This document shows, one piece after another, positions 1 through 64,000 of a stretch of DNA of 64,000 nt. The stretch's first letter is position 1, and the number at the start of each line of letters is the position of its first letter. Made by a program: the position numbers and the translations under genes. The notes beneath the pieces were generated by a model. It was not told the origin of the DNA, made no database searches, and was given only the letters and a program-made list of their open reading frames with translations. This DNA comes from an uncultured bacterium (GTDB lineage Bacteria > Eisenbacteria > RBG-16-71-46): contig CAZPVG010000005.1 of NCBI GenBank assembly GCA_964589945.1, positions 15,011-79,010 on the forward strand, written 5' to 3'.

Positions 1-2232
1 CTCGCGGGGCTCTGGCCGCGCCCCGAGGGCGTGGGCCTCTGCCTCGCCGACGCCTCCACGGGCGAGATGCGGCTCGCGCAGTGCGGTTGGCCCGAGGCCG
101 GCGAAGCGCTGGCCCGCACGCCCGTCGCCGAGTTCCTCGTCCCGTCCGACCTGGACGGCGAGCTCGCGGCACGGCTCGAGCGGCTGCTCGCCGGGCTGCC
201 GGGCGCCCGGAGCACGGCGCCGGCGGCGCGATTCCTCGATCCGGACCTGCCGTCGGTGCGCTGGGGCTCCGCCGCGGCCGGACGGCACGCAGACCAGCCG
301 CTGGCACTCGCCGCCGCTTCGGGGACCCTCGACTACCTCGACCGCACGCAGGGCGGCGCGGCGCTCCAGATGACGAGGGTCGCCCGCTGGGACGGGCGGA
401 GCGTGCTGCAGTACGACGCCGCGACCGCGCGCCACCTCGAGCTCTTCGCCCCGCAGCCCGGCGGCGAGATCCGCCACACGCTGTGGCACCACGTGAACCT
501 GACCGTGACGGCGCTCGGCGCCCGGCGGCTGCGCGGCTGGCTCGAACGGCCGCTCGCGGAGATCCAGGCGATCGCGGAACGGCAGGAGTCGGTGGCCGCC
601 TGGCTCGACGCGGGCTCCCCGCGGGCCTCGTTCCGCGAGGCGCTGCGCGGCCTGCCCGACCTCGAGCGGCTGGCGGCTCGGGTCGCCTGCGCGAAGGCGA
701 CGCCGCGCGAGCTCGGGGCTCTGCGCGACGTGCTCGCGCGGATCCCGGACCTCGCCGAGGGGCTCGCGGGCCTGCCGGGCGCGCCGGCGGCGGCGACACG
801 GGAGTCGCTCGCGCTGCCACCGGAGCTGCGTGAGCGCCTCGCGCGCGCGCTCGTGGACGAGCCTCCGGTGACGAGCCGCGAAGGGGGCGTGTTCCGCGCG
901 GGCTGGGACGAGGTGCGCGACGGGCTCGACGACTTCGCCCACTCGGGCAAGCGCTGGGTCGCCGAGCTCGAGGCCGCCGAGCGCGCCCGCAGCGGCATCT
1001 CGAGCCTCAAGGTCGGGTTCAACCGCGTGTTCGGCTACTACCTCGAGGTGACGAACGCGCACCGGGACAAGGTCCCGGCCGAGTACGAGCGCCGGCAGAC
1101 CCTGACGAACGCCGAGCGCTACGTGACGCCGGAGCTCAAGGCCCGCGAGGCCGAGATCCTCGGGGCGGAGGAGAAGCTCAAGGCCCGCGAGCACGAGCTG
1201 TTCGTGCAGCTGCGCGACGCGTGCTCGGCGTATGTGCCGGCGCTGCAGTCGGCGGCGGACGCGCTCGGCCGGCTCGACGCCGAGGCCGCGCTCGCCGAGG
1301 CCGCCTCGCGATTCGGCTGGGTCCGCCCGGCGCTCGAGGACTCCGACCGCCTGCACCTCGAGGACGCCCGCCACCCGGTCGTCGAGCGCCTGCTGCCGCG
1401 CGGGGAGTTCGTGGCGAACGCCGTGCGGCTCGACGGGGCGACGCGCCAGGTGCTGCTCCTCACGGGACCCAACATGGGCGGCAAGAGCACCTACCTCCGC
1501 CAGGCGGCGCTGATCGTCCTGCTCGCGCAGGCCGGCTCGTGGGTGCCGGCGGGGCGCGCGGAGATCGGGCTCGTGGACCGGCTCTTCACGCGCGTGGGGG
1601 CCGCCGACCGGCTGGGGGCCGGCCAGTCCACGTTCATGGTCGAGATGAGCGAGACGGCCGACATCCTGCGCGGCGCGACGCCGCGCTCGCTCGTGCTCCT
1701 CGACGAGATCGGCCGCGGGACCGCGACCTACGACGGCCTCGCGCTCGCCTGGGCGGTCACCGAGCACCTGCTCTCGGGCTCCGGCGCGCGGCCGCGCACG
1801 ATCTTCGCGACCCACTACCACGAGCTGACGCAGCTCGCCGACACGCTGCCGCGGCTCGCGAACGTCCACGTGACAGTGGAGGAGCGGGGGGACGGCGTCG
1901 TGTTCCTCCACCGCATCGCCGAGGGCCCCGCGGACCGTTCGTACGGGATCCACGTCGCGAAGCTCGCGGGGTTGCCCGAGCCGGTGCTGGCCCGCGCACG
2001 CGAGGTGCTCGAGGAACTCGAGAGCGAGCGCACGGTCGAGCAGCTCGAGCGCCACGGCCGCCGGGGACGGCGGTCACGCGACCCCGGCCCGCTGCCGCTC
2101 TTCGAGAACGCGGTTCCGCCCGAGCACCCGGTCGCCGCGGAGCTCCGCGCGCTCGAGCCGGACGCGCTCACCCCGCTCGAGGCGTTGAAGAAGCTCGCGG
2201 AGTGGAAGGAGCGTTTCGGGCGGCAAGGCTGA
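1..2232 (+). CDS. mutS: DNA mismatch repair protein MutS (5' end outside window)
   Basis: Walker A LTGPNMGGKSTYLRQ, STFMVEM, LLDEIGRGT, FATHYHEL, SYGIHVAKLAG; clamp KVGFNRVFGYYLEV. The N-terminal mismatch-binding domain is absent, so the gene starts upstream. Confidence 0.96.
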   Translation, partial: LAGLWPRPEGVGLCLADASTGEMRLAQCGWPEAGEALARTPVAEFLVPSDLDGELAARLERLLAGLPGARSTAPAARFLDPDLPSVRWGSAAAGRHADQPLALAAASGTLDYLDRTQGGAALQMTRVARWDGRSVLQYDAATARHLELFAPQPGGEIRHTLWHHVNLTVTALGARRLRGWLERPLAEIQAIAERQESVAAWLDAGSPRASFREALRGLPDLERLAARVACAKATPRELGALRDVLARIPDLAEGLAGLPGAPAAATRESLALPPELRERLARALVDEPPVTSREGGVFRAGWDEVRDGLDDFAHSGKRWVAELEAAERARSGISSLKVGFNRVFGYYLEVTNAHRDKVPAEYERRQTLTNAERYVTPELKAREAEILGAEEKLKAREHELFVQLRDACSAYVPALQSAADALGRLDAEAALAEAASRFGWVRPALEDSDRLHLEDARHPVVERLLPRGEFVANAVRLDGATRQVLLLTGPNMGGKSTYLRQAALIVLLAQAGSWVPAGRAEIGLVDRLFTRVGAADRLGAGQSTFMVEMSETADILRGATPRSLVLLDEIGRGTATYDGLALAWAVTEHLLSGSGARPRTIFATHYHELTQLADTLPRLANVHVTVEERGDGVVFLHRIAEGPADRSYGIHVAKLAGLPEPVLARAREVLEELESERTVEQLERHGRRGRRSRDPGPLPLFENAVPPEHPVAAELRALEPDALTPLEALKKLAEWKERFGRQG

Positions 2233-2245
2233 GCGCCGGCCCGAC

Positions 2246-2827
2246 TCAGCGCCGGGAGACCGGGGACCGCGGCGGCGCGGCGTGCGGCAGGTGGGTCGAG
2301 GGCTCGTGGGCCTTCGGCTCCGTGATCCGGACGAGCGCGGCGGCGATGGACGGCGCGCGGGGCGCCGCCGGGCGGCCGACCGGGTTCGCGGCGCGGTGGG
2401 CGAGCAGGCGCTTCCAGTGCGAGGGGCGGCGCTCCTGGAGCCAGCGCTCGAAGTCGGCCGCGCTGCGGAACCACGCGACCACGTCGGAGAGCGGGGCGCG
2501 CCGCTCGCACCCGCGCGGGTCGTATTCGCGGCAGAGCACGGGGTGCTCGCCGTAGATGCGGCAGCGGCCCTCGTCGTCGAGTTGCGTGCAGCGCGCGGCG
2601 ATGTGGAGGTACCAGCGCTCCGGCCGCTCGACGTACAGCTCGAGGTTCTCGTGGTGGAGCACCCAGATCCACTGGTCGTACTCCCACGGCGTCCGCGGCG
2701 CGTCCACCTCGATGCAGACCGTCTCGCAGCAGCGCGTGCAGCCGGTGCAGAGATCGGCGTTCTCCTCGGCGGAGAGTTCGACCGCCTCGCGCGGGTCCTC
2801 GACGACCTCCGTGTCGCGCGGGGTCAC
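2246..2827 (-). CDS. YkgJ/UPF0153-type CxxCxxCC cysteine-cluster protein
   Basis: CTGCTRCC...RCTQLDDEGRCRIYGEHPVLCREY; GTG start at 2827 overlaps the upstream TGA (GTGA). Confidence 0.8.
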   Translation of the reverse strand: MTPRDTEVVEDPREAVELSAEENADLCTGCTRCCETVCIEVDAPRTPWEYDQWIWVLHHENLELYVERPERWYLHIAARCTQLDDEGRCRIYGEHPVLCREYDPRGCERRAPLSDVVAWFRSAADFERWLQERRPSHWKRLLAHRAANPVGRPAAPRAPSIAAALVRITEPKAHEPSTHLPHAAPPRSPVSRR

Positions 2828-4692
2828 TGCGAGCGCTCCACGACCCCCTCGAGCACGTCGAGGCAGTTCTCGTAGCGCCCGAACGACGGCATGAGGTAGA
2901 CGCCATTCGCCGTGCCCCGGCACTTCGCAAGCAGCTCGCGCGCGAGCTCGACGCCCACCTTCTGTCCCTCGTTCCCGGCCTCGTGGAGCCGCTGGCGGAT
3001 CCACTCGGGCACGAGGATGCCCGGCACCTCGTGGTGCAGGAACTCGGCGTGGCGGAACGACTGCAGCGGCAGGATGCCGACGAGGATGGGGATCTTCGGC
3101 GCGCCGCCGAGCTTCTCGAGGAAGCGCTCCCAGGCCGCCAGCTCGTAGACGGGCTGCGTCATCACGAACTGCGCCCCCGCGTCGAGCTTCTTGCGGAAGT
3201 GGTCGATCTCCCAGTCGAGCCGGTCGGCCGTCGGGTTCACCGCGCAGCCGATCGCAAAGCCCGTGCTCCCGCCGATCGCCGAGCCCGCCTCGTCGGTGCC
3301 CTGGTTCATCTTGCCGACGATCCCGATGAGGCCCACCGAGTTCGTGTCGTAGACGGCGGTGACGTTGGGGTAGTCGCCCAGGCTCGGCGGGTCGCCGGTC
3401 AGGCAGAGGATGTTGCGGATCCCGAGCGCGTGGGCGCCGAGGAGGTCGCTCTGCAGGCCCATGAGGTTCCGGTCGCGCGTCGTGTAGTGGAGGATCACCT
3501 CGATCTGCGGGAACAGCCCGCGGATCTGCCAGGCGAGCGACATCGCGCTCATGCGGATGCGCGCCATCGGCGAGTCGGCGATGTTGATGCAGTCCACCCC
3601 GCGCTCGGCCATGAGGCGGGCGCCGGCGATGACCTTCCGGGTGTTGATGCCGCGCGGCGGGTCGATCTCGACGCTGACGGTGAACTTGGATCGCAGCCTG
3701 CGCAGGAGAGGCGGCTCCTCGGCCGACGGCGCCGGGGGCTCCTCGGCCGGCGGAGGCTCGAGCACGTGCACCTCGGCGCCCGAGGGCAGGTGCTCGGCGG
3801 GCAGGTGCGAGGCGAGGCGCTCGCGCATGGCGCGGATGTGCGCGGGTGTCGTGCCGCAGCAGCCTCCCACGAGGCGGGCGCCGGCCTCGATCGCTCGGGC
3901 GGCGAAGTCGGCGAAGTACACCGGGTGCGAGCGGTAGACGTAGCGCCCGTCCACGAATTGCGGCAGGCCGGCATTCGGCATCACGGAGACCGGCGTGTCG
4001 CCCGCCGCGTCCACGATCTGCTGGAGCACCTCGAGCGCGGGCTGGGGGCCGACGCCGCAGTTGACGCCGATCACGTCGGCGCGCGCCAGCTTGAGCGCCT
4101 TCACGATCAATGACGGCGTGTGGCCGTAACGCGTCTTGCCGTCGGTGCCGAACGTCATCTGCGCGACGATGGGAACCGCGGTGGTGACCGCCCGCACGGC
4201 GCGCATGGCCGCCAGGATCTCGTTCAGGTCCTGGAAGGTTTCCAGCACGAAGACGTCGAGCCCGCCCTCGAGCAGCCCCTCGGCCTGCTCGCGGAACGCG
4301 CGCTCGGCCTCGGCGATGCTCACGCTGCCGAACGGCTCGAGGTGGCGGCCGAGCGGGCCCATCGAACCTCCGACGAACGCCCCGGTGCCGCGGATCTCGC
4401 GGGCGTTCCGCGCCACCTTGACGCCCTGGCGGGCGATGAGCCGGGACTTCGCGCCGAGACCGTGCGAATCAAGGCGGATCGGGCTCGCGCCGAACGTATT
4501 CGTCTCGATCAGCTCGGCGCCGGCCGCGAGGTAGTCGCGGTGGATCGCCTCGACGAGTCCGGGTTCGGTCAGGTTCAGCTCGTCGAAGCAGCGCTCGTAG
4601 GGGATGCCGCGCTCGAAGAGCAGGGTGCCCATGGCGCCGTCCGCGAGGAGCGGGCCCTGGGCGAGGCGTGCGAGGAACGGGGACGAAGCCAT
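2824..4692 (-). CDS. yitJ: Bifunctional homocysteine S-methyltransferase / methylenetetrahydrofolate reductase (YitJ-type)
   Basis: LADGAMGT, ETNTFGA, GVNC, PNAGLP, VGGCCGTTPAHI, followed by an MTHFR domain (SVEIDPP, HYTTRDRN, LTGDP, MTQPVY). Confidence 0.92.
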   Translation of the reverse strand: MASSPFLARLAQGPLLADGAMGTLLFERGIPYERCFDELNLTEPGLVEAIHRDYLAAGAELIETNTFGASPIRLDSHGLGAKSRLIARQGVKVARNAREIRGTGAFVGGSMGPLGRHLEPFGSVSIAEAERAFREQAEGLLEGGLDVFVLETFQDLNEILAAMRAVRAVTTAVPIVAQMTFGTDGKTRYGHTPSLIVKALKLARADVIGVNCGVGPQPALEVLQQIVDAAGDTPVSVMPNAGLPQFVDGRYVYRSHPVYFADFAARAIEAGARLVGGCCGTTPAHIRAMRERLASHLPAEHLPSGAEVHVLEPPPAEEPPAPSAEEPPLLRRLRSKFTVSVEIDPPRGINTRKVIAGARLMAERGVDCINIADSPMARIRMSAMSLAWQIRGLFPQIEVILHYTTRDRNLMGLQSDLLGAHALGIRNILCLTGDPPSLGDYPNVTAVYDTNSVGLIGIVGKMNQGTDEAGSAIGGSTGFAIGCAVNPTADRLDWEIDHFRKKLDAGAQFVMTQPVYELAAWERFLEKLGGAPKIPILVGILPLQSFRHAEFLHHEVPGILVPEWIRQRLHEAGNEGQKVGVELARELLAKCRGTANGVYLMPSFGRYENCLDVLEGVVERSQ

Positions 4693-4700
4693 GGGCCGCG

Positions 4701-4729
4701 AATCTACGGGGCGGCCTCCGCGGGGGCAA
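4701..4729 (-). promoter_or_regulatory. Sigma70-type promoter of yitJ, probably leaderless
   Basis: Minus strand reads TTGCCC-17 nt-TAGATT-8 nt-ATG, with no SD. Confidence 0.55.
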
Positions 4730-4814
4730 GCGCCCGCCCGCGTCCGTCGGCCCTTCCCGCGCGCCCGTGCGCCGCGTTTCGAAGGGCTCGGCGCGTCTGG
4801 TAGAGTGCCGCGCC

Positions 4815-6617
4815 GTGAACCGACTCCCGTCCGTGCTCCTGCTGCTGTTCCTCCTCTCCGCCGGCGGCGCCTCGCGCGCCGCCGTTCCCGTGGTCCCCGT
4901 GATGCCCGTCTCCGAGGTGCGCCCCGGGCAGGCGGCCGTCGTGCGGACGGTGTTCGCCGGCGACTCGATCGAGACGTTCGACGCGGTCATCATGGGCGTG
5001 CTGCCGGGGGGGCGGGCCGACGGGGACGTGATCCTCGCGCGCGCGACCAGCCCACGGGTCGTCGCGAGCGGCGTTGCGCAGGGCATGAGCGGCTCGCCGG
5101 TCTACGTGGACGGCCGGCTGATCGGCGCGCTGTCGAGCGGATGGTCGTTCTCGAAGGAGCCGGTGTTCGGCATCACGCCCATCGGGGAGATGCTCGACGT
5201 GCTCGACCGTCCCGAGGTCCGGACCGACGACGGCACGAGCGGTCCGGCCGGCGTGAGTCCCGCGGGCGCCTCGCCGCGCTTCCGCGAATTCGCCTGGAAC
5301 GACGACACGCTGGCCGCGCCCGTCGCCGTCCCGGCGGTGAAGCCGCCGCTGGCGCCGCTCCCGCTGCCGCTCGCGGCGGGCGGGCTGCACCCGGAGGCGC
5401 TGCCGCTCGTGCGGTCGATGTTCGCGGCCGACGGCTTCACCGTCACCCCCGGCGGCCGCGCCACGGTGGGCCCCGCGCGGGGGGACCTCGAGCCCGGCTC
5501 GGCCGTCGCCGTGGACGTGCTGCGCGGCGACCTCAACTTCTCGGCGATCGGAACGGTGACCTACCGCGCCGGCGACCGGGTCCTGATCTTCGGTCACCCG
5601 TTCTTCCAGAGCGGCGACGTGCGGCTGCCGCTCTCGACCGCGCACATCGTCGGCATCCTCCCGAGCCTCGCCTCCTCCTTCAAGCTCGGCGTCCCGGGGA
5701 CGCCGGTCGGGGTCGCGACGCAGGACCGCCGCGCCGCCGTGGCCGGGCGCCTCGGGCCGCCTCCGGCGCTGATGCCGTTCGGCGTGGACGTCGACAACGC
5801 CGGCCACCGGCAGTCCTTTCACTTCGAGTGCATCGAGGACCGCACGCTGCTGCCGCAGCTCGTGGCCGCGGCGGCGATGAACAGCCTGCTGCAGTCGGGA
5901 GGCAGCGGGCTGCAGCAGACCGTGACGTGGACGCTGGAGGCGTGGCGCAGGGGCCGCGTGCTGCGGATCGGCAACGTGGCCGCCGGTGAGTCCCCGGTGG
6001 CGGAGGTGCTGAGCGGCGTGGCCGCGCCGCTGCGGTTCCTCGAGGCGAACCCGTTCGAGGCCTGCCGCTTCGACAGCATCCGGGTGAGCCTCGCCGCGCG
6101 GCCGGGCCGCTCCCAGTGGACGCTCCGGAGCGCGCGCCTCGGCGCCGCCGCCGTCCGTCCGGGCGGCGTGCTGCACGTGATCGCCGAGCTCGAGGCGTGG
6201 CGCGGGAGCCGCCGCGAGGAGCGGCTCGACGTGCCCGTGCCCGACGACTTCCCGCCGGGCCGCTACATCCTGTGGGTCGGCGGCGGGGCCGAGGACGACC
6301 GCTTCACCGCCAGCCGCCTGCCCTGGCGGTACCGCCCCGTCTCGCTCGAGGACGCCTGGGACCGGATCGCCTCCGTGCACCGTTCCGATGCGCTCTACTC
6401 GGCGCTGTGGGCGAGGGCCCCGGAGGTCTCGAGCGGGGGTGAGGACTACCCGGAGCTGCCCAACTCGGTGCTGGCCGTGCTCGCTTCGCCGGAGGCGGCG
6501 GGCGACGACTCGCGCCGTTCGAGCTGGGCGGTCTTCCCGGGTCCCGAAGTCAGGCTGGACGGGGCCCTGCGCGGCGAGCTGGTGCTCGACGTCGTGGTGG
6601 ACCGGAACGCGCCGTGA
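4815..6617 (+). CDS. Secreted SpoIVB-like (S55) serine peptidase domain protein
   Basis: Signal peptide VNRLPSVLLLLFLL; VAQGMSGSPVYVDGRLIGA; IGTVTY...IFGHPF; extended -10 TGGTAGAGT 8 nt before the GTG at 4815. Confidence 0.8.
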   Translation: MNRLPSVLLLLFLLSAGGASRAAVPVVPVMPVSEVRPGQAAVVRTVFAGDSIETFDAVIMGVLPGGRADGDVILARATSPRVVASGVAQGMSGSPVYVDGRLIGALSSGWSFSKEPVFGITPIGEMLDVLDRPEVRTDDGTSGPAGVSPAGASPRFREFAWNDDTLAAPVAVPAVKPPLAPLPLPLAAGGLHPEALPLVRSMFAADGFTVTPGGRATVGPARGDLEPGSAVAVDVLRGDLNFSAIGTVTYRAGDRVLIFGHPFFQSGDVRLPLSTAHIVGILPSLASSFKLGVPGTPVGVATQDRRAAVAGRLGPPPALMPFGVDVDNAGHRQSFHFECIEDRTLLPQLVAAAAMNSLLQSGGSGLQQTVTWTLEAWRRGRVLRIGNVAAGESPVAEVLSGVAAPLRFLEANPFEACRFDSIRVSLAARPGRSQWTLRSARLGAAAVRPGGVLHVIAELEAWRGSRREERLDVPVPDDFPPGRYILWVGGGAEDDRFTASRLPWRYRPVSLEDAWDRIASVHRSDALYSALWARAPEVSSGGEDYPELPNSVLAVLASPEAAGDDSRRSSWAVFPGPEVRLDGALRGELVLDVVVDRNAP

Positions 6618-6637
6618 CGCGGCGCGAGGGAGAGCCC

Positions 6638-8725
6638 ATGCGCAGGTGGTTGGTTCCCGTGGTGCTGGCCGCGCTGGCGGCCGCGAGTGCGGCCGGCGCG
6701 ACCGAGACGCAGTGGTGGACCAGCAACACCCAGTCGGACTACGCGAAGGCGCAGAGCCGCGGCGTGGTCGTGGGGGCCGACGGCGTGCTGCGCCCGGGAC
6801 CGGCGGCCGTCTCCTTCACGGACGACAGCCTGCGGACGATCTGGGCGATCGCGGTGCTCGCGGACGGCTCGGTCGCGCTCGCCGGCGACGGCGGCCGGAT
6901 CGACCGCTGGACGTCCTCGGGGGGCGTGAAGCCGTGGGTGGACCTCGGGCACGGGCAGGTGCTGTGCCTCGTCCGTGACGGGGACGCGCTCCTCGCCGGC
7001 ACGGCACCCGGCGGGCTCGTCTACCGCGTCTCGGCGAAGGGGGACACGACGCGGGTCGTCTCCACCGGGGAGCGCTACGTGTGGGCGCTCGCGCCGGCGG
7101 GCCGCGGGGCGTTCTGGGCCGCGACGGGAACGCACGGCCGGCTGATGAAGATCGAGAACGGGCGCGCGAAGACCGTCTTCGACTCCGACGAGAGCAACCT
7201 CGTGAGCCTCGCCGCCGACGGGAAGGGTGGGGCGGACTTCGGAGGCGACTCGCACGGGCGGGTCTACCACGTGGACGAGCGCGGGGTCGTTCGGACGCTC
7301 TTCGACGCGGCCGAGGACGAGGTGCGCGCGATCGCGCGCGGCGCCGACGGCACCGTGTGGGCGGCGGCGCTGAGCCTCTCGGCGGTCAACACCGACACGG
7401 GCAAGAACGACGACGAGAAGCCCTCGCCGGCGCGCGGTCCGATCAGCGGTGGCCGGGCCACGCTGTACCGCCTGGCGCCCGACAGCGCGACGATCGCGTG
7501 GTGGACCTCGCCGCAGCCGCTCGTGCACGCGCTCGTCCTCTCGGGGGGCCAGCCGATCGTCGCGACGGGCAACCGCGCGGGCGTCTTCCGGGTCGAGCGC
7601 CTCAACGGGGCGGCCCAGCTTCTCGCCCCGCCGCAGGCGCAGGTCACGGCGCTGGCGACGGCGAAGGACGGGACGATCTGGGCGGCGACGTCCAACCCGG
7701 CCGTGCTCTGGAGGCTCGGCCCCGGGTCGGCGAAGGACGGCGAGCTCGAGTCCGAGGCCCAGGACGCGCGACGGTTCGCCCGCTTCGGGCGCCTTCGCTG
7801 GTCCGGCGAGGGCTCCGTCCGCTTCCTCACCCGCAGCGGCAACAGCCAGCCGCCGGACACGACCTGGTCGCCGTGGGCGGCGGTTCCCGGCGGCGAGGAC
7901 GGCGGCCGGATCGCATCGCCGCCGGGACGCTACCTGCAGTGGAAGGCCGTGCTCGGCGGCGCCGCGAGCCGCGTGAGCGAGGTCTCGATCGCCTGGCGCG
8001 AGCCCAACCTCGCGCCGCGCCTCGATGACGTCTCGGTGGCCCCGCAGGGACAGAACGTGCGCGAGGGCGAGATCAGCATGCGCAACGAGGCGATCACGCA
8101 GGTGCTTCCCGGGGGACAGAAGGTCGAGTACTCGGTGACGCGCTCGGCGAACAAGCCGGTCCGCGACCTGCCGCTCTGGGCGCGGGGCCTGCGCACGCTC
8201 CAGTGGCATGCGAGCGACCCGAACGGAGATCCGCTCACGTTCCGGGTCGAGGTGAAGCGCGAGAACGGCGGCGACTGGGTCGAGATCGGCAAGGACCTCG
8301 AGGCGTCGCTGTTCAGCTGGAACACGAACACGCTGCCGGACGGCCGCTACCGGCTGAGGGTCACGGCCAGCGACGCCGGCGCGAACCCGATCGGCGAGGA
8401 GCTCACCGGAGACATCACGAGCGAGCCGTTCGAGATCGACAACACGCCACCGGAGATCCCGGAGCTCACCGGCGACGGCGCCCGCCTCCGCGGCCGCGTG
8501 CGCGACGCGTCGAGCCCGGTGGTCCGGATCGAGGCCGCGGTGGACGACGGCGACTGGCGGGCCGTGGACCCCGAAGGAGGCATCGCCGACGCGAAGTCGC
8601 TCGCCTTCGCCGTGACGCTGCCGGACCTCGCGCCCGGCGAGCACCTCGTGAGTGTGCGTGCCGTGGACATGGCCGGCAACGCCGCCACCCGTGCGATCCA
8701 CGTGAAGGTGGGCGCGAGGCGCTGA
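6638..8725 (+). CDS. Secreted beta-propeller protein with C-terminal FN3/Ig-like domains
   Basis: Signal peptide MRRWLVPVVLAALAA; repeated VWAL/AATG...G.VYR blades; LQWHASDPNGD, LPDGRYRLRVTASD, VRAVDMAGN. Alternative GTG start at 6614 overlaps the upstream stop. Confidence 0.7.
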   Translation: MRRWLVPVVLAALAAASAAGATETQWWTSNTQSDYAKAQSRGVVVGADGVLRPGPAAVSFTDDSLRTIWAIAVLADGSVALAGDGGRIDRWTSSGGVKPWVDLGHGQVLCLVRDGDALLAGTAPGGLVYRVSAKGDTTRVVSTGERYVWALAPAGRGAFWAATGTHGRLMKIENGRAKTVFDSDESNLVSLAADGKGGADFGGDSHGRVYHVDERGVVRTLFDAAEDEVRAIARGADGTVWAAALSLSAVNTDTGKNDDEKPSPARGPISGGRATLYRLAPDSATIAWWTSPQPLVHALVLSGGQPIVATGNRAGVFRVERLNGAAQLLAPPQAQVTALATAKDGTIWAATSNPAVLWRLGPGSAKDGELESEAQDARRFARFGRLRWSGEGSVRFLTRSGNSQPPDTTWSPWAAVPGGEDGGRIASPPGRYLQWKAVLGGAASRVSEVSIAWREPNLAPRLDDVSVAPQGQNVREGEISMRNEAITQVLPGGQKVEYSVTRSANKPVRDLPLWARGLRTLQWHASDPNGDPLTFRVEVKRENGGDWVEIGKDLEASLFSWNTNTLPDGRYRLRVTASDAGANPIGEELTGDITSEPFEIDNTPPEIPELTGDGARLRGRVRDASSPVVRIEAAVDDGDWRAVDPEGGIADAKSLAFAVTLPDLAPGEHLVSVRAVDMAGNAATRAIHVKVGARR

Positions 8726-8776
8726 CGGCGGGCGGGGCCTTTCCGGGGCCCTGCGGCGCCGAGGAAGGGGACGGGG

Positions 8777-10687
8777 ATGTTCGAGCGCTGGCTCGAAGCG
8801 ACGACGCCGCTCGTGGACGGTGCGCGGGCGCTCGAGGCGGTCCGTGCCGTGAGCCGCCACCACCGCATCCAGTCCACGGCCGGCTACGACGACGCGGCCG
8901 GATGGCTCTGCGGGGCACTGCGCGAGGCGGGGATCGAACCGGAGGTCGAGCGCGTGCGGGCCGACGGCTCGACGCGCCACCTGGGCTGCCCGATGCAGGA
9001 GGGCTGGCACTGCGACCGGGCCGTCGCGACGCTGCACGGGGCGAAGGGAAGCGAGCCGCTCGCCGACTTCACCGCGGCGCCGCTCTCGTTGATCCAGCGC
9101 AGCGACCCGGCGCGCGGGCGCTGGCCGCTGGTCGCCGCCGGGCGAGACGCCGACCCGGGCGGGAGCGTGGTGCTGACGTCGGAGCCCGTGCAGCGCACGC
9201 ACGCCCGCGAGGTGATCGGACGCGGCGCCGCGGGCCTGCTCTCCGACGGACGGCGGCTGCTGCCCCCCGTGCGCACCGAGGAGCACGACAGGGACTCGCT
9301 CGCCTACACGTCGTTCTGGTGGCTCGGCGACGAGCCGCGCGGGTGGGGCTTCGTCGTGAGTCCCGCGCGCGGCGCGGAGCTGCGGGCGCGGCTGGTCGCG
9401 GGGGAGCCGCTCGAGCTCGAGGCCGAGATCGTCTCGCGCCGCTTCGCCACCGAGGTCCCGCTGGTCACCGCCACGCTCCCGGGGCAGCTTCCGGGCGAGG
9501 TGCTCGTGACGGCGCACCTCTGCCACCCGAAGCCGGGCGCGAACGACAACGGTTCCGGGGTGGCCGCGGCGCTCGAGGCCGCGCGGGTGCTGGCGGAGCT
9601 GGGGCGCGCCGGCACGCTTCCGCGCGCGCGGCGCACGATCCGTTTCCTGTGGATGCCGGAACTGACCGGCACGTACGCGTGGCTGGCGGGCGGGCGTGAA
9701 CGCGCGACGCGGACCGTGGCGGCGCTCAACCTCGACATGGTGGGCGAGTCGCAGGACGAGTGCGGAAGCACGCAGCTCATCGAGCGCGCGCCGCACTACG
9801 CCGGCTCGTTCGCCGAGGAGCTGATCGTCCGCATCCGGCACGCGTCGCAGGAGCGGGTGGCGGGATTCGCCGACGGGGGACGCTACGCGATGGTCCGCAC
9901 GGCCGAGATTCCCTACTCGGGCGGCAGCGACCACTCGTTGTGGGTGGACCCGGCGGTCGGCGTGCCGTGCCCGATGCTCATCCAGTGGCCCGACCGCTAC
10001 TACCACTCGGACCTCGACACGGCCGACCGCTGCGACCCGGCCTCCCTGGCGCACGCGGGGCGCATCGCCGCAACGTACGCGGCGGCCGTGGCGTGCGCGG
10101 GCGCCGACGAGGCCCGCGCGCTCCTCACGGCGGTCGGTCGCGGGGCGCGGCGCCGGCTCCTGGGAGCCCTCGACGAGCGCGAGCCCGCCGCGGCGGCGAG
10201 GGCCGAGCTGCGGCGGGGGCAGGTCGCGCTCGCCAGCGTCGCGCGGCTGGTGGACGGGCCGGGTGGTCCGCTTGCCCGGGCGCTCGAGGCCGCGCTGCCG
10301 ACGGCGGCCGACGAGCTGGAGGGTTTCTTCGAGGCGGAGATCCGGCCGCACCTGCCCTCGGGGGGCCGGCCCGCGGCGGCGCGGGACCGCCGCGTGCCCG
10401 TCCGGCGGCAGCCGTCGGCGCTCGTGGCCATGCGTGCCCTCCAGGCCGGGATGGACACGGCACCCGCGGAGGTCCGGGCGGCCTTCCTGGCGCTCGACGA
10501 CGAGCTGCCCCTCGGCAGCACCGCCGTGGACCTCGCGTGGTTCGCCTGCGACGGCCGGCGCACGATCGGCGAGATCGCGGCCCTGCTCCACGACGAGGGT
10601 TGTCCGATCGGCGAGGAAGGGACGGGACGACTGTTCGAGACCACCGCGGCGCTCGGTGCGAGCGCCTGGCGGGAGGGAGGCGCGTGA
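8777..10687 (+). CDS. DUF4910/M28-like zinc aminopeptidase-family protein with C-terminal HTH
   Basis: AHLCHPKPGANDNGSG, WMPE, LNLDMVG, GSDH, YYHSDLD; C-terminal CDGRRTIGEIA. Confidence 0.75.
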   Translation: MFERWLEATTPLVDGARALEAVRAVSRHHRIQSTAGYDDAAGWLCGALREAGIEPEVERVRADGSTRHLGCPMQEGWHCDRAVATLHGAKGSEPLADFTAAPLSLIQRSDPARGRWPLVAAGRDADPGGSVVLTSEPVQRTHAREVIGRGAAGLLSDGRRLLPPVRTEEHDRDSLAYTSFWWLGDEPRGWGFVVSPARGAELRARLVAGEPLELEAEIVSRRFATEVPLVTATLPGQLPGEVLVTAHLCHPKPGANDNGSGVAAALEAARVLAELGRAGTLPRARRTIRFLWMPELTGTYAWLAGGRERATRTVAALNLDMVGESQDECGSTQLIERAPHYAGSFAEELIVRIRHASQERVAGFADGGRYAMVRTAEIPYSGGSDHSLWVDPAVGVPCPMLIQWPDRYYHSDLDTADRCDPASLAHAGRIAATYAAAVACAGADEARALLTAVGRGARRRLLGALDEREPAAAARAELRRGQVALASVARLVDGPGGPLARALEAALPTAADELEGFFEAEIRPHLPSGGRPAAARDRRVPVRRQPSALVAMRALQAGMDTAPAEVRAAFLALDDELPLGSTAVDLAWFACDGRRTIGEIAALLHDEGCPIGEEGTGRLFETTAALGASAWREGGA

Positions 10688-11109
10688 TGCAGCAGCAGAA
10701 GACGACCTACGGGTGGGCGCTCCGCATCGACTCGGGCGAGGACGTGTGGGAGTCGCTCCGGGCGTTCGGGGAGCGCGAGGGCGTTCGGGCCGGGCTCATC
10801 AGCGGCCTCGGCGCGGTGGGCGAGTGCGAGCTCGGGTTCTTCCGGCGCAGCGACGGCGTCTACGTCAGGCGCACGTTCACCGGCGAGCACGAGATCGGTG
10901 TGCTCACGGGCAACTTCAGCGAGCTGGACGGCCGGCCGTTTCCGCACTGCCACATCGTGATCGCGGGGGAGGACTTCGTCGCCCACACCGGGCACCTCTT
11001 CCGCGCTGTCGTCACCGTCACGTGCGAGGTGCAGGTCGTGACCGCGCCGGGCGTCCTGCGGCGCGCGACGCGCCCGGACCTGGGATTCAACCCGCTCGAG
11101 CTCGCCTGA
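10687..11109 (+). CDS. PPC/DUF296 domain protein
   Basis: LRIDSGED, ISGLGAV, EIGVLTGN, PHCHIV, GHL; ATG overlaps the upstream TGA. Confidence 0.85.
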   Translation: MQQQKTTYGWALRIDSGEDVWESLRAFGEREGVRAGLISGLGAVGECELGFFRRSDGVYVRRTFTGEHEIGVLTGNFSELDGRPFPHCHIVIAGEDFVAHTGHLFRAVVTVTCEVQVVTAPGVLRRATRPDLGFNPLELA

Positions 11110-11118
11110 GCGGCGCGG

Positions 11119-11757
11119 CTACGGCCGCTTCGTCCGCGACGCGGGCAGCGCCTTGGGCGCGCTCTCGAGGCGCGCGCGCCGGACCAGCGCGAGCTTTCCC
11201 GGGTCCGGTCCCGAGACGAGGCGAGCGATTCCGGGGGTGTCCGCGAGCGCGGCGATGCGGTCCACCGTGTCCATGCCGGAGACGACGCGGCCGAACACTG
11301 TGTACCCGCCGCGGTCGAGGTCCGGCCGGTCGGCGAGGCAGATGAAGAACTGGGAGCCGTTCGAGTCCTTCGCCGGGTTGACCGCGTCGGGCAGGCGGGC
11401 CATGGCGACCGCACCGCGCAGGTGCTTCAGGCCGATCTCGGCCGGCACGACGTAACCGGGTCCTCCCCGGCCGTCGTTGAACGGGTTGTCGTCGCGCGTG
11501 TTCGGGTCGCCGCCCTGGATCATGAAGCCCGGCACCACGCGGTGGAAGCAGGTGCTGTCGTAGAAGCCGGTGGCGACCAGCCGCCGGAAGTTGGCGCAGG
11601 TCCTCGGCGCCTCGCGCGAGGCGAGCCGGATGACGATGCGTCCGCGCGCGGTGTCGAGGACCACGAGCGAGTCCGGCGACGCGGCGGCCGTGCACGCCGG
11701 CGGCCCCGCGGCGGCGCCGAGGATCGCGGCGAGGACGAGCAAGACGGTGCGACGCAT
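11119..11757 (-). CDS. Exported cyclophilin-type peptidyl-prolyl isomerase
   Basis: Signal peptide; FHRVVPGFMIQGGDP, GAVAMAR, NGSQFFI, YTVFGRVVSGMDTV. Confidence 0.92.
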   Translation of the reverse strand: MRRTVLLVLAAILGAAAGPPACTAAASPDSLVVLDTARGRIVIRLASREAPRTCANFRRLVATGFYDSTCFHRVVPGFMIQGGDPNTRDDNPFNDGRGGPGYVVPAEIGLKHLRGAVAMARLPDAVNPAKDSNGSQFFICLADRPDLDRGGYTVFGRVVSGMDTVDRIAALADTPGIARLVSGPDPGKLALVRRARLESAPKALPASRTKRP

Positions 11758-11921
11758 GAAGCCTCCGGGCGGGCGGGGGACGCGACGGCGCGCGACGCGG
11801 GCGGACGGCCGACGCGGGTGGGCATGAAAAGGACCCGTCAAGCCGCGGGGGCGATTCGGCCGCTGCGCGTGCGGTGTGATGAGGCTATACTCATCCGCCG
11901 CCGCGAGTCTTCGGGCGCGCC

Positions 11922-12689
11922 TCACTCGGAGGTGCCCGGGGGTCCGACGGCGGCGACGCCCCAGAGCCGGCCGGTCCGGCCCCGGTCGCGTCGGTGGGAG
12001 AAGTACCAGTACGGCTCGCACGCGGTGCAGGCGCCCGTGTCGTGGAGGGAGTCGGGCGGGATGCCGGCCGCTTCGAGCGCGAGACGTGCCGCGGTCGGCA
12101 GGTCGAGACGGGGCCGCCCGTCGGTTTCGCGCCGCGCTTCCGCGGGGAAGCGGTCCGCGACGTCGCGGCCGACTTCGTAGCAGCAGCCCCGGATGCAGGG
12201 GCCGATGTGGACGTGGACTTGCGCCGGCTCGCAGCCGGCGCTCGCGCAAAGGGCGGCCAGCGCGGCGCCCGGCATGCCGTCGGCGGTTCCCCGCCAGCCC
12301 GCATGGGCGGCGGCGACCGCACCGGGGGCGACATAGAGGAGCGACATGCAGTCGGCGGTGGTCACCGCGAGGGCGACGCCGGGAACGCGCGTCACGAGCG
12401 CGTCGCACCCCGGCTGATGGCCGGGCGAGGTGACCTCGACCACGCGGGCGCCATGGACCTGCCCGGCGGTCGCGAGAGCGGCCGGATCGAGCCCGAGGGC
12501 GGCGAGAAAGCGGGTGCGGTTCTCGACGACCGCGCCGGGACGGTCGGCGGTGGAGCGGCCGAGGTTGAGCGACTCGAAGGGCGGCGCGCTGACGCCGCCG
12601 CGGCGGGTCGAGAAGGCGAGACGGAAGGCGGCAGGGCCGTGCGAGGGCCGCCAGTGGGGTACGGGGGCGTGAGGATCGAGCGTCCACAT
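11922..12689 (-). CDS. pgeF: YfiH/PgeF (laccase-domain) peptidoglycan editing / purine nucleoside phosphorylase
   Basis: FSTRRGGVS, LNLG, QVHG, TADC, HAGWRG, IGPCI..CCYEVG, CTAC...YFSHRR. Confidence 0.9.
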   Translation of the reverse strand: MWTLDPHAPVPHWRPSHGPAAFRLAFSTRRGGVSAPPFESLNLGRSTADRPGAVVENRTRFLAALGLDPAALATAGQVHGARVVEVTSPGHQPGCDALVTRVPGVALAVTTADCMSLLYVAPGAVAAAHAGWRGTADGMPGAALAALCASAGCEPAQVHVHIGPCIRGCCYEVGRDVADRFPAEARRETDGRPRLDLPTAARLALEAAGIPPDSLHDTGACTACEPYWYFSHRRDRGRTGRLWGVAAVGPPGTSE

Positions 12690-12698
12690 GAGCCGGGC

Positions 12699-12727
12699 AC
12701 GCTAGGCAGCGGCGGGCGCGGGGTCAA
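12699..12727 (-). promoter_or_regulatory. Sigma70-type promoter of pgeF
   Basis: TTGACC-17 nt-TAGCGT, 9 nt upstream of the ATG. Confidence 0.55.
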
Positions 12728-12754
12728 GGAACCGGGTTCGAACGGAAAGGAAGA

Positions 12755-15742
12755 ATGGTGAACCGACGTCAGGCAGTCCTCCTCCTTGCGCTGGCCGTGA
12801 TCGCAGTCCTGTCGGTGAAGGCCTTCGCGCAGGGGCGGGCCGCCACGCCGGGCGCCCGCGCCCCGGAGACGTCGGCCGTCGCGACCGTGGGCCCGCGGAG
12901 CATCACCCGGGCGGAGTGGGAGCGCCGCTGCGCGCTCGCGCTCGCCGAGTTCGAGAAGCGCAACTCGCAGAGCGGGCTCTCGACCGAGGTCCGCGACCTC
13001 GTCCGCCGGCAGGTGCTCGAGAGCGAGATCCGGATCGAGATGCTCGTGCTCGAGGCGAAGCGGCTCGGGATGACCGCCACGCCGGCGGAGGCCGAGTCGG
13101 CCCTCAAGGGCGACCCGTTCTTCAATCCGGGCGGCCGATTCGACGCGGCGCGCTTCGAGGCGGCCCGCACGACGCAGCCGGCGGCATTCCAGTCCGCGAT
13201 CGCCACGGCCAGGGAGCAGATCGCCGCGCGCCGGCTCAACGACCGGATCATGGAACGTTACCGGCCTCCGGACGATCGCTTGAAGCGCCGGGCCGAGCGC
13301 GAGCTCCGGCATGCGACCGTGGACGTGCTCGGGCTGGCGGAGGGTGATTTCGACGGCAGCTACGCCGAGCCGCGCGAGCAGGACGTGATCCACTGGTACC
13401 ACGCGCACACCGACGAGTACCGGCGGGAGGATCGCGCCTCGCTCACGGTGGCGTTCGTGAATTCTCCGGGCCTGTCGGATTCGATCCGCAACCTGCCGGG
13501 CGGCGCGCAGGCGTGGTCCCGCCGGATGAAGGCGATGGCGGACAGCATCCTCGTCGAGGTCGCCCACGGGAAGTCGCTCGAGCAGGCCGCCGGATTCCTC
13601 GGTCCGCGCTCGGGGACGATCGTGACGCCGGACAACTTCCCGGGCTACTGGCGCGCGGGCGCCGACGTGAACCGGCGCATCTTCCAGGTTTCGAGCCGGG
13701 GCAAGGTGATTCCCGAGGCGCTCCCGGCGACGGAGGGATGGCTGGTCGTTCGCGTGGACGACATCGTCCCCGCGCACGTAGCTCCGCTCCGCGAGGTCTC
13801 GAAGGAGATCCGCAGGCAGCTGCGCGCCGACCGCAAGCTCCACCACGAGGAGTACGAGGAGCGCGCGCTCTACGCGACGATCCGGGACTCGCTCGCGGCG
13901 CCGGCCTGGCAATTCCGGGTGGCGATGTTCGACACGGGCAACGTGAAGCTGCCCGAGCCAGGCCCGTCGGACCTCGACCGCTACTACCGGGGGCACCTCG
14001 CCGACTACTCGTCGTTCGACGCGAAGACCGGCGCGATCGTCTCGCGCCCGTTCGACGAGGTGCGCGACGAGATCCGCTCACGGTGGTTCGCCGACCGGCG
14101 GCGCATCGAGGTGCGGATCGCGGCCGACGAGCTCCTGCGCGCGTGGGCCTCGGGCAAGCAGGACGCGAAGGAGGAGGAGCGGCTCGGTGCGCGCGACCTC
14201 CCGCCGGCGATCCACGGCTCGGCGGTCGAGGTGGGAGACGCCACCGCGGCCCTGACGGACACCGTCTGGTCCTATGCCGACCCGAAGGGGCCGGGGATGG
14301 TGCCGACGGGGAGCGGGTGGATCGTGTGGAAGACCGTGGGCCGTATGGACCGGGCTGTGCCGACGTTCGAACAGGCCCGCCCCCTGCTCGCCCGCCGCGT
14401 GGCGGCCGCGAAGGCCGCCGCGGAGGTGGCCGGCGCGCGAGCGCTCTTCGCGCAGGACGCCGGGCGATTCTCCGGGGGCAAGGTCATCTACTACTCGCGC
14501 TTCGGCATCCCCGCGCAGAACCCGATGGACGTCCAGCTCACGCGGGCCGAGGTGGAGCGGTACCAGAAGGAGCACCTCGACCGGTATTCGGCGCCCGAGC
14601 TGGTCACGGCGCGCCACATCCTCATCGCCCCCGGGAACTCGAGTCCCGAGGCGGATCGCGCCGCCCGCAAGCGGGCCGAGGAGATCCTGCGCCGGGCGAA
14701 GGCCGGCGAGGACTTCGCGGCGCTCGCGAAGCAGTACTCCGACGACCCGGCCACGAAGGACAAGGGCGGGGACCTCGGCACGTTCGGCCGGGGCACGATG
14801 ATGGCCCCGTTCGAGCAGGCCGTCTTCGCGCTGAAGCCCGGCGAGTTCGCTCCCGAGCCCGTGCGGACGACCCTCGGCTGGCACGTCGTCTACTGCGTCG
14901 ATCACGTGCCGGCGGTGGTGCACAGGCTCGACTGGATCTACATGATCGTGGGGGGCGACGCGGCGCGCGACAAGGCCCGTCGCGAGGCCGGCGCGCGCGC
15001 CGACAGCTTCGTGCGCGTCCTGAGGAGCGTCGACGCGGCGAAGGCCGTGGCGAAGAAGTACGGCTACGTGCTCCAGTCGTTCCAGAAGCCCCTGGGCGAG
15101 AGCTCCGTCAACAGCCCGATCGCGGAATACTACAAGTCCATCGACGAGGCCCGGCCCGGGCAGTTCGTTCCGCGCGCCGATGGCATGCCCGGCAACACCT
15201 ACTGGGTCACCTGGATCGACAGCATCGGCCCGCCCCGGGCGCCGGACTGGGACCAGGCGAAGAAGTCCGCGCTCGAGAGCTACCGGCGCGGGGCCGGGCG
15301 GCGCGCCCTGGAAGCGAAGCGGGCCGAACTGGACTCGCTCGCGGCGCAGGGCTGGTCCCTCGACAGCCTGGGAGCGCTCTGGGGTGGCCTCGAACGTCAG
15401 GACAACCTGGTCGCGGGCCGCGGCCTGCCGGGCCTGGGAGGCGCGTCCGTCCTCGACTCGCTGGTGTTCGGGACGGCGGACGCCGCGCCGGTCCTGTCGG
15501 TCGGACAGGAGAGCGGCTGGGTGGATCTGGCGCAGGGCATCGCCCGAATCCGCCTCGTGGATCGCCAGGAGCCGGCGCGCGAGCAGTTGCTCGCGCGGAT
15601 GGCGGCCGACCGGAACGCGGCGATCGAACGGGGCCTCGTCGGGTACTTCGCCGGGCTCGAGCACCGTTGGCCGGTGCACATCCTCGACGCGAAGATGCGG
15701 GCGACCTCGCCCGTCGAACCGGCCCCCGCGCGCCGGCGCTGA
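12755..15742 (+). CDS. Large SurA/PpiD-like periplasmic foldase (parvulin PPIase)
   Basis: N-terminal signal/anchor and SurA-N-like VATVG..I; canonical parvulin ARHILI...FAALAKQYSDD..KDKGGDLG.F..G.M..PFEQAVFALKPGE. Confidence 0.8.
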   Translation: MVNRRQAVLLLALAVIAVLSVKAFAQGRAATPGARAPETSAVATVGPRSITRAEWERRCALALAEFEKRNSQSGLSTEVRDLVRRQVLESEIRIEMLVLEAKRLGMTATPAEAESALKGDPFFNPGGRFDAARFEAARTTQPAAFQSAIATAREQIAARRLNDRIMERYRPPDDRLKRRAERELRHATVDVLGLAEGDFDGSYAEPREQDVIHWYHAHTDEYRREDRASLTVAFVNSPGLSDSIRNLPGGAQAWSRRMKAMADSILVEVAHGKSLEQAAGFLGPRSGTIVTPDNFPGYWRAGADVNRRIFQVSSRGKVIPEALPATEGWLVVRVDDIVPAHVAPLREVSKEIRRQLRADRKLHHEEYEERALYATIRDSLAAPAWQFRVAMFDTGNVKLPEPGPSDLDRYYRGHLADYSSFDAKTGAIVSRPFDEVRDEIRSRWFADRRRIEVRIAADELLRAWASGKQDAKEEERLGARDLPPAIHGSAVEVGDATAALTDTVWSYADPKGPGMVPTGSGWIVWKTVGRMDRAVPTFEQARPLLARRVAAAKAAAEVAGARALFAQDAGRFSGGKVIYYSRFGIPAQNPMDVQLTRAEVERYQKEHLDRYSAPELVTARHILIAPGNSSPEADRAARKRAEEILRRAKAGEDFAALAKQYSDDPATKDKGGDLGTFGRGTMMAPFEQAVFALKPGEFAPEPVRTTLGWHVVYCVDHVPAVVHRLDWIYMIVGGDAARDKARREAGARADSFVRVLRSVDAAKAVAKKYGYVLQSFQKPLGESSVNSPIAEYYKSIDEARPGQFVPRADGMPGNTYWVTWIDSIGPPRAPDWDQAKKSALESYRRGAGRRALEAKRAELDSLAAQGWSLDSLGALWGGLERQDNLVAGRGLPGLGGASVLDSLVFGTADAAPVLSVGQESGWVDLAQGIARIRLVDRQEPAREQLLARMAADRNAAIERGLVGYFAGLEHRWPVHILDAKMRATSPVEPAPARRR

Positions 15743-15893
15743 TCCGGCCGGAGGGCGACCACCGGGGCGGCGGGGCGTGCAATCTGCACGTTCCGCCGCC
15801 CCGCGCGCTTCCCCGGGACAGGTCCGTCTCAGGTCCGGCGCGGAATCGGCCGATGGTATGTTGCGTGTCGGCCTCCCGACGGGACGAAAGGAC

Positions 15894-17228
15894 ATGGCGA
15901 CCCTTCCCTCCGAGAACGTGAACACGAACCCGAAGCGCGTCGTCCTGGTGGACTTCGACTGGGCCGACGCCGACCTGATGCCCGAGCTGCTGCGCCAGCC
16001 CGGGGTGGCCGTGCGGCTCGTCGCCGGCAGCCACGCGCAGGATCCCGGCCTGCGGGTCGCCGAGCTGTGCGGCCTGCCGCGGACGCTCGACCTCGCCGAC
16101 CTGACCCGCGAGATCTTCGACCTCGCCCTCGTCGGCGAGAGCAGTTCGCGGCGGACGCAGCTCGAGAGCCTGCTCCTCGCCCTCGGAACGCCCTGCCAGA
16201 CGCCGCAGGAGTTCCTGCGAGGCCAGCCCGAGGCGCCGTCCGAGACCACCGCCATCGAGGCACCGCTGGCCCTCCACGCCGCGGCGCTCGAGCACACGCT
16301 GGGCGGCGGCGACTTCGACGCGCTCGTCGAGCAGGCGCTGCCGGACCTCGGCGCGGACGCGCCGGTCACGCCGAAGGCAGTTCCGCTCGGCCACCACCCC
16401 CGGATCCTCATCACGAGCTTCGAGGACTTCCCGTCGCACGAGGCCCGGGCCCACCTCGAGGAGGCCCTGAAGGACCTGGTCCAGCGCTCCGGCGCCGGCA
16501 CCGCGGAGCTCCACGCGGGCGACAGTGCGTCGCTGCAGCTGCTCGCCCAGGTGGGGCCGGAGGACAAGCTGCTCCGGGGTCTCATCGACCTCGCCAACGA
16601 GCTCGGCACGCCGCAGGTGGTCACGCGGCTCTCGGAGCCCGGGCGCGGCAAGGCCTGGGGTGCGTGGCCCTTCCGGACCACGCAGCGACGGGGCGTCCTC
16701 GCCGCGACCTCGCTCGATCCGCAGGCCGGCTGGAGCGAGTGGCAGAACATGGTGGAAGACCTGCGGAACTCCTGGGACGAGCAGGACCGCGAGCGCGCCG
16801 GGGCGTCGTTCCCGTTCACGCCGATGCGCGCGACGGGCTGGCTCGACGCGGAGGAGTTCGGCGCCCGCATCGAGCTGGCCCTCGAGCGGAACCGCCACGA
16901 CCGGATGCGCTTCGAGCTCCATCGGCTCGACTTCCCGGACGCGCCGATGGCGGTCGAGGCGCTCTGCGGCTGGCTGCCCGGCCAGATCCGCGACACGGAC
17001 TGCATCTGCCGCCCGTCGCCACACGGCGTGCTGCTGCTGAACGCCGGACCGGCGGAGACCTTCACCTACCTGCGCCGCCGCCTGCTCGCCCTGTGGGACA
17101 CCGCCTGGCGCGACTCCGGCGCGGCGCCGCCGGCGCCGGCGCTCGTGGACCAGCACGTCGCGATGGCGGGGCCCGAGGACGCCGAGATGTTCCTCGCCGC
17201 CGCGGGAGCCTGGCTGAGCAAGCCCTGA
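15894..17228 (+). CDS. Hypothetical signalling protein: Rossmann-like N-terminus, possible GAF-like middle, degenerate GGDEF C-terminus
   Basis: SD AAAGGA before the ATG; ATGWLDAEEFGARIELALER and IRDTDCICRPSPHGVLLL follow the GGDEF-fold pattern without the GGDEF motif. Confidence 0.55.
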   Translation: MATLPSENVNTNPKRVVLVDFDWADADLMPELLRQPGVAVRLVAGSHAQDPGLRVAELCGLPRTLDLADLTREIFDLALVGESSSRRTQLESLLLALGTPCQTPQEFLRGQPEAPSETTAIEAPLALHAAALEHTLGGGDFDALVEQALPDLGADAPVTPKAVPLGHHPRILITSFEDFPSHEARAHLEEALKDLVQRSGAGTAELHAGDSASLQLLAQVGPEDKLLRGLIDLANELGTPQVVTRLSEPGRGKAWGAWPFRTTQRRGVLAATSLDPQAGWSEWQNMVEDLRNSWDEQDRERAGASFPFTPMRATGWLDAEEFGARIELALERNRHDRMRFELHRLDFPDAPMAVEALCGWLPGQIRDTDCICRPSPHGVLLLNAGPAETFTYLRRRLLALWDTAWRDSGAAPPAPALVDQHVAMAGPEDAEMFLAAAGAWLSKP

Positions 17229-17322
17229 CGGTCGTCCGCGCCGGGCACCGCGGTGCCGGCGGCGCGGCGCTTGACCCTGCGGGGCCTGCGCGGCACTGTG
17301 CGCGCCTTCCACTGGAGGTCGC

Positions 17323-19092
17323 GTGCCACGCCCGATCCGCCGCCTGCCCGAGGAGACCGCTTCCCGCATCGCCGCGGGAGAGGTCGTCGAGCGGCCCCTC
17401 TCGGCCCTGAAGGAAGTGCTCGAGAACGCGCTCGACGCCGCCGCCCGGCGTGTCGAGATCCGCGTCGAGCGCTCGCTCGACCAGGGCTTCTCCGTGGGCG
17501 ACGACGGCCTCGGCATCGCGGCGGGCGAGATCGAGCTCGCGCTCGAACGGCACGCGACGAGCAAGGTGCTGGCGCTCGAGGACCTCGACCGGCTGGAGAC
17601 GCTCGGCTTCCGCGGCGAGGCCCTGCCGAGCATCGCCGCCGTCAGCCGGCTGCGCCTGACGTCGCGCCCGGCGGACGCGGAGGCGGCCGCCTTCGTCGAG
17701 GTCGAGGGCGGCCGCGTCACCGACCGCGGGTCCGCTCCCCGGTCCCCGGGGACGACGGTCGAGGTGCGGGACCTGTTCTTCAACACCCCCGCCCGCCGGA
17801 AGTTCCTCCACTCCGCCGGCGGCGAGCTGCGGGCGGCCATGCGCATGATCGAGGGTTATGCGCTCGCGCGGCCGGAGGTCGCCTTCCGGCTGCTCGTGGA
17901 CGGCAAGGAGCGCTTCGAGTGGGGTGCGACCGACTCCCGTCGGGACCGCGCCGCGCAGATCTGGGGCGCCCGCCACGCGGGGCAGCTCGTGGAGGCCCGC
18001 GGCGAGCGCGGGGGGGCCCGCGTCGAGGCACTGCTCGGCCTGCCCGAGCACGCGCGTTCGACCCGTGAGGGCCAGGTCTTCCTCGTGAACGGCCGCTGGA
18101 TCCAGAACGCGGCGCTCTCGCAGGCGCTGCGACACGCGTACGGCAACCTGCTCCCGGGCGGGCGGTTCCCCTCGGCCGTCCTCTGGGTCGAGGTGGCGCC
18201 GGAGCGGCTCGACGTCAACGTGCACCCGACCAAGCGCGAGGTGCGCTTTGCCGACGACGACGCGATCTTCTCGCTCGTGGCCTCCGCGTGCGCCCAGCCC
18301 CTCTCGAGCCTCTACCCGCCGTTCCGCGTCGTGGAAGGAGGAAGCACCGAGGCCCGGCAGCCCTCCTGGGCCGAGCGCGTGCGGGAGACGCCGCCGGGGG
18401 ACGAGTCGCAGCTCGGCCTCGGCCTGCCGGGCGAGCCCGCGCGGGCGCCCGCGGCGGCGGGCGCCGCGCCGGCGGCCGCGCCGGCCGGCGCCGCGGCCGA
18501 GCCGGAGCTGTGGCAGCTCCACCGCACGTACATCCTCGCGCCGGTGCGCGGCGCGCTCGTCATCATCGACCAGCACGCGGCGCACGAACGCATCCTCTAC
18601 GAGGAGGCCCGCGCACGGCTCGAGCGCGAGACCGGAGCCTCGCAGGGCCTGCTCTTCCCGGCGCTCGTGGACCTCACGCACGCCCAGTTCGAGATGCTGC
18701 TCGAGGCCGTCGCGCTTCTGAAGCGGCTGGGCTGGGACCTCTCGCCGCTCGGGCCGCCCACGGTGGTCATCCAGGGCGTTCCGGCGGGAATCAAGGTGGA
18801 ACACCCGGGACTGCTGCTGCAGGACCTGCTCGACGGCATCGCCGACGGTGGCCTGCCGCACCAGCACCACGGCGGTCCGGCGCTCGCGCAGGACGACCTG
18901 CTCGAGCGCCTCGCGCGGTCGCACGCCTGCCACTCCGCGGTCCGGGCGGGCGACGCGCTCTCGGTGGACGACATGCGGTCGCTGGTGGACCGGCTCTTCG
19001 CCACCTCGCGTCCGCACGGCGACCCGCATGGGCGGCCGACGTTCGTGCGCATGGAACTCGACGAGCTGCACCGCCGCTTCGGCCGGACGTGA
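17323..19092 (+). CDS. mutL: DNA mismatch repair endonuclease MutL
   Basis: IAAGEVVERP, GFRGEALPSI, DVNVHPTKREV, endonuclease motif DQHAAHER, ACH, PHGRP. Confidence 0.96.
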   Translation: MPRPIRRLPEETASRIAAGEVVERPLSALKEVLENALDAAARRVEIRVERSLDQGFSVGDDGLGIAAGEIELALERHATSKVLALEDLDRLETLGFRGEALPSIAAVSRLRLTSRPADAEAAAFVEVEGGRVTDRGSAPRSPGTTVEVRDLFFNTPARRKFLHSAGGELRAAMRMIEGYALARPEVAFRLLVDGKERFEWGATDSRRDRAAQIWGARHAGQLVEARGERGGARVEALLGLPEHARSTREGQVFLVNGRWIQNAALSQALRHAYGNLLPGGRFPSAVLWVEVAPERLDVNVHPTKREVRFADDDAIFSLVASACAQPLSSLYPPFRVVEGGSTEARQPSWAERVRETPPGDESQLGLGLPGEPARAPAAAGAAPAAAPAGAAAEPELWQLHRTYILAPVRGALVIIDQHAAHERILYEEARARLERETGASQGLLFPALVDLTHAQFEMLLEAVALLKRLGWDLSPLGPPTVVIQGVPAGIKVEHPGLLLQDLLDGIADGGLPHQHHGGPALAQDDLLERLARSHACHSAVRAGDALSVDDMRSLVDRLFATSRPHGDPHGRPTFVRMELDELHRRFGRT

Positions 19093-20042
19093 CCGCCGCC
19101 TCCCGCACCCTGGTCGCCGTCGTCGGGGCCACGGCGACGGGAAAGTCCGACCTCGGCGAGGCGCTGGCGGCCGGGCTCGGCGGCGAGGTGGTCTGCGCCG
19201 ACGCCCGGCAGGTCTTCCGCGAGCTCGAGATCGGGACCGGCAAGCCGACGCCGGCCGAGCGCGCCCGGCTCCCGCACCATCTCTTCGACGCCCTCTCGCT
19301 CGAGGAGCGTCCGAGCGCGGGCTGGTACGCGCGGCGCGCGCGCGAGGCGTGCGAGGAGATCTTCGCCCGCGGGGCCGCCGTGGTGCTCGTGGGCGGCTCC
19401 GGGCTGTACGTGCGGGCCCTGCTCGAGGGGCTCCACGAGGAACCTCCCGGGAACCCGGAGGTGCGCGAGCGCCTGCGCGGGGAGTTGGAGACGGAGGGAC
19501 CGGAGGTCCTGCATGCCCGGCTGGCCGGCCTGGACCCGCCGACCGCGGCGCGCCTCGCGCCACGGGACCGCCAGCGGATCACGCGCGCGCTGGAGGTGTA
19601 CGAGGCGAGCGGCCGTCCGCTCTCGTGGTGGCACGAGCACGCGCGGCGGACGCCGCTGGACGCCGACGTCCGATCGCTGGAGGTGACGTGCCCGGCCGCG
19701 AGCCTCCGGGAACGGATCGAGCGGCGCACCCGGGCCATGTTCGCGGGCGGCCTGGTCGAAGAGACGCGCGCCCTCGTCGAGGGCGGCCGCGGGCAGGCGC
19801 TGCGCTCGCTCAAGGCGATCGGCTACGACGCGGTGCTCGGCCTGCTCGCGGGCGTCCTGACCCGCGAGGCGGCGATGGCCGTGACCGACCTGCGCACCCG
19901 GCAGCTCGCGAAGCGCCAGCGCACGTGGTTCCGCCACCAGGGCGGGGGGGCCCGGCTCGACGCCCGCGACCGGTGGGAGGGGCCGCCGCTGGCCGAAGCG
20001 TTCGCCGCGCTGCGGTTGACACCCCCTCGGGCACTCTCGTAG
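19089..20042 (+). CDS. miaA: tRNA dimethylallyltransferase
   Basis: GATATGKS, DARQVF, IGTGKP, VGGSGLY, RQLAKRQRTWF; GTGA coupling to mutL. Confidence 0.94.
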   Translation: MTAASRTLVAVVGATATGKSDLGEALAAGLGGEVVCADARQVFRELEIGTGKPTPAERARLPHHLFDALSLEERPSAGWYARRAREACEEIFARGAAVVLVGGSGLYVRALLEGLHEEPPGNPEVRERLRGELETEGPEVLHARLAGLDPPTAARLAPRDRQRITRALEVYEASGRPLSWWHEHARRTPLDADVRSLEVTCPAASLRERIERRTRAMFAGGLVEETRALVEGGRGQALRSLKAIGYDAVLGLLAGVLTREAAMAVTDLRTRQLAKRQRTWFRHQGGGARLDARDRWEGPPLAEAFAALRLTPPRALS

Positions 20043-20045
20043 CTT
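20016..20045 (+). promoter_or_regulatory. Sigma70 promoter for tRNA-Gly/der
   Basis: TTGACA-18 nt-TAGCTT inside the miaA 3' end, 30 nt before the tRNA. Confidence 0.6.
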
Positions 20046-20074
20046 GCCGGGTTGCCAAGCACCCCGAGGGACAC

Positions 20075-20150
20075 GCGGGCATAGCTCAGTTGGTAGAGCG
20101 CGAGCTTCCCAAGCTTGAGGTCGCGGGTTCGAACCCCGTTGCCCGCTCCA
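20075..20150 (+). tRNA. tRNA-Gly(CCC)
   Basis: GCGGGCA/TGCCCGC acceptor stem, anticodon loop TT-CCC-AA, GGTTCGAAC T-loop, CCA end. Confidence 0.97.
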
Positions 20151-20240
20151 GTTTCGCCCCGGTTCCGGCCGGGGCCCGCGGCGCGCCGGCCCCGCAGGGC
20201 GGCGCGCCCTTTCCATGAACGGGCACGAACCCGCCATTCC

Positions 20241-21551
20241 ATGTCCGCACCTGTCGTCGCCATCATCGGACGCCCCAACGTGGGCAAGTCGACGCTCTTC
20301 AACCGCATCATCGGGGAGCGCCGTGCTGTCGTTCACGACCGGCCGGGCGTGACGCGCGACCGCAACGCGGTCCGGGCCGAGTGGACCGGACGCCCGTTCG
20401 TGCTCGTGGACACGGGCGGCTTCCTGCCCTCGGCCTCCCAGGGCCGCGACGCCGACGTGCGGCGCCAGGCCGAGGCGGCGATCGGGCTCGCCCAAGCGGT
20501 CCTCTTCCTCGTGGACGCGCGCACGGGGGTGACCGACCTCGACCAGGCCATCGCGACCCAGTTGCGAAAGGCGGGAGCGCGCGCGCTGCTCGTCGTGAAC
20601 AAGGTGGACAAGCCCGGCGACGCAATCGTGCACGACTTCCACCGGCTCGGGCTCGGGGAGCCGCTTCCCATCGCGGCCGAAGGTGGCCTCGGGATCGGCG
20701 ACCTGCTGGACGCCGTACTCACGCTGCTTCCCGACGAGCGTCCGGACGCCGGGCGGCCGGACGCTCGCGTGGCGATCGTCGGCCGGCCGAACGTCGGCAA
20801 GTCCTCGCTCGTGAACGCGCTTCTGGACGAGGACCGCGTGCTCGTCGAGGAGACCGCCGGCACGACCGTGGACGCCATCGACACCGACTGGGTCACGCCG
20901 CACGGCCGCTTCACGCTCGTGGACACGGCGGGCATCCGGCGGCAGTCGATGTTCGAGGACCAGGCCGAGTTCTACGCGACGATGCGGGCGCTGAACGCCC
21001 TCGAGCGTTCCAACGTGGCCTGCCTCGTCGTGGACGCCCGCGAGGGGTTCCAGAAGCAGGAGGCCCGGCTCGCGCACCACGCCCTCGATGCGGGATGCTC
21101 GCTGCTCGTGCTCTACAACAAGTGGGACCTCGTCGAGGGCCGCGAGCAGGCGTGGAAGGACCTCGCCGCCGACCGTGCGCGTCGGTTCCCGACGCTCGCG
21201 GACCTGCCCGCCCACCCGGTGTCAGCGAAGGAAAAGATCCACCTCGCGCGGCTGCCGGAGTACATTGCGGCACGGGCCTCCGAGAACGTCCGCCGGATCC
21301 CGACGGGCGAGCTCAACGACTGGCTGGCGCTCGTCCAGAAGCGCCGGCAGGTCCCGAGCAACGCCGCCGGCCGGAGCCCGAAGATCTACTACATGACGCA
21401 GACGGGGATCCGCCCGCCGAGCTTCACGCTGTTCGTGAACGCCCCGTCGCGCCTTGGCGACAACTACCGCCGCTACCTCTGGGGGCAGTTCGTGGAGCAC
21501 TTCGGGTTCCGGGGCACGCCGCTCCGCTTCAAGGTGAAGAAGAGCGAGTAG
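20241..21551 (+). CDS. der: Ribosome biogenesis GTPase Der/EngA
   Basis: Two GRPNVGKS G-domains, DTGG/DTAG, NKVD/NKWD, C-terminal KH-like domain. Confidence 0.96.
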   Translation: MSAPVVAIIGRPNVGKSTLFNRIIGERRAVVHDRPGVTRDRNAVRAEWTGRPFVLVDTGGFLPSASQGRDADVRRQAEAAIGLAQAVLFLVDARTGVTDLDQAIATQLRKAGARALLVVNKVDKPGDAIVHDFHRLGLGEPLPIAAEGGLGIGDLLDAVLTLLPDERPDAGRPDARVAIVGRPNVGKSSLVNALLDEDRVLVEETAGTTVDAIDTDWVTPHGRFTLVDTAGIRRQSMFEDQAEFYATMRALNALERSNVACLVVDAREGFQKQEARLAHHALDAGCSLLVLYNKWDLVEGREQAWKDLAADRARRFPTLADLPAHPVSAKEKIHLARLPEYIAARASENVRRIPTGELNDWLALVQKRRQVPSNAAGRSPKIYYMTQTGIRPPSFTLFVNAPSRLGDNYRRYLWGQFVEHFGFRGTPLRFKVKKSE

Positions 21552-21552
21552 C

Positions 21553-22194
21553 ATGGGACCGGTGCCGGCGCTGGCGGGAACCGTCGCGATCGCCTACGTC
21601 TCGGGCTCGCTGCCGTGGGGCCTGTGGCTGGGACGGTGGCTGCGCGGCGTTGACGTGCGGACGATGGGCTCCGGCAACCTCGGCGCCACGAACGTCTACC
21701 GCTCGCTGGGTCCCGCGATCGGCATCGCCACGCTGCTCCTCGACATCGGCAAGGGCGCGCTTCCCGTGGCACTGCTCCCCCGGTCGGCCTTCGGGGCGGG
21801 ATTCCCCGGGGGGCCCGAATGGTGCGCGCTGGCGGCGGCGTTCGCGGCCGTTGCGGGGCACGTCTGGACGTTCTTCGCCGGATTCAAGGGCGGAAAGGGC
21901 GTCGCCACCTCGGCCGGCGTGCTGCTGGCGCTCTCGCCTCCGTCGTTCGGGGTCTTCGTGGGCGTCTTCCTCGTCGTGCTGCTCCTGACGCGCTACGTCT
22001 CGCTGGGCTCGATCCTCGGTGCCGTCGCGTTCTCGGTTGCGCTCGCTCGCTTCTCGCCCTCGGGTGTCGCCAGCCCGTCGTTCGCCGTCGGCGTCCTGCT
22101 CGCCGTGCTCGTCATCGCCCGTCACCGCGACAACATCCGCCGGCTCGTGCGGGGCGAGGAGCGGCGGTTCCGCTTCACGAGGGGGCGCCCGTGA
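21553..22194 (+). CDS. plsY: Glycerol-3-phosphate acyltransferase PlsY
   Basis: GSGNLGATNVYR, GH, FKGGKGVAT, HRDNI. Confidence 0.95.
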   Translation: MGPVPALAGTVAIAYVSGSLPWGLWLGRWLRGVDVRTMGSGNLGATNVYRSLGPAIGIATLLLDIGKGALPVALLPRSAFGAGFPGGPEWCALAAAFAAVAGHVWTFFAGFKGGKGVATSAGVLLALSPPSFGVFVGVFLVVLLLTRYVSLGSILGAVAFSVALARFSPSGVASPSFAVGVLLAVLVIARHRDNIRRLVRGEERRFRFTRGRP

Positions 22195-23180
22195 GCCGCG
22201 TCGCCATGCTGGGCGCCGGGTCCTGGGGTACGACGCTGGCGGTGCACCTCGCGGCGGAAGGCCACGAGGTCCGCCTGTGGGGCAACGACCGCGCCGACCT
22301 GGCCGCGCTCGAGCGCGACCGGGAGAACCGCAAGTTTCTCTCTGGCATCCACCTGCCGGAGGGCGTTAAGGTGCAACCGGAACTGGAGGCTGCGCTCGAC
22401 GGGGCCGGCTTCCACTTCTACGTGGTGCCCTCGCAGGCGGTGCGCGAGGTCGCGGCGGCCGTCCGCGCCACCGGCGCGGAGGGCGTGCCGGTCTGCGCGA
22501 GCAAGGGCCTCGAGCTCGGGACCCTCCGCCGGCTGTCGGTCGTGCTGGGCGAGACGCTCGGCGACCCGGCGCCGGTGGCGTTCACCGGGCCGAGCCACGC
22601 GGAGGAGGTCGCGGTCGGGATTCCGACCTCGATCGTGGCGGCGTGCACCGACGAGGCGCGCTCGCGCGCGGTCCAGGTGCTGTGCTCGACGCCGCGTCTG
22701 AGGGTGTACACGAACGACGACGTCACGGGCTGCGAGTACGGCGGGGCGCTGAAGAACATCATCGCGATCGCCGCGGGCCTGTGTGACGGGCTGGGCTACG
22801 GGGACAACACGAAGGGCGCGCTGCTCACGCGGGGACTCGCCGAAATCAGCCGGCTGGGTGTCGTGATGGGCGGGAGGCGCGAGACGTTCTTCGGGCTGGC
22901 GGGGATGGGCGACCTCATCGCGACGGCGATGAGCCGCCACAGCCGCAACCGCCATGTCGGCGAGCGGCTGGGTCGCGGGGAGACGCTCGAGCAGGTGCTC
23001 GGGGCGATGGTCATGGTGGCGGAGGGTGTGAACACGGCGAAGGCCGCGCGGGACCTGGGCCGGGAGCGCGGCGTGGAACTTCCGATCACCCAGCAGGTGT
23101 GCGCGATCCTGCTGGAGGGGCGGAGTCCGCTCGAGGCCCTGACGGCCCTGATGACGCGCGACCTGAAGAGCGAGAACTGA
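22191..23180 (+). CDS. gpsA: NAD(P)H-dependent glycerol-3-phosphate dehydrogenase
   Basis: GAGSWGT, GPSHAEEV, GGALKNIIAIAAG, GDLIATA.S.HSRN. Confidence 0.95.
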   Translation: MSRVAMLGAGSWGTTLAVHLAAEGHEVRLWGNDRADLAALERDRENRKFLSGIHLPEGVKVQPELEAALDGAGFHFYVVPSQAVREVAAAVRATGAEGVPVCASKGLELGTLRRLSVVLGETLGDPAPVAFTGPSHAEEVAVGIPTSIVAACTDEARSRAVQVLCSTPRLRVYTNDDVTGCEYGGALKNIIAIAAGLCDGLGYGDNTKGALLTRGLAEISRLGVVMGGRRETFFGLAGMGDLIATAMSRHSRNRHVGERLGRGETLEQVLGAMVMVAEGVNTAKAARDLGRERGVELPITQQVCAILLEGRSPLEALTALMTRDLKSEN

Positions 23181-23203
23181 CGGCGAGACGCGAGGAGGCA
23201 CAC

Positions 23204-23614
23204 TTGGCGATCCGGAAGCTGGACCCCGACGCGGACGGCAAGCTCTATCGCTCGATCAGCGAAGTCAGCGAGATGCTGGACGTGAAGCCGCACGTGCTCC
23301 GTTACTGGGAGACCCAGTTCAGCATGCTGCGGCCGAAGAAGAACCGGGCCGGGAACCGCATGTACCGGCCGGAGGAAGTCCGGCTGCTGCTGCGCATCCG
23401 CGAGCTGCTCTACGGCAAGCGCTTCACGATCGCCGGTGCACGGCGCACGCTGCTGGCCGAGCGCCGCGAGGATTCGCCGCAGGGCGAGCTGGAGTTCGCC
23501 GAGGCCGAGCGCCGAATGCTGATCTACGAGGTCAAGGAGGGCCTGCGCGACATCGTCAGCCGCCTGCGCGCCGGGCGGGAGGCGCGGGACCTCGAGCCCA
23601 CGCGGGCCGGCTGA
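23204..23614 (+). CDS. MerR-family transcriptional regulator
   Basis: YRSISEVSEMLDVKPHVLRYWETQF...LLY...FTIAGA; TTG start after SD GAGGAGG. Confidence 0.88.
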   Translation: MAIRKLDPDADGKLYRSISEVSEMLDVKPHVLRYWETQFSMLRPKKNRAGNRMYRPEEVRLLLRIRELLYGKRFTIAGARRTLLAERREDSPQGELEFAEAERRMLIYEVKEGLRDIVSRLRAGREARDLEPTRAG

Positions 23615-23626
23615 GCGCCGGCATTC

Positions 23627-23655
23627 TTGCGCGAATCCCGGCGGACCGGTACATT
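23627..23655 (+). promoter_or_regulatory. Sigma70-type promoter for tRNA-Pro(GGG)
   Basis: TTGCGC-17 nt-TACATT. Confidence 0.55.
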
Positions 23656-23685
23656 CCCCGCCGCTTTTCGCATGAGGCCTCCGGT

Positions 23686-23762
23686 CGGGGCGTAGCGCAG
23701 CCCGGTAGCGCACCTGCATGGGGTGCAGGGGGTCGCTGGTTCGAATCCAGTCGCCCCGACCA
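23686..23762 (+). tRNA. tRNA-Pro(GGG)
   Basis: CGGGGCG/CGCCCCG acceptor stem, anticodon arm CCTGC-AT-GGG-GT-GCAGG, TTCGAAT, CCA. Confidence 0.96.
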
Positions 23763-23784
23763 TTCCCTTCCCACGGCCCGAAGC

Positions 23785-24522
23785 ATGCCCGCCGACTCCC
23801 ACCCCCGCGACGAATCGCCCCTGCGGGTGGCCGCGCTGGTGCCTGCCTACCAGGCCGCGGCCCACCTCGGCGAGGTGCTGCTCGGCCTGGGCGACCTCGA
23901 CCCGGCGCCGCACGTCCTCGTGGTGGACGACGGCTCGCGCGACGCGACGGCCGCGGTGGCGCGACAGTTCGGGGCGGAGGTGCTGTCGTTCGCCGGCAAC
24001 CGCGGTAAGGGGCACGCCCTGCTGGCGGGCTTCGAACGGCTCACGGACTTCGACGCCGTCGTGACCCTGGACGCCGACGGCCAGCACCCGCCGGAGTGCC
24101 TGCCGGCCTTCGTCGCCGCGGCCGAAGCGGGGGCCGACCTCGTGCTCGGGCGCCGCGAGATGGGGGCGGACATGCCGCCGCTCCGCCGGTTCGCGAACCG
24201 CTTCAGCAGCGGCTGGTGCAGCGCGATCGCGGGGCAGCGGATCGGCGACAGCCAGTGCGGTTATCGGCTGTACCGCCGGGAGGTGCTCCGGGGCACGCCG
24301 GTGCGCGCGAGCCGCTACGAGGTCGAGACCGAGATGGCCGTGCGCGCCGCGCGGCTCGGCTTCCGCGTCTCCGAGGTCGTCATCCCCACGGTGTACGGCG
24401 ACGAGGCGAGCCACATCCGGATCACGCGCGACGTCCCCCGCATCGTCGCGATGATGGTCCGGCTGTCCTTCGAACGGCCCGTGAAACGAAAGGTGGACAA
24501 TGCACATCCTGCTCACGAATGA
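23785..24522 (+). CDS. GT2 (DPM1-like) glycosyltransferase
   Basis: VPAY, VVDDGSRD, NRGKG, LDADGQH, DSQCGYR. Confidence 0.9.
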   Translation: MPADSHPRDESPLRVAALVPAYQAAAHLGEVLLGLGDLDPAPHVLVVDDGSRDATAAVARQFGAEVLSFAGNRGKGHALLAGFERLTDFDAVVTLDADGQHPPECLPAFVAAAEAGADLVLGRREMGADMPPLRRFANRFSSGWCSAIAGQRIGDSQCGYRLYRREVLRGTPVRASRYEVETEMAVRAARLGFRVSEVVIPTVYGDEASHIRITRDVPRIVAMMVRLSFERPVKRKVDNAHPAHE

Positions 24523-25246
24523 CGACGGCGTCTCCTCGCCGGCGCTCGAGCAGCTGAGGAAGCACCTGGGGGCCTTCGGCCACGTGACCACCATCGCGCC
24601 GGACCGCAACCAGAGCGCCACGTCGCAGTCGCTGACGCTGCACCGGCCCCTGCGCATCCATGCGCTCGAGCCGGACGTCTACAGCGTCGACGGCACGCCG
24701 ACGGACTGCGTCCTGATCGGCTTCCACGGCCGGCTCGTCGAGCCCCCGGACTTCGTGGTCTCCGGGATCAACCACGGGCCGAACATGGGCGAGGACGTCT
24801 TCTACTCGGGCACCGTCGCCGCCGCGATCGAGGGCGTGCTGCAGGGCGTGCCCGCGATCGCCGCATCCCTGGTCACGCGAGAGCCGACCGACTTCGCCGA
24901 GCCGGCGGCCAGCGTGGGGCGGCTGCTCGGCCAGGTCCTGCGGCGGGGCGTTCCGGACCGCCTGCTGCTGAACGTGAACTTCCCGTTCCGTCCGATGTCG
25001 GAGACCCGCGGCGTCCAGCTGACGCGTCTCGGGACCCGCATCTACCAGGACACGCTGGTGAAGAAGGTGGATCCGCGTGGGCGCGACTACTACTGGATCG
25101 GCGGCGAGGATCCCGTCTGGCAGCCCGAGCCGGGCACGGACTTCCACGCCGTGAACCACGGCTGGATCTCCGTCACGCCGATGCGGCTCGACCTGACCGA
25201 CCACGCGGGCATCGACGGGCTCGGGGAGTGGGAACTGCAGCCATGA
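24500..25246 (+). CDS. surE: 5'/3'-nucleotidase SurE
   Basis: ILLTNDDG, GTPTDCV, VSGINHGPNMG, YSGTVAAA. Confidence 0.96.
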   Translation: MHILLTNDDGVSSPALEQLRKHLGAFGHVTTIAPDRNQSATSQSLTLHRPLRIHALEPDVYSVDGTPTDCVLIGFHGRLVEPPDFVVSGINHGPNMGEDVFYSGTVAAAIEGVLQGVPAIAASLVTREPTDFAEPAASVGRLLGQVLRRGVPDRLLLNVNFPFRPMSETRGVQLTRLGTRIYQDTLVKKVDPRGRDYYWIGGEDPVWQPEPGTDFHAVNHGWISVTPMRLDLTDHAGIDGLGEWELQP

Positions 25247-25926
25247 CCGGCCTGCACGGGACGGGCCCGGAAGCCTGGGCCGCCGCCCGGCGCCGGATGG
25301 TGGACGAGCAGCTCCGGGCGCGCGGGATCCTGGATCCGCGGGTCCTCGCGGCGATGGACGCCGTGCCCCGGCACCTGTTCGTATCGCCCGGGTTCGAGGA
25401 CCGGGCCTACGGGGACTTCGCGCTGCCCGTGGCCGAAGGGCAGACGATCTCGCAGCCCTGGATCGTCGCGCGCATGCTGGAGCTGGCGCGCGTGCCCGAT
25501 GGCGGCCGCGTCCTCGAGGTCGGGACGGGGACCGGCTACCAGACCGCGCTGCTCGCGGCGATCGCGGGGGAGGTGGCGAGCGTGGAACGGCTGGCCCCGC
25601 TGCTCGACGCCGCGCGGGAGAGGCTCGCGCTCCTGGGTGTGACGAACGTCCGGCTGCGCCTCGGAGACGGCACGCTGGGTTGGCAGGAGTTCGCACCCTA
25701 TGCTAGCGTCCTCGCCGCCGCTGCGGCACCGCATGTCCCCGAAGCGCTCCTGCATCAGCTCGACGAAGGGGGCCTGCTGGTGATTCCCGTGGGCGGTGCC
25801 CGGTTGCAGCGCCTCGAAGTCTGGCGCCGCCACGGGCATCGCTTCCCGCACGAAAGGCACGACGAGTGCCGGTTCGTACCGCTCATCGGGCAGGACGCGT
25901 GGCGGGAGGATCCGCACCACAACTGA
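25243..25926 (+). CDS. pcm: Protein-L-isoaspartate O-methyltransferase
   Basis: VPRHLFV, GQTISQP, VLEVGTGTGYQTA, RFVPLIG; ATGA coupling to surE. Confidence 0.95.
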   Translation: MTGLHGTGPEAWAAARRRMVDEQLRARGILDPRVLAAMDAVPRHLFVSPGFEDRAYGDFALPVAEGQTISQPWIVARMLELARVPDGGRVLEVGTGTGYQTALLAAIAGEVASVERLAPLLDAARERLALLGVTNVRLRLGDGTLGWQEFAPYASVLAAAAAPHVPEALLHQLDEGGLLVIPVGGARLQRLEVWRRHGHRFPHERHDECRFVPLIGQDAWREDPHHN

Positions 25927-25940
25927 AGTCGTCGTCGCGT

Positions 25941-26017
<77 letters not shown>

Positions 26018-26024
26018 TTCGTCG

Positions 26025-26063
26025 CCGGACTCGTCCCCTCGGGGGCGGGTCCGGTTCGTCTTT
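26025..26063 (+). terminator. Probable intrinsic terminator after tRNA-Pro(CGG)
   Basis: CCGGACTCGTCCC/GGGGCGGGTCCGG stem followed by TTCGTCTTT. Confidence 0.55.
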
Positions 26064-26105
26064 CCCGGCCTTGCGGCCCGCGAACCGCGGAGCGCATCCT
26101 GAGCC

Positions 26106-26378
26106 ATGCACCACTTGATCGCGATCGTCTACGGGAGGGTCCAGGGCGTGGGATTCCGCTGGTTCGTGGCGCGGAGGGCCGAGGAGCACGGGGTCGCCGG
26201 CGAGGTGCGCAACCTGCCGGACGGCGCCGTCGAGACGGTCGCCGAGGGGCCGCGCCCGGCGCTCGAGGCGTTCCTCGACGACCTGCGCTCCGGGCCCCCG
26301 CGGGCGCGGGTCGAGCGCGTGGACGAGCGATGGAGCGAAGGTCCGGGGCGCCACCGGGGCTTCCGGATCGCGGGATGA
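26106..26378 (+). CDS. acyP: Acylphosphatase
   Basis: [30 protein letters not shown]. Confidence 0.93.
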
Positions 26379-27463
26379 GCCGCCGCGGAGAGGCTTTCGT
26401 GCCGGTCACGTTCACCGACCGGCTCGCGGGCGCCGCCGAATCGGCGCGCGCCGTCGGCGAGCTGGACCGCCGCGAGTTCGAGTCACTGCTGCTCGCTCCC
26501 GGATTCGACGAGTCCGAGTTCGAGTCGTTCCGGGCGGCGCTGGTGGCGGCAGGCATCCGCCTGCCCGACGAGCCCGAGGACGCGGCCCCGGCCGGCGTCG
26601 AGCCAGGCCAGCTGCGCGGCGAGCCCGAACGCGACCTGCTGGACCTCTACCTCGACGAGATCGGCCGCTTCCCGCTGATGGCCCACGAGGAGCTCCTCGC
26701 GGAGGCCGCCCGTGCGCGCTCCGGGAGCGCGAGTGCGCGCAAGCGGATGATCCTCGCGAACCTCCGCCTCGTCGTGCACGTGGCCCGTGCCTACCGCAAC
26801 CGCGGCCTGCCGTTCCTCGACCTCATCGAGGAGGGCAACCTGGGCCTCATCGGGGCGGTGGACGGGTTCGACCCGGGGCGCGGCGTGCGCTTCTCGACCT
26901 ACGCGGCGCTCTGGATCCGGCAGGCCATCCTGCGCGGACTCGCCGAGCAGGCCCGCGCGGTGCGCATCCCGGTGCAGATGTTCCGGCAGATCCACCGGTT
27001 CGTCGCCACCCGGCGGGCGCTCTTCGCCCGGCTCGGGCGGGACCCCGCGCCCCAGGAGATCGCGGCGGAGATGGAGATCAGCGTCGCCCGGGTGGAGCGG
27101 CTGCGGGCGCTGCACGAGGGCATGCAGTCGCTCGACACGCACGAGGGCGTGGACGCCTTCGAGGCGCTGTCCGCCGAGGAGATCGGGTGGGCGCCGGCGT
27201 CGGTCGAGCGGCTCGTCGAGCTGCAGCTCGAGCACGAGAAGCTCGATCGGCTGCTCCGCGGGCTCTCGCAGCGCGAGGAGCAGATGATCCGGATCCGGTA
27301 CGGTTTCTACGACGGGATCGCACGAACGCTTCAGGAGACCGGGGTGCACTTCGGGATCACCCGGGAGCGTGTGCGGCAGATCGAAGCGCGCGCGCTCGAG
27401 AAGCTGCGCAACGCGATCGAACTGGCCGACTCGGGGGGCGCCCCGCCCGGGGCGGAGCGCTGA
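26375..27463 (+). CDS. Group 1/2 sigma70-family factor (RpoD/RpoS-like paralog)
   Basis: [64 protein letters not shown]; ATGA coupling to acyP. Confidence 0.9.
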
Positions 27464-27537
27464 GTGGACGGCTTTTGCGGGCGGGCGCGCCGCGCTACGA
27501 TGCCGGCGCTCGAGCCCCTCGCCAACCGGAGCCCGCC

Positions 27538-28056
27538 ATGGAACTGAAGGACTTCATTCGCGACGTCCCGGACTTCCCGAAGAAGGGGGTCCTGTTCAAG
27601 GACATCATGCCGCTCATCGCCTCGCCCGACGCGTTCGCGGAGGCGGTGCGCCAGCTCATGGCCCGGGCGGCGAAACCCGACGCGGTCGTGGCCATCGAGT
27701 CGCGCGGGTTCATCTTCGGCGCGCCGATGGCGCACAGCTGGCACGTGCCCTTCGTCACGGCGCGCAAGTTCGGCAAGCTCCCCGGCAAGACCGTCCGGCA
27801 GGTGTACTCGCTCGAGTACGGCGAGGACGCGCTCGAGCTGCACGCCGACGCCCTGCAGCGCGGCTGGAGCATCGTCGTCGTGGACGACCTGCTCGCCACC
27901 GGGGGCACCGCGCAGGCGACGGTCGGCCTCGCGGAACAGCTCGGGGCTCGCGTCTCCGCGGCGCTCTTCCCGGTCGAGCTCCGGGGCCTCGGCGGACGCG
28001 AGCGGCTGGCGCCGACGCGGGTCGAGTCCCTCATGTCGTTCGACGTGACGGGCTGA
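27538..28056 (+). CDS. apt: Adenine phosphoribosyltransferase
   Basis: IRDVPDFPKKGVLFKDI, ESRGF, KLPG, YSLEYG, VDDLLATGGT. Confidence 0.95.
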   Translation: MELKDFIRDVPDFPKKGVLFKDIMPLIASPDAFAEAVRQLMARAAKPDAVVAIESRGFIFGAPMAHSWHVPFVTARKFGKLPGKTVRQVYSLEYGEDALELHADALQRGWSIVVVDDLLATGGTAQATVGLAEQLGARVSAALFPVELRGLGGRERLAPTRVESLMSFDVTG

Positions 28057-28072
28057 CGCGGCGCCGGGCGCG

Positions 28073-28110
28073 GCGAAGGGCCCGCGGCGCGTGCGCCGCG
28101 GGCCCTTCGC
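28073..28110. terminator. Perfect 18-bp inverted repeat between convergent genes (bidirectional terminator candidate)
   Basis: GCGAAGGGCCCGCGGCGC-GT-GCGCCGCGGGCCCTTCGC. Confidence 0.65.
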
Positions 28111-28129
28111 GTTCCGGATCGGCCCCGGC

Positions 28130-29482
28130 CTAGTGCGGCGAGAGCGCGGCGAGCCTGCGCTCGAGCGGGGCCCGGCGGCCCGCCGTCCGCTGTTCCTCGG
28201 GAAGGGTCTCGAGGTACGCGAGCCCCTCGCGCAGGGTACGCCTTGCGGCTTCCACGTCGCCCCTGCCGGCGTAGATGTCGGCGCGGTTCCGGTAGAGCAG
28301 CAGCTTGCGCGGCCCGTAGGCCATGTGCATCGCGCGGTCGGAGGCCGCCAGCGCGTCGTCGTAGTCCTTCATCGCGAGGTAGGCGACCGCGAGCCGGGCC
28401 GGCGGGTTGTAGTCGTCGGGGGCGTCGCGCTCGGACTGCAGGAGCATGGGGACCGCGCGCTGCGGCTGGCCGAGCTCGAGGTAGGCGGACAGCCGGTGGG
28501 AGTCGAAGACCATGCGCTGCTCGGGCGTCTTCGCGGCAGCCGCCGCGGCGTCGAGGAAGTCGGACCACTCCTGGGCGACGGCGTGGGCCCCGGCGCTGTC
28601 CTCCAGCGCCTCGCGCGCGCTCAGCAGCTCGATCCATGCCCCCGAGCGGTCGTCGGCGGCGGCCGGGAAGGAGAGGTCGGTAACGAGCGAGCGGGTGCTG
28701 CGCTCGAAGTCGGTGATGGCGCCGGCGCGTCCCGGGAAGGTGTCGGGCAGGCTGTAGGCGCAGTCCAGCCCGCCGGCTGAGACGTTGAGCGCCGACGAGG
28801 TGCGGCGGAGGCGAGGCAGCGCCTCGCGCGCGAGGGCGAGCCCCTCGTCGTAGCGCTGTGTCTGCATCAGCGCGAAGAGCATGGACTCGACCGACCGGCC
28901 GTAGCCCATCCAGCCGGGTGCGGCGGACGCGAGCAGCGAGCGGTAGGCCGGTACGGCCGCTGCGTAGTTCGCCGCGCCGAAGAGGCTGTCGGCCCGGGCC
29001 AGCCGGGCGAGCATCGGCCGCGGCGAGTAGGCGCCGGTGTGCGCGTCGTCCAGCAGGGCGTGCAGCTGCGAGACGCCGAGGCTGCCGATCCAGCGCACCT
29101 TGACCGCGCGGTCGGCCGGGTCGATCACGAAGAAGCTCGGGATGGCCTCGATCGGGTACCGTTTGCGGAACTCCGAGTTGCGGGGGCTCTCGGTGTCGAT
29201 CTCGAGGAATACGAAGTCCTTCGCGTGGCGCGCGAGGGACGGGTCGGTGAAGACGAAGGTGCGCATCGAGCGGCAGGTGTGGCACCAGGGCGCCCACGCC
29301 TCGACGAAGAGCGGCACCTTGCGTTCGCGGGCCGCCCGGAGGGCGCCCTCGAAGTCGTTTGCCATCCAGGGCAGCACCGCCTTGCCGGCGGGCTCATGGG
29401 CCGGCGCCGTGGCGCCTGCGGAAGGTCCCGCGGGGGCGGCCGCCAGCACCGCCACCGCGAGGACGAGAAGGGTCGATTTCAT
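28130..29482 (-). CDS. Exported thioredoxin-fold + TPR-like protein
   Basis: Signal peptide MKSTLLVLAVAVL; WAPWCHTCRSM; helical TPR-like C-terminus; extended -10 TGCTAACCT 7 nt before the ATG. Confidence 0.78.
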   Translation of the reverse strand: MKSTLLVLAVAVLAAAPAGPSAGATAPAHEPAGKAVLPWMANDFEGALRAARERKVPLFVEAWAPWCHTCRSMRTFVFTDPSLARHAKDFVFLEIDTESPRNSEFRKRYPIEAIPSFFVIDPADRAVKVRWIGSLGVSQLHALLDDAHTGAYSPRPMLARLARADSLFGAANYAAAVPAYRSLLASAAPGWMGYGRSVESMLFALMQTQRYDEGLALAREALPRLRRTSSALNVSAGGLDCAYSLPDTFPGRAGAITDFERSTRSLVTDLSFPAAADDRSGAWIELLSAREALEDSAGAHAVAQEWSDFLDAAAAAAKTPEQRMVFDSHRLSAYLELGQPQRAVPMLLQSERDAPDDYNPPARLAVAYLAMKDYDDALAASDRAMHMAYGPRKLLLYRNRADIYAGRGDVEAARRTLREGLAYLETLPEEQRTAGRRAPLERRLAALSPH

Positions 29483-29570
29483 GCCCGCGAGGTTAGCACT
29501 CCGCGGCACCGGCCGCCGCCGACCGGCGACGGGCGACTCCGGCGGGGCGACGGGCGCGGCCCGCCGGCCG

Positions 29571-29984
29571 TCACTCGTTCAGCGCCGCCACCGCACGGTC
29601 GGCTTCTCCTGCGCGCAGGTAGATCACGTACCCGAACCAGCCGCGCCCGTCGGTCACGGCATTGGACGCGTACACCTCGACGCCGGACTTGTGGAGCTTC
29701 CCGTGGACACGGGCCACCGCGCCGATCTCGTCGTCGCCCTGGACCAGGAGCGCCTGGTGCGGACCCTCGAGGGAGATGCCCGCCGCCTTCGCCGTGTCCG
29801 CGAGTTTCGCGGAGTCCTCGGGGAAGAGGGTGAACTGCGTGCTGTCGGGCCCGATCGGCACCGAGTTGAGCGCGAGCAGGTTGACGCCCTGCGCCGCGAG
29901 CTGGGTCAACGCGTCGAACGCCTCGTCGGGCTCGCCGCGGACGTTCGCGTAGTAGTACTGGACCTTCCGGACCTTCGTCGCCAT
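29571..29984 (-). CDS. Small hypothetical protein, tandem ACT-like domains
   Basis: SD GAGGAG; two beta-alpha-beta units (LTQLAAQGVNL, HGKLHKSGVEV). Confidence 0.6.
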   Translation of the reverse strand: MATKVRKVQYYYANVRGEPDEAFDALTQLAAQGVNLLALNSVPIGPDSTQFTLFPEDSAKLADTAKAAGISLEGPHQALLVQGDDEIGAVARVHGKLHKSGVEVYASNAVTDGRGWFGYVIYLRAGEADRAVAALNE

Positions 29985-30163
29985 GTTCTCCTCGTGTGTG
30001 CGATGAGCGGGGAGGGGCCGCCGCCGGAATGTACGCCACGCGGGCCCGGAATGCCCGCGGCGGGGAGAACGGGGGCGGAGGGGCGGGACGGCTTGACGCT
30101 TCCGGAGTGCTGGCCGACCCTGCCTCCGTCGCGGCCGCGCCGCAAGCGGGGAGAGACGAGCCC

Positions 30164-30625
30164 ATGGACCAGCACGAGCCCGGCGAGCCTTCGGGGAACG
30201 GCCCGGAGCGATTCCGGATCCGGATCTCGATCGAGCCGGCCGACATCGATGTCCACGGCCACGTGAACAACGTCGTGTACGTGCGATGGGTCCAGGAGGC
30301 GGCCGTGGCGCACTGGACCGCGCGCACGGGCGAGGCCGAGCGGCGGGCGGTGACGTGGGTCGTCCTCCGGCACGAGATCGACTACCGGCACCCGGCCCTC
30401 CCGGAGGACGGCGTCGAGGCGGTGACATGGGTGGGGCCCGCCTCGCGAAACGCGTACGAGCGCAACACGGAGCTCCGGCGGGAGCACGACGGCCAGGTGC
30501 TCGCTCGCGCGCGCACGATCTGGTGCCCGCTCGACCCGGTGACCGGCAGGCCGTGCCGACTCTCCGAGAGCCTCCTGCGGCGCTTCTCGGTGCCGGGCCC
30601 GCTCGACGCCCGTCGCGAGGGCTGA
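30164..30625 (+). CDS. 4HBT-type acyl-CoA thioesterase
   Basis: DIDVHGHVNNVVYVRW, WVVLRHEIDY. Confidence 0.88.
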   Translation: MDQHEPGEPSGNGPERFRIRISIEPADIDVHGHVNNVVYVRWVQEAAVAHWTARTGEAERRAVTWVVLRHEIDYRHPALPEDGVEAVTWVGPASRNAYERNTELRREHDGQVLARARTIWCPLDPVTGRPCRLSESLLRRFSVPGPLDARREG

Positions 30626-30765
30626 GCGGCCCGCGGTTCCCCGCCCGCGGGGCGGCCCCCCGCGACCGTCCGCACCCTCAAGTCGGGGACCGGGCGGGCC
30701 GAAGCCTGTGCGGTACGACGCACCCGACCCCCGGGCGCGCCTCCTCCGGACACAGGGGAATTCGC

Positions 30766-31197
30766 ATGAACCTCCGTACGAGCCTCCGGCCGGCCCGGGT
30801 GGCCCTGGCCGCGGCCGTGGCGCTGGCCTGCGCGGCCGCTCCGGCCATGGCCGGCGCCCCCGCAGCGACCCCGCGGCCCGTCGCCATCCTCGCGCCGCTC
30901 GCCCCGGTTCCCGCCCCGATCGTCTGCGGCCTGGTGGCCTTCCTCGATCCCGACACGGGGCGGCTCACCGGCCCCATCGCATCGTTCGTACCACCGGTGG
31001 ACCAACGCGACGCGGCCGACCCGGTGCTGCTGGTCGAGGAGCCCCTGCCCGGCGGCGGCTGGGTGATCGACCTCAAGGGCACGCTGATGGAGTCGTACGT
31101 GATGCATCTCGATCCGCTCGGCCACGCGACGGTCGAGTGCGTGCAGGACCACCGGGTCGCGCCGGTCGTGACCGCCGTCGCCGGAAGGGGGCGCTGA
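30766..31197 (+). CDS. Small secreted hypothetical protein (DPxTGxL motif)
   Basis: Signal peptide; GLVAFLDPDTGRL...LPGGGWVIDLKG...VECV; stop lies 1 nt before the next ATG. Confidence 0.65.
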   Translation: MNLRTSLRPARVALAAAVALACAAAPAMAGAPAATPRPVAILAPLAPVPAPIVCGLVAFLDPDTGRLTGPIASFVPPVDQRDAADPVLLVEEPLPGGGWVIDLKGTLMESYVMHLDPLGHATVECVQDHRVAPVVTAVAGRGR

Positions 31198-31198
31198 C

Positions 31199-32752
31199 AT
31201 GGCGCACTTCCGTACCGCGTCTGTCGCCGCGGCGCTGGCGCTGCTCCTGGCGGCCGCCCCGGCCCTCGCCGTCCCGGGCAAGGTCGTCATCCGGAACCTC
31301 GATTCGCCCGGTGAAGGTTTCAATCTCGCGACCCCCGCGGCCCCCGTCGGCGGGAACCCCGGGACGACCGTCGGGCAGCAGCGGCTCAACGTCTTCCAGC
31401 ACGCCGCCGACATCTGGGGGTCCATCCTCGGCAACGCCGACACGATCTACGTCAACGCCAACTTCGACTCGCTCCTGTGCACCGCGAGCAGCGCCGTGCT
31501 CGGCAGCGCGGGCCCGAAGTACATCGTCCGCGACGACCCGGGCTTTCCCTACCCGGGCACGTGGTACCACGTCGCGCTCGGCAACCAGCTCGCCGGCACG
31601 CGCCTGATCCCCCGGACGACCTACCAGATGGGCGAGATCACCGCGCGCTTCAATTCCGAGCTGGACGGAAACCCGAACTGCCTCGGCGGTCGCACCTGGT
31701 ACTACGGGTACGACGGGAACGAGGGCTCGCTGATCGAGCTGCTGCCCGTGGTCCTGCACGAGCTCGGGCACGGCCTGGGCTTCAGCACCACGACGAACGG
31801 CCAGACCGGGGCGTTCAACAACGGCTACCCCGGAGCGTTCGACCACTTTCTCTACGACTCGACGACCCACCGCACGTGGTCGGATCCGGCGGAGTCCGCG
31901 GCCCAGCGGGTGGCCTCCGCGGTGAGCGGCACGAGGCTGCTGTGGAACGGCCCGGCCGTGGCCTACGGGATCGTGGACCTGGGCTACAGCGCGGGCTTCG
32001 ACGCGGCGCACCGACCGTTCATGTACGCGCCCGCGAGCTACGCCCCGGGCTCCTCGGTGTCGCACTGGGACACCAGCATGTTCCCGAACGCGCTCATGGA
32101 GCCGGCGCTCAGCACGAGCCTCAGCTCGGACGTGGACCTGACGAAGCACGCGTTCGTGGACCTCGGGTGGCTGTCCATGGCCACCGCCACGACGCTGGCG
32201 GAGTTCACGGTCGAGGACTTCGACACGGGCGTGCTCGTGCGGTGGCGCTTCGCCGATCCCTCCGGAGTCTCGGCGATCACGCTCGAACGCGCCCCGGGCA
32301 CCGTCGGCCCGTGGTCCGCGGTGGACGCGGAGCTGTTCACGCGCGACGGCCTGACGGCCGCGATGGACGCGACCGTGGAGAGCGGAACGCGCTACTGGTA
32401 CCGCCTCCGGGTGGTCCAGTCGGACGGATCGCAGGTCGTGCTCGGATCGGCCAGCGTGCTGCATTCCGGCGGGACGGGGCCGCTGGCGTTCGGGCCGCCG
32501 AGCCCGAACCCGACGCCCTCGGGCACGGCGCTCTCGTTCCGGCTGCCGCGTCCCGAGTGGGTGCGACTCGACATCGTGGACGCCGGCGGCCGCCGGGTGC
32601 GGACGCTCGAGCAGGGCATGCTGGCCCCGGGCGAGTACCAGCGCTGGTGGGACGGGCGCGGCGACGGGCGGGTGGCGCCTCCCGGCCTCTATTTCGCCCT
32701 GCTGCGCACCTCGGACGGCGTCCGCACGCAGCGGATCGCCGTCATCCGGTAG
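31199..32752 (+). CDS. Secreted zinc metallopeptidase with FlgD/T9SS-like C-terminal domain
   Basis: Signal peptide; VVLHELGHGLGF zincin motif; SSVSHWD...ALMEP; C-terminal PSPNP...DAGGRRVRTL...WDG...PGLYF. Confidence 0.8.
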   Translation: MAHFRTASVAAALALLLAAAPALAVPGKVVIRNLDSPGEGFNLATPAAPVGGNPGTTVGQQRLNVFQHAADIWGSILGNADTIYVNANFDSLLCTASSAVLGSAGPKYIVRDDPGFPYPGTWYHVALGNQLAGTRLIPRTTYQMGEITARFNSELDGNPNCLGGRTWYYGYDGNEGSLIELLPVVLHELGHGLGFSTTTNGQTGAFNNGYPGAFDHFLYDSTTHRTWSDPAESAAQRVASAVSGTRLLWNGPAVAYGIVDLGYSAGFDAAHRPFMYAPASYAPGSSVSHWDTSMFPNALMEPALSTSLSSDVDLTKHAFVDLGWLSMATATTLAEFTVEDFDTGVLVRWRFADPSGVSAITLERAPGTVGPWSAVDAELFTRDGLTAAMDATVESGTRYWYRLRVVQSDGSQVVLGSASVLHSGGTGPLAFGPPSPNPTPSGTALSFRLPRPEWVRLDIVDAGGRRVRTLEQGMLAPGEYQRWWDGRGDGRVAPPGLYFALLRTSDGVRTQRIAVIR

Positions 32753-32772
32753 TCGCGGGCCGGGAACGCGGA

Positions 32773-32804
32773 CGGGGCGGCGGGCCGACCGGCCCGCCGC
32801 CCCG
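32773..32804. terminator. 14-bp GC hairpin between convergent genes
   Basis: CGGGGCGGCGGGCC-GACC-GGCCCGCCGCCCCG. Confidence 0.6.
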
Positions 32805-32824
32805 CTTCGTCTGGCGCCGCCGGA

Positions 32825-34660
32825 TCAGGCGCCCTTGCGCCTCTTCTCGATGCGGGCCCACGCGTCCTTGAGGGTCACGGTGCGGTTGAATACCGGCCTC
32901 CCGGGGAGCGAGTCGGGGTCGGGGTAGAAGTACCCGACGCGCTCGAACTGCAGCGGCGTGCCCGCCGGCGCCTCGGCGAGCGCGGGCTCGAGCCGGCAGC
33001 CGGTCAGGACCTCGAGGGATCGCGGGTTGATCCCGCTGACGAAGTCCTCGCCCTCGGGCACGTCCTCGGGATCCACCTGCGGGAAGAGCGTCTCGTAGAG
33101 GCGCACCTCCGCCGGCACCGCGTGGGACGCCGACACCCAGTGGATCGTGGCCTTGACCTTGCGGCCGTCCGGCGCGTTGCCGCTGCGGGTCTCGGGATCG
33201 TACGTGGCGCGGACGAGCGTGACCTCGCCGGTCGCGGGGTCCTTCTCGACCCCGGTGCAGCGGACGAGGTAGGCGGCGCGCAGCCGCACCTCGGTGCCGG
33301 GGGAGAGGCGGAAGTACTTCGGCGGCGGGACCTCGCGGAAATCCTCCTGGTCGATCCAGACCTCGCGCGCGAACGGGACCTTCCGCACGCCCGCGGCCGG
33401 GTCCTCGGGGTTGTTCGCGGCCTCGAACCACTCGACCTGCCCCTCGGGGTAGTTCTCGAGCACGACCTTGAGCGGTCTCAGGACGGCCATGCGGCGGAGC
33501 GCGCGACGGTTCAGCTCCTCGCGCACGCAGTGCTCGAGCAGGGCCAGCTCGACGCGGTTCTCGCGCCGGGCGACGCCGACGCGGTCCACGAAGTCGCGGA
33601 GCGCGACCGCGGGGTAGCCGCGGCGCCGCATGGCCGAGATCGTCGGCATGCGCGGGTCGTCCCAGCCGCGCACGATGCCCTCGCGCACGAGCCGCAGGAG
33701 CTTGCGCTTGCTCATCACCGTGTGCGTCACGTTGAGCCGCGCGAACTCGTACTGGTGCGGCAGCGGGCGCGGCAGGTCCAGTGCCTCGAGCAGCCAGTCG
33801 TAGAGCGGGCGGTGCGGCACGAACTCGAGCGTGCAGATGCTGTGCGTGACGCCTTCGATGTAGTCGGACAGCCCGTGGGCGTAGTCGTACATCGGGTACA
33901 GGCACCACGCGTCGCCGGTCTGGTGGTGCGAGGCGTGACGGATCCGGTAGAGGATCGGGTCGCGCAGCCAGACGTTCGGCGACGCCATGTCGATCCTCGC
34001 GCGCAGCGTCCGGGCCCCGTCCGGGAACTCGCCGGCGCGCATGCGCGCGAGCAGGTCGAGGCTCTCCTCCACCGGCCGGTTACGCCATCGGCTGGGCACG
34101 CCGACCTCGCCCGGAGCGCCGCGCATCGCGTCCACCTCGGCGGGGGTGTGGTCGCAGACGTAGGCGCGCCCCTTCCCGACGAGGCGGACCGCGAACGCGT
34201 ACAGGGCCTCGAAGTAGTCCGAGGCGTAGAAGGGTTCCAGCGCCTCACCGCGGTGTTCCGCCGGCATCACGGGCGCCTGGTAGTAGTCCTCGCTCCCGGC
34301 GGCGCCGCGCGCCGGCGGCTTCGCGCCGGCCGGCTTGAGCCCGAGCCGGTCGTCCGCCCAGCCGGCCAGCAGCCAGCGGACGTCGGACAGGATCGACTCG
34401 ACGTATTCCACCTCCTCCTTGGCGGGGTTCGTGTCGTCCATGCGCAGGTTGCACTGTCCGCCGAACTGCCGGGCGATGCCGAAGTTGAGGCAGATCGCCT
34501 TCGCGTGGCCGATGTGGAGGTACCCGTTCGGCTCGGGCGGGAAGCGCGTCACGATCTTCGCGTGCGCGCCGCGCGCGAGATCGGCCTTCACGATCTCGCG
34601 GATGAAGTCCTCCCGCTCCTCGGCGGGCGTATCCGGTTCGCGGGTGGTCGGGTCACTCAT
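32825..34660 (-). CDS. glnS: Glutamine--tRNA ligase
   Basis: [42 protein letters not shown]. Confidence 0.96.
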
Positions 34661-34796
34661 AGCGGTTAAGAAACGGCATGAAGGGCCCCCGTGTCCAGTG
34701 GGCTGCTCGCCGGCGAGCGGGCCGTCAGCCGCGAAAGACGGCGCGGCGCCCCCGGGAGGGCGCCGCGCGCATCGTCACCCCGGCCCGGGGGCCGGG

Positions 34797-36257
34797 TCAT
34801 CGCCGCTCGATCTGGCGGAGCTTCAGCCACAGCAGGATCGCCAGGACGGTCACGATCAGCGTGGACACCGCGAGGCCCTGCCGGCGGAAGTGGTACTCGT
34901 GGATGGCCGAGTTCCCGGCCGCCCGCGCCTCCTCGATGATCTTGATGCCCGGACGGGCCACGGCGGCGAGAGCCGCGACCCGGAAGGAGTGGATGGCCAC
35001 GCGCGACTGCACGAGGGCCTGGTGGGCCCCCTTGAGCGCGTACTGGGCGTCCGAGACGTCCATGCCGAGACGCGAGGCGCGGTCGAGGGCGGAGTCGGCC
35101 TCGGCCTTGCCGACGCTGAGACTGTCGAGCAGCGCCCGCAGGTGGACGATCTGGGCGGTGGTCGAGTCGGCCGGATTGTCCTGGTGGCACTTCACGCAGG
35201 GACCGTTCGGCGAGAACCCGACCAGGCTGTCGCTCGGGGGCAGGATGCGGTGGTTCCCATGGCAGCCGACGCACCCGGCGATGCCCTTCTTCTCGAAGGC
35301 CGCGCGATGCTCGCTCTTCTGGAACAGATCGGCGTTCGCACCGTGGCAGTTGCCGCAGACGGCGACCATCGAGGCCGCGCCGGGCGGGATCGCACCGTGG
35401 TTGCCGTGGCACGAGTTGCACGCGGGCGCGTTGAGGTCCGAACGCTCCATCAGTGCCTTCCCGTGGACGCTCTGGCGGTAGTTCTCGAACTGGTCCGTCG
35501 GGATGTGGTACTGCGCCATGTATTTCGCGTTCGAGTGACAGTGCGCGCAGGTGATCGGGATCTGCGTGGCGTAGACCGGCGAGCGCGGGTCCTTCACGCG
35601 CACGATCATGTGGTTCGAGTGACAGCTCACGCAGGTGGCGGGCTTCGGATCGCCCTTGGCGTTCAGCTGGCCGTGGACGCTCGTCACGTACTTCTCGTAC
35701 TGGTCCACCGGCAGCGACGGGTTGAAGTCGCGCATGTACCTGGCGTTGCTGTGGCAGCTCGCGCAGGTCTTCACGACGTGCGTCGGGTGGACCGGTGAGG
35801 CCGGATCGTCCACCGGCACGATGTTGTGCACCCCGTGGCAGCTCACGCACTGCGGGCCGTTGGGATTGCTCGCGAGCGCCTCGCCGTGGACGCTGGCCTC
35901 GAGGCTGTCGGCCACGTCGGTGAGCTGGTAGCGGTGACGCCATGGCGTGTCGGCCTTGCCGTGGCACTGGCCGCACACCGCGATGATGTCGCTCTTCGCG
36001 ATCTTCCCCCGGAAGCCGGCGGCCTTGCTCATGGCCTTGTCCATGTCGTCCGAGGTCGGGTCCCCGCCGTGGCACCCGGCGCAGGTCACCCCCCGGAGGT
36101 GATGGATGTCCTTCTTGAAGGCCACGCCCTGGGGCTCGTCCTCGTGGCACGAGAGGCACTGGTCCTGGGGCGCCGCGGCCCGTGAGGGCGCGGCCGCGCA
36201 TGCCTGGAACGCCGTGAAGAGCACGGCGGCTGCGATCAGATTGCGGGTCGCGTTCAT
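34797..36257 (-). CDS. Multiheme (11 CxxCH) cytochrome c with C-terminal membrane anchor
   Basis: Signal peptide MNATRNLIAAAV; CLSCH, CAGCH, CGQCH, CVSCH, CASCH, CVSCH, CAHCH, CNSCH, CGNCH, CVGCH, CVKCH; C-terminal TM helix; ATGA coupling. Confidence 0.9.
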   Translation of the reverse strand: MNATRNLIAAAVLFTAFQACAAAPSRAAAPQDQCLSCHEDEPQGVAFKKDIHHLRGVTCAGCHGGDPTSDDMDKAMSKAAGFRGKIAKSDIIAVCGQCHGKADTPWRHRYQLTDVADSLEASVHGEALASNPNGPQCVSCHGVHNIVPVDDPASPVHPTHVVKTCASCHSNARYMRDFNPSLPVDQYEKYVTSVHGQLNAKGDPKPATCVSCHSNHMIVRVKDPRSPVYATQIPITCAHCHSNAKYMAQYHIPTDQFENYRQSVHGKALMERSDLNAPACNSCHGNHGAIPPGAASMVAVCGNCHGANADLFQKSEHRAAFEKKGIAGCVGCHGNHRILPPSDSLVGFSPNGPCVKCHQDNPADSTTAQIVHLRALLDSLSVGKAEADSALDRASRLGMDVSDAQYALKGAHQALVQSRVAIHSFRVAALAAVARPGIKIIEEARAAGNSAIHEYHFRRQGLAVSTLIVTVLAILLWLKLRQIERR

Positions 36258-37333
36258 TTGAGCCCGATCACGGTGAGGACGATCATCGCCACGATCACGA
36301 CGATGCCGATCCAGGTGAGGATCCGGTTGCGGGCGCCCTGGGGAAGCCGCGTGTCCCAGAAGGGCACGAGGGCCCAGAGGAATCCGGCGGCCCCGAAGAA
36401 CAGGATGCCGACGACCTCGCCTTCGAACGGCCCGAGCTTCGCCGGGAAGTACTTGAGCGCCTGGTACATGAACAGGAAATACCACTCCGGCTTGATGCCG
36501 GCCGGCGCCGGCGCCGCCGGGTTGGCCTTCACGCCGAGCTCCCAGGGGAACATCACGGCCAGGATGGCGAGGAGGTTCAGCACGATCAGCCAGACCAGGA
36601 GGTCGCGCAGCACGAAGTTCGGGAAGAAGGGCATGTAGCGCTTCTTCGACTGGGGCAGCTGTTCCCACGAATGCGGCTCGTGCATGCCCTGGATCTGGAC
36701 GAACAGGAGGTGCGCGCCGAGGATCAGCGTGAACGTCGCCGGCAGGATCGCGACGTGGAGACCGAAGAAGCGCACGAGCGTCTCGGCGCCGACTTCCTTC
36801 CCTCCGCGCAGCAGCTCGAGGATGCCCTTCCCGAAGAAGGGAACGACCGCCGGCATGGCGGTCCCGACCTTTGTGGCGAAGAACGCGAGCGTGTTCCAGG
36901 GCAGCAGGTAGCCGCTGAACCCGAACCCGAGGCAGAGCGCCAGCAGCACCATGCCGGTGAGCCAGGTCAGCTCACGCGGCTTGCGGAACGCGCCCGTGAA
37001 GAAGACCGAAAACATGTGGAGGAAGACGGTGAAGATCATCAGGTTCGCCGACCACTGGTGGATGGAGCGTACGAGCCATCCGAACTTCACATAGACGACG
37101 ATGAACCTGACCGACTCGAAGGCGGTCTGGATGCCGGGCTGGTAGTACATCATCAGCAGGATCCCGGTCGTGAGCTGGATCACGAAGAGGAACAGGCTGA
37201 TGCCGCCGAGGTAGTACCAGATCGAGCCTTCGTAGCTCGGGACCTTCTTGTGGGACGCGAACTCCATGACGGCGTCGATCGGAAGGCGCTCGCGCACCCA
37301 GCCGAGGACGCCTGAGAAGGGGGACCGGCTCAT
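36254..37333 (-). CDS. Cytochrome b subunit of a Rieske/cyt b complex
   Basis: GWLVRSIHQWSAN, LHM, GYLLPW, RFFGLH, AH, KPEWY. Confidence 0.93.
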   Translation of the reverse strand: MSRSPFSGVLGWVRERLPIDAVMEFASHKKVPSYEGSIWYYLGGISLFLFVIQLTTGILLMMYYQPGIQTAFESVRFIVVYVKFGWLVRSIHQWSANLMIFTVFLHMFSVFFTGAFRKPRELTWLTGMVLLALCLGFGFSGYLLPWNTLAFFATKVGTAMPAVVPFFGKGILELLRGGKEVGAETLVRFFGLHVAILPATFTLILGAHLLFVQIQGMHEPHSWEQLPQSKKRYMPFFPNFVLRDLLVWLIVLNLLAILAVMFPWELGVKANPAAPAPAGIKPEWYFLFMYQALKYFPAKLGPFEGEVVGILFFGAAGFLWALVPFWDTRLPQGARNRILTWIGIVVIVAMIVLTVIGLK

Positions 37334-37342
37334 CGCGCCCTC

Positions 37343-37789
37343 CTAGGCCCGGTAGACGACGACGTCGTCGCCGGTGTGCACGGCCCGGTACTGCTTGAGG
37401 GGGCGCGGCGGAGGTCCGGAGATGTTCTGGCCGTTGAGGTCGTACATGCCGTTGTGGCACGCGCAGTGGATCTTGCGAATGCTCGGCTCGTACTGGACCG
37501 TACAATCGAGGTGCGTGCACACGGCGGAGAAGGCACGCAGCTCACCGGCCGGCGTCATGATCAGCAGCCCCGGCTCCGAGCCGAACTTGAAGATGATGCC
37601 CTCGTTCGGCTTCAGGTCGGAGAACTTCGCTGCAACGACGCTGTCGGGCTCGGCGTCCTTGCGGGGCGGGATGTGGAAGTACTCGACGATGGGGTAGAAG
37701 ACCGATCCGGCCCACCCCACGACGCCGATGCCCAGCAAGACGTTGAGAAAGGAGCGGCGACTGAGTTCGCTCCCGGGCTCGTCAGCCAT
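37343..37789 (-). CDS. Rieske [2Fe-2S] subunit
   Basis: Tat-like SRRSFL plus TM helix; CTHLDC and CACHNG; SGPPPRPL. Confidence 0.92.
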   Translation of the reverse strand: MADEPGSELSRRSFLNVLLGIGVVGWAGSVFYPIVEYFHIPPRKDAEPDSVVAAKFSDLKPNEGIIFKFGSEPGLLIMTPAGELRAFSAVCTHLDCTVQYEPSIRKIHCACHNGMYDLNGQNISGPPPRPLKQYRAVHTGDDVVVYRA

Positions 37790-38048
37790 GGATCCCTCCA
37801 GACGGGCGGCTTGCATGCAGCACCATTGGGGCGGCACTGCTCGAACGACGCGACGGAATTCGGCGCCCGAAAGCCGGGCCGCTGCGGTTGCAGCGGAACA
37901 GGGGATCCCGCACGCGAGTCGTAGGATGGAGGGCGGTCGCTGGCCTGTCGGGACGAAAGCCCTGCTTTCGGACGCCTGGATGCACTGCCTGCAGCCCACA
38001 TCGTCTGCGGCCGGCTGATCCCGCCGACCCAAACCCCAACGGTTCTGC

Positions 38049-38077
38049 AATCTAGCCAATGTGTCACGACGCTGCAA
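38049..38077 (-). promoter_or_regulatory. Sigma70-type promoter of the Rieske/cyt b operon
   Basis: TTGCAG-17 nt-TAGATT on the minus strand. Confidence 0.5.
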
Positions 38078-38210
38078 GCCCGTGTTCCAACCCGTGGCGA
38101 CGGGAGGGGCGCCGCGTCGGCAGGCGCGGTACGGTGCGGTAGACTTGGACGCCGTCCACGCGACCCCAACCGCTCGATCTCGACCAAGCGCTGACCGGAC
38201 GACGCCGCTG

Positions 38211-41200
38211 ATGAGCCTACGACGCCCACTCCTGCCGCTCTTCCTGCTGCTCGCGGCTCTGCCCTCGCTGCGTGCATTCCCCGCCGCCGCGGACGGCCTG
38301 CCGGTATGCACGGCGCCCGAGGCGCAGTGGAGCCCGCGGGTCCTTTCCGATCCGGCGGGAGGCGCCTGGGTCCTGTGGCTGGACCGCCGCTCCACCTATT
38401 CGATCGACCTGTACGGCTGCACGCTCGACCCGTCCGGCGCGCCGTCGACGTCGGGAACCGACCAGGGCGAGACGCTGACCTGGATCACCTGCCTCAAGGC
38501 CGACCCCGTCCTCGTGCCCGACGGCGGCGCCGGGGCCCTGGCGATCTGGTCCGACCACCGGTGCGGCGCCACGAACGACTTCGAGGTCTACGCCATGCGG
38601 CTGGGCCCGGACGGCCTTCCGGACCCGGGATGGCCCACGAACGGGGCCCCGGTGCACACCGGACCGGGCTGGCAGGGGCACCCGGCCATCGCGACCGACG
38701 GCGCCGCGGGCGCGTTCGCCGTGTGGGTCGATCGCGAGGTCGCTCCGGCGCGGTTGTTCCTGCTCCACCTGCTCGCGAACGGGGTGCCGGATCCCGCCTG
38801 GCCGGCCGAAGGCCTCCTGCTGGACTCCGACGTTCCGTCGGACTGCTGGCCGCGGGCCGCGACCGACGACGCGGGCGGCGTCTACCTCGCGTGGGACACC
38901 GTGACCGACGGTGACGGCGACGTGCGGCTCGGGAGGTTCACGTCCGCCGGGCTGGCGGCGCCGGGCTGGCCCGCCTCGGGTCTCCTCGCCTGCGACGTCC
39001 CCGGGCCGCAGCACGGCGTCGTGCTCGCGAAGGGGGCGGCGGGCGTCGCCCTCGCATGGGAGGACGAACGGGGCCCGGTCGCGCAGGTCTACGCCTGCCG
39101 CTTCCTTCCGGACGGCTCGCGGGCGCCGGGCTGGCCGCTCGAAGGCGCGCTCGTGGCGCCCGGCGCGTTCGCGAAGTCCGGCCTCGTCGGGACAGGGGAC
39201 GGGGCCGACGCGCTGCTGCTCGCGTGGAGCGAGGACCGCGGCACGGGGAGCGGGAGCGACCTCTACGTCGAGCGTCTCGATTCGACGGGCGTGGCGACGG
39301 CTTCGTGGCCCGCCTCGGGCGCGCCGGCGACCGCGGCGCCCGGGATCCAGCGGGACCCCGCGCTGCTCCCCGCCGGCGACGGCGGTGCCTACCTCGCGTG
39401 GACCGACGAGCGCGACAGCCTCGCGACGGGACTCGACGTCTACGTCCAGCGGCTGGATCCGGACGGGACGGTGCACGAGGGCTGGCCGGCGGACGGCGCA
39501 TCCCTCTGCCAGGAGCCGGGCGACCAGCGCGAGGTCCAGCTGGCGTCCGACGGCAGCGCGGGGGCGTTCGCGGTGTGGACCGACGGCCGCGACTCCTCCA
39601 CGACCGGGGACGACATCGCCGCCCGCCTCGTCCAGCCCACCGGACCGGCCGCCTCGCGGCCCGACGGGATCTCGGCGACGCATCACGACGGCCAGACGTT
39701 CCTGCGCTGGGCGGCGCCGCTCGGGCATGGGTTCACCTATCGCGTCTACGAGTCCGGCACCCCGATCCAGACGCAGGCCGACCTCGACGCCGCGTCGTAC
39801 GTGGGCAGCGTCGGCGACTCCACGGCCTGCGACCTGCGGATGTCGCACCTGCTCGGCGAGACGCACGGCTACCGGACGACGGCCACGGGACCGGAATTGC
39901 CCCCCGGGGACGGCCTGTTCGTCCGGACGGTCGGCCGCACGGGCGCCTCGTACTACGCGGTCACGATCACGCCCGGCACGTTCGAGGAGGACCGCCGCGT
40001 CACGCCCGGCGAGAACTCGCTCGTTTCCGCCGTGGCCGAGACGACCGCGGTTCCGCGCCCGGTCTACCAGCGCTCCATCCCCGTCGAGAGCTGGATGGTG
40101 GAGATCTGGACCCTGTGGACGTGGAACGCGGACCTTCCCGGGTTCCCGGCCATGGCTTCGCGGGCGAGCATGGCGTTTGCGAACGGCCTCGTCCGGGGCC
40201 AGCCCGCGGACGCCCCGCTCGTCGTGCGTTTCCACCCGAAGGGGGGCAGCCTGCTCAGCGCCGTGGGCGGGGCCTTCATTCCCGGGGAGTGGGTGCTCGC
40301 GTTCGACGACTACCTGCCGAACGGCCAGAACACGTTCTGGTTCGGCTATCACCCCGACTACGACGTGATGAGCGCGGCGAGCCCGCCGCCGCTCACGGGC
40401 GCCGTCGTGGACTACACGGCGCGGCGCGTGGACTGGACACTGGACTGGGTCCGCCGCACGTTCCCGATCGACACCACCCGCGTGATCACGTACGGCTACT
40501 CGATGGGCGCGATGGGGGCGACGCAGCTCGCGCTGCGGTCGCCGGGGAAGATCGCGGGCGTCATGTCCGTGATCGGGCAGTTCGACTACTCGTTCGAGAC
40601 CGACCCGTTCCCGAACTGCTGGTTCAATCCCGGGGGACCGTTCCGGGACCTCGCCGACCAGATCTGGGGACTGGTCGCGACGGACCTTCCCGACGAGGAC
40701 GGCAAGCCGGTGTTCGACGTGCTGAACGGCACGCGTCTCGTCGCCGACGAACACCGGCCCGACGTGCCGCCCATGATGGTCTTCAACGGGCGGCGCGACC
40801 TGAACGTGGGCTGGGAGGAGAAGGTGCGCTTCTGGCAGGCGATGCGGGCGCACCACCGCGGCGGGTATTTCTTCTGGGACGACCGCAATCACGGGGTGGA
40901 CGGGGCCGTCTGGATCCCGATGCAGGCGCCCGGCTACCTGGACCGCTTCCGCACCGACCGCAGCTTCGCCGCGCTCTCGAACGCGGACGTGGACGGCGAT
41001 CCGGGCGACGGGTCGCCGGCGACCGGCGACACCGTCGGCACGTGGGGCGGCGCGTTCGAATGGACGACGCCGGTGGACACCCCGGGGGGCTGGAGCACGA
41101 CGCTCACGCTGCGCGACCTCGTGGCCTCGACGGGCACGATCGCCGCGCCGGAATCCGCGCTCGTGGACGTGACGCCCCGGCGCGTCCAGAACTTCTCCGT

Positions 41201-41645
41201 CGCGCCGTTCGCCCCGGTCCCCTGGCGGGTCGTGCGCGTCGCGGACCAGGCGGAGATCGCGAGCGGACTCGTCACCGCGGACTCGCTGGGGGTCGTGACC
41301 GTCCCCGGCGTGCGCGTCCTGCGCGCGGGTTCGCGGCTCGACCTCGGAGGGCTCGCCGTGAGCGGGGCCCCGTCCCCGGCGGCGGGAGCCCGCTTCCGGC
41401 TTTCGTGCCCCTCGCCCGTCCGCTCGGGTGCCTTCGCGGCGGTCGTGGAGTGGGGCGGGTCCGGACCGGCGGAGCTGGACGTGCTCGACGTGGCCGGTCG
41501 CCGGGTCGCGCGGCTCTTCGCGGGATCGCCCGAGCGCGGCCCCGCCCGCTATACCCTGCGCCGCGGGCTCGCACCCGGCCTCTACTTCCTGCGGGCACGC
41601 AGCGGCGGCGAGGAGCGCGTCCGGCGCGTCGTCGTGCTGCGCTGA
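38211..41645 (+). CDS. Large secreted protein: ~8 x 60-aa repeats, alpha/beta-hydrolase, C-terminal sorting-like domain
   Basis: Signal peptide; repeats P..x.DG.GGA...W.D.R and GWP..G; nucleophile GYSMG, NGRRD, DRNHG; C-terminal VLDVAGRRVARL...PGLYFLRA. Confidence 0.72.
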   Translation: MSLRRPLLPLFLLLAALPSLRAFPAAADGLPVCTAPEAQWSPRVLSDPAGGAWVLWLDRRSTYSIDLYGCTLDPSGAPSTSGTDQGETLTWITCLKADPVLVPDGGAGALAIWSDHRCGATNDFEVYAMRLGPDGLPDPGWPTNGAPVHTGPGWQGHPAIATDGAAGAFAVWVDREVAPARLFLLHLLANGVPDPAWPAEGLLLDSDVPSDCWPRAATDDAGGVYLAWDTVTDGDGDVRLGRFTSAGLAAPGWPASGLLACDVPGPQHGVVLAKGAAGVALAWEDERGPVAQVYACRFLPDGSRAPGWPLEGALVAPGAFAKSGLVGTGDGADALLLAWSEDRGTGSGSDLYVERLDSTGVATASWPASGAPATAAPGIQRDPALLPAGDGGAYLAWTDERDSLATGLDVYVQRLDPDGTVHEGWPADGASLCQEPGDQREVQLASDGSAGAFAVWTDGRDSSTTGDDIAARLVQPTGPAASRPDGISATHHDGQTFLRWAAPLGHGFTYRVYESGTPIQTQADLDAASYVGSVGDSTACDLRMSHLLGETHGYRTTATGPELPPGDGLFVRTVGRTGASYYAVTITPGTFEEDRRVTPGENSLVSAVAETTAVPRPVYQRSIPVESWMVEIWTLWTWNADLPGFPAMASRASMAFANGLVRGQPADAPLVVRFHPKGGSLLSAVGGAFIPGEWVLAFDDYLPNGQNTFWFGYHPDYDVMSAASPPPLTGAVVDYTARRVDWTLDWVRRTFPIDTTRVITYGYSMGAMGATQLALRSPGKIAGVMSVIGQFDYSFETDPFPNCWFNPGGPFRDLADQIWGLVATDLPDEDGKPVFDVLNGTRLVADEHRPDVPPMMVFNGRRDLNVGWEEKVRFWQAMRAHHRGGYFFWDDRNHGVDGAVWIPMQAPGYLDRFRTDRSFAALSNADVDGDPGDGSPATGDTVGTWGGAFEWTTPVDTPGGWSTTLTLRDLVASTGTIAAPESALVDVTPRRVQNFSVAPFAPVPWRVVRVADQAEIASGLVTADSLGVVTVPGVRVLRAGSRLDLGGLAVSGAPSPAAGARFRLSCPSPVRSGAFAAVVEWGGSGPAELDVLDVAGRRVARLFAGSPERGPARYTLRRGLAPGLYFLRARSGGEERVRRVVVLR

Positions 41646-41646
41646 C

Positions 41647-44478
41647 TCAGGGCTTCGCGTCGGGCTCGCGCGGCTGGACGAACTGCCAGCCGAAACGCCC
41701 CTTCACGCACAGGTTGCCCTGCGTGATGTCGTTCTCGAAGGGCGACGTCGCCTTGACGATCCGGCCGTCCTGCTCGTGCAGCCGGAGCGTGCACCCGACC
41801 CCGCAGTACGGGCAGATCGTGTCCGTGGCCGTCTGGCGATCGGGTCGCCAGTCACCGGCTGCGCGCAGGTCGTGCTCGGACTTCGCGACGAGCGCCCCCG
41901 TCGGGCAGACCGCGATGCAGTTGCCGCAGTAGACGCACGCGGAATCCGGCAGCCCGACGTTCAGCTCGGTCGAGATGCGCGCCCCGAAGCCGCGCCCCGC
42001 CACGGCGATGGCGAACGTGTTCTGGTGGTCCTCACCGCAGGCCTCGACACACTTGTAGCAGAGCACGCACTTCGCGTAGTCGCGCACGTAGAGGTCGTTG
42101 TCGACCTTGACGGGCTGCGACACCGTCGCGGCCGCGCCGTCGGCGGGCGCCTCGTGGTGCCCGGCGATCTCGTGGTCCCGGTCCGTGGGTGGGGCCGGGG
42201 GACCGAAGCGGGAGGGGGCGCAGCCGTATTCCCGCTGGAGCGCCTGGAGTTCCGGCGCGGCGGAGAGGTCCACGGAGGAGCCGAGCAGTTCGAGCACGAG
42301 GCGGCGCGAGTGGCGCACGCGCGGCGAGTCGGTGTGAACGACCATGCGCGGCTCGGCCGCCCGCGAGCAGCTCGGGGCGAGCGCCCGGGCGCCCTCGATC
42401 TCGACGACGCACAGCCGGCACGCGTTGGCCGGCGTGAGGGTCGAGAGATGGCAGAGCGTCGGGATCCCGATGCCGCGACCCCGGCACGCCTCGAGCAGCG
42501 TCGTGCCCCTCGGCACTTCGACCGAGTGGCCGTCGATCGTGAGGCGGACGAGGCCCTCGCGCGGCGGGGACACGGGCTCGGGCTCGGAGCGCGCGGGGGC
42601 CGGGGGCGCCCAGGCGGGCGACGCGCCGAAGACCGCGAACTTCCGCAACGCGGACTCCACCGCCGACGAAGCGGTCTGCCCGAGGCCGCAGATCGAGGCG
42701 TCGCGCATGTGCGCGCCGACCTCCTGGATCAGGACCAGCTCGTCCCGGGCGGAGCCCTTCGGGTTGCCGCCGGCGAGCCGGCGGAGCGCCTCCTCCTGGC
42801 GGACCGTCCCGACACGGCACGGCACGCACTGGCCGCACGACTCGTCCCGGAAGAACGCCGCGAGCCGCAGCACGATCTGGCGCAGGTCCACCGAGTCGTC
42901 GAACGCCATCACGACGCCCGAGCCGAGCGTCGTGCCGGCGGCGCGCGCGGCCTCGAGCGTGAGCGGCAGGTCCAGCTCGTCCGGGCGCAGGAAGGTGCCT
43001 GCGGCCCCGCCGAGCAGCACGGCCTGCAGCTCGCGCCCCTCGGGGACGCCGCCGGCCATCTCGATCAGGTCGCCGAGCGACGTGCCGAGGGGCGCCTCGT
43101 AGACCCCCGCGTGCCGGACGCTGCCGCTGAGGCAGAAGAGCCGCGTGCCGGTCGAGTCGCCGCTGCCCGTGGCGGCGAACGCGGCGCCGCCCTCGAGCAC
43201 GATCTGCGGCACGTTCGCAAGCGTCTCGACGTTGTTCACGACGGTCGGCTGCCCGAACAGGCCCTGCTCGACCGGGAAGGGCGGCTTGCTTCGCGGCTCG
43301 CCCCGGCGGCCCTCGATGGACTCGAAGAGCGCGGTCTCCTCGCCGCAGATGTAGGCGCCGGATCCGCGCCGCACCTCGATGTCGAACGAGAAGTCCGTTC
43401 CGAGAATGCGCTCGCCGAGCAGCCCGGCCGCGCGGGCCTGCGCGAGCGCGTGGGACATGCGCTGGAAGGCGAACGGGTATTCCGCCCGCACGTAGAGCCA
43501 GCCGCGCGAACAGCCGGCCGCGAAGGCGGCGATCGTCATGGACTCCACGACGGCGAACGGATCCGCGCAGAGGAGCACGCTGTCCTTGAACGTCCCCGGC
43601 TCGGACTCGTCGGCGTTGCACACGAGGTGCCTCACGCCGGGCGGCTGGTCGCGGACCGCGCTCCACTTGCGGGCCGCGGGGAAGGCGGCGCCGCCGCGCC
43701 CGCTCAGCCTCGAAACCTCGACTTCGCGGATGACCGCCTCCGGCCCCATCTCGATCGCGCGCGCGAGGGCCGCGTAACCGCCCGAAGCGCGATAGGCCTC
43801 GAGGCTCTCGGGGTCCACGCGTCCGACGCGCCGGAGCAGGACGAGCGACGGATCGCCGCCCTGGGGTACGTCGGGGTGCGTCTCGCCGTCCGGCGGCGGC
43901 GTCGTGCCGGCAAGCATCGTGCGGATCGTGTGGACCGTCGCATGCCCCATCAGCGCCTCGACGGGGTCTTGCCCGGCCTCGGTGTACAGGGCCACGGGGC
44001 CGGCGTCGCAGAGTCCGAGGCACGGGGAACGGGACCATCCCGCGGCGGCCGTGCCGTCGCCGTGGGGCAGCGGGGGCCCGGCCTCGCGTTCGAGCCGCTC
44101 GCAGAGGCCGCCGGCGCCGCGCGCGCGGCACCCCACGTCGTCGCAGACGTGGATCACGCGCTTCGGCCGCGGCGAGGTGGCGAGCATGGCGTAGAAGGTC
44201 GCGACGGACCACGCCTCGGCGGGCGGGACGCCCAGCCGCTCGCAGACGTAGTTGAGCCCGCCCGGAGTCACCCATCCGGACCGCGACTGGAGCGCCTGCA
44301 GCGCCGGCAGGAGCAGCGTGCGTCGCTCGCGCTGGGCGCGGCCGCCGTGGGCGACGCGCAGGTCGCGCGGCGTGCGCGAGGACGCGCCGTCCCAGCTCGA
44401 GGACGGCGGTCCGAGCGCGGCGTCCACGGCCTCGCGCTCTTCGGTGGTCGGCTCGGCGTCCAGCAGGCGGATGTCCAT
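41647..44478 (-). CDS. NAD-linked FDH electron-transfer subunit: NuoE+NuoF fusion, [2Fe-2S], 2x[4Fe-4S], and the molybdopterin-enzyme N-terminal [4Fe-4S] domain
   Basis: CDDVGC/CLGLC; GRGGAAFP, CNADESEPGTFKD, YICGEET, ESCGQCVPCR; PTLC..ACRLC..SC; CVLCYKCVEAC, CVYCGNCIAVCP; TICPYCGVGC..NLCVKGRFG. ATG overlaps the upstream TGA. Confidence 0.9.
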   Translation of the reverse strand: MDIRLLDAEPTTEEREAVDAALGPPSSSWDGASSRTPRDLRVAHGGRAQRERRTLLLPALQALQSRSGWVTPGGLNYVCERLGVPPAEAWSVATFYAMLATSPRPKRVIHVCDDVGCRARGAGGLCERLEREAGPPLPHGDGTAAAGWSRSPCLGLCDAGPVALYTEAGQDPVEALMGHATVHTIRTMLAGTTPPPDGETHPDVPQGGDPSLVLLRRVGRVDPESLEAYRASGGYAALARAIEMGPEAVIREVEVSRLSGRGGAAFPAARKWSAVRDQPPGVRHLVCNADESEPGTFKDSVLLCADPFAVVESMTIAAFAAGCSRGWLYVRAEYPFAFQRMSHALAQARAAGLLGERILGTDFSFDIEVRRGSGAYICGEETALFESIEGRRGEPRSKPPFPVEQGLFGQPTVVNNVETLANVPQIVLEGGAAFAATGSGDSTGTRLFCLSGSVRHAGVYEAPLGTSLGDLIEMAGGVPEGRELQAVLLGGAAGTFLRPDELDLPLTLEAARAAGTTLGSGVVMAFDDSVDLRQIVLRLAAFFRDESCGQCVPCRVGTVRQEEALRRLAGGNPKGSARDELVLIQEVGAHMRDASICGLGQTASSAVESALRKFAVFGASPAWAPPAPARSEPEPVSPPREGLVRLTIDGHSVEVPRGTTLLEACRGRGIGIPTLCHLSTLTPANACRLCVVEIEGARALAPSCSRAAEPRMVVHTDSPRVRHSRRLVLELLGSSVDLSAAPELQALQREYGCAPSRFGPPAPPTDRDHEIAGHHEAPADGAAATVSQPVKVDNDLYVRDYAKCVLCYKCVEACGEDHQNTFAIAVAGRGFGARISTELNVGLPDSACVYCGNCIAVCPTGALVAKSEHDLRAAGDWRPDRQTATDTICPYCGVGCTLRLHEQDGRIVKATSPFENDITQGNLCVKGRFGWQFVQPREPDAKP

Positions 44479-46412
44479 CAGGCTTTCCTCGTGGCCTCCG
44501 CCGCCGCGAGTGCTTCGACCCGGACGGCGCTGGCCTTGAACTCGGCCGTCCCCGAGCGGGGATCGGCGGCATCGATCGTGAGTCGGTTGGTCGCGACCTG
44601 GTCGGGGAAATGGAGCGTCATGAACACGAGGCCGGGACGAAGGCCCGACTCGAGCCGGACCGGCGCCGTCACGCTGCCCCGGCGGGAGGTCACGCGCACG
44701 GTGTCGCCGTCCGCGACGCCGAGCCGCGCGGCGTCCTCGGGCGAGATCTCGAGCGCCTCGCCGAGATGGAGGGGGGAGAGGTACCCGCCGGACTGGACGC
44801 CCGTGTTGTAGGACTCGAGCCGGCGGCCCGTGGTGAGCAGGAAGGGATACTCGGCGTCCGGTTTCTCGACCGGTCCCTCCCAGTCGACGACCGAAAACGG
44901 CGCGTGCCGGCCCTGCACGGGATCGGCCCAGAGGCGCCCGTGCAGGAACGGCGTGCCGGGATGGTTCTCGTCCGGGCACGGCCACTGGATGCCGCCGAGG
45001 GCCTCGAGCCGCGCGTAGCTCATGCCGCCGGCGAACGCGGGCGCCACCCGGCGCAGCTCGTTCCACACCTCCTCGGCGCCCGGGCTTCCGAAGTCGGTTC
45101 CCAGGCGCCGGGCGATCTCGGCCACGATCCACAGCTCGTCCCGAGCGCCCCCGGGCGGCTCGACCGCCTTGCGGACCCTCTGGATACGTCGCTCGCTGTT
45201 CGTGACCGTGCCTTCGCTCTCGCACCAGCTCGCGGTCGCCGGCAGCACGACGTGGGCCAGCTCCGCCGTCCGGGTGAGGAAGATCTCCTGGACGACGAGG
45301 TGGTCGAGCCCGCCGAGCAGCTTCTCGACGTGGTGCGCGTCGGCATCCGACTGCGCGGGGTTCTCGCCGATCACGTAGAGGGACGTCATCTCGCCGCGCT
45401 CCATGGCGCGGAGCATCTCGGTCAGGTTCCAGCCGTAGCGCGGCTGGATCCGCGCTCCCCAGGCGCTCTCGAAACGCCCCCGGACCTCGTCGTCGAGGAT
45501 GTCCTGGAAGCCCGGAAGGCGGTTGGGCAGCGCGCCCATGTCGCCGCCGCCCTGGACGTTGTTCTGCCCGCGGAGCGGATTGCAGCCCGAGCCCCAGCGC
45601 CCGACGTGGCCGGTGAGCAGGCTGAGGTTGATGAGCGCCAGCACGTTCTCGGTCGCGTCGTGGTGCTCGGTGATGCCGAGGGTCCAGCAGATCATGGCCC
45701 TGTCGGCCTTCGCGTAGGCGTGCGCCGTCTCGCGGATGGCCTCCGCCGGGACCCCGGTCGCCTGCTCGGCGAACTCGAGCGTGTAGCGCTCCACGTGGTC
45801 GCGGTACGCCTCGAATCCCGTGGTGGCGGTCTCGATGAACCGCCGGTGCTCGAGGCCGGCGTGGAGGATCTCGCGCCCCATCGCGTTCGCGAGCGCGATG
45901 TCGCTGCCCACGTCGAGCCCGAGCCAGACGTCGGCCCAGCGGGCGGAGGAAGTCCGCCGGGGGTCGATCACGTAGAGCCGCGTGCCCCGGTGGATGCCCT
46001 TGAGGAGGTGATGGAACCAGATGGGGTGCGCTTCACGCGCGTTGGAACCCCAGAGCAGCACGACGTCCGTCTCCTCCACCTCGCGGTAGGAGTTCGTGCC
46101 GCCCCCCGCACCGAAGACCGTCGCCAGACCGACGACGCTGGGCGCGTGTCAGGTCCGGTTGCAGCTGTCGATGTTGTTCGTCCCGAACGCGACCCGGGCC
46201 AGCTTCTGGGCCAGGAAGTTCATCTCGTTCGTGGACTTCGAACAGCTGAAGATGCCGAGCGAGTCCGGTCCGCGCGCTTCCCGGTTCCGCCGGAACCCGG
46301 CCGCGGCGCGATCGAGCGCCTCGTCCCAGGACGCCGGCCGCAGGCGACCCTCCTCGCGGACGAGGGGTTGGGTGAGGCGAGCGTACGGCTTGAACTCGTG
46401 ACGGCTGGTCAT
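44478..46412 (-). CDS. Selenocysteine formate dehydrogenase catalytic (Mo/W-bisPGD) subunit; in-frame UGA at 46151-46149
   Basis: ORFs 46149..46412 and 44478..46079 share one frame: NNIDSCNRT-UGA-HAPSVVGL..FGAGGGTNS; PLRGQNNVQG; SECIS-like hairpin downstream of the UGA. Confidence 0.92.
46119..46137 (-). promoter_or_regulatory. Bacterial SECIS element
   Basis: mRNA UGA CAC GCG CCC AG CGUCGUC-GGUCU-GGCGACG: 7-bp stem starting 11 nt after the UGA with a GGUCU apex, as in the E. coli fdhF SECIS. Confidence 0.8.
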
Positions 46413-46915
46413 CGGGAGCCTCCCTGGTCGTTCGGGGCCGATCGCTGCGGAGACGGCAGGATGGACGAGTCACGGCGCCCCGCGCAAGTGCGCGCGGGGC
46501 GCAGCGTTGCGAACCTGCGCTCAGGCCTGGCGGAAGAGCGGGCCCGCGGGGGACGTCCCGAAACGGTCCCGCTCGCCGGGCGACCGGCCGGCGGGCGGAA
46601 TCCCGCGGCCGGCAACCGCATGGGCCTGCCGTTCGTGGCGGTCCGCGTGTCACGCTGGCAGGTCCGGGATCCCCCGACGTTGAACGGTGTTTCAAGAAAC
46701 GGTCAGCCGAAACCGCCAACCGGCCGTCCCGCAGCGAGCGGGCCCGCGGGGTCTCCCGGGTCGCGGGATTGGCCTGCCCGATGCACGACTGGCCCTCAAC
46801 GCATCGCACCCGTGCGAGTGTGCGTTCCGGCGTCGGCCCGCCGTGGAAGAGGCCGGGCGGCGGATCCGTCCGAACGGCTCGCGAAGGGGACGCTCGATGC
46901 GGGGGAGAATCCCTC

Positions 46916-48292
46916 ATGCCCGCGCCGAGGAGACTCCGCACCCTGATCCTGGGTGCCGCCGGCCGCGACTTCCACGACTTCAACGTCTGGTGGAAGCGTC
47001 AGAAGGACGTCGAAGTCGTCGCGTTCACCGCTACGCAGATTCCCGACATCGCCGGTCGCGTCTACCCGCCCGAGCTCGCCGGGCCGGCGTACCCCAACGG
47101 CATCCCGATCCACTCCGAGGACGAGCTCGAGACGCTCGTTCGCGACCTCGCCGTGGACCAGGTCGCCTTCGCCTACTCCGACGTCTCGTACGACACCGTC
47201 ATGCACCTTGCGGCCCGCGCCCAGGCGGCGGGCGCCGAGTTCACCCTGCTCGGCCCGCGGCAGACGATGCTGCACAGCGCCCGGCCCGTGATCGCCGTGG
47301 GCGCCGTGCGCACCGGCTGCGGCAAGAGCCAGACCTCCCGGCGCGTGGCCCGCATCCTGCGCGAGCTCGGCCTGAAGGTGGCGGTGATGCGCCACCCGAT
47401 GCCCTACGGGGACCTGCGCCGCCAGGCGTGCCAGCGTTTCGCGACCCTGGCGGACATGGACGAACACCGGTGCACGATCGAGGAGCGCGAGGAGTACGAG
47501 CCGCACGTCGTCGCAGGGAGCCTCGTCTTCGCCGGCGTGGACTACGAAGCCATCCTGGCCGCCGCCGAGGCGGAGGCCGACGTCATCCTGTGGGACGGGG
47601 GCAACAACGACCTGCCGTTCGTGCGGCCGGACCTCGACATCGTCGTCGTGGACCCGCACCGTGCGGGACACGAGACGCGCTACTACCCGGGCGAGACGAA
47701 CCTGCGCATGGCGGACCTCGTCGTGGTGAACAAGGTCGGCACCGCGGATTCCGCCGCGGTGGAGCAGGTCGAGGCGAACGTGCGGCGCGTGAACCCGCGC
47801 GCGACGGTCGTACGGGCGGCGTCGCCCGTGACCGTCCGGGAGCCGGCGCTCGTGAAGGGAAAGCGCGTGCTCGTGGTCGAGGACGGGCCGACGGTGACGC
47901 ACGGCGAGATGCCCTACGGTGCGGGCTACGTCGCCGCGAAGCAGCTCGGGGCCGCCGAGGTGGTGGATCCGCGCCCGTGGGCCCAGGGCTCGCTGAAGGG
48001 CGTGTTCGAGAAATACGGACACCTCTCCGAGGTGCTGCCGGCGATGGGGTACGGCGACCGCCAGGTCGAGGAGCTGCGGGCGACGATCGCGGCCGTGCCG
48101 TGCGACACGGTGGTGATCGCCACGCCGATCGATCTCGGGCGCATCGTGAAGATCGAGAAGCCCGCGACACGTGCCCTGTACGAGCTGGACGAGCAGGATC
48201 CCGAAGTCCTGCCGAAGGCGATCCGCGAGACGCTCGACCGCCACGCCCGCGCCCAGGAGGCCACGAAGGAGGACCGCCATGCCCACCGCTGA
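46916..48292 (+). CDS. cDPGS-like P-loop NTPase (COG2403), probable arginine synthetase ArcE
   Basis: LILGAAGRDFHDFN, VAFTATQIP, AVRTGCGKSQTSR, RHPMPYG, EEREEYE, WDGGNND, LPAMGY; in an operon with rocD and argF. Confidence 0.78.
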   Translation: MPAPRRLRTLILGAAGRDFHDFNVWWKRQKDVEVVAFTATQIPDIAGRVYPPELAGPAYPNGIPIHSEDELETLVRDLAVDQVAFAYSDVSYDTVMHLAARAQAAGAEFTLLGPRQTMLHSARPVIAVGAVRTGCGKSQTSRRVARILRELGLKVAVMRHPMPYGDLRRQACQRFATLADMDEHRCTIEEREEYEPHVVAGSLVFAGVDYEAILAAAEAEADVILWDGGNNDLPFVRPDLDIVVVDPHRAGHETRYYPGETNLRMADLVVVNKVGTADSAAVEQVEANVRRVNPRATVVRAASPVTVREPALVKGKRVLVVEDGPTVTHGEMPYGAGYVAAKQLGAAEVVDPRPWAQGSLKGVFEKYGHLSEVLPAMGYGDRQVEELRATIAAVPCDTVVIATPIDLGRIVKIEKPATRALYELDEQDPEVLPKAIRETLDRHARAQEATKEDRHAHR

Positions 48293-49517
48293 CCCGGCGC
48301 GCGCCGGGGCCGCGACCGGGAGCGAGACCGAGCGACACATCGCGCTGGCGGACCGTTTCAGCGCGCGCAACTACGCGCCGCTGGAGGTCGTGCTGTCGCA
48401 CGGACACGGTGCCTGGGTGGAGGATGTCGAGGGGCACCGCTACCTCGACATGCTGAGCGCCTACTCGGCGCTCAACTTCGGCCACGGGCATCCGGAGCTG
48501 CTGGCGGCCTTCGCGAAGCAGGCGGAGCGGCTGACGCTGACCTCGCGGGCGTTCCACAACGACCAGTTCGGCCCGTTCTGCGAGGCGATCACGTCGCTCA
48601 CCGGGCTGGACCTCGTCCTGCCCATGAACACGGGGGCGGAGGCGGTGGAAACCGCGCTCAAGGCGGCCCGCAAGTGGGGGTACGAGGTGAAGGGCGTGCC
48701 CGAGGGACGGGCGGAGATCCTCGTCTGCGAGGGCAACTTCCACGGGCGCACGATCAGCATCGTGAGCTTCTCGGACGACGCCCAGTACCGCGAGGGCTTC
48801 GGGCCCTTCACGCCCGGGTTCCGGCTCGTGCCCTACGGCGACCTCGAGGCGCTCGAGAAGGCGATCGGTCCCGACACGGTCGGATTCCTCGTCGAGCCCA
48901 TCCAGGGCGAGGGCGGCATCGTCGTCCCGCCCGCGGGCTACCTCGCGGGTGCGTACGACCTCTGCCGGCGAAATCAGGTCCTGTTCATGGCGGACGAGAT
49001 CCAGACCGGCCTCGGGCGAACGGGAAGGGTGCTCGCGTGCGAGCACGAAGGCGTCCGGCCGGACGTGCTCATGCTGGGCAAGGCGCTCGGCGGCGGGCTG
49101 CTGCCCGTGTCCGCCGTCCTCGCGAGCCGTGAAGTGCTGGGCGTGTTCCGCCCGGGCGACCACGGCAGCACGTTCGGGGGCAACCCGCTCGCGTGCGCCG
49201 TGGCGCGCGCGGCGATCCACGTGTTGCAGCGGGACCGGCTCGCGGAGCGCGCCGCCGCTCTCGGCGAACGCTTCACCGCGATGCTCCGCCGCCACACGAT
49301 GCCCGTGGTGAAGGAGATCCGCGGCAAGGGGCTCCTGATCGGCATCGAGCTGAATCCGGACGCCGGACCGGCGAAGGCCTTCGCGAAGAAGCTCAAGGGC
49401 GAGGGACTGCTGTGCAAGGACACCGTCGAGAGCGTGCTGCGCCTGGCGCCGCCGCTCGTCGTCGAACCGAACGACCTGGAGTGGGCCAGCGAGCGCATCG
49501 CGCGCGTGCTGGGCTGA
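48279..49517 (+). CDS. rocD: Ornithine aminotransferase
   Basis: LSAYSALNFGH, LTLTSRAF, PMNTGAEAVETA, EPIQGEGG, DEIQTGLGRTG, LGKALGGG, HGSTFGGNP. Confidence 0.93.
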   Translation: MPTADPARAGAATGSETERHIALADRFSARNYAPLEVVLSHGHGAWVEDVEGHRYLDMLSAYSALNFGHGHPELLAAFAKQAERLTLTSRAFHNDQFGPFCEAITSLTGLDLVLPMNTGAEAVETALKAARKWGYEVKGVPEGRAEILVCEGNFHGRTISIVSFSDDAQYREGFGPFTPGFRLVPYGDLEALEKAIGPDTVGFLVEPIQGEGGIVVPPAGYLAGAYDLCRRNQVLFMADEIQTGLGRTGRVLACEHEGVRPDVLMLGKALGGGLLPVSAVLASREVLGVFRPGDHGSTFGGNPLACAVARAAIHVLQRDRLAERAAALGERFTAMLRRHTMPVVKEIRGKGLLIGIELNPDAGPAKAFAKKLKGEGLLCKDTVESVLRLAPPLVVEPNDLEWASERIARVLG

Positions 49518-49581
49518 TCGCGACCCGCGCCCCCCGCGCCGAGCGGGGACACCGGGCCGGGGGCCCGGACGGGGAGGGGAC

Positions 49582-50535
49582 ATGACGACGGAACTGAAGC
49601 CCGGGTCGCGCACGGGGCTTCGTCACTACACGTCCGTGAAGGACCTCACGGCCGAGGAAACGATCGCGGTGCTCGAGCTGGCCGAGTCCCTCAAGCGCGA
49701 CCGGGCGGAGGGACGCGCCCACCCGCGGCTCGCGGGCAGGACGCTGGCCATGATCTTCCAGAAGCCGTCGCTGCGTACGCGGGTCTCGTTCGAGACCGGG
49801 ATGACCCATCTGGGCGGGCACGCGATCTACCTCGGCCCGGACGACATCCGGCTCGGGGAGCGCGAGACCACCGAGGACATCGCGGTCGTGCTCTCGCGCA
49901 TGGCGGACCTCGTGATGGCGCGTGTCTTTGCCCACGTGATCGTCGAGGAGCTGGCGCGCTTCTCGGCGGTCCCGGTGATCAACGGACTTTCGGACCACGA
50001 GCACCCCTGCCAGGTCCTCGGAGACCTGCTCACCATCCGCGAGCGGCGCCGGCGCCTGAAGGGGTTGCGCGCGGTGTTCGTCGGCGACGGCAACAACGTG
50101 GCGAACTCGCTGCTCTACGGGGCCGCGCTCACGGGCATGCACTGCACGGTGGCGGGGCCCGAGGAGTTCGCGCCGTCGGGCGAGGTGCTGGAGGAGGCCC
50201 GCCGGCTCGCCCGGGGCACCGGCTCGGAGATCTCGGCCACGACCGACCTCGCGGCCGCCGTGAAGGGTGCGGACGTCGTCTACACGGACGTCTGGACGAG
50301 CATGGGTCAGGAGGCCGAGGCGCGTCGCCGGCGGTCCGCCTTCAAGCCGTACCAGGTGAACGCGGAGGTGATGAACCTCGCCTCGAAGAGCGCGGTGCTG
50401 CTCCACTGCCTGCCCGCCCACTATGGCGAGGAGATCGACTACGCCACGTCGCGGGGCCCCGGGTCGGCGATCTTCGACCAGGCCGAGAACCGGCTGCACG
50501 CCCAGAAGGCGCTCATGGTGACGCTGGCCGGCTGA
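49582..50535 (+). CDS. argF: Ornithine carbamoyltransferase
   Basis: KPSLRTRVSF, HPCQ, DVWTSMG, HCLP, QAENRLH. Confidence 0.92.
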   Translation: MTTELKPGSRTGLRHYTSVKDLTAEETIAVLELAESLKRDRAEGRAHPRLAGRTLAMIFQKPSLRTRVSFETGMTHLGGHAIYLGPDDIRLGERETTEDIAVVLSRMADLVMARVFAHVIVEELARFSAVPVINGLSDHEHPCQVLGDLLTIRERRRRLKGLRAVFVGDGNNVANSLLYGAALTGMHCTVAGPEEFAPSGEVLEEARRLARGTGSEISATTDLAAAVKGADVVYTDVWTSMGQEAEARRRRSAFKPYQVNAEVMNLASKSAVLLHCLPAHYGEEIDYATSRGPGSAIFDQAENRLHAQKALMVTLAG

Positions 50536-50555
50536 CGCCCGGGAAGGCGGGAGGA

Positions 50556-50584
50556 GGGCGGCGGCTCCCCGGGGGCCGCCGCCC
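50556..50584 (+). terminator. GC hairpin after argF
   Basis: GGGCGGCGGCTCC-CCG-GGGGCCGCCGCCC; weak U-tract. Confidence 0.45.
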
Positions 50585-50661
50585 GCGCTTGTGGCGGAAC
50601 CGCGTGGCTCGCTACATTGCCGCATTCCGTCCTCCCGTCGTGCGTCCCGGAAGCCTTCCGC

Positions 50662-51858
50662 ATGTCCGCCTTCACCCAGGAGTGGTTGAACGTCCTGCTG
50701 CGCGGCGCCCACGTGGTCGCCGCCATCCTGTGGATCGGAGACTCCTTCCTGTTCATGTGGATGGACGCCGCGCTCGAACGCCCGCGCGGCGGCCGCGCGC
50801 CCGAGGTGACGGGCGAGATGTGGATGACCCACTCGGGGGGCTTCTACGAGGTCGTGAAGCACCGGACGCTCGCGAAGCTCCCGGACCGGCTTCACTGGTT
50901 CATGTGGCAGAGCTACTCGACGTGGATCACCGGCGTTCTCCTGCTCACGGTCGTCTACGCGTTCGGCAGCCGCGCGATGATCCTCGACGCGACGTCCACG
51001 CTGCCGCACGGGGTGGCGGTGGCCCTGCTCTACGCGGCGCTCGCCGCGGGGCTGCTCGTCTACGAGGGGCTCTGCCGCATACCGGGGCTGCGGGGGTGGC
51101 CGTTCGCCGCGGCGGGCCTGGGGCTGGCCGCCGCGGAGGCGTGGGGCCTGGGGCGGGTGCTCGCGCCGCACGCTGCGCTCCTCCTCACGGGCGCGACGAT
51201 GGGCACGATCATGACCGCGAACGTCTTCTTCGTGATCATCCCGGGGCAGGGGAGGATGCTCGCGGCGACGCGCGAGGGCCGGCCGGCGGACACCGGCGAC
51301 GGCGTGCGCGCCAAGCTCCGCTCCACGCACAACCACTACCTCACGTTCCCGGTGCTGCTCGCGATGCTGTCGGGGCATTTCCCTTCGCTCTGGTCGGGCC
51401 CGCACCCGTGGATCGTCGCCGGGCTGGTCTTCGCCTTCGGGGCGGGCCTCAAGCACGTCATGAACCTCGGGCGGCGCACGCCGTGGCCCGTGGCCGTCGG
51501 CACCCTCGCGTGCCTGGCGGGCGCCGTGGGCATGACGCTGCCACCGGGTCCGGGGGCCGCGACGCTCGCGCTCGCCTCGCACGCGCCCGTCACGGACGAC
51601 GCCGCCCGCGCGATCGTCCTGGCGCGCTGTACGACCTGCCACTCGCCGCACCCGTCGAACGAGGCCTTCACGGCTCCGCCGGCGGGCGTCACCCTCGACG
51701 ATCTCGAGCACATGCGGGCCTACGCCGACCGGATCGTCTACCGGGTGGTCGAGACGCGCACGATGCCGCTCGGCAACCTGACCGGGATCACGGACGAGGA
51801 GCGGCGAACGCTGGGGGCCTGGGCGTGGCAGCAGCGCCACCCCGGGGGCCGGCGGTGA
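50662..51858 (+). CDS. puuD: Membrane urate hydroxylase with C-terminal cytochrome c (PuuD)
   Basis: HVVAAILWIG, WMTHSGGFY, LHWF.W.SY.TW, GTIMTANVF, RSTHNHYLTFPV, CTTCH...MPLGN. Confidence 0.88.
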   Translation: MSAFTQEWLNVLLRGAHVVAAILWIGDSFLFMWMDAALERPRGGRAPEVTGEMWMTHSGGFYEVVKHRTLAKLPDRLHWFMWQSYSTWITGVLLLTVVYAFGSRAMILDATSTLPHGVAVALLYAALAAGLLVYEGLCRIPGLRGWPFAAAGLGLAAAEAWGLGRVLAPHAALLLTGATMGTIMTANVFFVIIPGQGRMLAATREGRPADTGDGVRAKLRSTHNHYLTFPVLLAMLSGHFPSLWSGPHPWIVAGLVFAFGAGLKHVMNLGRRTPWPVAVGTLACLAGAVGMTLPPGPGAATLALASHAPVTDDAARAIVLARCTTCHSPHPSNEAFTAPPAGVTLDDLEHMRAYADRIVYRVVETRTMPLGNLTGITDEERRTLGAWAWQQRHPGGRR

Positions 51859-53243
51859 TCCGCTCCGACCTCGTCGTGCGCGGCCGCCGCGTGGTGCGCG
51901 CGGGGTCCGTCGGGCCGGCGGCGGTTCACGCCCGCGACGGTCGCATCGTGGCCGTCACGCCGTGGAACGAAGTCCCTTCGGGGGTCGCGGTGGTGGACGC
52001 CGGAGAGCGGTTCCTCACGGCCGGCTTCGTGGATGCGCACGTGCACGTGAACGAACCGGGTCGCACGGATTGGGAGGGCTACGCGAGCGCCACCGCTGCC
52101 GCGGCCGCCGGAGGCGTCACGACGATCGTGGACATGCCGCTCAACGGCCGGCCCCCGCTCACGGAACCGGGGGCCGGACGGGCGCGGGTTCGCGCCCTCG
52201 CGGGCGTCGCGCGCGTGGACGTCGCGCTCTGGGGCGGAGTCGTCTCCGCCGACCCATCGGCGCTTCCCGGCCTGGCGGCGTTCGGGGTGGCGGGCGTGAA
52301 GTGCTTTCTCTGCCCGTCGGGGGTGGAGGAGTTCCCGCACGTGGACGAGCCGGCGCTCGATGCCGCGCTGCCCGTGCTGCGCGCGCTCGGCTTGCCGCTG
52401 CTCGCGCACGCCGAGTCGCCGGCCGTGCTCGGACGCGCGGAGCAGGCGCTGCCCGCAGGCGCCGATCCCCGCGCGTATGCGACCTGGCTGGCCTCGCGGC
52501 CGGCGGCGGCGGAGGCCGAAGCCGTGGAGACGCTCGTGCGGCTCTGCCGTCGGCATCGCGCGCACGTCCACGTCGTGCACGTCTCGGGCCGCGAGACGCT
52601 CGCGCTCGTGGCCGCGGCGAAGGCCGAGGGGCTGCCGGTCACGGCGGAGACCTGCCCTCACTACCTCGCCTTCGCCGCGGAAGAGATCGCGGACGGCGCG
52701 ACCGCGTTCAAGTGCGCCCCGCCGCTGCGCGAGCGCGCGCACCGGGAGGCGCTGCGGTCGGCGCTCGACGACGGCACGCTCGACCTCGTCGCGAGCGACC
52801 ACTCGCCGTGCCCGCCCGCGATGAAGGACCTCGCGGGAGGCGACTTCCGGAAGGCCTGGGGCGGGATCGCCGGACTCCAGCTGCTGCTGCCCGCGACGCT
52901 GACCTTCGCGCGTCCTCCTGCGGCCGAGCCCTGTGATGTCGCCCGCTGGCTGGCGGAGGCCCCGGCCCGCCTCGCGGGGCTGGCGGGGCGGAAGGGGACG
53001 CTCGCGCCCGGGTGCGACGCCGATTTCGCGATCTGGTCGGAGGAGGGCCGGACGGTCTCGGCGGGAGGGCTGTTCCATCGCCATCCCGTCACGCCCTGGG
53101 CCGGCCGGCGGCTCGCGGGCACGATCCACCAGACGTGGCTGCGGGGCCGGCTCGTCTATGATGCGGAGCGCGGATTCCCCGACCACCCGCACGGGAGGTT
53201 CCTGGCCGTCTCGCGACGGCCGGCGGAGCCCGCGCCGAACTGA
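51855..53243 (+). CDS. allB: Allantoinase
   Basis: DAHVHVNEPGRTDWEG, DMPLN, HAE, ETCPHYL, FKCAPP, SDHSP, AWGGI. Confidence 0.9.
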   Translation: MIRSDLVVRGRRVVRAGSVGPAAVHARDGRIVAVTPWNEVPSGVAVVDAGERFLTAGFVDAHVHVNEPGRTDWEGYASATAAAAAGGVTTIVDMPLNGRPPLTEPGAGRARVRALAGVARVDVALWGGVVSADPSALPGLAAFGVAGVKCFLCPSGVEEFPHVDEPALDAALPVLRALGLPLLAHAESPAVLGRAEQALPAGADPRAYATWLASRPAAAEAEAVETLVRLCRRHRAHVHVVHVSGRETLALVAAAKAEGLPVTAETCPHYLAFAAEEIADGATAFKCAPPLRERAHREALRSALDDGTLDLVASDHSPCPPAMKDLAGGDFRKAWGGIAGLQLLLPATLTFARPPAAEPCDVARWLAEAPARLAGLAGRKGTLAPGCDADFAIWSEEGRTVSAGGLFHRHPVTPWAGRRLAGTIHQTWLRGRLVYDAERGFPDHPHGRFLAVSRRPAEPAPN

Positions 53244-53254
53244 AGGAGCGCCGA

Positions 53255-54835
53255 GTGTCCCAGCCGTACGCCGTCCCCGAGCCCTTCGCCCGGCTCACGG
53301 AGCTCTCGCTCGACACGACGGGCACGTTCGTGCTCGCCGTGAGCGACGACTACTTCGCGCCCGCGGAAGCGCTGCTGCGCCCACACGCGCCCGAGTGGCG
53401 GGAGGGTGCCTACACGGCGCGCGGCAAGTGGATGGACGGCTGGGAGTCGGCCCGGCGCCGGGCGCCGGGACACGACTGGGTGCTCGTTCGCCTCGGCACC
53501 CCCGGCCGGATCGAGGGCGCCGTCGTGGACACGACCCACTTCAAGGGCAACGCGCCGCAGGAGGTTTCGCTCGAGGCGATCGAGGCCCCGCTCGCCACGA
53601 CGGCCGCGGACCTTCTCGCGATGCCGATCGAGGCTACGAGCGGGGAGCACCGCGCCTCCGGGGGCCACGCGTGGGTCGAGATCGCCCCGCGCGCCGCCGT
53701 GCGGCCGGACGCGGTGAACCTCGTCACCCCTTCAGGGTCACCCGAGCGCGCGAGCCACGTTCGCCTGCGGATCCACCCGGACGGGGGCGTCGCCCGGCTG
53801 CGCCTGTTCGGGCACGTCCGTCCCGATCCGGACGTCTTCCGCGGGCCCGGCTCGATCGACCTCGCGGCGATCGAGCACGGTGGGACGATCGCCCTCGCGA
53901 GCGACTCCTTCTTCGGGCCGCCCTCGAACCTCCTGTTGCCCGGTCGGGGGGTGAACATGGGCGACGGATGGGAGACGAAGCGCCGCCGGACGCCCGGCTC
54001 CGACTGGTGCGTCGTGCGGCTCGGCCGCCGTGGGGTGGTCCAGGCACTCGACCTCGACACCCACTTCTTCAAGGGCAACGCCCCGGTCTCGACGCTGGTC
54101 GAGTCGCTCGACGACCAGGAGGCGACGCCGAAGCGCCTGGCCGCCCGCGAGGGGTGGAACATCCTCGTCGAGCGCACGGCGGTCGGGCCCCACCGCCGGC
54201 ACCGGCTCGTGCCCGCGTTCGCGAGGGTGGCGACACACCTGCGCGTCCACATCGTCCCGCACGGCGGCGTCAACCGGCTGCGGGTCCACGGGGAGGCGCT
54301 CGACACGCCCGCGGAGTCGCGGGCGCTCGTCCGCCTCGGGTCGCTGAAGGGGGCCGCGCGCGACGAGGTGCTGCGGTCGTTCTGCGCGTCGCGGGCGTTC
54401 GCCGAATCGCTCGGCGCGAGGTTGCCGGTCGCGAGCACGCGCGAGCTGGTCGCGGCGGCGACCGCGGTGATCGAGGGACTCGACGAGGCGTCGCTGCTCG
54501 AGGCCCTCGCGGCGCATCCCCGCCTGGGCACGCCACCGCCGCCCGCCGACGCCTCCGCCCACGCGGCGTGGTCCCGGCGGGAGCAGGCGGCGCTCGAGTC
54601 CGGCGCGGCGGGGGACGTCGAACGGCTGCGAGCCGGTGACGAGGCCTACGAAAAGCGCTTCGGGTTCGGCTTCGTGGCCTTCGCATCGGGGCGCGACGCC
54701 GCGGAGCTCGCCGACCTCGTCGAGGAGAGGCTCGCGAACGAACGGCCGGCCGAGATGGCGGCGGCCGCCCGCGAGCAGGCGCGGATCACGCGGCTTCGCA
54801 TCGGCCGCTGGCTCGAGGCCGAAGGCGCGGCCTGA
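53255..54835 (+). CDS. alc: Allantoicase fused to a C-terminal OHCU decarboxylase
   Basis: Two allantoicase repeats (MDGWES.RRR, DT.HFKGNAP, PDGGVARLR; MGDGWETKRRR), then AHPRLG, SRREQ, YEKRFGFGF, EQARI. Confidence 0.88.
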   Translation: MSQPYAVPEPFARLTELSLDTTGTFVLAVSDDYFAPAEALLRPHAPEWREGAYTARGKWMDGWESARRRAPGHDWVLVRLGTPGRIEGAVVDTTHFKGNAPQEVSLEAIEAPLATTAADLLAMPIEATSGEHRASGGHAWVEIAPRAAVRPDAVNLVTPSGSPERASHVRLRIHPDGGVARLRLFGHVRPDPDVFRGPGSIDLAAIEHGGTIALASDSFFGPPSNLLLPGRGVNMGDGWETKRRRTPGSDWCVVRLGRRGVVQALDLDTHFFKGNAPVSTLVESLDDQEATPKRLAAREGWNILVERTAVGPHRRHRLVPAFARVATHLRVHIVPHGGVNRLRVHGEALDTPAESRALVRLGSLKGAARDEVLRSFCASRAFAESLGARLPVASTRELVAAATAVIEGLDEASLLEALAAHPRLGTPPPPADASAHAAWSRREQAALESGAAGDVERLRAGDEAYEKRFGFGFVAFASGRDAAELADLVEERLANERPAEMAAAAREQARITRLRIGRWLEAEGAA

Positions 54836-54858
54836 GGACGGCAACGGGAGGGACCTTC

Positions 54859-55197
54859 GTGGGAATCAGCACGCACATCCTCGACACCGCGCTCGGGCGC
54901 CCGGCCGAGGGCGTCGCGGTCACGCTCGAGGCCCGTCGCGACGGCGAGTGGGTCGCCGTCGGCAACGCCGAGAGCGACGCCGACGGGCGGGTCCGCTCGC
55001 TCGTGCCTGCGGGAAGGGAGATCGCCGCGGGAATGCACCGGCTCCGCTTCGACGCCAGCGGCTACTTCGCGCGCTCGGGGCGGGAGACGTTCTACCCGTT
55101 CGTCGAGATCGCCTTCGTGGTGCGAGATCCCGAGGAGCATCACCACGTGCCCCTGCTGCTCGCCCCGTACGGCTTCTCGACCTACCGCGGCTCGTGA
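54859..55197 (+). CDS. uraH: 5-hydroxyisourate hydrolase
   Basis: STHILDT..GRPA, DGR, HHVPLLL, C-terminal YRGS. Confidence 0.95.
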   Translation: MGISTHILDTALGRPAEGVAVTLEARRDGEWVAVGNAESDADGRVRSLVPAGREIAAGMHRLRFDASGYFARSGRETFYPFVEIAFVVRDPEEHHHVPLLLAPYGFSTYRGS

Positions 55198-55718
55198 GCG
55201 CGCCCCCGGTCCGGACGCTGACCGCGAGGCCGCTCGCGCCGGAGGCGTTCGCGCCGTTCGGCCAGGTGCTGGGCGGGCGCGCGGAACCGGGCCGGCGCGT
55301 GAACCTGGGGTCGGCCACCCGTCACGACCGCGCCGCCTCGCTGGAGAGCGACCGGCCGGAGGCGCTCCCGAACGTCGCGATCTTCCGCTGCGACCCGCGG
55401 ACGCTTCCGTTCCGGGGCACGCTGCTCGAGCGCCACCCCCACTCGACCCAGCTGTTCGCTTCCCTGCGCGGCGGGCGGTGGCTGCTGGTGGTCGCCCCGG
55501 CGCTCGCCGACGGGGCCCCCGACGAGGCCCGTGCGGTTGCGTTCGCCTGCGGGCCCGGCGAGGCCGTGAACATCGCCCGGGGCTGCTGGCACCACCCGGT
55601 GATCGCGCTCGGGGAGCCTGCCGAGCTGCTGATGCTCTCGTGGGAGGACGGGGGGGCCGGCGATTGCGAAAAGCGGCCGCTCGAGCGGCCGTTCGACGTC
55701 GTCGCTCCGATGGCATGA
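55194..55718 (+). CDS. allA: Ureidoglycolate lyase
   Basis: AFAPFGQV, LERHPHSTQ, WHHP; GTGA coupling. Confidence 0.85.
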   Translation: MSAPPVRTLTARPLAPEAFAPFGQVLGGRAEPGRRVNLGSATRHDRAASLESDRPEALPNVAIFRCDPRTLPFRGTLLERHPHSTQLFASLRGGRWLLVVAPALADGAPDEARAVAFACGPGEAVNIARGCWHHPVIALGEPAELLMLSWEDGGAGDCEKRPLERPFDVVAPMA

Positions 55719-55721
55719 CGA

Positions 55722-55750
55722 CGCCCGCTCCCGCGAGGCGGGAGCGGGCG
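55722..55750. terminator. 13-bp hairpin between convergent allA and gltA
   Basis: CGCCCGCTCCCGC-GAG-GCGGGAGCGGGCG. Confidence 0.6.
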
Positions 55751-55772
55751 CGTCGTCCACGAAGGCTTCGGC

Positions 55773-57071
55773 TCAGCCGCGCTTTTCGATCGGCACGAAG
55801 GCGCGCTGCGTCGCCCCGGTGTAGACCTGCCGCGGACGGCTGATCTTGAACTCGGGGTCGTGGCGCATCTCGAGCCACTGCGCGATCCAGCCGGGCATGC
55901 GGCCCATCGCGAACATCACGGTGAACATGTTCACCGGGATGCCCAGGGCCTGGTAGATCACGCCCGAGTAGAAGTCCACGTTCGGGTAGAGCTTGTGCGA
56001 CACGAAGTAGTCGTCCTTCAGGGCGATCTCCTCGAGCTTCATCGCGATCTCGAGCATGCGGCTCGACATTCCGACGCGCTCGAGAACCAGCCCGCAGTGC
56101 TTCTTCAGGATCGCGGCGCGCGGGTCGTAGTTCTTGTAGACGCGGTGGCCGAAGCCCATGAGACGCGTGGTGTCGTTCTTGTCCTTGGCCTTCGCGAGGA
56201 ACTTCTCGGCGCTGCCCTCCTCGGCCGCGATGCGCTCGAGCATCTCGACGACCTTCTGGTTCGCGCCGCCGTGGAGCGGCCCCCAGAGAGCGCTGATGCC
56301 GGCGGAGACGCTGGCGTACAGGTTCGCGTGCGAGCTGCCGACCATGCGCACGGTGCTGGTCGAGCAGTTCTGCTCGTGGTCCGCGTGCAGGATGAGCAGC
56401 AGGTCGAGCGTGCGGGCGAGAACGGGATCGGGCTCGTAGGGCTCGCACGGCGTCCCGAACATCATGTGCAGGAAGTTCGAGGCGTAGTCGAGGTTGTTCT
56501 TCGGGTACATCGACGGCTGGCCGATCGAGTGCTTGTACGCGTAGCCGGCGATGGTCGGGATCTTGGCGATCAGCCGGACGATGGAGTCGTTCACGCTCTC
56601 GTCCGTCTCGGGCGCCTGGTAGAAGGTCGTCAGCGCGGCGATCGAAGAGGCGCAGACCGCCATCGGGTGGGCGTCCTTCGGGAACGCCTCGAAGAAGCGC
56701 CGGAAGTTCTCGTGCAGGAGCGTGTGGTGCGTCACCGAGGAGCGGAATTCTTCGAGCTGCGTCTTCGTCGGCAGCTCGCCGTAGATCACCAGCCATGCGA
56801 CCTCGAGGAACGAGGCCTTTTCGGCGATCTCGTCGATCGGGTAACCCCGATAGCGCAGGATGCCCTTCTCGCCGTCGATGAAGGTGATGGTGCTGCGGCA
56901 CGAACCGGTGTTGCCGTAACCGGTGTCGAGCGTGATGAGCCCGGTCTGGGCGCGCAGCTTCTGGATGTCGATGGCGGTCTCGCCCTCGCTACCCCTCACC
57001 AGGGGCAGGGAAATGGACTTGCCGTCGTACGAGATCGTGGCCTCGTTGTGCGGCACGGTCTGGGTCGGCAT
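55773..57071 (-). CDS. gltA: Citrate synthase (type II)
   Basis: GILRYRGY, HADHEQNCST, GPLHGGAN, LMGFGHRVYKNYDPR, YPNVDFYSG. Confidence 0.96.
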   Translation of the reverse strand: MPTQTVPHNEATISYDGKSISLPLVRGSEGETAIDIQKLRAQTGLITLDTGYGNTGSCRSTITFIDGEKGILRYRGYPIDEIAEKASFLEVAWLVIYGELPTKTQLEEFRSSVTHHTLLHENFRRFFEAFPKDAHPMAVCASSIAALTTFYQAPETDESVNDSIVRLIAKIPTIAGYAYKHSIGQPSMYPKNNLDYASNFLHMMFGTPCEPYEPDPVLARTLDLLLILHADHEQNCSTSTVRMVGSSHANLYASVSAGISALWGPLHGGANQKVVEMLERIAAEEGSAEKFLAKAKDKNDTTRLMGFGHRVYKNYDPRAAILKKHCGLVLERVGMSSRMLEIAMKLEEIALKDDYFVSHKLYPNVDFYSGVIYQALGIPVNMFTVMFAMGRMPGWIAQWLEMRHDPEFKISRPRQVYTGATQRAFVPIEKRG

Positions 57072-57198
57072 TGGAACCCCTCCACTGGAGCGGACCACGA
57101 AGACAAAGAGCCGCCGGACGATCCTCCGCTCCCGGACCGTCGGGACTTCTGGTTTGTCGAGCTGCGGACCCCGCCGCTCCGGCGGCGGAACCTCTCGC

Positions 57199-57207
57199 AG
57201 TGTAGCA
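57199..57207 (-). promoter_or_regulatory. Extended -10 promoter of gltA
   Basis: TGCTACACT on the minus strand, about 127 nt upstream of the ATG. Confidence 0.55.
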
Positions 57208-57344
57208 GGGAAGCCGGGCGTCGGCCCGGGTATCCGCCGAGCACATCCTGAACCCGCCCCCGGTCGGACGCCCATGGTCCGATGGGCGTAGGCCGTGCGA
57301 CGGTCACCGACCGGTGTACGGACCGGGCCCGGGAGCGCGCACTG

Positions 57345-57929
57345 CTACCGCCTCGCGCCCGAAGGCGGCTTCGGTGCGGGTGGTGGCGGCTCCTCCGCGC
57401 GCTCGGCGGGGGACGCCGGTGCGTCACGCGGAGGCGGCGCCACCACGTACGCGCGCAGCCCCCGCTCGTGCACGAGCCGGCCGCCCGCGTCCGCCGCGTG
57501 CGCGACGAAGCCCGTCGCGGCAACGAACAGGGCGAGAAACACCGCGTGCGTCGTGATCCGCAGCCAGTCGGGCAGCGGCCGGCGGAGCCACATCGGAAGC
57601 AGCAGGAGCGCTGCGAACAGCACCGTGAGCACGCTGAAGACGTTCCGGACCGCGAGGCCGAGCGCCTCGTGGCGCAGGATCGCGAGTTCGAGCGTCCTCG
57701 TCTTGTCCACCAGTTGTCCGGCCGCATGGCCGCTGGCCACCGCGAACCAGGCCGCCAGCGCGCCCAGCGCCATGGTCACGAGCGCCGCGCCGGCCCAGGT
57801 CCGCCAGGCCCCGCGGACGAACAGGCTCACGAGAAGCAGCACGGGCGTCACGAGCAACAGCGCGACCGGGAACATCACCATGGCGGGATGGATGCCGTCC
57901 CAGCCGGGGAGGGCGGGATACCAGTTCAT
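57345..57929 (-). CDS. DUF2231-like membrane protein
   Basis: IHPAMVMFPVALL, AVASG..A, RHE, GGRLVH; four hydrophobic helices. Confidence 0.75.
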   Translation of the reverse strand: MNWYPALPGWDGIHPAMVMFPVALLLVTPVLLLVSLFVRGAWRTWAGAALVTMALGALAAWFAVASGHAAGQLVDKTRTLELAILRHEALGLAVRNVFSVLTVLFAALLLLPMWLRRPLPDWLRITTHAVFLALFVAATGFVAHAADAGGRLVHERGLRAYVVAPPPRDAPASPAERAEEPPPPAPKPPSGARR

Positions 57930-57955
57930 GGTTCACCTCGCTTTCGAACGGTCCC

Positions 57956-58660
57956 TCAGACCGGTTTCAGGAACCGCCCCGCGGGGGTGTAGCAGCCGGG
58001 GCAGTGTTTCGTCTCGAGCGTGTCCACGACCCGCCCGCAGAACGGGCAGACGTAGAGCGACGCATAGAGCGGGCGCTCCGGCAGCTTCACCAGGGCGTCC
58101 TGCAGCAGAGCCAGGTGGGTCCGCTCAGCCCCGAGTGCGAGCGTGATCGCGCGGACCGCCATGCCCTGCCCGTCGGCGCTCGCCCTCTCGAGCAGCGCCG
58201 GGTACCAGGAGTCGATCTCGTACTGCTCGAGGCTGATCGCCGCGCGCAGGTTCTGCTCCGTGGTGCCGACCTTGAGGCGCTCGAGCAGCGCCCGCGCCGG
58301 CTGGCCCGTGTAGGCGATCGCCTGCACGAAACGCCGGGCGTGGACGGATTCGGCCTTCGCGCAGGCCCGGAAGAGCCGCGCGACGCCGGGCTGGGTGTCG
58401 GCTTCCGCCTGTTTCGCGAACGCGTTGTACCGCTCCCGCGCGTTCATCTCGTTCGTGAAGGCCGCCTGCAGGTTCGCCGGGGTGTCGCGAATCTCCGAAG
58501 TCCCGGGCACCGAGGTCGTGTCCGGCTCCGGCGGGGCGGGGGCGGCCCGGGACGTGCGCCCGGCTGGCGCGGCGGCCAGCACCATCAGGCCGAGGGCCAC
58601 GAGAACCGCAATCGCGAGCATGCGCCGCGCCGACGTTCGACGATTCCGAACGTGTGACAT
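57956..58660 (-). CDS. Rubrerythrin-family protein with N-terminal signal-like sequence
   Basis: NLQAAFTNE, ESVH, EQYE, ERTH, rubredoxin-like CPFCG...CPGC; basic + hydrophobic N-terminus; SD AAGGAGG. Confidence 0.82.
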   Translation of the reverse strand: MSHVRNRRTSARRMLAIAVLVALGLMVLAAAPAGRTSRAAPAPPEPDTTSVPGTSEIRDTPANLQAAFTNEMNARERYNAFAKQAEADTQPGVARLFRACAKAESVHARRFVQAIAYTGQPARALLERLKVGTTEQNLRAAISLEQYEIDSWYPALLERASADGQGMAVRAITLALGAERTHLALLQDALVKLPERPLYASLYVCPFCGRVVDTLETKHCPGCYTPAGRFLKPV

Positions 58661-58914
58661 GGGGCTCGCCTCCTTTCCGCGTGAGGCGGAAAGGCGCGGG
58701 GCGCGCGGAGGCTTTCGGGCGACCGGGCGCCGCGTACCGCCTCACCGCCACGACGCTAGCACCCGTTCCGGCGGCCCGCGAGGAAAGCCGTCGCGCGTTC
58801 CCCCGCGCGAGCACGGCCGCGGGCGGCCGACCGGAGCCGGGTCGGGCACGATGCACTCCGGCGACGGGCACTCCGCGCTGGCCGCACGGCGCGAGCGCCC
58901 CTATTCTGCGCGGC

Positions 58915-60156
58915 ATGCTCAACTGGATCTGGGCCGCCTTCTTCTTCGTCGCCTTCGCGGCCGCGATCGCGCGCGTCTTCGTCACGCACGACCCGGAGGC
59001 GCTGCGCGCGGTCGTGGCTTCGCTCTTCGACTCGTCCAGGACGGGCTTCGAGATCGCCATCGGCCTGACCGGCGTGATGAGCCTGTGGCTCGGGCTCATG
59101 CGCATTGGCGAGCGGGGTGGCGTGGTGGAAGGCATCGCGCGCGCGGCGGGCCCGCTCTTCCGCCGGCTCTTCCCGGGCATCCCGGACCGCCACCCGGCCT
59201 CCGGCGCGATCGTGATGAACCTCTCGGCGAACGTGCTCGGGCTCGACAACGCGGCCACCCCGCTCGGCCTCAAGGCGATGCAGGAGCTGCAGACGCTGAA
59301 CCCGGAGCCGGACCGCGCGACGAACGACATGATCATGTTCATGGTGCTCAACGCGTCGTCCGTGACGCTGCTGCCCGTCACGATCTTCACGTTCCGCGCC
59401 CAGCTCGGCGCCGCCGACCCGACCGACGTGTTCGTGCCGATCCTGATCGCCACCTGGTGCAGCACGATGGCCGGGCTGCTCGCGACGGCCGCGATCCAGA
59501 AGGTCAGCCTGTGGAACCGGGTCGTGATGGGCTGGCTGGTCCTGCTCACGGCGGTGGTGGGCGGTCTCGTGGCCTACTTCTCGCAGCTGCCCGCCGATGC
59601 CGTGGGGCCGCAGTCGGCCCTGGTCGCGAACGCGCTCCTGATGTCGGTCATCGTGCTCTTCCTGGCCGCGGGGGCACGCCGGCGGATTCCGCTCTACGAG
59701 ACGTTCGTCGAGGGGGCGAAGGAGGGCTTCACCGTCGCGATCGGCATCGTCCCGTACCTCGTCGCCATTCTCGTCGCGATCGGTGTACTGAGGGCCAGCG
59801 GCGCGCTCGAGGCGATCCTCGGGGGAATCCGTCACGCGGCGGGCGCGCTGGCGCTCGACACGCGCTGGGTGGACGCCCTGCCCACGGCGCTCATCAAGCC
59901 GCTCTCGGGCAGCGGCGCCCGCGGGCTCATGGTCGAGGCCATGAAGACCTTCGGCCCGGACTCGTTCACGGGCCGGCTCGTCTGCGTGATCCAGGGCAGC
60001 ACCGAGACCACGTTCAACGTCCTCGCGGTCTACTTCGGCTCGGTCGGCGTCAAGCGCACCCGCCACGCGCTCGGCTGCGGGCTCGCCGCCGACCTTGCGG
60101 GCGTGATCGGCGCCATCGCGACCTGCTACCTGTTCTTCGGGCACACGGGGCGATGA
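58915..60156 (+). CDS. Fused SpmA/SpmB (nucleoside-recognition Gate domain) membrane protein
   Basis: MLNWIW, ANVLGLDNAATPLGLKAM, YETFVEGAKEGF, KPLSGSGA, GSTETTF.VLAVYFG. Confidence 0.88.
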   Translation: MLNWIWAAFFFVAFAAAIARVFVTHDPEALRAVVASLFDSSRTGFEIAIGLTGVMSLWLGLMRIGERGGVVEGIARAAGPLFRRLFPGIPDRHPASGAIVMNLSANVLGLDNAATPLGLKAMQELQTLNPEPDRATNDMIMFMVLNASSVTLLPVTIFTFRAQLGAADPTDVFVPILIATWCSTMAGLLATAAIQKVSLWNRVVMGWLVLLTAVVGGLVAYFSQLPADAVGPQSALVANALLMSVIVLFLAAGARRRIPLYETFVEGAKEGFTVAIGIVPYLVAILVAIGVLRASGALEAILGGIRHAAGALALDTRWVDALPTALIKPLSGSGARGLMVEAMKTFGPDSFTGRLVCVIQGSTETTFNVLAVYFGSVGVKRTRHALGCGLAADLAGVIGAIATCYLFFGHTGR

Positions 60157-60347
60157 CGGGCCTTCGGAGGGAGGCCGATGGCCGGCCGCGCCCGCGGGCC
60201 GAGGAGGAGGTCATCGCCACGGTGCGCGGGACCCTCCGCCGGGTCTTCGCGATCGCCCGCCGCCGGGGGACCGACCCCGAGGCCGCCCCCCGCGGGATCG
60301 CGCTCGAACGCCTGGAGCGCGCCGCCGCCCGCAGGGCGAAGGCCTAG
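60153..60347 (+). pseudogene. Possible remnant resembling the C-terminal helices of a Leu/Phe/Val dehydrogenase
   Basis: 64-aa ORF coupled to spmAB; VRGTLRRVFAIARRRGTDPEAA...ALERL. Confidence 0.3.
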
Positions 60348-62851
60348 GGCATCCGCACGAGCCGGGCCGTGCGCATCTCTCCGGCCGCGTTCAACCGCAC
60401 GAAGTACAGGCCGGCGGGGGCCACCCGGCCCGCCGCGTCCCGGCCGTCCCAGCGCAGCACGTGCGGGCCCGCCCCGAACGGACCGCGCGCGAGGGACCGC
60501 ACGAGCCGGCCCGAGACGTCGTACACCGCGAGCGAGGCCACTCCGGTGCCCGGGAGCGTGAAGCGCAGCGTCGCCGAACCGCGGGCCGGGTTCGGCCAGG
60601 GCGCGGCGAGCTCGAGCCCCGAACCCGGACCCGCGACCGGCGTGCCGTCCACGCCGACGTAGGACAGCGGCGCCAGCACGCTGAACGCCATCTTCGGCAG
60701 CGCCAGGGCCAGCGACTGCGTGAACCCGTCGTAGGGCGTCGCGTCGGTCGTGAGCAGGCCGGCGTTCACGGGGCCGGAGCCGCCGAACTTCGGGTCCTGG
60801 CTGTTCACGAGCTCGTTCCAGTTCCCGGCCTCGGGGACGCCGATCCGGTAGGAGGCGTAGTCCGCGTTCGAGAAGTTGGCCACCACGACCACGGGGTGTC
60901 CCGCGCCGTCGGTGCGGCGGAAGGCGATCACGTTGCCGCTCTCGTTCACGTGGAAGACGTGCGTCGCCGACGAGGCCCGGAGCGCGGAGAGCGAGGTGCG
61001 CAGGCCGATGAGCGTGCGGTAGTAGTCGAGCACGCCCGCGTAGGTCGTCTTCTTCGACCAGTCGATCCGGCCGCTGCCGTCGGGATTGAAGTCGATCGAC
61101 TCCAGCCACTCGTCGCCCATGAGCATCGCCGGGATGCCGGGGGAGGTCAGCACGAGGCCCTCGGCCAGCATGGTCCGGCCGCGCGCCCAGATGTCGTCGT
61201 AGGGGGCGGTGGTGTCGATGGTCTTCACCATCCGCTGCCCGCCGCTCGAGGGCCACGCCTCGTCGTGGAGCTGGACGTAGTTCAGCGCGTGCGTGCCGCT
61301 CAGCCACGTGCCGCCGCCGAGGATCGCGCTGCGGACCGAGCTCATGTCGGGATCGCCCGAGGCGGCGGCGAAGATCGCGTTGCGGACGTTGTCGCGGAAG
61401 AGCATCTGGTACTGCGCGTCGAACCCGGCACCGCCCGAGGAGATGGGCATCGTGATCCAGTCGTTGTCCGGCAGCTGCTCGGCGATCGTGATCTTGTCGG
61501 CCCAGCGGTTCGCCTTCTCGGCGTTCAGGCGCTGCATGAGCGCCCAGCCGCTCGCCGAGTGGACGCCCGGGTTCATGTAGCTGGTCGCGTCCATGCGGAA
61601 GCCGTCCACGTGGTACTCCTCGAACCACTCGAGCGCGCTGTCGGCGAAGTAGTCGTCCACGGCCGACCGCCCGAACGCGGCCTGCGAGCCCCACGGCGTC
61701 TGCACGTCGGGAGTCTCGAACCACTGCTGGGTCCCGTCGTAGTACCAGAGGAAGTTGTCCGTGAAGGAGAAGTGGTTCCAGACGATGTCGAGGATCACCG
61801 CAATGCCGTTCGCGTGCAGCGCGTCCACCATCGCCTTGAAATCGTCCGGCGAGCCGTACTTCCACTCGGGGCTCCACTGCGTGATCGGGTTGTACCCGGC
61901 GGAGAAGTCGCCCGGGAACTCCGTGATCGGGTTGAGCATCACGGCGGTCACGCCGAGGCTCTTGAGGTACGGAGCCCGGGTCGCGACGTCCACGAATCGC
62001 GACGGGTTGGGCGCGGCGCCGTAAGGGTCGTTCAGTCCCGCGAACGAGCCCACGTGGAGCTGGTAGACCACGAGGTCGTCGAAGGAGGGCGTGGCCCAGT
62101 CCGAGTCGGCCCACGAGTAGGTGAACGGGTCGCGGACGTACGAGTTGTAGTTGCCGGTCGCGTTCATCCCCCGCGAGCGGGGGTCGGGGGCGTAGCCGCT
62201 GTCGGCGGCGCGGGTCGGGAACCAGTACTTGTACTGCATGCCGTTCGTGACCGAAGGGACCTTTGCGATGAAGTACTCGCCCACCTTCGTGAGCGCTGTC
62301 GTCCCCCAGCCGTTGAAGTCCCCCCGCACGTAGGCGGCGGCCACCGTGGGCGCCCAGACCTTGAAGACGGCCGCGCCGCCGCTCACAAGCGTCGCCCCGA
62401 CGGGGGCGTGCCCGAGCGTCGTGAAGTCGAGGACGTAGCCGCCATCTGTCGGCGCCACATGGCTCAAGCCCGACACGCTCAGGTAGTCGGTGAGACCACC
62501 GTCGGTCAGCGCGATCCAGTAGCTCTCGCTCGTCTCGGCCGTCGCCGGCACCGTGGCGGCCCAGATGTCGTACGGCCCCCGCGTCGCGACCCGCGAGGCC
62601 GGCACGTCGGTGCTGGCCGCGCCGGCGACCACGTGGACCGACGCCGAGGTGAGGTCGTTCCGCCACGTCTGGAATCGGACCTGGAAGCTCTCGCCGTCCA
62701 CGGGACACAGGGGCCGGCGGTCCTGCCAGGTGACGTGCGAGACGCCGTCCCACTCGACGTTGCCGTCGGCGGAGGCGGCCCGGGCGGGCTCCGGAAGGTG
62801 CAGGGCCGCGAGGAGGGCCGCGGCCAGGAGGAAGCGCAGTCGTGGATGCAT
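60344..62851 (-). CDS. Secreted GH13 alpha-glucan-active enzyme (CBM48 + GH13) with FlgD/T9SS-like C-terminus
   Basis: Signal peptide; FKVWAP...VRGDFNGW; DIVWNH, DGFRMDA, IAEQ, QLHDE; C-terminal PWPNP...YDVSGRLVRSL...WDGRD...AGLYF. Confidence 0.87.
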   Translation of the reverse strand: MHPRLRFLLAAALLAALHLPEPARAASADGNVEWDGVSHVTWQDRRPLCPVDGESFQVRFQTWRNDLTSASVHVVAGAASTDVPASRVATRGPYDIWAATVPATAETSESYWIALTDGGLTDYLSVSGLSHVAPTDGGYVLDFTTLGHAPVGATLVSGGAAVFKVWAPTVAAAYVRGDFNGWGTTALTKVGEYFIAKVPSVTNGMQYKYWFPTRAADSGYAPDPRSRGMNATGNYNSYVRDPFTYSWADSDWATPSFDDLVVYQLHVGSFAGLNDPYGAAPNPSRFVDVATRAPYLKSLGVTAVMLNPITEFPGDFSAGYNPITQWSPEWKYGSPDDFKAMVDALHANGIAVILDIVWNHFSFTDNFLWYYDGTQQWFETPDVQTPWGSQAAFGRSAVDDYFADSALEWFEEYHVDGFRMDATSYMNPGVHSASGWALMQRLNAEKANRWADKITIAEQLPDNDWITMPISSGGAGFDAQYQMLFRDNVRNAIFAAASGDPDMSSVRSAILGGGTWLSGTHALNYVQLHDEAWPSSGGQRMVKTIDTTAPYDDIWARGRTMLAEGLVLTSPGIPAMLMGDEWLESIDFNPDGSGRIDWSKKTTYAGVLDYYRTLIGLRTSLSALRASSATHVFHVNESGNVIAFRRTDGAGHPVVVVANFSNADYASYRIGVPEAGNWNELVNSQDPKFGGSGPVNAGLLTTDATPYDGFTQSLALALPKMAFSVLAPLSYVGVDGTPVAGPGSGLELAAPWPNPARGSATLRFTLPGTGVASLAVYDVSGRLVRSLARGPFGAGPHVLRWDGRDAAGRVAPAGLYFVRLNAAGEMRTARLVRMP

Positions 62852-63023
62852 GTCGGGGTGACCTCGTGTCGCGGTTCAGGAGACATCATGATGCGGCACG
62901 GTCCCGGCGCGCGTCCAGCCGGCCGCCGGCCGTCGCGTGCCGCCGGGGCGCCGTTGCCCTACGCTGCGCGTCCGTCCCCGCACGCACGGGGGGGAGACCC
63001 TCCACGAGAAACGCGAGGCCCGT

Positions 63024-64000
63024 GTGCCACGAATCCCATCCGTCGCCGTCCCGCTGCTCGCGGGGCTGCTCGTGACCGCGCCCGCGGCCCGTGCCGCGGT
63101 CACCTTCATCGTCCGCGCGCCCGCCTCGACGCCGGAGGGCTCCATCCTCTGGATCTCCGGCGACCGGCCGGAGCTGGGTGCCTGGAACGGCGCCGGCCTG
63201 CGCCTCGCGCCGGGGCCCGGCGGCGCGTGGACCGGAACCGTCGCGCTGCCGCCCGGCACGGCGTTCGAGTTCAAGGTGACGCGCGGAGGCTGGGAGACCG
63301 TCGAGAAGGACGAGCGGGGCGGCGAGATCGCGAACCGCGCGGGCGCCACCGGCGCCCGTGACGACACGATCCGGGTGCGGGTGGGGGCCTGGCGCGACCA
63401 GACCGAGACGCCCGCTCCCCGCGAGCACACGATCACCGGCGAGGTCCGCGACCACCGGGGGTTCCCGTCGAAGTACGTCCGCGCGCGCGACGTGGTCGTC
63501 TGGCTGCCGCCGGGCTACGACGTCCAGAGGGACCGCCGCTATCCGGTGGTCTATTTCCACGACGGGCAGAACGTCTTCGACGGGGCGACCAGCTTCCTCC
63601 CCGGCCAGGAGTGGCGGGCCGACGAGGCCGCGGACCGGCTCATCCGCTCGCGCAAGCTCCCGCCCTTCCTCATGGTCGCGGTCTCGAACACGCCGGACCG
63701 CGCCGAGGACTACACGAGCGAGCCGAGCCCGCCGCACGGGGGCGGGCGCTCGGAGGACTACTTCCGGTTCCTGGTCGAGGAGCTGCAGCCGTTCGTGGAC
63801 GCGCACTACCGGACGCTGCCGGATCCCGGGAACACCGCGGTCATCGGCTCCTCCCTGGGCGGCCTCGCCGCGCTCGACCTCGGGCTCGCGCACCCGGAGC
63901 GCTTCGGCCTGGTCGGCTGCGTCTCGCCGGCCGTCTGGTGGGCCGACACGGCGATCGTCCGGCGCGTGCGGGCCGGCGGGAAGCGGCCCCTGCGGATCTG
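63024..64000 (+). CDS. Secreted CBM20 + alpha/beta-hydrolase (esterase), 3' partial
   Basis: Not in the ORF track because it has no stop in the window. Reads MPRIPSVAVPLLAGLLV..., ISGDRPELGAWN, FEFKVTRGGW, RYPVVYFHDGQNVF, IGSSLGG. Confidence 0.82.
   Translation, partial: MPRIPSVAVPLLAGLLVTAPAARAAVTFIVRAPASTPEGSILWISGDRPELGAWNGAGLRLAPGPGGAWTGTVALPPGTAFEFKVTRGGWETVEKDERGGEIANRAGATGARDDTIRVRVGAWRDQTETPAPREHTITGEVRDHRGFPSKYVRARDVVVWLPPGYDVQRDRRYPVVYFHDGQNVFDGATSFLPGQEWRADEAADRLIRSRKLPPFLMVAVSNTPDRAEDYTSEPSPPHGGGRSEDYFRFLVEELQPFVDAHYRTLPDPGNTAVIGSSLGGLAALDLGLAHPERFGLVGCVSPAVWWADTAIVRRVRAGGKRPLRI

Follow-up and report, generated by a model that had tools for sequence, protein, structure and literature searches.

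On a 64,000-nucleotide stretch of DNA from an uncultured bacterium of the Eisenbacteria (here called the window), three adjacent genes encode a P-loop protein, an ornithine aminotransferase and an ornithine carbamoyltransferase (OTCase). The locus raises the question of which reaction the first protein catalyzes, in which direction the three enzymes work together, and which signal switches them on. In Thermococcus kodakarensis, ArcE (TK2200) converts arginine, ADP and Pi into citrulline, NH3 and ATP, and is reversible both in vitro and in vivo (PMC11032458). The wide distribution of arcE in bacteria was already stated in 2024, and in the same work what ArcE does in organisms other than T. kodakarensis was described as not yet evaluated (PMC11032458); HESD lists one curated protein for the ArcE reaction, which is archaeal (PMC13763154). 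A literature search, which left subscription journals mostly uncovered, found no assay of a bacterial ArcE, no arcE-rocD operon, and no account of ArcE regulation or of the regulon discussed below. Figures S2B, S10 and S11 of PMC11032458 may depict arcE-rocD clusters. Because the enzyme and the pathway are known and homologs are common (at least 7999), the gain of this work lies in context and regulation rather than in chemistry; new here is the arcE-rocD-argF order with a predicted sigma-54 promoter and palindromic enhancer.

Gene arrangement

A preliminary description of this DNA had placed a three-gene set here, and three plus-strand open reading frames were confirmed. GC3 is 0.94-0.95 in each of them. 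The features of the locus are as follows.

46625..46630, + strand: upstream half-site CCTGCC, some 20 nt ahead of the palindrome; not an element of the search pattern
46648..46660, + strand: palindromic activator-like site, consensus TG[ACT]CA-N3-TG[AG]CA, from conservation; the only match in the 64-kb window
46770..46784, + strand: sigma-54 (-24/-12) promoter-like site GG-N10-GC, from motif conservation
46904..46907, + strand: ribosome-binding site GGAG ahead of arcE, read from the sequence
46916..48292, + strand: arcE, predicted ATP-forming arginine deiminase (arginine synthetase) ortholog, 458 aa, from homology, tree and conserved columns
48279..49517, + strand: rocD, ornithine aminotransferase, 412 aa, TIGR01885 above cut-off; 14-nt overlap with arcE
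49582..50535, + strand: argF/arcB, second OTCase, 317 aa, TIGR00658; 64-nt gap after rocD
50556..50584, + strand: G+C-rich hairpin of 13 bp without a T-run, 3' of argF, from the fold of the intergenic stretch

Identity of the arcE product

The product of the first gene is almost certainly a true ArcE ortholog, with an enzyme activity predicted from its sequence. A Thermococcus sp. ortholog with both primer-defined TK2200 termini served as the reference, rather than TK2200 itself; the TK2200 reverse-primer pattern yielded five Thermococcales orthologs, used as ArcE references, and the forward-primer pattern had no match in the genome collection. The protein is 62% identical to the Thermococcus sp. 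ortholog over 426 aa (BLASTP, 576 bits, E 4e-187). Scored against that ortholog, its E value and length lie within the published bounds for ArcE membership, namely BLASTP E < 1e-100 to TK2200 and a length > 380 aa (PMC11032458, Fig. S10 legend). The best hits are reciprocal, with ArcE at the top in 5/5 Thermococcales genomes (in one of them in pieces) and as the sole match back in this genome. In a quick IQ-TREE run of 50 rows (three of them cDPGS, all Thermococcales; one row, G018, over-extended; 109/119 homologs from one search and 150/150 from another excluded), the protein groups with ArcE, separated from cDPGS by a 100%-supported branch (SH-aLRT 100) and some 10 substitutions per site. 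It keeps 91/91 of the alignment columns that reach 90% conservation or more among 72 homologs, which were gathered with the protein itself as query, and carries a Walker A loop, RTGCGKS, at residues 132-138. No NCBIfam family was passed, and a short CobW stretch alone exceeded its Pfam cut-off. The predicted model has a pLDDT of 95, and no solved ArcE structure was found in the PDB by sequence or fold search. A plasmid search returned three haloarchaeal records only.

Many homologs bear another name in their source databases, cyclic 2,3-diphosphoglycerate synthetase (cDPGS), and cDPGS is also the top PDB match of this protein, by fold and by sequence, where it gives the sole matches (E 2e-6 to 7e-6). 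That identity has a negligible chance of being correct here and is refuted by the tree, in which the protein occupies a separate clade. The identity to true cDPGS is 22-26%, as opposed to 59-62% to ArcE, the model compares with the cDPGS fold at a TM-score of 0.45 and an rmsd of 15.5, and the alignment shows no counterpart of the P-loop Lys-Arg pair with which cDPGS binds 2,3-DPG (PMC10690619). True cDPGS adjoins 2-phosphoglycerate kinase in 3/3 Thermococcales loci; one Thermococcales query found no match to this kinase in the genome, which is consistent with ArcE and not with cDPGS. The cDPGS enzymes (PDB 8ORU, 8ORK, 9SXB; PMC10690619) are distant homologs that share an LpxK-like P-loop core and ATP/ADP + Pi chemistry. 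The earlier calls of a cDPGS-like P-loop protein overlapping ornithine aminotransferase, and of its homology to ArcE, are both upheld by the Walker A loop, the PDB matches, the overlap, the reciprocal hits and the tree; the grouping with true cDPGS that would have refuted the preliminary description did not occur.

Ornithine aminotransferase, OTCase and operon layout

RocD scores 520 bits against TIGR01885 (cut-off 378), outscores the ArgD models and stays below the NF003145 cut-off (570 vs 656); its orthologs occur in 23/34 arcE-positive and 0/27 arcE-negative genomes. The OTCase passes TIGR00658 and NF001986, is not of the acetylornithine type and fails the putrescine carbamoyltransferase model (315 vs 500). 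Its motifs DVWTSMG and HCLP are present, in agreement with the SMG ornithine loop noticed earlier. It shares only 49% identity with the OTCase of the arginine biosynthesis operon, and its ortholog group travels with arcE; as a second copy with this distribution, it is likely the catabolic OTCase.

The order arcE-rocD-argF recurs in 13 of 33 relatives' loci, one relative has the order argF-arcC-pyrB-rocD-arcE, and beyond close kin no gene beside the operon is shared across these loci. The cluster holds no arginine/ornithine antiporter gene, and RocD likely removes the ornithine. The hairpin after argF, on which a terminator scan made no call, is possibly a transcript end or a stabilising stem. 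A search of positions 45000-52000 with Rfam gave two sub-threshold matches only. Purine-degradation genes come after argF in the window.

Genome context and direction of the pathway

The remainder of the genome, which is 90.6% complete, encodes an argR-argC-argB-argD-argG-argH(+acetyltransferase)-argF operon on contig C72, apart from the arcE operon, as well as carB on contig C2 and a RocA-type P5C dehydrogenase, both above cut-off. No arcA match was found in this genome or its order. The one carbamate kinase gene in the genome (family search) is on a contig other than that of arcE, C37, and its product, at 343 bits, falls just below the TIGR00746 cut-off of 358 and above that of NF009007. It adjoins ygeW-like, ygeY-like and Se-xanthine dehydrogenase genes, and a ygeW-like gene is found in 9/9 dedicated arcC loci of relatives. 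Carbamate kinase family matches occur in 34/34 arcE-positive vs 3/27 arcE-negative genomes, one of the latter (G009) having rocD-argF at a contig end; this co-occurrence may reflect a shared lifestyle, because the kinase sits in a purine-type cluster.

The arginine synthetase pathway set (ArcE, OTCase and carbamate kinase, with no ArcA) is thus encoded, and ArcE has been argued to be catabolic where ArgG/H exist (PMC11032458). Given the biosynthetic operon, carB, carbamate kinase and RocA, and with neither arcA nor 2-phosphoglycerate kinase matched, the arcE-rocD-argF operon very likely runs catabolically. The route from arginine through citrulline and ornithine to glutamate semialdehyde, as proposed in the preliminary description, fits the rest of the genome. 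That description had rightly seen no carbamate kinase in the window (none stands among the flanking genes); it had also left the direction open and considered ArgGH-independent arginine synthesis, positions that the genes encoded elsewhere no longer favor.

Such synthesis would run the operon in reverse, from semialdehyde through ornithine and citrulline to arginine, using the reversibility of ArcE (PMC11032458) and of all three reactions in principle; an argG match is missing from 10/34 arcE-positive genomes, mostly outside this family. It is very improbable here, since argG, argH, a second argF within a complete ArgR-led operon, carB and carbamate kinase are encoded elsewhere. Moreover, argG is present in this genome and in 20/20 arcE-positive family genomes, no proB match was found that could provide the semialdehyde, and the reported Ks of ArcE for ammonium is about 110 mM.

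The operon could also have a supply function, its carbamoyl phosphate feeding pyrimidine synthesis or the maturation of hydrogenases and its ornithine going to proline, a role demonstrated in T. kodakarensis (PMC13260591; PMC11032458). The absence of arcC from the operon, the finding of proB in only 1/61 genomes and the argF-arcC-pyrB-rocD-arcE relative would suit this role. We consider it improbable, as carB is present above cut-off, arginase (48/50 genomes of the order) could supply ornithine without ArcE, and arcE-negative kin likewise lack proB; this genome has no proC match either, so that no way from the RocD product to proline was found. The arginase also counts against the favored catabolic reading.

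In the favored catabolic direction, ArcE would, by orthology, turn arginine, ADP and Pi into citrulline, NH3 and ATP, and the operon OTCase would split citrulline into ornithine and carbamoyl phosphate. The OTCase equilibrium is unfavourable toward citrulline breakdown. Carbamate kinase from the other contig would make a second ATP from carbamoyl phosphate, RocD would convert ornithine into glutamate semialdehyde, which a RocA-type dehydrogenase would oxidise to glutamate, and these two drains, of carbamoyl phosphate and of ornithine, would pull the OTCase step forward.

Predicted upstream promoter and enhancer

The predicted promoter and enhancer are the least known part of the locus and had been missed in the preliminary description. 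A strict sigma-54 motif stands at 13/21 family-type or operon-type arcE loci, with 0.9 expected from shuffles, and at 0/12 other arcE loci, against a genome background of 2.9%; the looser promoter motif is missing too from 6/21 loci. Positions left free in the search pattern also fit the published sigma-54 promoter consensus (PMC6615313). The palindrome, located 107-129 nt upstream of the promoter, is found at 12/21 family-type or operon-type loci, 0/12 other arcE loci and in 0.17% of 450-nt genome windows. The composite pattern gave 78 matches in 29/61 genomes, vs 10 for the reversed control, and occurs in 20/20 arcE-positive vs 5/17 arcE-negative family genomes. The motifs were defined once the sequences had been viewed, and the genomes are related to one another, so that the counts are not independent. 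Among metagenome arcE loci, many of them short, it was found in 0/80. The half-site recurs as CTGAC/CTGCC before many of 29 relative sites, and its CCTGCC form here is likely a second activator contact.

A sigma-70 promoter scan found no promoter, and no plus-strand terminator was detected. Control of arcE through an ARG-box was rejected, as a scan for ARG-box-like sites upstream of the gene gave scattered matches that are not conserved. The conserved -24/-12 element, the upstream activator site, rpoN above cut-off and an activator gene in the genome together make sigma-54 control of the arcE operon from this predicted promoter quite likely. A sigma-54 activator is expected to bind at the palindrome, which here lies 122 nt ahead of the promoter.

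Candidate regulon and regulator

In relatives, the promoter-enhancer pair stands ahead of cbb3 oxidase, PorC-type oxidoreductase and transhydrogenase genes, among others. The composite sites (30 sampled) precede, among other genes, ccoN, porC (2), acetate-CoA ligase, pntA (3) and a multiheme cytochrome c, and also hemerythrin, a GltD-like flavoprotein, Hsp20 (4) and groES. In this genome, the other composite sites form a mixed set, namely pntA, a multiheme cytochrome, an ORF neighboring the regulator and a secreted protein. No composite site was found within 600 nt of arcC, rocA, porC or acetate-CoA ligase, nor the composite enhancer at arginase, argR or fdh; no single switch therefore governs the entire route. 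The porC gene occurs in 5/5 arcE-positive vs 0/5 arcE-negative genomes, and acetate-CoA ligase also in 2/5 arcE-negative ones.

The enhancer site co-occurs with a four-cysteine PAS kinase and a sigma-54 activator. The kinase is found in 20/23 arcE-positive vs 2/27 arcE-negative genomes of the order, and its cysteines (C-x5-C-x9-19-C-x2-C) are kept in 22/22 orthologs, one with altered spacing. From 7/31 sampled targets that lie behind an activator gene and from this co-occurrence, we infer that the response regulator paired with the kinase (contig C25 in this genome) is the best activator candidate; the kinase, perhaps by way of an Fe-S cluster, may respond to oxygen or redox state. Low oxygen is moderately probable as the signal for the operon.

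The same catabolic pathway might instead answer substrate, nitrogen or general stress through its sigma-54 switch, in the manner of RocR at rocDEF of Bacillus subtilis, with arginine used as a carbon/nitrogen source rather than for survival at low oxygen. A RocD-RocA ending under sigma-54 control is also seen in the roc genes (bioRxiv 2023.04.21.537655), the purine-degradation genes follow argF, the chaperones among the sampled targets (5/31) fit general stress equally, and the activator could be any of some two dozen sigma-54 activator-like genes of this genome. This explanation is unlikely, if not lightly dismissed: nitrogen-assimilation or transport genes are absent from the 31 sampled targets, except for one glutamate dehydrogenase, the purine genes adjoin the operon in only 2/33 relatives' loci, and rocA and arginase lack the composite site. 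An arginine breakdown operon switched by sigma-54 at low oxygen as an ATP module stands as our predicted reading of arcE-rocD-argF, with a somewhat better than even chance.

Comparison with known systems

With the ArcE-ArcB-ArcC pathway of T. kodakarensis (PMC11032458, PMC13260591) the locus shares an ArcE ortholog at 62%, an OTCase, a genomic carbamate kinase, the lack of a found arginine deiminase and the passage of ornithine to ornithine aminotransferase. In contrast to that pathway, arcE, rocD and argF form one operon here, preceded by a predicted sigma-54 promoter and enhancer, the genome also encodes ArgG/H, carbamoyl phosphate synthetase and arginase, and ornithine likely goes to glutamate instead of proline (no proC match).

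A PAS protein with conserved cysteines that governs transcription in a redox-dependent manner is known in NreB. The same NreB is named among Fe-S PAS redox sensors in work on OrpR (PMC8359166), which likewise has conserved PAS cysteines and, as predicted for the present case, exerts redox-dependent control through sigma-54. OrpR differs in that its three cysteines belong to the activator and its DNA motif is another one; the four cysteines here lie in a separate histidine kinase.

Arginine deiminase operons, arcDABC, take arginine through citrulline to ornithine and carbamoyl phosphate, with ATP made by substrate-level phosphorylation in anaerobic growth, and are controlled by an FNR-type regulator. 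The route predicted here would have the same intermediates, the same kind of ATP formation and an anaerobic role; it would differ in that ArcE replaces ArcA (two ATP, not one), the operon contains no arcC or antiporter gene, ornithine is likely oxidised by RocD rather than exported, and control is by sigma-54 instead of an FNR-type regulator. These operons are outlined in the introduction of PMC11032458.

The rocABC/rocDEF genes of Bacillus subtilis, with SigL and RocR (bioRxiv 2023.04.21.537655), likewise have a RocD/RocA-type ending to glutamate and a sigma-54 promoter that needs an enhancer-binding activator. Entry there is by arginase and RocB, in contrast to the energy-conserving ArcE and OTCase predicted here; in addition, the enhancer here is common to respiratory and chaperone genes, and the candidate activator is a two-component regulator rather than an ornithine-binding one-component protein.

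Implications

The locus offers a testable case of bacterial ArcE, in which the ortholog is full-length, the gene context points clearly to catabolism, and promoter, enhancer and regulator are predicted, and the bacterial ArcE is a candidate for arginine production strains. If the low-oxygen reading is true, ArcE would do for anaerobic survival in an uncultured phylum what arginine deiminase does elsewhere, with double the ATP yield. More tentatively, and with somewhat less than an even chance, there may be an undescribed low-oxygen regulon in part of one Eisenbacteria family, in which the PAS kinase (Fe-S) and a sigma-54 activator on the palindrome would drive respiratory, chaperone and arcE genes. 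Its targets would comprise cbb3 oxidase, 2-oxoacid:ferredoxin oxidoreductase, multiheme cytochromes, transhydrogenase, chaperones and the arginine synthetase operon, the last of these giving two ATP per arginine, with ornithine burned instead of exported. If this regulon is real, a bacterial ArcE would for the first time be placed in a regulatory and physiological context, and the Eisenbacteria family would divide into facultative anaerobes and aerobes.

Identity of the Operon Genes

Three genes of the source genome (G000; 4.49 Mb, 71% G+C, completeness 90.6%) were found just as the preliminary description had placed them:

46916–48292, + strand, arcE (P0001), ORF of 458 aa
48279–49517, + strand, rocD (P0002), ORF of 412 aa, overlapping P0001 by 14 nt
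49582–50535, + strand, argF (P0003), ORF of 317 aa

RocD matches the ornithine aminotransferase model TIGR01885 with 520 bits (cut-off 378), and ArgF scores above the ornithine carbamoyltransferase (OTCase) models and below those of the putrescine and acetylornithine carbamoyltransferase type. No NCBIfam family matched P0001 above its cut-off. Its named homologs, at 71–74% identity, come from Ca. Eisenbacteria, which is therefore the probable phylum of G000. The reference for arginine synthetase (ArcE), characterized as Thermococcus kodakarensis TK2200, was the Thermococcales ortholog in locus L040, which stands in for TK2200 itself; its N-terminus equals the peptide encoded by the TK2200 forward primer and the reverse-primer peptide lies at its C-terminal end, while the reverse cloning primer matches at five Thermococcales loci. 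This ortholog and P0001 share 62% identity over 426 gapless amino acids. ArcE is the top match of P0001 in 5/5 Thermococcales genomes, and P0001 is the sole match in the reverse search of G000. P0001 retains 91/91 near-invariant family columns and falls within the homolog definition of PMC11032458 (BLASTP E < 1e-100 to TK2200, length > 380 aa).

The solved folds nearest to the P0001 model (pLDDT 95) are cyclic 2,3-diphosphoglycerate synthetase (cDPGS; TM 0.45) and LpxK, the same two reported for TK2200 (PMC11032458). By sequence, solved cDPGS is found only at E about 1e-6 in the PDB search, and true cDPGS of those Thermococcales genomes at E 5e-6 or worse. The latter match PDB cDPGS at E 2e-206, and their genes adjoin 2-phosphoglycerate kinase in 3/3 loci. 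In a quick tree of 50 rows, P0001 groups with Thermococcus ArcE, and a branch with support 100 separates it from cDPGS at a distance of about 10 substitutions per site. A cDPGS identity, against which a reciprocal search and phylogeny had been proposed, is ruled out by this tree. P0001 also lacks the P-loop Lys-Arg pair that binds 2,3-DPG in cDPGS (PMC10690619), and a search of G000 (90.6% complete) with one Thermococcales query gave no 2-phosphoglycerate kinase match. The original ArcE assignment is borne out by reciprocal best match, tree position and 62% identity; P0001 is a correctly identified ArcE, a known enzyme, and its arginine synthetase activity is predicted from sequence.

Direction of the Pathway

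Other genes that bear on arginine metabolism lie elsewhere in G000:

Contig C72: argR-argC-argB-argD-argG-argH(+acetyltransferase)-argF
Contig C2: carB
Contig C37: carbamate kinase, then ygeW-like, ygeY-like and Se-xanthine dehydrogenase genes

The checks proposed for arcC, arcA and argG/argH thus located carbamate kinase on C37 and argG/argH on C72, and the direction, formerly left open, is tilted toward catabolism by argG, argH, the second argF, carB and carbamate kinase. PMC11032458 argues that ArcE alongside ArgG/H is catabolic, and by that argument the operon is very likely catabolic. A supply role of the pathway, demonstrated in T. kodakarensis (PMC13260591), would not be needed in G000 because carB is present. 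The two OTCases share 49% identity. G000 encodes arginase and a RocA-type P5C dehydrogenase (above cut-off); arcA, proB and proC gave no match there, and an ornithine cyclodeaminase-family gene (C30, L102) scores below every subfamily cut-off. This gene is a candidate proline source, proB being found in 1/61 related genomes. The N-acetyltransferase domain fused to argH (C72, L001:5072–7090) is a likely source of the ArgA step.

Related genomes (61, genus to class rank) are kin, so that counts of co-occurring genes, like those of the composite site below, do not come from independent samples. arcE occurs in 34/61, carbamate kinase in 34/34 arcE-positive vs. 3/27 arcE-negative genomes, and rocD in 23/34 vs. 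0/27. Since arginase is encoded in 48/50 genomes of the order, rocD tracks arcE rather than arginase. argG is present in 20/20 arcE-positive genomes of the family. Of the 20 genomes with a window-type OTCase (63–83% identity), 19 are arcE-positive; in the exception, G009, rocD-argF lies at a contig end. The ygeW-like gene co-occurs with arcE as well as carbamate kinase does (22/23 vs. 3/27 genomes of the order), so the C37 carbamate kinase may primarily serve purine breakdown and be shared with the arginine route.

The arcC cluster (C37 28051–34403, L002) is conserved in L088–L094 and L105–L107, and a TGGTAC-type site precedes arcC in several relatives. Its ygeW-like and ygeY-like products score below family cut-offs (366 vs. 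453 and 174 vs. 321), so their substrates may differ from those in E. coli.

Predicted Sigma-54 Promoter and Enhancer

Upstream of arcE lies a site agreeing with the consensus of PMC6615313:

46770–46784, sigma-54 promoter-like GG-N10-GC site

The strict motif occurs within 250 nt upstream in 13/21 family-type or operon-type arcE loci (0.9 expected from shuffles), in 0/12 other arcE loci and in 2.9% of genome windows. A palindrome, TG[ACT]CA-N3-TG[AG]CA, stands 107–129 nt before the site in 12/21 loci and 0/12 others (background 0.17%). Some 20 nt upstream of the palindrome, a half-site is seen repeatedly. Because both motifs were defined after the sequences had been inspected, a whole-genome test was run: the composite of the two was found in 29/61 genomes, with 78 matches vs. 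10 for a reversed control, and in 20/20 arcE-positive vs. 5/17 arcE-negative family genomes. Pattern positions left free likewise agree with the sigma-54 consensus (PMC6615313), and G000 encodes rpoN. A predicted sigma-54 promoter and enhancer before arcE-rocD-argF is well supported.

Gene Order Across Relatives

Among 33 arcE loci of relatives, the order arcE-rocD-argF occurs in 13, arcE-argF in three, rocD-argF-arcE in two, and arcE-rocD at a contig end and argF-arcC-pyrB-rocD-arcE in one each. The remaining 13 have none of rocD, argF, arcC or pyrB as neighbors; in ten of them a succinyl-CoA synthetase-like gene (named by eye) follows arcE. Of 80 metagenome arcE loci (56–65% identity), 17 have arcC nearby, 11 an OTCase and three rocD, the last always together with arcC. 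Compared across both sets, the arcC-less order arcE-rocD-argF is a lineage feature.

The argF-arcC-pyrB-rocD-arcE operon (L074, G045:C6) joins the whole pathway to aspartate carbamoyltransferase, which suggests a supply of carbamoyl phosphate to pyrimidines in bacteria; metagenome loci L221 and L229 have a similar order, and argG and arginase gave no match in G045. In other orders of the class (L073, L076–L078, L080–L085), arcE stands alone between sugar-nucleotide and succinyl-CoA synthetase-like genes (by eye), and the sigma-54 site is absent upstream. Among class-level genomes, argG is unmatched in 8/11, four of which also have carB unmatched. G053, G054 and G056 carry arcE with an arcA-like gene below family cut-off, a combination called rare in PMC11032458 (2024). 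Longer ArcE homologs (P0129, P0133, P0140, P0271; 651–806 aa) have extra N-terminal regions and are possible fusions.

Divergent from arcE in the window is a formate dehydrogenase alpha gene (44478–46412, −) whose codon 88 is an in-frame TGA that probably encodes selenocysteine (CNRT-U-HAPS); tRNA-Sec is present in G000, and a NuoE/F/G-like partner follows (41647–45225, −). Directly 3′ of argF is a purine-degradation cluster (50617–55718, +) of urate oxidase N-terminal family, amidohydrolase, allantoicase-OHCU decarboxylase fusion and HIU hydrolase genes, which adjoins the arc operon in only 2/33 loci of relatives.

Putative Targets of the Composite Site and a Candidate Regulator

Thirty sampled loci cover 31 of the 78 composite matches. 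Behind these stand a small receiver-like ORF, itself behind an activator gene (7/31; no Pfam match in the three scanned), arcE (4/31), Hsp20 (4/31), pntA (3/31, one scanned) and porC (2/31). Found once each are groES, ccoN, acetate-CoA ligase, multiheme cytochrome c, hemerythrin, a GltD-like flavoprotein, glutamate dehydrogenase, a glycoside hydrolase-like protein, an NHL protein, a receiver protein and, probably by chance, a kinase/TPR fragment. The cbb3 oxidase, 2-oxoacid:ferredoxin oxidoreductase, hemerythrin and Hsp20 are low-oxygen markers. In genomes chosen for completeness, porC is found in 5/5 arcE-positive vs. 0/5 arcE-negative and acetate-CoA ligase in 5/5 vs. 2/5.

The arcE site ranks second among composites of G000; the first lies directly behind a kinase-regulator pair:

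C25 40021–43415 (L110; orthologs L147–L168): PAS histidine kinase, sigma-54 response regulator, enhancer and promoter, receiver-like ORF

The four cysteines of the PAS domain are retained in 22/22 orthologs, and a sigma-54 activator adjoins the kinase in 21/22. The four-cysteine kinase, scored among only about 31 candidates per genome, occurs in 20/23 arcE-positive vs. 2/27 arcE-negative genomes of the order. As OrpR of Desulfovibrio illustrates, cysteines of a PAS domain can bind an Fe-S cluster that senses redox state in sigma-54 regulation (PMC8359166). The pair is a candidate master switch of the regulon; the absence of the composite within 600 nt of arcC, rocA, porC and acetate-CoA ligase in G000 counts against a single switch. 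The locus as a whole, with its receiver-like ORF (156–166 aa, no Pfam match), is conserved in 22 genomes.

Proposed Mechanism and Significance

ArcE would likely convert arginine, ADP and Pi to citrulline, NH3 and ATP, by analogy through a putative phosphorylated ureido intermediate at the P-loop. The operon OTCase would then form ornithine and carbamoyl phosphate from citrulline and Pi, the shared carbamate kinase would yield a second ATP, and RocD followed by RocA would take ornithine to glutamate. As the cluster is without an antiporter gene, RocD would draw off ornithine and so pull the OTCase step. In its ending and its sigma-54 logic, the route is similar to the roc genes of Bacillus subtilis (bioRxiv 2023.04.21.537655). 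Its entry is like that of the arginine deiminase pathway, with one more ATP to be gained.

ArcE, its pathway and its bacterial spread are already published (PMC11032458), and the one curated protein for the reaction is archaeal (PMC13763154). In the literature covered, we found no bacterial ArcE assay, arcE-rocD operon or arcE regulation. What is new is the operon order arcE-rocD-argF with its predicted sigma-54 promoter and enhancer, the enzyme itself being known. Since RocA makes NADH, the route would be better suited to respiration, anaerobic or at low oxygen, than to pure fermentation. A low-oxygen role of the operon is a plausible hypothesis.
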